From IMG/VR virus record IMGVR_UViG_3300022925_000007: a stretch of 20,000 nt of DNA; one strand, written 5' to 3'. Position 1 is the stretch's first letter. Each line of letters starts with the position of its first letter. The DNA comes from an uncultured virus (IMG/VR IMGVR_UViG_3300022925_000007) (taxonomy: Duplodnaviria > Heunggongvirae > Uroviricota > Caudoviricetes). Below the pieces are notes generated by a model. That model was not told where the DNA came from. It saw only the letters and a program-made list of their open reading frames with translations, and ran no database searches. Shown here piece by piece: positions 1 through 20,000 of the stretch. The position numbers were made by a program, and so were the translations under genes.

Positions 1-2
1 CT

Positions 3-1343
3 ACTGTTAAAACAACTTTTACCTTTGAAAGACCTATTGAGTTGAAGGCAGAAACAGAATATGCTATCGTGTTGCTTTCTCAATCTACTGGTTACACAGT
101 TTGGGTTGCTACTATGGGCAACTTCCTAGTCGGTTCGACAACCTTGAAGGTGGTATCGCAACCAACGTTGGGATCACTGTTCAAGTCACAGAACGGCACG
201 ACTTGGGAACCTTCTCAGAATCAAGATTTAACATTCGACTTGAGCATCGCTGACTTTACAAGGAGCGGTTTGAGCGGCGAAGCAAAATTTGCAATGAATG
301 ATTTTCCTAACTATCGTTTACGGAATAATCCATTCTATGTTGATTCAGCGTCAAACTCAGTAAGAGTTTACCATCCATTCCATGGAATGTTGGTGGGAGA
401 TAAGGTACTCATTAATCACTTCGATAGTGCGTCTGCTGACTCTGATCACCTTCGCGGTATAACCGATGGTCAGATTCAAGGTCTACAAACTATCACCGCA
501 AAGGATGTGACTGGATACACATTTACCTCATCGGGCACTTCAACCAGTGGCGGATTCGGTGGTGGAAACTTCTGGCAAGCAACTCAGCAAGCACAGATTG
601 ATGTTCTCTATACTGGATTCCAAGTTCACAGACCAGACGCTTCTGACGCAACTGCTAAGATTAAACTGACAAGCGGTCAGTCTGAAGCTGGTAGTGAACT
701 GGCATATGTCTACGATACGTCTTATACAGATATTGTGATTAACAGCAATAATTATTTCTCTGCTCGTAAGATGTTGGTGAATAGTCAAAATAAGACAGCG
801 CAAAGCATGAGTGAATCCGATGACTTGCGTATCATTATGACAACCACTAACAAGTACGTGTCACCAGTGGTTGACGCATTAAATACTTCACTACACTGTA
901 TCACGAATATCATCGACGATCAAGACTCTGCTGGTCTTGGAGGCAATCAACCCTTGACCTATACTGCAGAAAATACTGCAGACGGCGGTTCTTCTATAGC
1001 AAAATATGTTACTAAGACCGTAACGCTAGAGAATGAAGCAGTTGGTCTAAAGGTTCTTATCGGTGCTAACAAACCTTCGGTCGCTTCGTTTGACGTCTAC
1101 TACAAGACTGCAGGCGTAGATGAGACTATCGCTGATAATAGCTGGGTACTTGCCGAGGTCGATAACCTTTTGCCTTCTGACGACGATGGTGTTACCTTCA
1201 GGGAGTATCGTTATACTATTGGCGGAACTCAAGGAACGTTGGATCCTTTCGTGCAGTTTAAAATCAAGATTGTGATGCGCACACAGAACAATCTACTTGT
1301 TCCTCGCTTCCGAGATCTACGCGCGATTGCCCTGACAGTATGA
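3..1343 (+). CDS. C-terminal part (5'-truncated) of a large T4-like virion structural protein, DUF4815/VrlC-like
   Basis: Frame is open from base 3 (TVKTTFTFERPIELKAETEYAIVLLS), so the ORF-track start at 42 is internal. Motifs GSLFKSQNGTTWEPSQNQDLTF, AKYVTKTVTLENEA and terminal PRFRDLRAIAL match this family in T4-like marine phages. Confidence 0.75.
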   Translation, partial: TVKTTFTFERPIELKAETEYAIVLLSQSTGYTVWVATMGNFLVGSTTLKVVSQPTLGSLFKSQNGTTWEPSQNQDLTFDLSIADFTRSGLSGEAKFAMNDFPNYRLRNNPFYVDSASNSVRVYHPFHGMLVGDKVLINHFDSASADSDHLRGITDGQIQGLQTITAKDVTGYTFTSSGTSTSGGFGGGNFWQATQQAQIDVLYTGFQVHRPDASDATAKIKLTSGQSEAGSELAYVYDTSYTDIVINSNNYFSARKMLVNSQNKTAQSMSESDDLRIIMTTTNKYVSPVVDALNTSLHCITNIIDDQDSAGLGGNQPLTYTAENTADGGSSIAKYVTKTVTLENEAVGLKVLIGANKPSVASFDVYYKTAGVDETIADNSWVLAEVDNLLPSDDDGVTFREYRYTIGGTQGTLDPFVQFKIKIVMRTQNNLLVPRFRDLRAIALTV

Positions 1344-1344
1344 T

Positions 1345-1572
1345 ATGAAGAATTATATACCTGTCAGCGGTAACTCCAACTTGGTCAAAGACCCTAGGAG
1401 TAATGCGGTGATCAATATAAATAATGATGAGATACGGGCAGCAAAAGAACGTAAAAAAAGAATGCAGGAAAAGGCGAAAGAAGAGCAATTACTCAAGCAA
1501 GACGTTCAAGATTTAAAAGAAGATATGTCTGAAATTAAGTCCCTGCTTCAACAGTTATTAGAGAAGAAATAA
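1345..1572 (+). CDS. Small coiled-coil hypothetical protein of the type that follows the DUF4815-like gene in T4-like phages
   Basis: 75 aa; V-x-G-x-x-N-L-x-K-D-x-x-S-N-A-V-I-N N-terminus and heptad C-terminus (LKEDMSEIKSLLQQLL); starts 1 nt after the upstream stop. Confidence 0.75.
   Translation: MKNYIPVSGNSNLVKDPRSNAVININNDEIRAAKERKKRMQEKAKEEQLLKQDVQDLKEDMSEIKSLLQQLLEKK
1416..1423 (+). promoter_or_regulatory. T4-type late promoter (TATAAATA) inside the 75-aa ORF
   Basis: Exact match to the T4 gp55 -10 consensus, about 150 nt upstream of the 1572 start. Confidence 0.5.
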
Positions 1573-1787
1573 TGGCAACGATATCGTTACAACTCGTTGA
1601 TAGTTTTGCTACGTTGAGGACGAAGTTCAATTCGCTCTCAACGAATCTTGGCGATTTAACTCTATTAACGACCGACGCAACCAGTTCAATAGTCGCCGCA
1701 ATCAATGAAATAGATAGTGCTTCAACTGTAGCATCAGGCAGAGTTCTAGAGGTTTATGATCGTAACGGAACTTTGTTGAATCCTTAA
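1572..1787 (+). CDS. Small fibre-associated structural protein (short coiled-coil/anchor)
   Basis: 71 aa; TAATG stop/start overlap; DSFATLRTKFN and GDLTLLTTDATSSIVAAINEI resemble phage fibre N-terminal and stalk motifs. Confidence 0.6.
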   Translation: MATISLQLVDSFATLRTKFNSLSTNLGDLTLLTTDATSSIVAAINEIDSASTVASGRVLEVYDRNGTLLNP

Positions 1788-1801
1788 TGGTGGAGTAAAT
1801 T

Positions 1802-3499
1802 GTGGCAATCACTGATATACCATTAAGAATAAAAAACTCAAATGGTGACCTTCAGCAGTTCTCGACCTCTGAAGAAAATTTCCTCGCCTATCAAATGGGT
1901 CTCAACTTAGCATCACGCGGTGTAAATGCTAGTAGTGCTCTCTCGACTTCTTCTGATAGTGCTGCGCTCGTTGGTAGTTTTACTGATACGCAATACAATC
2001 AAATCGGTGTTTCGGGCGATAACGGAACCACTGTTGAGGCGCAAGAAACCATTTCTTACCTGTACCAAAAGACAGGCGCTGCGCCAATCGACGGCACGGA
2101 TTATGAAACGCCGATAGGTTATAAAACATCTGACACGTCAATCAGAGAAATGGTTGATAGCGACTTGTTCGGTTTAGTTGATAGAACGCTTTCGGTTTGG
2201 GCCACGAATGATTATCCTGGTATATACAAATTAGACTCATCGGGGTTTTCTGATGGCGATTATGAAATTCATATTGATACGGTTTTCGAAGACAATAGAA
2301 GCAATGTAAACAATTTACAGACTGACTACCATATCTGGAAACGTACTTCTATGACGCCGCCAAGCGCCGCGAGACCTATGTTTGTCGTGCGTACTGGAGG
2401 GGGCGAATTTGCAGGCGGTGTTCGTGAAATGACGGATACGCAAATTCAATATACCTTTGGTCAAAGAGCAAGGAACCGTATCATTTCGTCAGGTATCGGC
2501 ACCTACCAGTTGAGAGATAACACACAAGGCGCACCAACTGATCCAGGCACTTGGGTGGCAAAGGGTGTGGCAACTGATACCAGACACGTGATTGTTGAGA
2601 CACAGTTTTCTGACACGTATGAATCGACGAGCGAAATACCATATAGTGCTCAGGTAGATAGGACCTACACTGGAAATTATGAATCTCAATACAGTAAACA
2701 ATATGGCGCTCAGTACGCCAGACAATACACCAGACAATATGCTGGATTGGAGGGTTATACCACACTGTTACAGTATTCAAAGGGATACACAGCGCAGTAC
2801 ACCAGACAATTCGCTGGCGGATTGAACACTTATTATACAGGATTGGTCTCTTTCGAAGGAACTGCTCAGTATACAAGACAGTATAGCGGATTCATCATAG
2901 GACCATCTTTTGACGGAACTTACGTTGGCGCATTTACCGGAACATTTGGTGGCGGAACGTACACCGGTGTGTACTCAAGACAACGTGCGTATGTCGCTCC
3001 CGCTGCCACCGGTGGCGGCGGCGAATTTTTCATTGGAATATATGAATCTTATGCTAGTTTCACGGGTCAGTTTACCGGAGCTGCTTATCAGGGTCAGTAT
3101 AGCTCCTCTTTTATCGGCACTTATGTCCTAGACGTAGAAAATCAATTCACCGGCACATACCAAAGATCTGCAATATATTCCTCTCAGGAGCAATACCTTG
3201 GAGTACTCGAAATACAGTATTCCAATAACTACGCGAGTAGATATGTTAGGCAGTATACTGGAAGCACAACTTATACCGGAACAAGGCAATACGCAGGTCA
3301 ATACTCTTCGCAGTATACGCAGCAGTATACCGCTCAATTTGCTGCTCAATTTGCAGGGTCATACACCGGTCAGTTTGGCGAAATTTATGTTAAGCAATAT
3401 GTTGGCGATCAATATATCGCTCAGTATGGTGGTCAAGTAGTCGACGACACTCAATCTACAGTAATCAAAACATACACTTTGTATGTAAGAACCGCATAA
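1802..3499 (+). CDS. Tyr/Gln/Thr/Gly-rich putative virion protein: three-module base plus ~270-aa mirror-symmetric aromatic-repeat insertion
   Basis: 565 aa; GTG start with GGAG at 1792-1795; (Y/F)-x-x-Q tetrapeptide repeats at aa 269-542. Confidence 0.8.
   Translation: MAITDIPLRIKNSNGDLQQFSTSEENFLAYQMGLNLASRGVNASSALSTSSDSAALVGSFTDTQYNQIGVSGDNGTTVEAQETISYLYQKTGAAPIDGTDYETPIGYKTSDTSIREMVDSDLFGLVDRTLSVWATNDYPGIYKLDSSGFSDGDYEIHIDTVFEDNRSNVNNLQTDYHIWKRTSMTPPSAARPMFVVRTGGGEFAGGVREMTDTQIQYTFGQRARNRIISSGIGTYQLRDNTQGAPTDPGTWVAKGVATDTRHVIVETQFSDTYESTSEIPYSAQVDRTYTGNYESQYSKQYGAQYARQYTRQYAGLEGYTTLLQYSKGYTAQYTRQFAGGLNTYYTGLVSFEGTAQYTRQYSGFIIGPSFDGTYVGAFTGTFGGGTYTGVYSRQRAYVAPAATGGGGEFFIGIYESYASFTGQFTGAAYQGQYSSSFIGTYVLDVENQFTGTYQRSAIYSSQEQYLGVLEIQYSNNYASRYVRQYTGSTTYTGTRQYAGQYSSQYTQQYTAQFAAQFAGSYTGQFGEIYVKQYVGDQYIAQYGGQVVDDTQSTVIKTYTLYVRTA
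2606..3427 (+). repeat. Degenerate (Y/F)-x-x-Q tetrapeptide repeat region, symmetric about GGGG (3011-3022)
   Basis: Examples: YESQYSKQYGAQYARQYTRQY and YAGQYSSQYTQQYTAQFAAQF. Aromatic positions pair with index sums of 810-811. Confidence 0.9.
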
Positions 3500-3511
3500 T
3501 AGGATAGGAAA

Positions 3512-3976
3512 ATGAATAAAAAAACTTGGCAGAGTAATGCTTATTGGTTAGACGATAAAGCGAAAGATTCTATTCGTGCGATTCTGACCTTTGAAGATGA
3601 CCGTGGTCGAAAAGTCAAGCAAGAATTAACAATCAACAAAACCAACCCTACGACGAAAGAGGCAAACCCTGATTTTGTCGAACTGGTTGAAACGGTTGGT
3701 GATGACACTATCACTCAAAATACTGAAAAAAGAAAAGAACAAAAGCAAAAAGAAGCAGAGACGAGGGATAAGCGTCGAAAGGCAGAGAAGCAGCGCAAAG
3801 AGTTAGCAGAGTTGTTTAATGCTAAGATTGAAATTATGGAAGTCGAGGAGATTAAAAACTCAGACAACCGTGAATTAAAATCTAAGATTCGCCGCGCCAA
3901 GAGTCGTCTTGAAATGGAAATGTATGCGATACTGTTGATGATGAAAGAAACACAAAACAATGCAAACAGTGAATGA
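3512..3976 (+). CDS. Highly charged hypothetical protein, possible assembly chaperone
   Basis: 154 aa; AGGA SD upstream; K/E/R-rich helical C-terminal half, unlike the S/T/G-rich fibre proteins. Confidence 0.7.
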   Translation: MNKKTWQSNAYWLDDKAKDSIRAILTFEDDRGRKVKQELTINKTNPTTKEANPDFVELVETVGDDTITQNTEKRKEQKQKEAETRDKRRKAEKQRKELAELFNAKIEIMEVEEIKNSDNRELKSKIRRAKSRLEMEMYAILLMMKETQNNANSE

Positions 3977-4700
3977 AAGTTATAACGGTTATCTTGTAGT
4001 TGCTTCTAGAAAATATTCTTACTATAAACTTGCTATAAATTGCCTAGAGTCAATTAAGGATTACTATCCGGAAGCCAATCTTTGCCTCGTCACTGAAGAA
4101 AAATTCTGCGACGGCAGGGAAAGAATTGCTGATCATGTAATCCATACTCAAGAAAGTCATTATCGCTCTAAACTTTGGGGCATGTCTCAAACTCCTTTTG
4201 ATGTCACCATGTATGTAGACGCAGACATGGAATGCGCTCATGAAGATATAAGCAAGGTCTTTGATCTTCTTGGCGACAACGATATGATGTTTAAAGGTAT
4301 ACCAGAAAAGATTTGGCCGTTGGTCAAAGACGTAGTGTTTCCTGGCGGTATGTTTAAATACTGCGGCGCAGTGTGCCTTTATAGGTCTTCTCCACTCGTT
4401 AACGATTTCATGAAAGATTGGTATGAGTATTATAAAGGTCAATATGGCGGAACATGGTGGCCGACTAAAGAAGACGGCGTCACATTTGACACGGATCTCT
4501 ATCCTTATCATCTAAGGCAGTGGGATCAATTCACACTTTGGTGGTTAACTGAAAAGGAAGAGAAGTATAAAGACCTCAAGACTGAACTCTTTGATGATGA
4601 TACCGAAAGATTAAATGCTTGGGACACATTAGAGCGACTGGGGTTAGAACCCGAGGATCCGATTCTACTACACCGTTCATTGACTGCGATTAAATCATGA
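3960..4700 (+). CDS. GT-A fold glycosyltransferase (GT8-like nucleotide-diphospho-sugar transferase)
   Basis: 246 aa; N-terminal strand-helix (GYLVVAS...LAINCLESIK); K...TPFDVTMYVDADM with DxD at aa 87-89; CGAVCLY; WDQ; C-terminal ILLH. Confidence 0.8.
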   Translation: MQTVNESYNGYLVVASRKYSYYKLAINCLESIKDYYPEANLCLVTEEKFCDGRERIADHVIHTQESHYRSKLWGMSQTPFDVTMYVDADMECAHEDISKVFDLLGDNDMMFKGIPEKIWPLVKDVVFPGGMFKYCGAVCLYRSSPLVNDFMKDWYEYYKGQYGGTWWPTKEDGVTFDTDLYPYHLRQWDQFTLWWLTEKEEKYKDLKTELFDDDTERLNAWDTLERLGLEPEDPILLHRSLTAIKS

Positions 4701-4713
4701 AAAGGATTCATAG

Positions 4714-5403
4714 ATGAAAGATATACCGATACGAAATGAAGAGTTGATTGCTTTGCTAAATGAAGCGTGTGCGATTGCTAATCTTGATATGATAAAAAAC
4801 CTTGCTCTGAGTAAACAAGAAAAAAGAAAAAAGTTTTTAAATCAAGAGTTTCATGTTGGAGAAGAATACAGAACTCGTATCGTTGATATGGGTCAGCATC
4901 ATCATGGGTATCCTGAACATTTGGATGCGTTTAATCTAAACCTTGGCGGTGGCGTACCTGAGGCAGAAGTAGAATCGCAGATAAATCAAGTGGGGGTTGA
5001 TCTTTATCAGAGGGTCTTAGATGTAGATAAAAAAATACAAACCTTCATAGGAACTCGAAACAACGCGCTCTTTACTGTTTATCCTCCTGGTGGATATATC
5101 TCCTGGCATAATAATGCGAACGCTCCTGGATATAATGTCATTTTTACTTGGTCAGAAAAAGGAGAGGGTTACTGGCAGCATATAGACCCGATTACCAAGG
5201 AAGTCGTCACGATACCTGACGTTATTGGTTGGCAGTGTAAGTCCGGTTACTACGGGCATTATGGTCAGAAAAACGAACTTATGTATCACTGCGCCGCGAC
5301 TAACTGCTGGAGAATGACTATCGCTTTCGTATTCAATAAAAGTGAAATGGGTGAAGAAATGTCCAAAATGGCGCTTGAGGACATTTCAAATACTTATAAA
5401 TAA
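4714..5403 (+). CDS. 2OG-Fe(II) oxygenase-like (DSBH/jelly-roll) protein
   Basis: 229 aa; YPPGGYISWH132-N-N ... YH192CAATNCWR200MTIAF follows the Y-x-x-G-x-x-x-x-x-H-x-D ... H ... R pattern, with Asn in place of Asp. Confidence 0.65.
   Translation: MKDIPIRNEELIALLNEACAIANLDMIKNLALSKQEKRKKFLNQEFHVGEEYRTRIVDMGQHHHGYPEHLDAFNLNLGGGVPEAEVESQINQVGVDLYQRVLDVDKKIQTFIGTRNNALFTVYPPGGYISWHNNANAPGYNVIFTWSEKGEGYWQHIDPITKEVVTIPDVIGWQCKSGYYGHYGQKNELMYHCAATNCWRMTIAFVFNKSEMGEEMSKMALEDISNTYK
5395..5402 (+). promoter_or_regulatory. T4-type late promoter (TATAAATA) overlapping the oxygenase stop codon
   Basis: Exact consensus match. Confidence 0.55.
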
Positions 5404-5430
5404 GAATAAACACGGTCCCCACTCTAGAAT

Positions 5431-5438
5431 TATAAATA
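5431..5438 (+). promoter_or_regulatory. T4-type late promoter (TATAAATA)
   Basis: Exact consensus in the intergenic gap, 22 nt before the ATG at 5461. Confidence 0.8.
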
Positions 5439-5460
5439 ATCAAAAAAGTGTAAGAGAGAA

Positions 5461-5817
5461 ATGGCGCACTACGAAGATTTACAGTTTGATCAAGGTACGG
5501 ACGTAGCAGTCGAGATTCATTTAGTCGAGACCGATGGTTCGAAAAAAAACTTGACGGGTTATAGTGCTGCTGCTAAAATGAAGCGGAACTATAACAGCGA
5601 CAGCGCTGATACTGTAGATTTCAGTGCTCTCGTTTCTTCGCCTGCTACTGATGGTATCGTCACGCTTGCGTTGACTAATACGCAAACTGACTCGTTAGAT
5701 GCTAGGCGAAGATATTTTTATGATGTAGAGATCTCTTACAACGACAGTGACGGTAATGCGATTATAGAAAGAGTCTTAGAGGGACGAATAGACATCAACC
5801 CATCAGTGACGAGGTAA
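5461..5817 (+). CDS. Small beta-sandwich virion protein (fibre attachment adaptor, BppU-N-like)
   Basis: 118 aa; DQGTD, NLTGYSAAAKMKR, GIVTLALTNTQT, RYFYDVEI and RVLEGRIDINPSVTR match a family common beside fibre genes in T4-like cyanophage-type genomes. Confidence 0.75.
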   Translation: MAHYEDLQFDQGTDVAVEIHLVETDGSKKNLTGYSAAAKMKRNYNSDSADTVDFSALVSSPATDGIVTLALTNTQTDSLDARRRYFYDVEISYNDSDGNAIIERVLEGRIDINPSVTR

Positions 5818-5819
5818 TC

Positions 5820-6062
5820 GTGTCTTATCAAATAAAGAACGTTGCTGTAGGTGACAATACAACTCTTGTAAAAAAGGTGGTCGTAGGACGACCAATTAGA
5901 AGAGTAAGTGGTAGTGGCGGTAGCGTCAGCATAGACAATATAATCGGAGTAGATACTTCCGGAAAAAGTGATGGCAGTCTTTTAATATACAATACTAGCT
6001 CAAGTTTATGGGAATCAAGTAAAACACTAGAAGAACAAGTAATTAACGGAGGCCAGTACTAA
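5820..6062 (+). CDS. Small fibre connector protein
   Basis: 80 aa; GTG start after GAGGT; VD-x5-GSLLIYN-x4-W fibre motif; ends INGGQY. Confidence 0.65.
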   Translation: MSYQIKNVAVGDNTTLVKKVVVGRPIRRVSGSGGSVSIDNIIGVDTSGKSDGSLLIYNTSSSLWESSKTLEEQVINGGQY

Positions 6063-8734
6063 TGGCAGCAACAATAAGAATTAAACGCTCGGGTACAGCT
6101 GGTAATCCCACAACACTTGCCCAAGGTGAGTTAGCATATTCGTATTTAACCGATAACGGTTCCAATGGTGGTGATCGCCTCTACGTTGGTACTGGAACTG
6201 AGACTGCCGGCGATGCGGCGAATCATGAGGTCATTGGTGGTAAACACTATGTTGACCTGCTCCATGGTTCCGGAGATCCAAACTATGGTACGTTGACAGC
6301 ATCGACTGCTATTATCGTTGATGCAAATAAAAAGATCAACGAACTGCTCGTTGATAATGTTACCGTTGATGGCAATACCATTTCAACCAGCACTGGCAAC
6401 CTTGTTCTTTCCCCTACAGGTTTCGTCGATGCTAACAGTAATCTGATTAGCAATGTTACGGATCCAGTAAGCGCACAAGACGCTGCTACTAAAGCATACG
6501 TTGACTTACAAGTTGGCGGTGGCGGTTTACAAATTGTTGGTGATACAGGTTCTGACACCGTAAATGTTCAGGACTCTTCTCTTGACTTCCAAGGTGGTAC
6601 AGGTATTACCACTGCTGTCACTGACAACGTAGTCGATATTTCTATCACTAACACTGGCGTATCTGCTTCAACCTATGGTTCGGCGACTGCTGTTCCTGTA
6701 CTTACAGTAAATGCCCAAGGTCAGTTAACCAACGTAACAACTGCAAATATCTCAACCGACTTCACTATTAATGGTGACGCGATTAGTCTGCTTAACAGCG
6801 ATCTCACTATTACTGAAGGCGAAGGCATTGACGTTGCTTATGATAGCGATACCAATACGCTGACCATCTCTGGTGAACTCGCGACTACTGCTAACAAGGG
6901 TGTTGCTTCTTTCAGTAGCAATGACTTTGCTGTTAACACTGGCGTTGTTACGATTAAGACTGGCGGTGTTAGTAATACGCAACTGGTTAACAGTTCTTTA
7001 ACGATTGGTACTGATGCTGTTTCCCTCGGTGGATCAATAACAGATCTGAACGGGTTGACCTCTGTCGATATTGATAACATCACGATCGACGGCAATACTA
7101 TTTCAACCACGAACACGGATGGCAATCTCGTACTTGATCCAAATGGTACGGGAAGCATTGATGCTTCTAGTGCTGTCATTAGCAATGTCGGAACGCCAAG
7201 CGCTGCGGGTGACGCTGCTAACAAAGCATACGTTGATGGTATTACTGGCGGCGCTTCGATTGCTCTTTCTATCACGGGCGATACTGGCAGCGATAACGTT
7301 GCTCTTGCTGATTCTGCGCTCGACTTTAATGGCGGCACGGGTATCACGACAACTGTCACTGATAACACTGTCGATATTGCAATTACCAACACTGGCGTAT
7401 CAGCTAATACCTATGGTTCTGCGACAGCAGTGCCAGTCCTCACGGTTAATGCTCAGGGTCAAATTACAAGCGCATCGACTGCTAGCATCTCGACTGATCT
7501 GACTGTAAACGGCGATACTATCAGCCTACTCGACAGCGACCTTACGTTTGCTGCCGGTGAAGGTATTGACGTTGCTTACGATGCCTCTACGAATACAGTA
7601 ACATATTCAGGCGAAGATGCTACAACCACTAACAAAGGTATTGCTTCGTTTGCTACTGCAGACTTTGGCGTATCTACTGGTGCGGTAAGTCTTAACGACG
7701 CGGTTGTTAAATCTGTCAGTACTGATGGCTCGGCAGCAACTCCTTCTACGCATGCCTTTACAATTGCTGGTACTTCTGCCCAAGGTATCTCTACTAGCGG
7801 ATCAGGCGCTACTGTCACGATTACTGCTGCGAACGCAACAACAAGTGCGAAAGGTGTTGCTTCCTTTAACACTAACGACTTCTCCGTATCAAGCGGAGCA
7901 GTTTCGATTAAGACAGGCGGTGTAAGTAATACTCAACTTGAGAACTCAAGTGTTACCGTAACTGCCGGCAACGGTCTCGGCGGTGGCGGTGCGGTTTCCC
8001 TCGGCGGTTCTACCTCTCTAAGCGTCAACGTTGACGATAGCACGATTGAGATTGCTACTGATACGCTACAAGTTAAAGACGCTGGTATTACCAACGCGAA
8101 ACTTGCTAACAGCAGTGTTACGATTGGTTCTACTGAGATTTCGCTAGGTGGCACTTCTACTACACTTGCCGGTCTTACTCAGGTTGACATTGATAACATT
8201 CGTATCCTGGATAATACCATTGCTTCTTCGACTGGCATTCTTTACATTGATCCAAACCCAATCGACTCTGACGGTGGTGATGTTATCGTTCGTGGTAACC
8301 TTACTGTCCAAGGTACGCAAACGGTCATTAACTCTACTGCGGTATCCATTAATGATCTGAACCTGATCCTTGCTGACTCAGCGGCAGATGCTAACGCGGC
8401 AGACGGTGCTGGTATTACCATTGGCGGTGCTAACTATACGTTGACCTACAACGCTGCTAGTGACTATCTCGAAACGAGTGGTGACTTCAACGTTGGCGGT
8501 GCGTTAACAGTTGGCGGCGAGTCGTTCTCTGAAGTAGTTGGCGACGCTGTTGCTACTCTGCTGCAGGAAGGCGAAGGTATTGACCTCACCTATAACGATG
8601 GTGCGAATACTCTGACGGTTGCTGCGGAAATCGCTACAATAACCAACCGTGGTGTTGCTTCGTTTGACTCTGATCAGTTTACAGTAACTTCAGGTGCTGT
8701 TACTATTTCTACCCTTGATGGTGGAACATACTAA
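6062..8734 (+). CDS. Tail fibre protein (Mtd-N-like N-terminus, repetitive shaft)
   Basis: 890 aa; N-terminus IRIKRS...PTTLAQGELAY; two DAA(T/N)KAYVD motifs, two TYGSATAVPVLTVNAQGQ motifs and four AT-x3-(K/R)G(V/I)ASF motifs; ends LDGGTY. Confidence 0.85.
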   Translation: MAATIRIKRSGTAGNPTTLAQGELAYSYLTDNGSNGGDRLYVGTGTETAGDAANHEVIGGKHYVDLLHGSGDPNYGTLTASTAIIVDANKKINELLVDNVTVDGNTISTSTGNLVLSPTGFVDANSNLISNVTDPVSAQDAATKAYVDLQVGGGGLQIVGDTGSDTVNVQDSSLDFQGGTGITTAVTDNVVDISITNTGVSASTYGSATAVPVLTVNAQGQLTNVTTANISTDFTINGDAISLLNSDLTITEGEGIDVAYDSDTNTLTISGELATTANKGVASFSSNDFAVNTGVVTIKTGGVSNTQLVNSSLTIGTDAVSLGGSITDLNGLTSVDIDNITIDGNTISTTNTDGNLVLDPNGTGSIDASSAVISNVGTPSAAGDAANKAYVDGITGGASIALSITGDTGSDNVALADSALDFNGGTGITTTVTDNTVDIAITNTGVSANTYGSATAVPVLTVNAQGQITSASTASISTDLTVNGDTISLLDSDLTFAAGEGIDVAYDASTNTVTYSGEDATTTNKGIASFATADFGVSTGAVSLNDAVVKSVSTDGSAATPSTHAFTIAGTSAQGISTSGSGATVTITAANATTSAKGVASFNTNDFSVSSGAVSIKTGGVSNTQLENSSVTVTAGNGLGGGGAVSLGGSTSLSVNVDDSTIEIATDTLQVKDAGITNAKLANSSVTIGSTEISLGGTSTTLAGLTQVDIDNIRILDNTIASSTGILYIDPNPIDSDGGDVIVRGNLTVQGTQTVINSTAVSINDLNLILADSAADANAADGAGITIGGANYTLTYNAASDYLETSGDFNVGGALTVGGESFSEVVGDAVATLLQEGEGIDLTYNDGANTLTVAAEIATITNRGVASFDSDQFTVTSGAVTISTLDGGTY
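6350..7693 (+). repeat. Diverged internal tandem duplication (~240-246 aa period) in the tail fibre
   Basis: VDNVTVDGNTIST (6350) vs IDNITIDGNTIST (7070); TYGSATAVPVLTVNAQGQ at 6671 and 7409; GEGIDVAYD in both copies. Confidence 0.85.
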
Positions 8735-8746
8735 ATGGATAATGAT

Positions 8747-8766
8747 GGGGGAGTAAATACTCCCCC
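8747..8766. other. Intergenic stem-loop GGGGGAGT-AAAT-ACTCCCCC
   Basis: Perfect inverted repeat between two fibre genes; no U-tract follows, so not a classical intrinsic terminator. Confidence 0.7.
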
Positions 8767-8797
8767 GATATACCAATATTGGGTTTGAGGATGACAA

Positions 8798-13225
<4,428 letters not shown>

Positions 13226-13229
13226 TACT

Positions 13230-14081
13230 GTGGCAACTAAGACTTGGTATCTCAATCAAAGGACATATGCTTCTACTAATTATCTCTTTTTAGATCCAAA
13301 CGAGTCAGACGTTCCCTCTGGCATCAATCGAAGCGATAGCGGATGGAATTCAGGACGAAACAATGCTGGTAATACAGCATGGATGGATAACAGCACTGAA
13401 GTCGCCCGAGGCGACTTCTCGTCGAGCACAACATCACCTGATTTTAGCGCTGGTAATGTAGATACTCCGACTGGAATATCATCAGAATTTCATAATATAG
13501 TCGCTAACGTTAACCCCACTTTAACCGGCACTAGTGGAATAGGGATACCAAGAACAGCAGTAATGTTTACGGTTCCTTTTAATGCTGTTGTAGAGGGGGG
13601 GAGCCAGTGGACGCTGACTTTAGATGTCGCAGCAAACTCGAGAGCATGGCCTGGAAGTGGACAGGGGAGATTAATTTTAGAAGCTTATAAAATATATATG
13701 ACTGATACAAGTGGTTTGACTGTCTCGCCAACTCAAATTGAATTATCGGAAACAGGATTAAACTACCAAGTGAGCAGTACAGTAACTGGATTAAGCACTA
13801 ACGTCAACAGTAAGCAAACTTTAACATTGAATTATACACCAACAGGAGTCGCCCCTAATAGTGGTTGGCGTCTCGGGTATTGGGAAACATACATTGGACG
13901 TAAAACCGAAAGCACCTCCAGGAGCGGATTTTTAGCATTAGCATTGGGTTGGGAAATCGTCACGTCAATTAGTGGAGGCGGAGGAAACAATAGATGCGAT
14001 GTCAATATTCTTTATGGAACAGGAACAAATAGTAAGTTGGTATCCGCACCCTTCAGAAAAAAAGTTTATGCAGCAACATAA
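13230..14081 (+). CDS. Hypothetical beta-rich protein, candidate fibre-tip or receptor-binding subunit
   Basis: 283 aa; GTG start 4 nt after the collagen gene stop; S/T/G/N/W-rich. Function inferred from position only. Confidence 0.55.
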   Translation: MATKTWYLNQRTYASTNYLFLDPNESDVPSGINRSDSGWNSGRNNAGNTAWMDNSTEVARGDFSSSTTSPDFSAGNVDTPTGISSEFHNIVANVNPTLTGTSGIGIPRTAVMFTVPFNAVVEGGSQWTLTLDVAANSRAWPGSGQGRLILEAYKIYMTDTSGLTVSPTQIELSETGLNYQVSSTVTGLSTNVNSKQTLTLNYTPTGVAPNSGWRLGYWETYIGRKTESTSRSGFLALALGWEIVTSISGGGGNNRCDVNILYGTGTNSKLVSAPFRKKVYAAT

Positions 14082-14093
14082 TAGGTAAATGAA

Positions 14094-15047
14094 ATGGCAT
14101 TGAATTTTCCAAACTCGCCAAGTACAAATGATACATACACTGACAGTAACTCAGCAGTGTGGCAGTACGATGGTGTCAAGTGGGACGTCGTCACAAGTTC
14201 TACAAGAAAGGTATTTAGTGGAGCAAAAGTCTCGAACTCCTCGATAGTAAACTTGACAGCATCTTCTAGCGCAATATCATGGGACACGGAGACGTTTGAT
14301 GTTGACAATTATTTCGATTCGGGGTTGGCGTCAAGATTAAAAGCACCGCTGACTGGTTTTTACCGAATCGTAGCAACTATCACCACCTCATCCGATGGTG
14401 TTGGTTCTAACTACACTATACTGATTAAAAAGAACGGAACCACAAACTTGGTAACTACAACTGCTGGTGCTAACCAAACGGTTGTTTATGACGAGATTGT
14501 CGAGTTGTCACAAGACGACTACATCGAATTATATGCTAGCGAAAGTAATTCAGTTGGTGACCTAGCAGCAGGTTCTACTTTTGAAATGCACCGCATGGGT
14601 TTATCATTAGGCACCGGTGTGAGCGCGAACCAAGCATTTAGCGGCGTCCGTGGTGTACTGACTTCGGTAGAAAATGCTACCAGCACTTTGACTGCGATAC
14701 CTTGGGACACCACCGACTTCAACGTAAATGCTGATGTTCTTGGTAATACATACTGGGATGCGGGCACACCTTCTATTATAAGAGTTAAAACTGACGGATT
14801 CTTTAGAATCAAGTCTTTTGTACAAGCAGGGTCGGGCGGTTCCCTAGATTCTTATACAGTAACATTAAGAAAGAATGGCGCCACCACACTAGAAACTACG
14901 AGTCTAAGTCCTAACGACTTCGTTGACTTGGACGAAGTATATTCTTTGGCAGATAGTGATTATGTTGAGTTGCTAATACTTGATTCTGATAATTCTGGAA
15001 GCATAACAACAGATTCTTATTTAGAAGTGGTAAGATTAGGTTTATAG
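14094..15047 (+). CDS. Fibre-associated protein with MAxNFP anchor and two tandem C1q/TNF-like domains
   Basis: 317 aa; N-terminus MALNFPNSP...WQYDGVKW; two repeats of FSG...I-x-WDT-x-x-F...GF(Y/F)RI...KNG-x-T...(V/L)-x-(D/E)..L-x-x-x-DY(I/V)EL starting at 14214 and 14637. Confidence 0.7.
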   Translation: MALNFPNSPSTNDTYTDSNSAVWQYDGVKWDVVTSSTRKVFSGAKVSNSSIVNLTASSSAISWDTETFDVDNYFDSGLASRLKAPLTGFYRIVATITTSSDGVGSNYTILIKKNGTTNLVTTTAGANQTVVYDEIVELSQDDYIELYASESNSVGDLAAGSTFEMHRMGLSLGTGVSANQAFSGVRGVLTSVENATSTLTAIPWDTTDFNVNADVLGNTYWDAGTPSIIRVKTDGFFRIKSFVQAGSGGSLDSYTVTLRKNGATTLETTSLSPNDFVDLDEVYSLADSDYVELLILDSDNSGSITTDSYLEVVRLGL

Positions 15048-15060
15048 AGGATAAAATAAA

Positions 15061-15429
15061 ATGGCGTTCGTAAAGTCAACGAGTACAATATCAAGTAACT
15101 CAGTGACCGTTTCAGGATTGAGTGGCGGAACCAACGGTAAAGTTGTGCGAATAAGCGCAGCGAATACTGCGGCGGACGCGGCAAATACTGATACGTCTCT
15201 GCAGTTACAAAGCGTGTTGATAAAAATCAATGACGTTTATTATTCATCAGGCGTAGTTTCGGGATTCACTGGATTGAGTCCTGGTTCGCCTTATTACTTG
15301 GCGGCAGATGGCAATTTAACGCCAACACCTCCATCGCCAAGTTCATCAGTACGTGTTTTGTTTATGGGGTTTGCGTTAAATACTACTGACCTATTGATGA
15401 GAGTCGGCACTCCGATTTCAGGTACATAA
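15061..15429 (+). CDS. Small virion protein (stand-alone fibre C-terminal/cement-like domain)
   Basis: 122 aa; GVVSGFTGLSPGSPYYLAADGNLTPTPP...MGFALNTTDLL motif, often seen at fibre C-termini. Confidence 0.6.
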   Translation: MAFVKSTSTISSNSVTVSGLSGGTNGKVVRISAANTAADAANTDTSLQLQSVLIKINDVYYSSGVVSGFTGLSPGSPYYLAADGNLTPTPPSPSSSVRVLFMGFALNTTDLLMRVGTPISGT

Positions 15430-15432
15430 TCA

Positions 15433-18400
15433 ATGGCAATAGCATCTGTTACAAAAACGGTAGCGATAGATAGTGCTAGCACGTATCTAGGTCATCCAAT
15501 GAATAATGGAATCAGTTCCTCTGGGTACTGGTACACATATATTCCAGCAAGTGCAGATAATAAAACGCTTGGTGCTTCTATAGTTCCTTATGTTTACGAT
15601 TCTGGATTAGACCTAGTTAATACGCTAGACTCAGTCGGAATAGATGCTACTTTTGCTCTGGTAAAAGAAACGTGGAACGGATCCACGAAATACTATCACG
15701 GCGGCGTAATAGAGCATATTGGCGCGGGTCAAAATGATATTACTGGCGACAACGAAGACGATGCTTATTTCTTTGCACATTTAGGCAATTATGATAGCGT
15801 TGGTCAAGTTAGTGACGATGGATTCTGGTGGGATCGCCTATACGAAGAAGAGGGAACTGGCGAATGGGACTATTATCAGTACCACGTTCATTTTCCTGCC
15901 TTGTACCCCAATTATAATGATGCGCGATTGGTTGTTAATGGTAATGGATATGTTGATGTTGATGATAAGGCATTTGGTTATAGCATTCAGATACGTGTAA
16001 AGTCTGGCGGAAATTTCTATTCTAATGTTTTAGCAAGGGTTCACACGCCGAGTATCGGCGGTGCGCATAACTCGCATAATGACGTTATCCTTGGTGGAAC
16101 TGCCACAAAAAATTATCTTCACGCGGGCATGATCACTGGCACTAACGATCGCTTCTATACGTTTATCCTAGACTCAGCAGGAACTAATGACTGGCGTGTT
16201 TCTACAAGAACATATACAGACGCTGCTGGTTCATTCGGCATTTCTACTGATCTAGGAACCTATGATTTAGCAGATCCAGTATTCAATTTTCAGACAGATT
16301 ACACGGGCGATCAAGGCGAGTATCCTTTCCGTGCAAGTGCTGGTGACATTTACGACAATCACATTTATATTCCTGTCATTTACAACGGCGCGGCGTCAAC
16401 CTATGATTTGAAAATATGGAAACTACAAGAAGGCACGACCCTTCCTACTGGTAGTTTGTCGGTCCAAGATTTCTTGACTGGATTAGATATTAAACCAGAT
16501 TGCCAAATTCGTACAGTCGGCGATAAGGTTTATCTGCTCGTTGCTAACGACGATGCGGAAGTAAAATTGTATTCGACTACTGGTAACGGTTCCTTCACAG
16601 ACGAAGGAACCATCGTTGCAAATAATTCGGGTTCTACGAAAAATCTTCGTATACATGGATTCAGGTATAACCCGAATAACACCAAATACTATGCCTTGAT
16701 CTCTGGCGATTACGAAGCAGGCGGAACATATACAGGTCAGGGACTGTATTCGTTTAGTTTGACAGGCGTATTTGAGGGTTATGAACACCTTGACTTTGCT
16801 ACTGATAGTTCTGGTGGATACTTGGTAAGACCAGCGCAACAAGCAGGCAATTTAGTCTACGATCATATTGACGGAATAATTAAAAGGTCAACCAACACTG
16901 AACCGGAAGGTATTGCGGTAAATACTAGTATCTTAACTTACGGTGAAGGTTCGCCCGTATTCTACGAGAAAAAAGAAATAAACACGCTCGGTAACGAATA
17001 CCTATTTAACTCTGCCTTCTTAAGGGACGGTAGAAAGATCTTCATTGGATTGCGGGAAACTGTAAACCCTGATGTTGAAGCAAACCTCTACGATATGTTG
17101 GTCACGGTGCTTGATAATGATAACAAACCTATCAGTATAGTTTATGGTGGTGATGGTGTAGATTGGCCGATTGATATTTTCCAAGACTCAGACGACCGAG
17201 TTTGGATTGCTGGTTATACTAAGAGTGAGTTTGTTGGAAAGCGAGATATTTGGGTTCATGGTTGGACAAGAAATCTTTCCGCTGGCGCAGATACGTTAGA
17301 ATTTCGCGATCATGCCGTTGATGCTAACGGTAATATCTATGCCGTTGGTAACTACGTGACCGATAATTATTCTATTGTCGCAAAATATGATTACAATTAT
17401 AATTTGCTTTGGCAGAAGCGTATAAATGGCGGACTGGATTCTGAAGAAAGTTTTGCCATTGCTCTCGATGACGATAACAATATTTACATCGTCGGCAAGA
17501 CTGTTAATTCTGGGCAGGGTGGTTTTGATGCTCAGTTGATTAAACTCGATAGCAACGGTTCCTTTACATACCAAAGGACGTATGGTACGGCAGGTCTGAA
17601 TGAGACTGCGAATAGTATTGCCGTCATAAAGAATGCTTCTGACACAAGACTTGTAATACCAGTCACACCAGATGCATTGGATTATAGCACAGTTTTGATT
17701 ACTGACCTTGACGGTGCTGTTACTGAGCAAGTTCGCTTCGACAGTTGCCGTATAAGCAAGGTAAGGAATCACGATACTACCACGGACGGCAAGTTCTTGT
17801 TCGCTGGCACGGACGGTTCGACTTCAGGTAAATTTGGATTGTGCGATATTAACGACGCCAATATTATGAAGTGGAATCAAAAGTTCTCAGCGAATGGTGC
17901 AATTAGTGACATCGTCGTTTGGACTGGTGACAGCGCTGGCGTGAGCCAGGACACAAAGTATATCGTAGTTGGTAATGATAGCGATACTGGGTTAGTCATG
18001 CAACTGTCAGTCGACTCGACCTACAGCACTATCACGAAGAACTGGTCGAAGAGTATGACCAAGAGCGCGTTTAGAAGCGTAGTGGTTTCTCCTTATAGTA
18101 TGAATATGGTCATGGATCCAGACGAGATGCATCATGCAGGTAGATATATTTACGCATTAGGTTATACCGATTCGGTAACCACTTCTCCTTACATGAATAG
18201 AACGTCAGTATTGGCACAGTTTGATTCTGTAGGAACTCAGAAGTGGCAGAATAATTTTGGTCATATGGGTGATGATAATCTATACTCTATTACTCGCGAT
18301 GTCCTGAATCGCAATTTTATCACTGTCGGAACTTCGACCAGTCACAGTAATGGTCGTGATGCTATTCTGTTCCGTGGTGAAAATAATGGTTTCGGAACTG

Positions 18401-19674
18401 GATCGTACTTTACAACGGGAAGCACTAGTGCCGCATATTATTATGAAAAGGGTGCATTGACATCTTCTGTTAATGGCACTTCATTGACCGACATAAGTGC
18501 ACCGATTGATATTGCTGGTGCTCTGGTCACTGATTCTGATAATACTGTGACGACCGCCGACACGTCAATAACATCAAAGAATTATGATGGTGCATATGGA
18601 CCGAATGGCGTTTTCCAAGGGTTCATCGCCGAGTTTAAGCTCGATAAATTCAAAGAGTTTTTGAATACTGATACTTACAAAAATAATGTTGCGAACGGCA
18701 TTGTTGCTCACAGAACTTCTGACCCGTTCGAGTTTTATCAGGTAGCAACTGTTGGCGACGGCACGGCTGATGATGGTAACATATTTTTCTACGATGGTAT
18801 TCAGCACTCTAACGGTAAATTGTATTTGGCAACTCAAACTTCCGGAAGTTTGGGTAGAAACAACACTGGTGGGTCAGGTGTTTACGATTATTCGTTGACT
18901 GCATTTAATCCTACAACAAATAAATTCACCTTCTTCCAGAACGGTGATTCTAATGACCAAGAAATTTACGCGCTCACTGAATTATCTAATGGTAACATAG
19001 CATTCACAGGAAGGACTACAGGATTCCTGAGCGGCGATTCAAATTTCGGTGGTTATGACGTCTTCCTTGGCATTTTCGACCCTACAGCGAATCATGCGCT
19101 TCATGGAGTAGGACCACACAGTGGCGTCGACTATTATCAAACTGGGTCAGGATTGAATGATCGGGGACTTGCAGTAATCGATATTGACGATAAAGATTCT
19201 GATACGTTAATGATAATAGGCACGACATACGGTGCCTTTCCAGGAACAACAAATATCGGTTCGGAAGATGTAGTTGCCTTGAAGTTCAACTACGTCAACG
19301 ATACTTGGGATTCGGCATACCAGTTTGGCAGTACCACGCAAGAACTTATAGATCAAAATAGTCATCCGGCAGCAAAACTTGCTGATGGTAGAATTGCTGT
19401 TGTTCTTCACACTGCCGGAATCTTTGCTGACGACGGTACTTCGACAGGCGGTTTAGATATAGGATTGGCATTACTTGATCCAGCAAACGGCAATTTAAGC
19501 AAGTATACTCTTTCCACCGAGGCACCTGATTTTTCATCAGCAGTTACTTCTTCCGGCAGTTTATTATCGATCGTTGGTTTCAGCGAAGCGACTTGGGAGT
19601 TTGAGCATCATGGGGTATATTCTTTCTTTGACGCTTCACTTGGATTGACCGGCAAGAACGCTGCTGGAAATTAA
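15433..19674 (+). CDS. Large multi-beta-propeller protein with SBBP-like repeats, candidate adhesin or receptor-binding protein
   Basis: 1413 aa; blade motifs AVDANGNIYAVG, IALDDDNNIYIVGKT, GGFDAQLIKLDSNG, LSNGNIAFTGRTTG, GGYDVFLGIFD and GSEDVVALKF. Confidence 0.75.
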   Translation: MAIASVTKTVAIDSASTYLGHPMNNGISSSGYWYTYIPASADNKTLGASIVPYVYDSGLDLVNTLDSVGIDATFALVKETWNGSTKYYHGGVIEHIGAGQNDITGDNEDDAYFFAHLGNYDSVGQVSDDGFWWDRLYEEEGTGEWDYYQYHVHFPALYPNYNDARLVVNGNGYVDVDDKAFGYSIQIRVKSGGNFYSNVLARVHTPSIGGAHNSHNDVILGGTATKNYLHAGMITGTNDRFYTFILDSAGTNDWRVSTRTYTDAAGSFGISTDLGTYDLADPVFNFQTDYTGDQGEYPFRASAGDIYDNHIYIPVIYNGAASTYDLKIWKLQEGTTLPTGSLSVQDFLTGLDIKPDCQIRTVGDKVYLLVANDDAEVKLYSTTGNGSFTDEGTIVANNSGSTKNLRIHGFRYNPNNTKYYALISGDYEAGGTYTGQGLYSFSLTGVFEGYEHLDFATDSSGGYLVRPAQQAGNLVYDHIDGIIKRSTNTEPEGIAVNTSILTYGEGSPVFYEKKEINTLGNEYLFNSAFLRDGRKIFIGLRETVNPDVEANLYDMLVTVLDNDNKPISIVYGGDGVDWPIDIFQDSDDRVWIAGYTKSEFVGKRDIWVHGWTRNLSAGADTLEFRDHAVDANGNIYAVGNYVTDNYSIVAKYDYNYNLLWQKRINGGLDSEESFAIALDDDNNIYIVGKTVNSGQGGFDAQLIKLDSNGSFTYQRTYGTAGLNETANSIAVIKNASDTRLVIPVTPDALDYSTVLITDLDGAVTEQVRFDSCRISKVRNHDTTTDGKFLFAGTDGSTSGKFGLCDINDANIMKWNQKFSANGAISDIVVWTGDSAGVSQDTKYIVVGNDSDTGLVMQLSVDSTYSTITKNWSKSMTKSAFRSVVVSPYSMNMVMDPDEMHHAGRYIYALGYTDSVTTSPYMNRTSVLAQFDSVGTQKWQNNFGHMGDDNLYSITRDVLNRNFITVGTSTSHSNGRDAILFRGENNGFGTGSYFTTGSTSAAYYYEKGALTSSVNGTSLTDISAPIDIAGALVTDSDNTVTTADTSITSKNYDGAYGPNGVFQGFIAEFKLDKFKEFLNTDTYKNNVANGIVAHRTSDPFEFYQVATVGDGTADDGNIFFYDGIQHSNGKLYLATQTSGSLGRNNTGGSGVYDYSLTAFNPTTNKFTFFQNGDSNDQEIYALTELSNGNIAFTGRTTGFLSGDSNFGGYDVFLGIFDPTANHALHGVGPHSGVDYYQTGSGLNDRGLAVIDIDDKDSDTLMIIGTTYGAFPGTTNIGSEDVVALKFNYVNDTWDSAYQFGSTTQELIDQNSHPAAKLADGRIAVVLHTAGIFADDGTSTGGLDIGLALLDPANGNLSKYTLSTEAPDFSSAVTSSGSLLSIVGFSEATWEFEHHGVYSFFDASLGLTGKNAAGN

Positions 19675-19680
19675 TAAATA
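19673..19680 (+). promoter_or_regulatory. Probable late promoter variant (AATAAATA)
   Basis: 7/8 match to TATAAATA, overlapping the stop codon, 26 nt before the next ATG. Confidence 0.5.
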
Positions 19681-19706
19681 GGTATAAGGATAAACGGGAT
19701 AATTAA

Positions 19707-19898
19707 ATGGCAGCGATTAACTTTCCAAACTCGCCAACTTTACAAGATATCTATTTAGATTCGGACTCAGGGAACCAATGGCAATGGGACGGTGAAAAAT
19801 GGAAAGCGTACAGCCGCCCGTTAGGATACACTGGATCGGCGGCAACAGGTGGTGAGATAACAGGCAAAGCCTATGCAATGGCAATCGTATTCGGTTAA
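19707..19898 (+). CDS. Minimal fibre adaptor: MAxNFP anchor, one GYTGS unit and GKAYAMAIVFG C-terminus
   Basis: 63 aa; N-terminus is paralogous to ORF 14094 (NFPNSP...WQ(W/Y)DG-x-KW). Confidence 0.7.
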   Translation: MAAINFPNSPTLQDIYLDSDSGNQWQWDGEKWKAYSRPLGYTGSAATGGEITGKAYAMAIVFG

Positions 19899-19912
19899 TA
19901 GGAGAAATTTAA

Positions 19913-20000
19913 ATGGCAGCGCCAAACATAGTAAATGTAACATCAATTACTGGTAAGACAGATGTTCAATCAGTCGGAACTAGTGCGACCGCGATCACAA
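19913..20000 (+). CDS. 3'-truncated small virion protein beginning MAAPNIVNVTSITGKT (absent from the ORF track)
   Basis: AGGAG at 19900-19904, ATG at 19913, open to the window end: MAAPNIVNVTSITGKTDVQSVGTSATAIT. Confidence 0.75.
   Translation, partial: MAAPNIVNVTSITGKTDVQSVGTSATAIT

Follow-up and report, generated by a model that had tools for sequence, protein, structure and literature searches.

The window analysed was a 20,000-nucleotide stretch of an uncultured virus (IMG/VR record IMGVR_UViG_3300022925_000007), and all of the features described below were located on its plus strand. The C-terminal part of a VrlC-like baseplate protein (42..1343; phrog_358, E 1e-84) marks the start of a host-recognition cluster; the corresponding protein is annotated as VrlC in the Pelagibacter phages Mosig and HTVC008M. 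It is followed by the gene of a 75-aa virion structural protein (1345..1572; phrog_473), which related contigs likewise carry between VrlC and the fibre gene, and by a 71-aa ORF (1572..1787) similar to the N-terminal segment found in tail fibres of marine phages (phrog_25848 tail fiber protein, E 3.5e-5). A match to this 71-aa ORF could be observed upstream of the homologue of the fibre gene in L007, L008, L009, L010, L012, and L016; it is a possible adaptor. The putative fibre gene itself occupies 1802..3499 and, according to the ORF list and its translation, encodes a 565-aa protein with a GTG start, referred to here as P0001. Downstream lie three conserved genes of unassigned function for proteins of 154, 246, and 229 aa (3512..5403), which occupy the same downstream position in L008-L012 and have 41%, 46%, and 39% identity, respectively, to the genes downstream of the homologue in the phage record C48C1. 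The last gene considered (5461..5817) encodes a 118-aa protein similar to tail-fibre assembly proteins (phrog_1084; phrog_3304 'L-shaped tail fiber protein assembly', E 2.9e-13), and this gene is also conserved in related loci.

Among the 12 related viral contigs, 11 have a VrlC match 0.4-4.5 kb upstream of the homologue, as does C48C1; the exception is L008, whose upstream sequence is too short. Passages of a pelagimyophage study (PMC7029224) describe the region after VrlC as the host-recognition cluster and the genes right downstream of VrlC as tail fibres in most genomes, and report that the pelagimyophage tail fibre proteins escaped identification. The gene at 1802..3499 has this position, just 3' of VrlC, and is surrounded by fibre genes and a fibre-assembly-like gene. 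Its product is probably a tail-fibre protein, and the virus a marine T4-like myovirus related to the pelagimyophages.

The translated protein begins with a conserved N-terminal domain (aa 1-263; 1802..2590), which is a probable attachment module. An ascending, or N, arm (aa 264-403; 2591..3010) consists of Y/F-x-G/small-Q/N repeats with irregular spacings. The tip is formed by GGGG (aa 404-407; 3011..3022), which is the centre of the mirror pattern described below; R393 and R395 precede this turn and a hydrophobic EFFIGIY stretch comes next after it. The descending, or C, arm (aa 408-549; 3023..3448) has aromatic spacings that mirror those of the N arm, and it leads into a C-terminal strand (3449..3499, including the stop codon) which carries the family motif in the form KTYTLYVRTA and is predicted to return to the N-domain. 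Residues 269-542, over which the aromatic ladder extends, correspond to nt 2606-3427. The repeat region is of low complexity (Y 43, G 38, T 34, and Q 34 per 289 residues), and its four-residue strand unit comprises an aromatic residue, T/V/A/S, G or another small or basic residue, and then Q/N/D. Histidine occurs only at positions 157, 177, and 262, and the arms contain none. Aromatic spacings in 15 diverse homologues were mainly even (spacing 4, 564; 6, 92; 8, 83) compared to the odd ones (5, 49; 7, 18), a bias that points to a strand-like periodicity. Charge complementarity between the P0001 arms was absent, with 0 opposite-charge and 2 same-charge cross pairs.

A search with the N-domain revealed 337 cluster representatives at E ≤ 0.001, with listed lengths of 184-2503 aa, and 114 further homologues of P0001 were found. 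The family plan consists of an N-domain of ~260 aa and a C-terminal ETYTLYVR strand, both conserved, which enclose a Y/F-x-G-x repeat region that is hypervariable in sequence and length across homologues. The C-terminal motif was located within the last 14 residues in 92 of 132 further representatives, and both anchors were kept from P0137 (292 aa, with 37 residues between the anchors) to the C48C1 protein (3347 aa). The C48C1 protein was the only homologue in a phage record and is annotated as 'hypothetical protein'. P0001 had no PHROG match and no Pfam family at E ≤ 0.01, the whole window gave zero megablast matches among phage records, and the best result of a PDB sequence search with P0001 was a chance-level kinase match (E 0.53). 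The ESM Atlas contained no model of P0001, its nearest clusters being unnamed viral proteins (0.87-0.89). Neither the family nor a mirror-symmetric fibre sequence was found described in the open-access literature searched.

The first-pass annotation of this DNA had described a ladder of aromatic residues mirrored around the GGGG of P0001, and a recount reproduced it. All 18 explicitly listed ladder pairs had Tyr/Phe on both sides, with an index sum of 811 in the seven pairs nearest the tip and 810 in the other 11. When every aromatic residue between aa 262 and 550 was taken with no exclusions (59 in total), 26 of the 28 on the N arm had an aromatic at position 810-i or 811-i. Those without a partner were 344 and 364 on the N arm and, on the C arm, where 26 of 31 were partnered, 409, 410, 417, 525, and 533; these are exactly the exceptions named before, with V285 and S277 standing opposite 525 and 533 and the remaining five lying off the ladder. 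For the chance test that had been proposed along with the ladder, the order of the C-arm spacings was shuffled and each shuffle was scored at the best of 25 registers. None of 20000 shuffles reached 26 matches (mean 17.9, maximum 25). The irregular inner part (aa 305-505) matched at 19 of 21 positions, which was achieved by 1 of 20000 shuffles, while the best translational match of the same part was 14 of 21, in agreement with the view that the irregularities are mirrored and not tandem-like. The irregular spacings mirrored in P0001 are 6, 5, 9/8, 6, 6, 8, 6, and 6.

The rigid-register mirror count is over-sensitive to single-residue shifts, and a gapped alignment of the aromatic pattern was used instead. 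It gave P0001 a score of 60 in the mirror direction vs 38 in the forward direction, against a shuffle null of 26.8 +/- 4.4 (z 7.6 and 2.6, respectively), and the mirror score was not attained in any of 200 shuffles. The two-residue shift noticed near the tip could also be observed: at sum 809 or 813, Gly stands opposite four of the seven N-arm aromatics in the part near the tip. Mirroring of Gly with Gly was weak (6 pairs vs a null of 2.4; 96 of 5000 shuffles as high). The DNA at 2500-3499 lacks a matching inverted repeat; apart from short direct repeats it contains a single 14-nt palindrome, located at the GGGG codons, and the symmetry is therefore confined to the protein level. The pattern is beyond the reach of any single duplication event and must therefore be maintained by selection.

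The centre of the repeat region was also estimated from the two conserved anchors alone, which placed it at 405.5 in P0001. This midpoint fell on turn-like motifs, namely TGGGGE in P0001, FDGPTY in P0016, and LAPGEP in P0007, and the Gly/Pro fraction was 0.258 in the centre window vs 0.149 in the arms, the centre exceeding the arms in 48 of 66 proteins. The homologues of ~800 aa carry extra non-repeat sequence at the tip. The mirror sum was within 11 of the anchor sum in 29 of 32 proteins with a mirror z ≥ 3.5, many of which are close relatives, and such centring is partly expected because central alignments overlap most. The same out-and-back organisation appears to recur with unrelated repeats in two further groups, which was counted in favour: the P0018 group has GNPxIxY heptads ordered 1-x-5 / tip / 5-x-1 (established by eye, not script-counted), and the repeats of the P0056/59 group are octads containing Pro/Cys.

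It had further been suggested that indels in homologues should come in compensating pairs on both arms. This was evaluated in 13 independent homologue pairs with ≥60% identity, using arm indels of ≥3 aa located >40 residues from the midpoint; the set replaced an earlier cut-off of ≥45% identity, at which alignments of the low-complexity arms were unreliable (Pearson r 0.54, Spearman 0.77). Indels that agreed in sign, size, and depth were observed in P0057/59 (-6 and -24 at N depths 56-59 vs -8 and -20 at C depths 63-70), P0055/62 (-24 at depth 50 vs -24 at 57), P0027/40 (+3 at depth 56 vs +4 at 64), P0058/61 (+4 at depth 28 vs +4 at 26), and P0009/21 (-4 at depth 69 vs -4 at 70), and a comparison of P0005 with P0007 gave indels matched 2/2, 4/4, 8/8, and 4/4. 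P0003 (478 aa) lacks a single 87-aa block, 366-452 of P0001, that spans the tip; it has 436 identities with P0001 in a global alignment (75% in the homologue listing) and retains the mirror-sum minus anchor-sum offset of P0001, -7. Unpaired changes were seen in P0002 (N arm +1, +2, and +1; C arm none), in P0055/62 (an additional -7 in the C arm), and in the ~800-aa class, where P0046/65 has -7 in the C arm and P0014/37 has -4 in the N arm. Depth was mismatched in P0009/21, in which +4 at N depth 43 has its sole counterpart in +4 at C depth 79, and in P0048/49 of the ~800-aa class (+5 at N depth 215 vs +4 at C depth 158). The suggestion thus held in part: indels matched in size and depth tend to occur in close pairs, but unpaired indels also exist.

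The structure of P0001 was predicted as a monomer using AlphaFold2 (AF2), as the first-pass annotation had recommended. The pLDDT values were mostly 85-96 for aa 1-265 and 85-96 for the last ~20 residues (88-96 at the end). Two base strands, 251-274 and 537-563, were modelled as one long antiparallel pair whose end sums of 814 and 811 are near the ladder sum of 810/811, and the base strands of the 417-aa homologue P0016 were placed at 250-280 and 383-415. Since the N-domain and the last strand fold together in this confident part of the model, the chain must return. The prediction was therefore informative for the paired base strands but not for the arms, which had pLDDT values of 25-30 (P0001 269-541, P0016 269-394). 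The low-confidence part of the P0001 model shows a local hairpin inside the N arm (E322-336 / E342-356). A VIA-align wide search with the N-domain models of two members returned the same five chains of the MABP (MVB12-associated beta-prism) type at the top (8b6v_A, 2qp2_A, 3tow_A, 6sb1_A, and 6u23_A; Z 4.3-6.8, the four best 5.2-6.8; rmsd 3.7-6.1; 113-125 residues aligned), followed by a next row at Z 2.7-2.9; these Z values are below the guide value of 8 and may reflect a mere common arrangement. Foldseek against the PDB and a viral library (BFVD) gave nothing at E ≤ 0.001.

These results are best accommodated, with a probability of about 0.7, by an up-and-back antiparallel beta fibre shaft which is most like the T4 gp37 needle, has no HxH-iron sites and is two or more times longer. 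The giant hairpin proposed for P0001 at first is supported in part: four independent lines, namely co-folding of the base in AF2, the conserved termini, the matched indels, and the Gly/Pro turns at the anchor-predicted midpoint, favour arms that are antiparallel and in register, but the model of the arms is not confident. In the proposed architecture, the N-domain would combine with the last ~20 residues, which bear the TYTLYVR motif, into one base module, probably attached to the periphery of the baseplate or to an adaptor. The chain would run out for ~145 residues, turn at the GGGG and come back antiparallel and in register. With the four-residue unit, Tyr/Phe and Gly would alternate along one face of the strands and the other face would be polar; because Tyr/Phe and Gly share one face, the aromatics of both arms would face each other, or would face Gly where the register is slid by two. 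This Tyr/Gly face is most likely buried via oligomerisation, and by analogy with T4 gp37 the oligomer may be a trimer, forming a six-stranded needle. Beta structure would be expected along the whole arm. The shaft would then be no longer than ~48 nm, taking 3.3 A per residue, or shorter if the ribbon is coiled, and the ~45 nm put forward earlier can be kept as an upper estimate only, for a flat strand. The tip, a hydrophobic aromatic-rich loop in P0001, is the likely receptor-contacting end, and length would evolve via paired indels on both arms or via deletions spanning the tip.

The accompanying claim of a build unlike that of any described phage appendage was too strong, as the chain of the T4 gp37 tip doubles back to give a six-stranded needle (Bartual et al. 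2010; passages of PMC12609058 and PMC9659904). As described in those passages, the gp37 chain runs to a distal head and back to a proximal collar, with the strands antiparallel in a thin needle, and the distal end binds the receptor. P0001 resembles gp37 in being a probable tail-fibre protein of a T4-like phage with a fibre-assembly gene close by, and in a module whose start and end would meet proximally, as predicted in the models of P0001 and P0016 and suggested by the conserved termini of proteins of 292-3347 aa. BLASTP revealed no sequence similarity between P0001 and gp37 (best E 0.65). The P0001 arms have no HxH iron sites because they hold no His; whereas residues 785-1026 of gp37 contain 7 HxH motifs, P0001 has the Tyr/Phe-Gly ladder in their place. 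The arm length is ~145 residues in P0001 and 12 to several hundred in its relatives, compared to about 50-70 in gp37 (an estimate from HxH positions, not from the structure), and the doubled-back part makes up nearly the whole of P0001 vs the end of the 1026-aa gp37 fibre. When gp37 was tried as a control for the mirror statistic it had to be rejected, because its HxH motifs, 3 on the ascending and 4 on the descending side, do not form simple mirror pairs.

Trimeric phage and adenovirus fibre shafts of the triple beta-spiral or triple beta-helix type have a one-way chain with the C-terminus distal. The modelled P0001 shaft would be like them in being thin, repeat-built and beta-rich, with a length set by repeat number. 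It differs from such one-way shafts in that both termini of P0001 are conserved and predicted to co-fold, and in that its irregularities are mirrored and not translational.

The region might instead adopt a different repeat fold (for example a parallel beta-solenoid, beta-roll, or multi-pass sheet), which would also bring the ends next to each other, though without in-register halves; this was judged unlikely. Short Tyr/Gly/Asn/Gln repeats are known from solenoid and cross-beta folds as well, and across the family the mirror does no better than the forward direction, which also counts against the hairpin reading. Of 112 homologues, 54 had a mirror z >3 and 34 a forward z >3; among 60 further complete representatives these counts were 36 and 37, respectively, with the mirror score the higher in 29 and the forward score in 26. 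Arms that are regular with period 4 do not allow the two directions to be distinguished; mirror symmetry beyond plain periodicity is a property of P0001 and of several subfamilies but does not extend to the family as a whole. Very long members such as the 3347-aa C48C1 protein, with z values of 2.2 (mirror) and 2.4 (forward), are also hard to picture as a single hairpin. However, a solenoid predicts translational irregularities, which is the poorer of the two matches in P0001, and it would accept the insertion of a rung at a single site, whereas the rung-sized indels (24/24 and 30/28) come as mirrored pairs. The confidently predicted base strands, forming one long antiparallel pair, also argue against it.

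The repeat region could alternatively be a disordered Tyr/Gly/Thr/Gln-rich loop or tether within one globular domain, the mirror then being structurally meaningless. The low pLDDT across the region in two family members, the low-complexity composition, and the hypervariable sequence and length are all in line with disorder. This explanation is nevertheless improbable, as it leaves unaccounted for the mirrored irregular spacings, which no shuffle of the 20000 reproduced, as well as the matched indels, the Gly/Pro enrichment at the anchor-predicted midpoint, and the even spacings. That the symmetry is a trivial by-product of the period-4 repeat, any periodic pattern being self-mirrored, is very improbable for P0001 and was rejected there, since shuffles that preserve the spacings never reached the observed match over the full arm in 20000 trials and did so once in 20000 over its irregular part, and since the paired indels and the central turn motif are independent of periodicity, although spacing 4 makes up 564 of about 980 gaps and many regular-repeat homologues score equally in mirror and forward directions, so that it is adequate for members with perfectly regular arms.

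Beyond the doubled-back antiparallel shaft itself, a wider reading can be put forward tentatively, at somewhat less than even odds. P0001 and its relatives may represent an undescribed class of fibre shaft, widespread in marine T4-like phages, in which a metal-free 'tyrosine-zipper' ribbon is clamped at both ends by a beta-prism base. The shaft of this class would be the chain going out and back, with a length evolvable by paired indels from ~12 residues to several hundred per arm, and possibly ~1000 per arm in C48C1, where globular adhesin domains would be inserted in the returning arm. The hosts, on the same tentative reading, would be SAR11-type, OM43-type, and cyanobacterial.

Tail fibres determine phage host range, and the host-recognition clusters of abundant marine T4-like phages are largely unannotated; the family would provide such a cluster with a recognisable and structurally interpretable member. 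If the proposed architecture is confirmed, the doubled-back principle of the gp37 needle would need no metal sites and would scale to very long shafts, and such fibres could be recognised in metagenomes from sequence alone, by mirrored irregularities together with paired indels, where current structure predictors fail. Protein design might likewise take an interest in a long two-strand beta ribbon that sets its own register.

Two other candidates for comparison, the 'Tentaclins' (PMC10743442) and the Alteromonas fibre-chaperone hairpins (PMC10579305), were found to be unrelated to the P0001 family. A local likeness could be noted between the P0001 tip, with R393 and R395 followed by EFFIGIY, and the hyper-extended beta-hairpin of the MPEG1/perforin-2 MABP domain as described in passages of PMC7593815; that hairpin, tens of residues long, is part of a pore-forming protein of animals rather than of a virion.

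P0001, the putative hairpin protein, was encoded by an ORF at 1802–3499 on the forward strand with a GTG start, and consisted of 565 amino acids (AA); its close homologue P0003 begins at the identical position, but with Met. Residues 269–542 corresponded exactly to nt 2606–3427, and a GGGG tip (404–407 AA) separated the N arm (264–403 AA) from the C arm (408–549 AA). When every aromatic residue between 262 and 550 AA was counted (n = 59, no exclusions), 26 of the 28 N-arm aromatics had an aromatic at position 810−i or 811−i, the unmatched ones being 344 and 364, and 26 of 31 were matched on the C arm, all except 409, 410, 417, 525, and 533. Paired residue indices summed to 811 in the seven pairs closest to the tip and to 810 farther out. 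The first-pass annotation had proposed such a Tyr/Phe ladder mirrored about GGGG; all 18 of its explicitly listed pairs were Tyr/Phe on both arms, and its off-ladder residues together with its exceptions V285 and S277 were precisely the unmatched set of the full count. Its two-residue shift could also be reproduced, with Gly facing four of the seven aromatics of the tip part at a sum of 809 or 813, and the register, aromatic–aromatic or aromatic–Gly, is thus not fixable from sequence.

The order of the C-arm spacings was shuffled and each shuffle was given the best of 25 registers. This null produced a mean of 17.9 matches and a maximum of 25, and 26 or more were reached in 0 of 20,000 shuffles. 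In the irregular inner part (305–505 AA), 19 of 21 aromatics were matched, a value equalled by 1 of 20,000 shuffles, while the best purely translational match there was 14 of 21. The symmetry stood above the null in both cases, and the mirrored irregular spacings went beyond simple repetition, as had been claimed. Gapped alignment of the aromatic pattern gave a mirror score of 60 and a forward score of 38 (null, 26.8 ± 4.4). At the DNA level, the arm region contained short direct repeats and one 14-nt palindrome at the GGGG codons, and nothing else. Since reversed amino-acid order cannot be produced by DNA duplication, the mirror pattern must have been maintained through selection on the protein.

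Pfam and PHROG assigned no family to P0001, and a PDB sequence search revealed no relative. The protein collection contained 114 homologues; with the N-terminal domain alone as query, the cluster representatives numbered 337 at E ≤ 0.001, of which 243 reached E ≤ 1e-10, and the listed matches were 184–2503 AA long. Common to all were about 260 N-terminal residues closing with the motif W-V-A-K-G-x-A-x-D-T, and complete members had the C-terminus E-T-Y-T-L-Y-V-R. This second anchor lay within the last 14 residues in 92 of 132 further representatives, the remaining 40 including variants of the motif (e.g., TYTLYCR) as well as truncated proteins. P0023, P0025, P0135, P0138, and P0251 had short unrelated tails (e.g., ...LLYTSD... 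or ...SYTHLTLP...), presumably translated sequencing-adapter sequence at contig ends; entries of this type were regarded as truncated and left out of the complete-protein set. Between the anchors lay a hypervariable region consisting mostly of repeats of an aromatic, T/V/A/S, G (or R/S/A), and N/Q/D/T. Across 15 diverse homologues, 564 such four-residue units were found, and aromatic spacings of 4, 6, and 8 residues (564, 92, and 83) predominated over those of 5 and 7 (49 and 18), as would be expected of one beta-strand face. The inter-anchor region ranged from 37 residues in P0137 (292 AA) to about 3060 residues in the single homologue among phage records, a protein of 3347 AA that is annotated as "hypothetical protein" in phage C48C1.

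The AF2 monomer of P0001, based on a 29-sequence alignment, had pLDDT values mostly of 85–96 over 1–265 AA and the final ~20 residues. Its long strands at 251–274 and 537–563 AA had end sums of 814 and 811, in agreement with the ladder sum, and strands at 250–280 and 383–415 AA were predicted for the 417-AA homologue P0016; in these models the chain runs back to the N-terminal domain. The arms had pLDDT values of 25–30 in both runs, so the prediction speaks neither for nor against arm zipping, and the low-confidence P0001 model contained a local hairpin within the N arm. When the midpoint was calculated solely from the anchors, as (N anchor + C anchor − 6)/2, it fell on turn-like sequence: TGGGGE (P0001), EGGGE (P0002), GPGEPP (P0004), LAPGEP (P0007), FDGPTY (P0016), and FGPK (P0056). 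Gly and Pro together made up a fraction of 0.258 of a seven-residue window at the centre and 0.149 of the arms, themselves Gly-rich; in 48 of 66 proteins the fraction was higher at the centre.

Indels were compared in 13 independent homologue pairs with at least 60% identity between the anchors, each protein being used once, and were scored when at least 3 AA long and separated from the midpoint by over 40 residues. Indels matched in sign, size, and depth, the last measured from the base along the arm, were found in P0055/62 (−24 at 50 and −24 at 57), P0027/40 (+3 at 56 and +4 at 64), P0058/61 (+4 at 28 and +4 at 26), and P0009/21 (−4 at 69 and −4 at 70). P0057/59 had −6 and −24 on the N arm (depth 56–59) and −8 and −20 on the C arm (63–70). 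A comparison of P0005 with P0007 gave four matched pairs (2/2, 4/4, 8/8, 4/4). P0055/62 had an additional, unmatched −7 on the C arm, and the sole counterpart of a +4 in P0009/21 (N depth 43) lay at C depth 79. P0002 had +1, +2, and +1 confined to its N arm, and unmatched changes were also found in P0046/65 (−7), P0014/37 (−4), and P0048/49 (+5 at depth 215, +4 at 158), all of the ~800-AA class. In this small sample, large arm indels were predominantly paired; a test for such compensation had been proposed by the first-pass annotation. Tip-proximal indels were unpaired (P0011/12, −12, 16 residues off the midpoint), which a hairpin allows. P0003 lacked a single block (366–452) spanning the tip, and its offset of mirror sum from anchor sum was unchanged at −7.

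The mirror could also be observed in subfamilies with different repeats, namely the P0018 and P0056/57/59 groups, P0005–7, and P0008. GNPxIxY heptads in the P0018 group were arranged as 1-x-5, tip, 5-x-1, as read by eye. In P0056, P0057, and P0059, Pro/Cys octads (D-P-C-x-F, T-P-A-Q-P-T-x-F) replaced Y-x-G-x, with aromatic positions mirrored and indels paired 6/6 and 24/22; Pro-rich strands and possible disulfides would give quite a different ribbon. Of the 32 proteins with a mirror z ≥ 3.5, 29 had a mirror sum no more than 11 away from the anchor sum; however, overlap favours central alignments, and many of these proteins are closely related. Among 112 first-set homologues, z > 3 was reached by 54 for the mirror and 34 for the forward direction; among 60 further complete representatives the numbers were 36 and 37, the mirror being better in 29 and the forward direction in 26. 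As mirror and translation are indistinguishable in regular period-4 arms, the signal belongs to members with irregular spacings and is not family-wide. The C48C1 homologue (L001 8001–17023 and L003 1–2055, OQ984149) had z values of 2.2 (mirror) and 2.4 (forward). It contained ~1034 repeat residues, then a small non-repeat insert near 1296–1357 AA, and after this a further ~1057 repeat residues in total, broken by five globular segments (126–245 AA). If the insert, picked post hoc, were the tip, the arms would be near-equal and adhesin-like domains would lie in the returning arm.

The closest known construction is the receptor-binding tip of T4 gp37, which has its biological setting and, as far as the P0001 arms can be inferred, its topology in common with P0001. 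In contrast to gp37, the P0001 arms lack His and are much longer, and BLASTP revealed no sequence similarity between the two (E 0.65); P0001 therefore falls outside the gp37 family and is a separate solution of the same type. The C-termini of T4 gp37 (gene 37; L004 6543–9623), ...F-N-Y-I-V-R-L-A, and of the P0001 family, ...Y-T-L-Y-V-R-T-A, both represent a last strand returning to the proximal domain, a very short resemblance with no BLASTP match. A second, weaker parallel, for the N-terminal domain only, was the MABP beta-prism. The same five MABP-type chains ranked first for the models of two family members (Z 4.3–6.8; next row 2.7–2.9), and values below 8 are too low to claim this fold. 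Full-text searches of one open-access collection returned neither a description of the family nor one of a fibre sequence with mirror symmetry. What would be new, though not categorically, is a metal-free, aromatic-laddered, length-scalable up-and-back fibre needle, its arm structure being deduced from sequence.

In such a fibre, the N-terminal domain and the last strand would form a base module for attachment, and the chain running out and back would form the shaft, one face of which would carry alternating Tyr/Phe and Gly and the opposite face polar residues. The tip loop, or extra non-repeat sequence in longer relatives, would be the distal receptor-contacting end. As so long a two-strand ribbon is unlikely to exist alone, the Tyr/Gly face is probably hidden inside an oligomer, for which a gp37-like trimer with a six-stranded needle would be the simplest arrangement. 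At 3.3 Å per residue, 146 residues would extend about 48 nm, or less if the needle is coiled.

The upstream ORF (42–1343; phrog_358) encoded the C-terminal portion of a baseplate protein resembling VrlC, with counterparts annotated VrlC in Pelagibacter phages Mosig and HTVC008M (31% identity). After it came a virion protein of 75 AA (phrog_473) and a 71-AA ORF (1572–1787, forward strand) matching phrog_25848 "tail fiber protein". The latter resembled the N-terminal portion of marine phage fibres, among them that of HTVC008M (626 AA); a small homologous ORF preceded the hairpin-protein gene in six related contigs (L007, L008, L009, L010, L012, and L016), and the 71-AA product may be a stand-alone adaptor between baseplate and fibre. 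Downstream, three conserved forward-strand genes (3512–5403) encoded proteins of 154, 246, and 229 AA that were 41%, 46%, and 39% identical to the products of the genes following the C48C1 homologue; the set also followed the homologue in five viral contigs. Pfam and PDB sequence searches gave no match for the three proteins. A V-D-A-D-M-E stretch in the 246-AA protein is, we presume, reminiscent of DxD glycosyltransferases. Farther downstream were a tail-fibre-assembly-like gene (phrog_3304), an 890-AA protein, and a 1475-AA protein (8798–13225, forward strand; PF01391, E 2.4e-125) with ten collagen triple-helix repeat stretches and many tail-fibre PHROG matches, a second, conventional fibre of the host-recognition cluster. 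A 1413-AA protein (15433–19674, forward strand) had only weak beta-propeller repeat matches (SBBP, E 1.2e-5) and no PHROG family, and thereby adds to the large proteins of the cluster that lack annotation. The order VrlC, small ORFs, homologue was found in C48C1 and 11 of 12 related viral contigs, the upstream sequence of L008 being too short, and the downstream cassette was present in L008–L012 and L003, those with enough downstream DNA. A published pelagimyophage study describes the post-VrlC region of pelagimyophages and cyanomyophages as a hypervariable host-recognition cluster in which glycosyltransferases are reported for pelagimyophages, and in which tail fibre genes lie immediately downstream of VrlC in most genomes and their proteins are hard to identify (PMC7029224). 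In HTVC008M, the equivalent position is occupied by its 626-AA fibre, a different protein of the one-way type.
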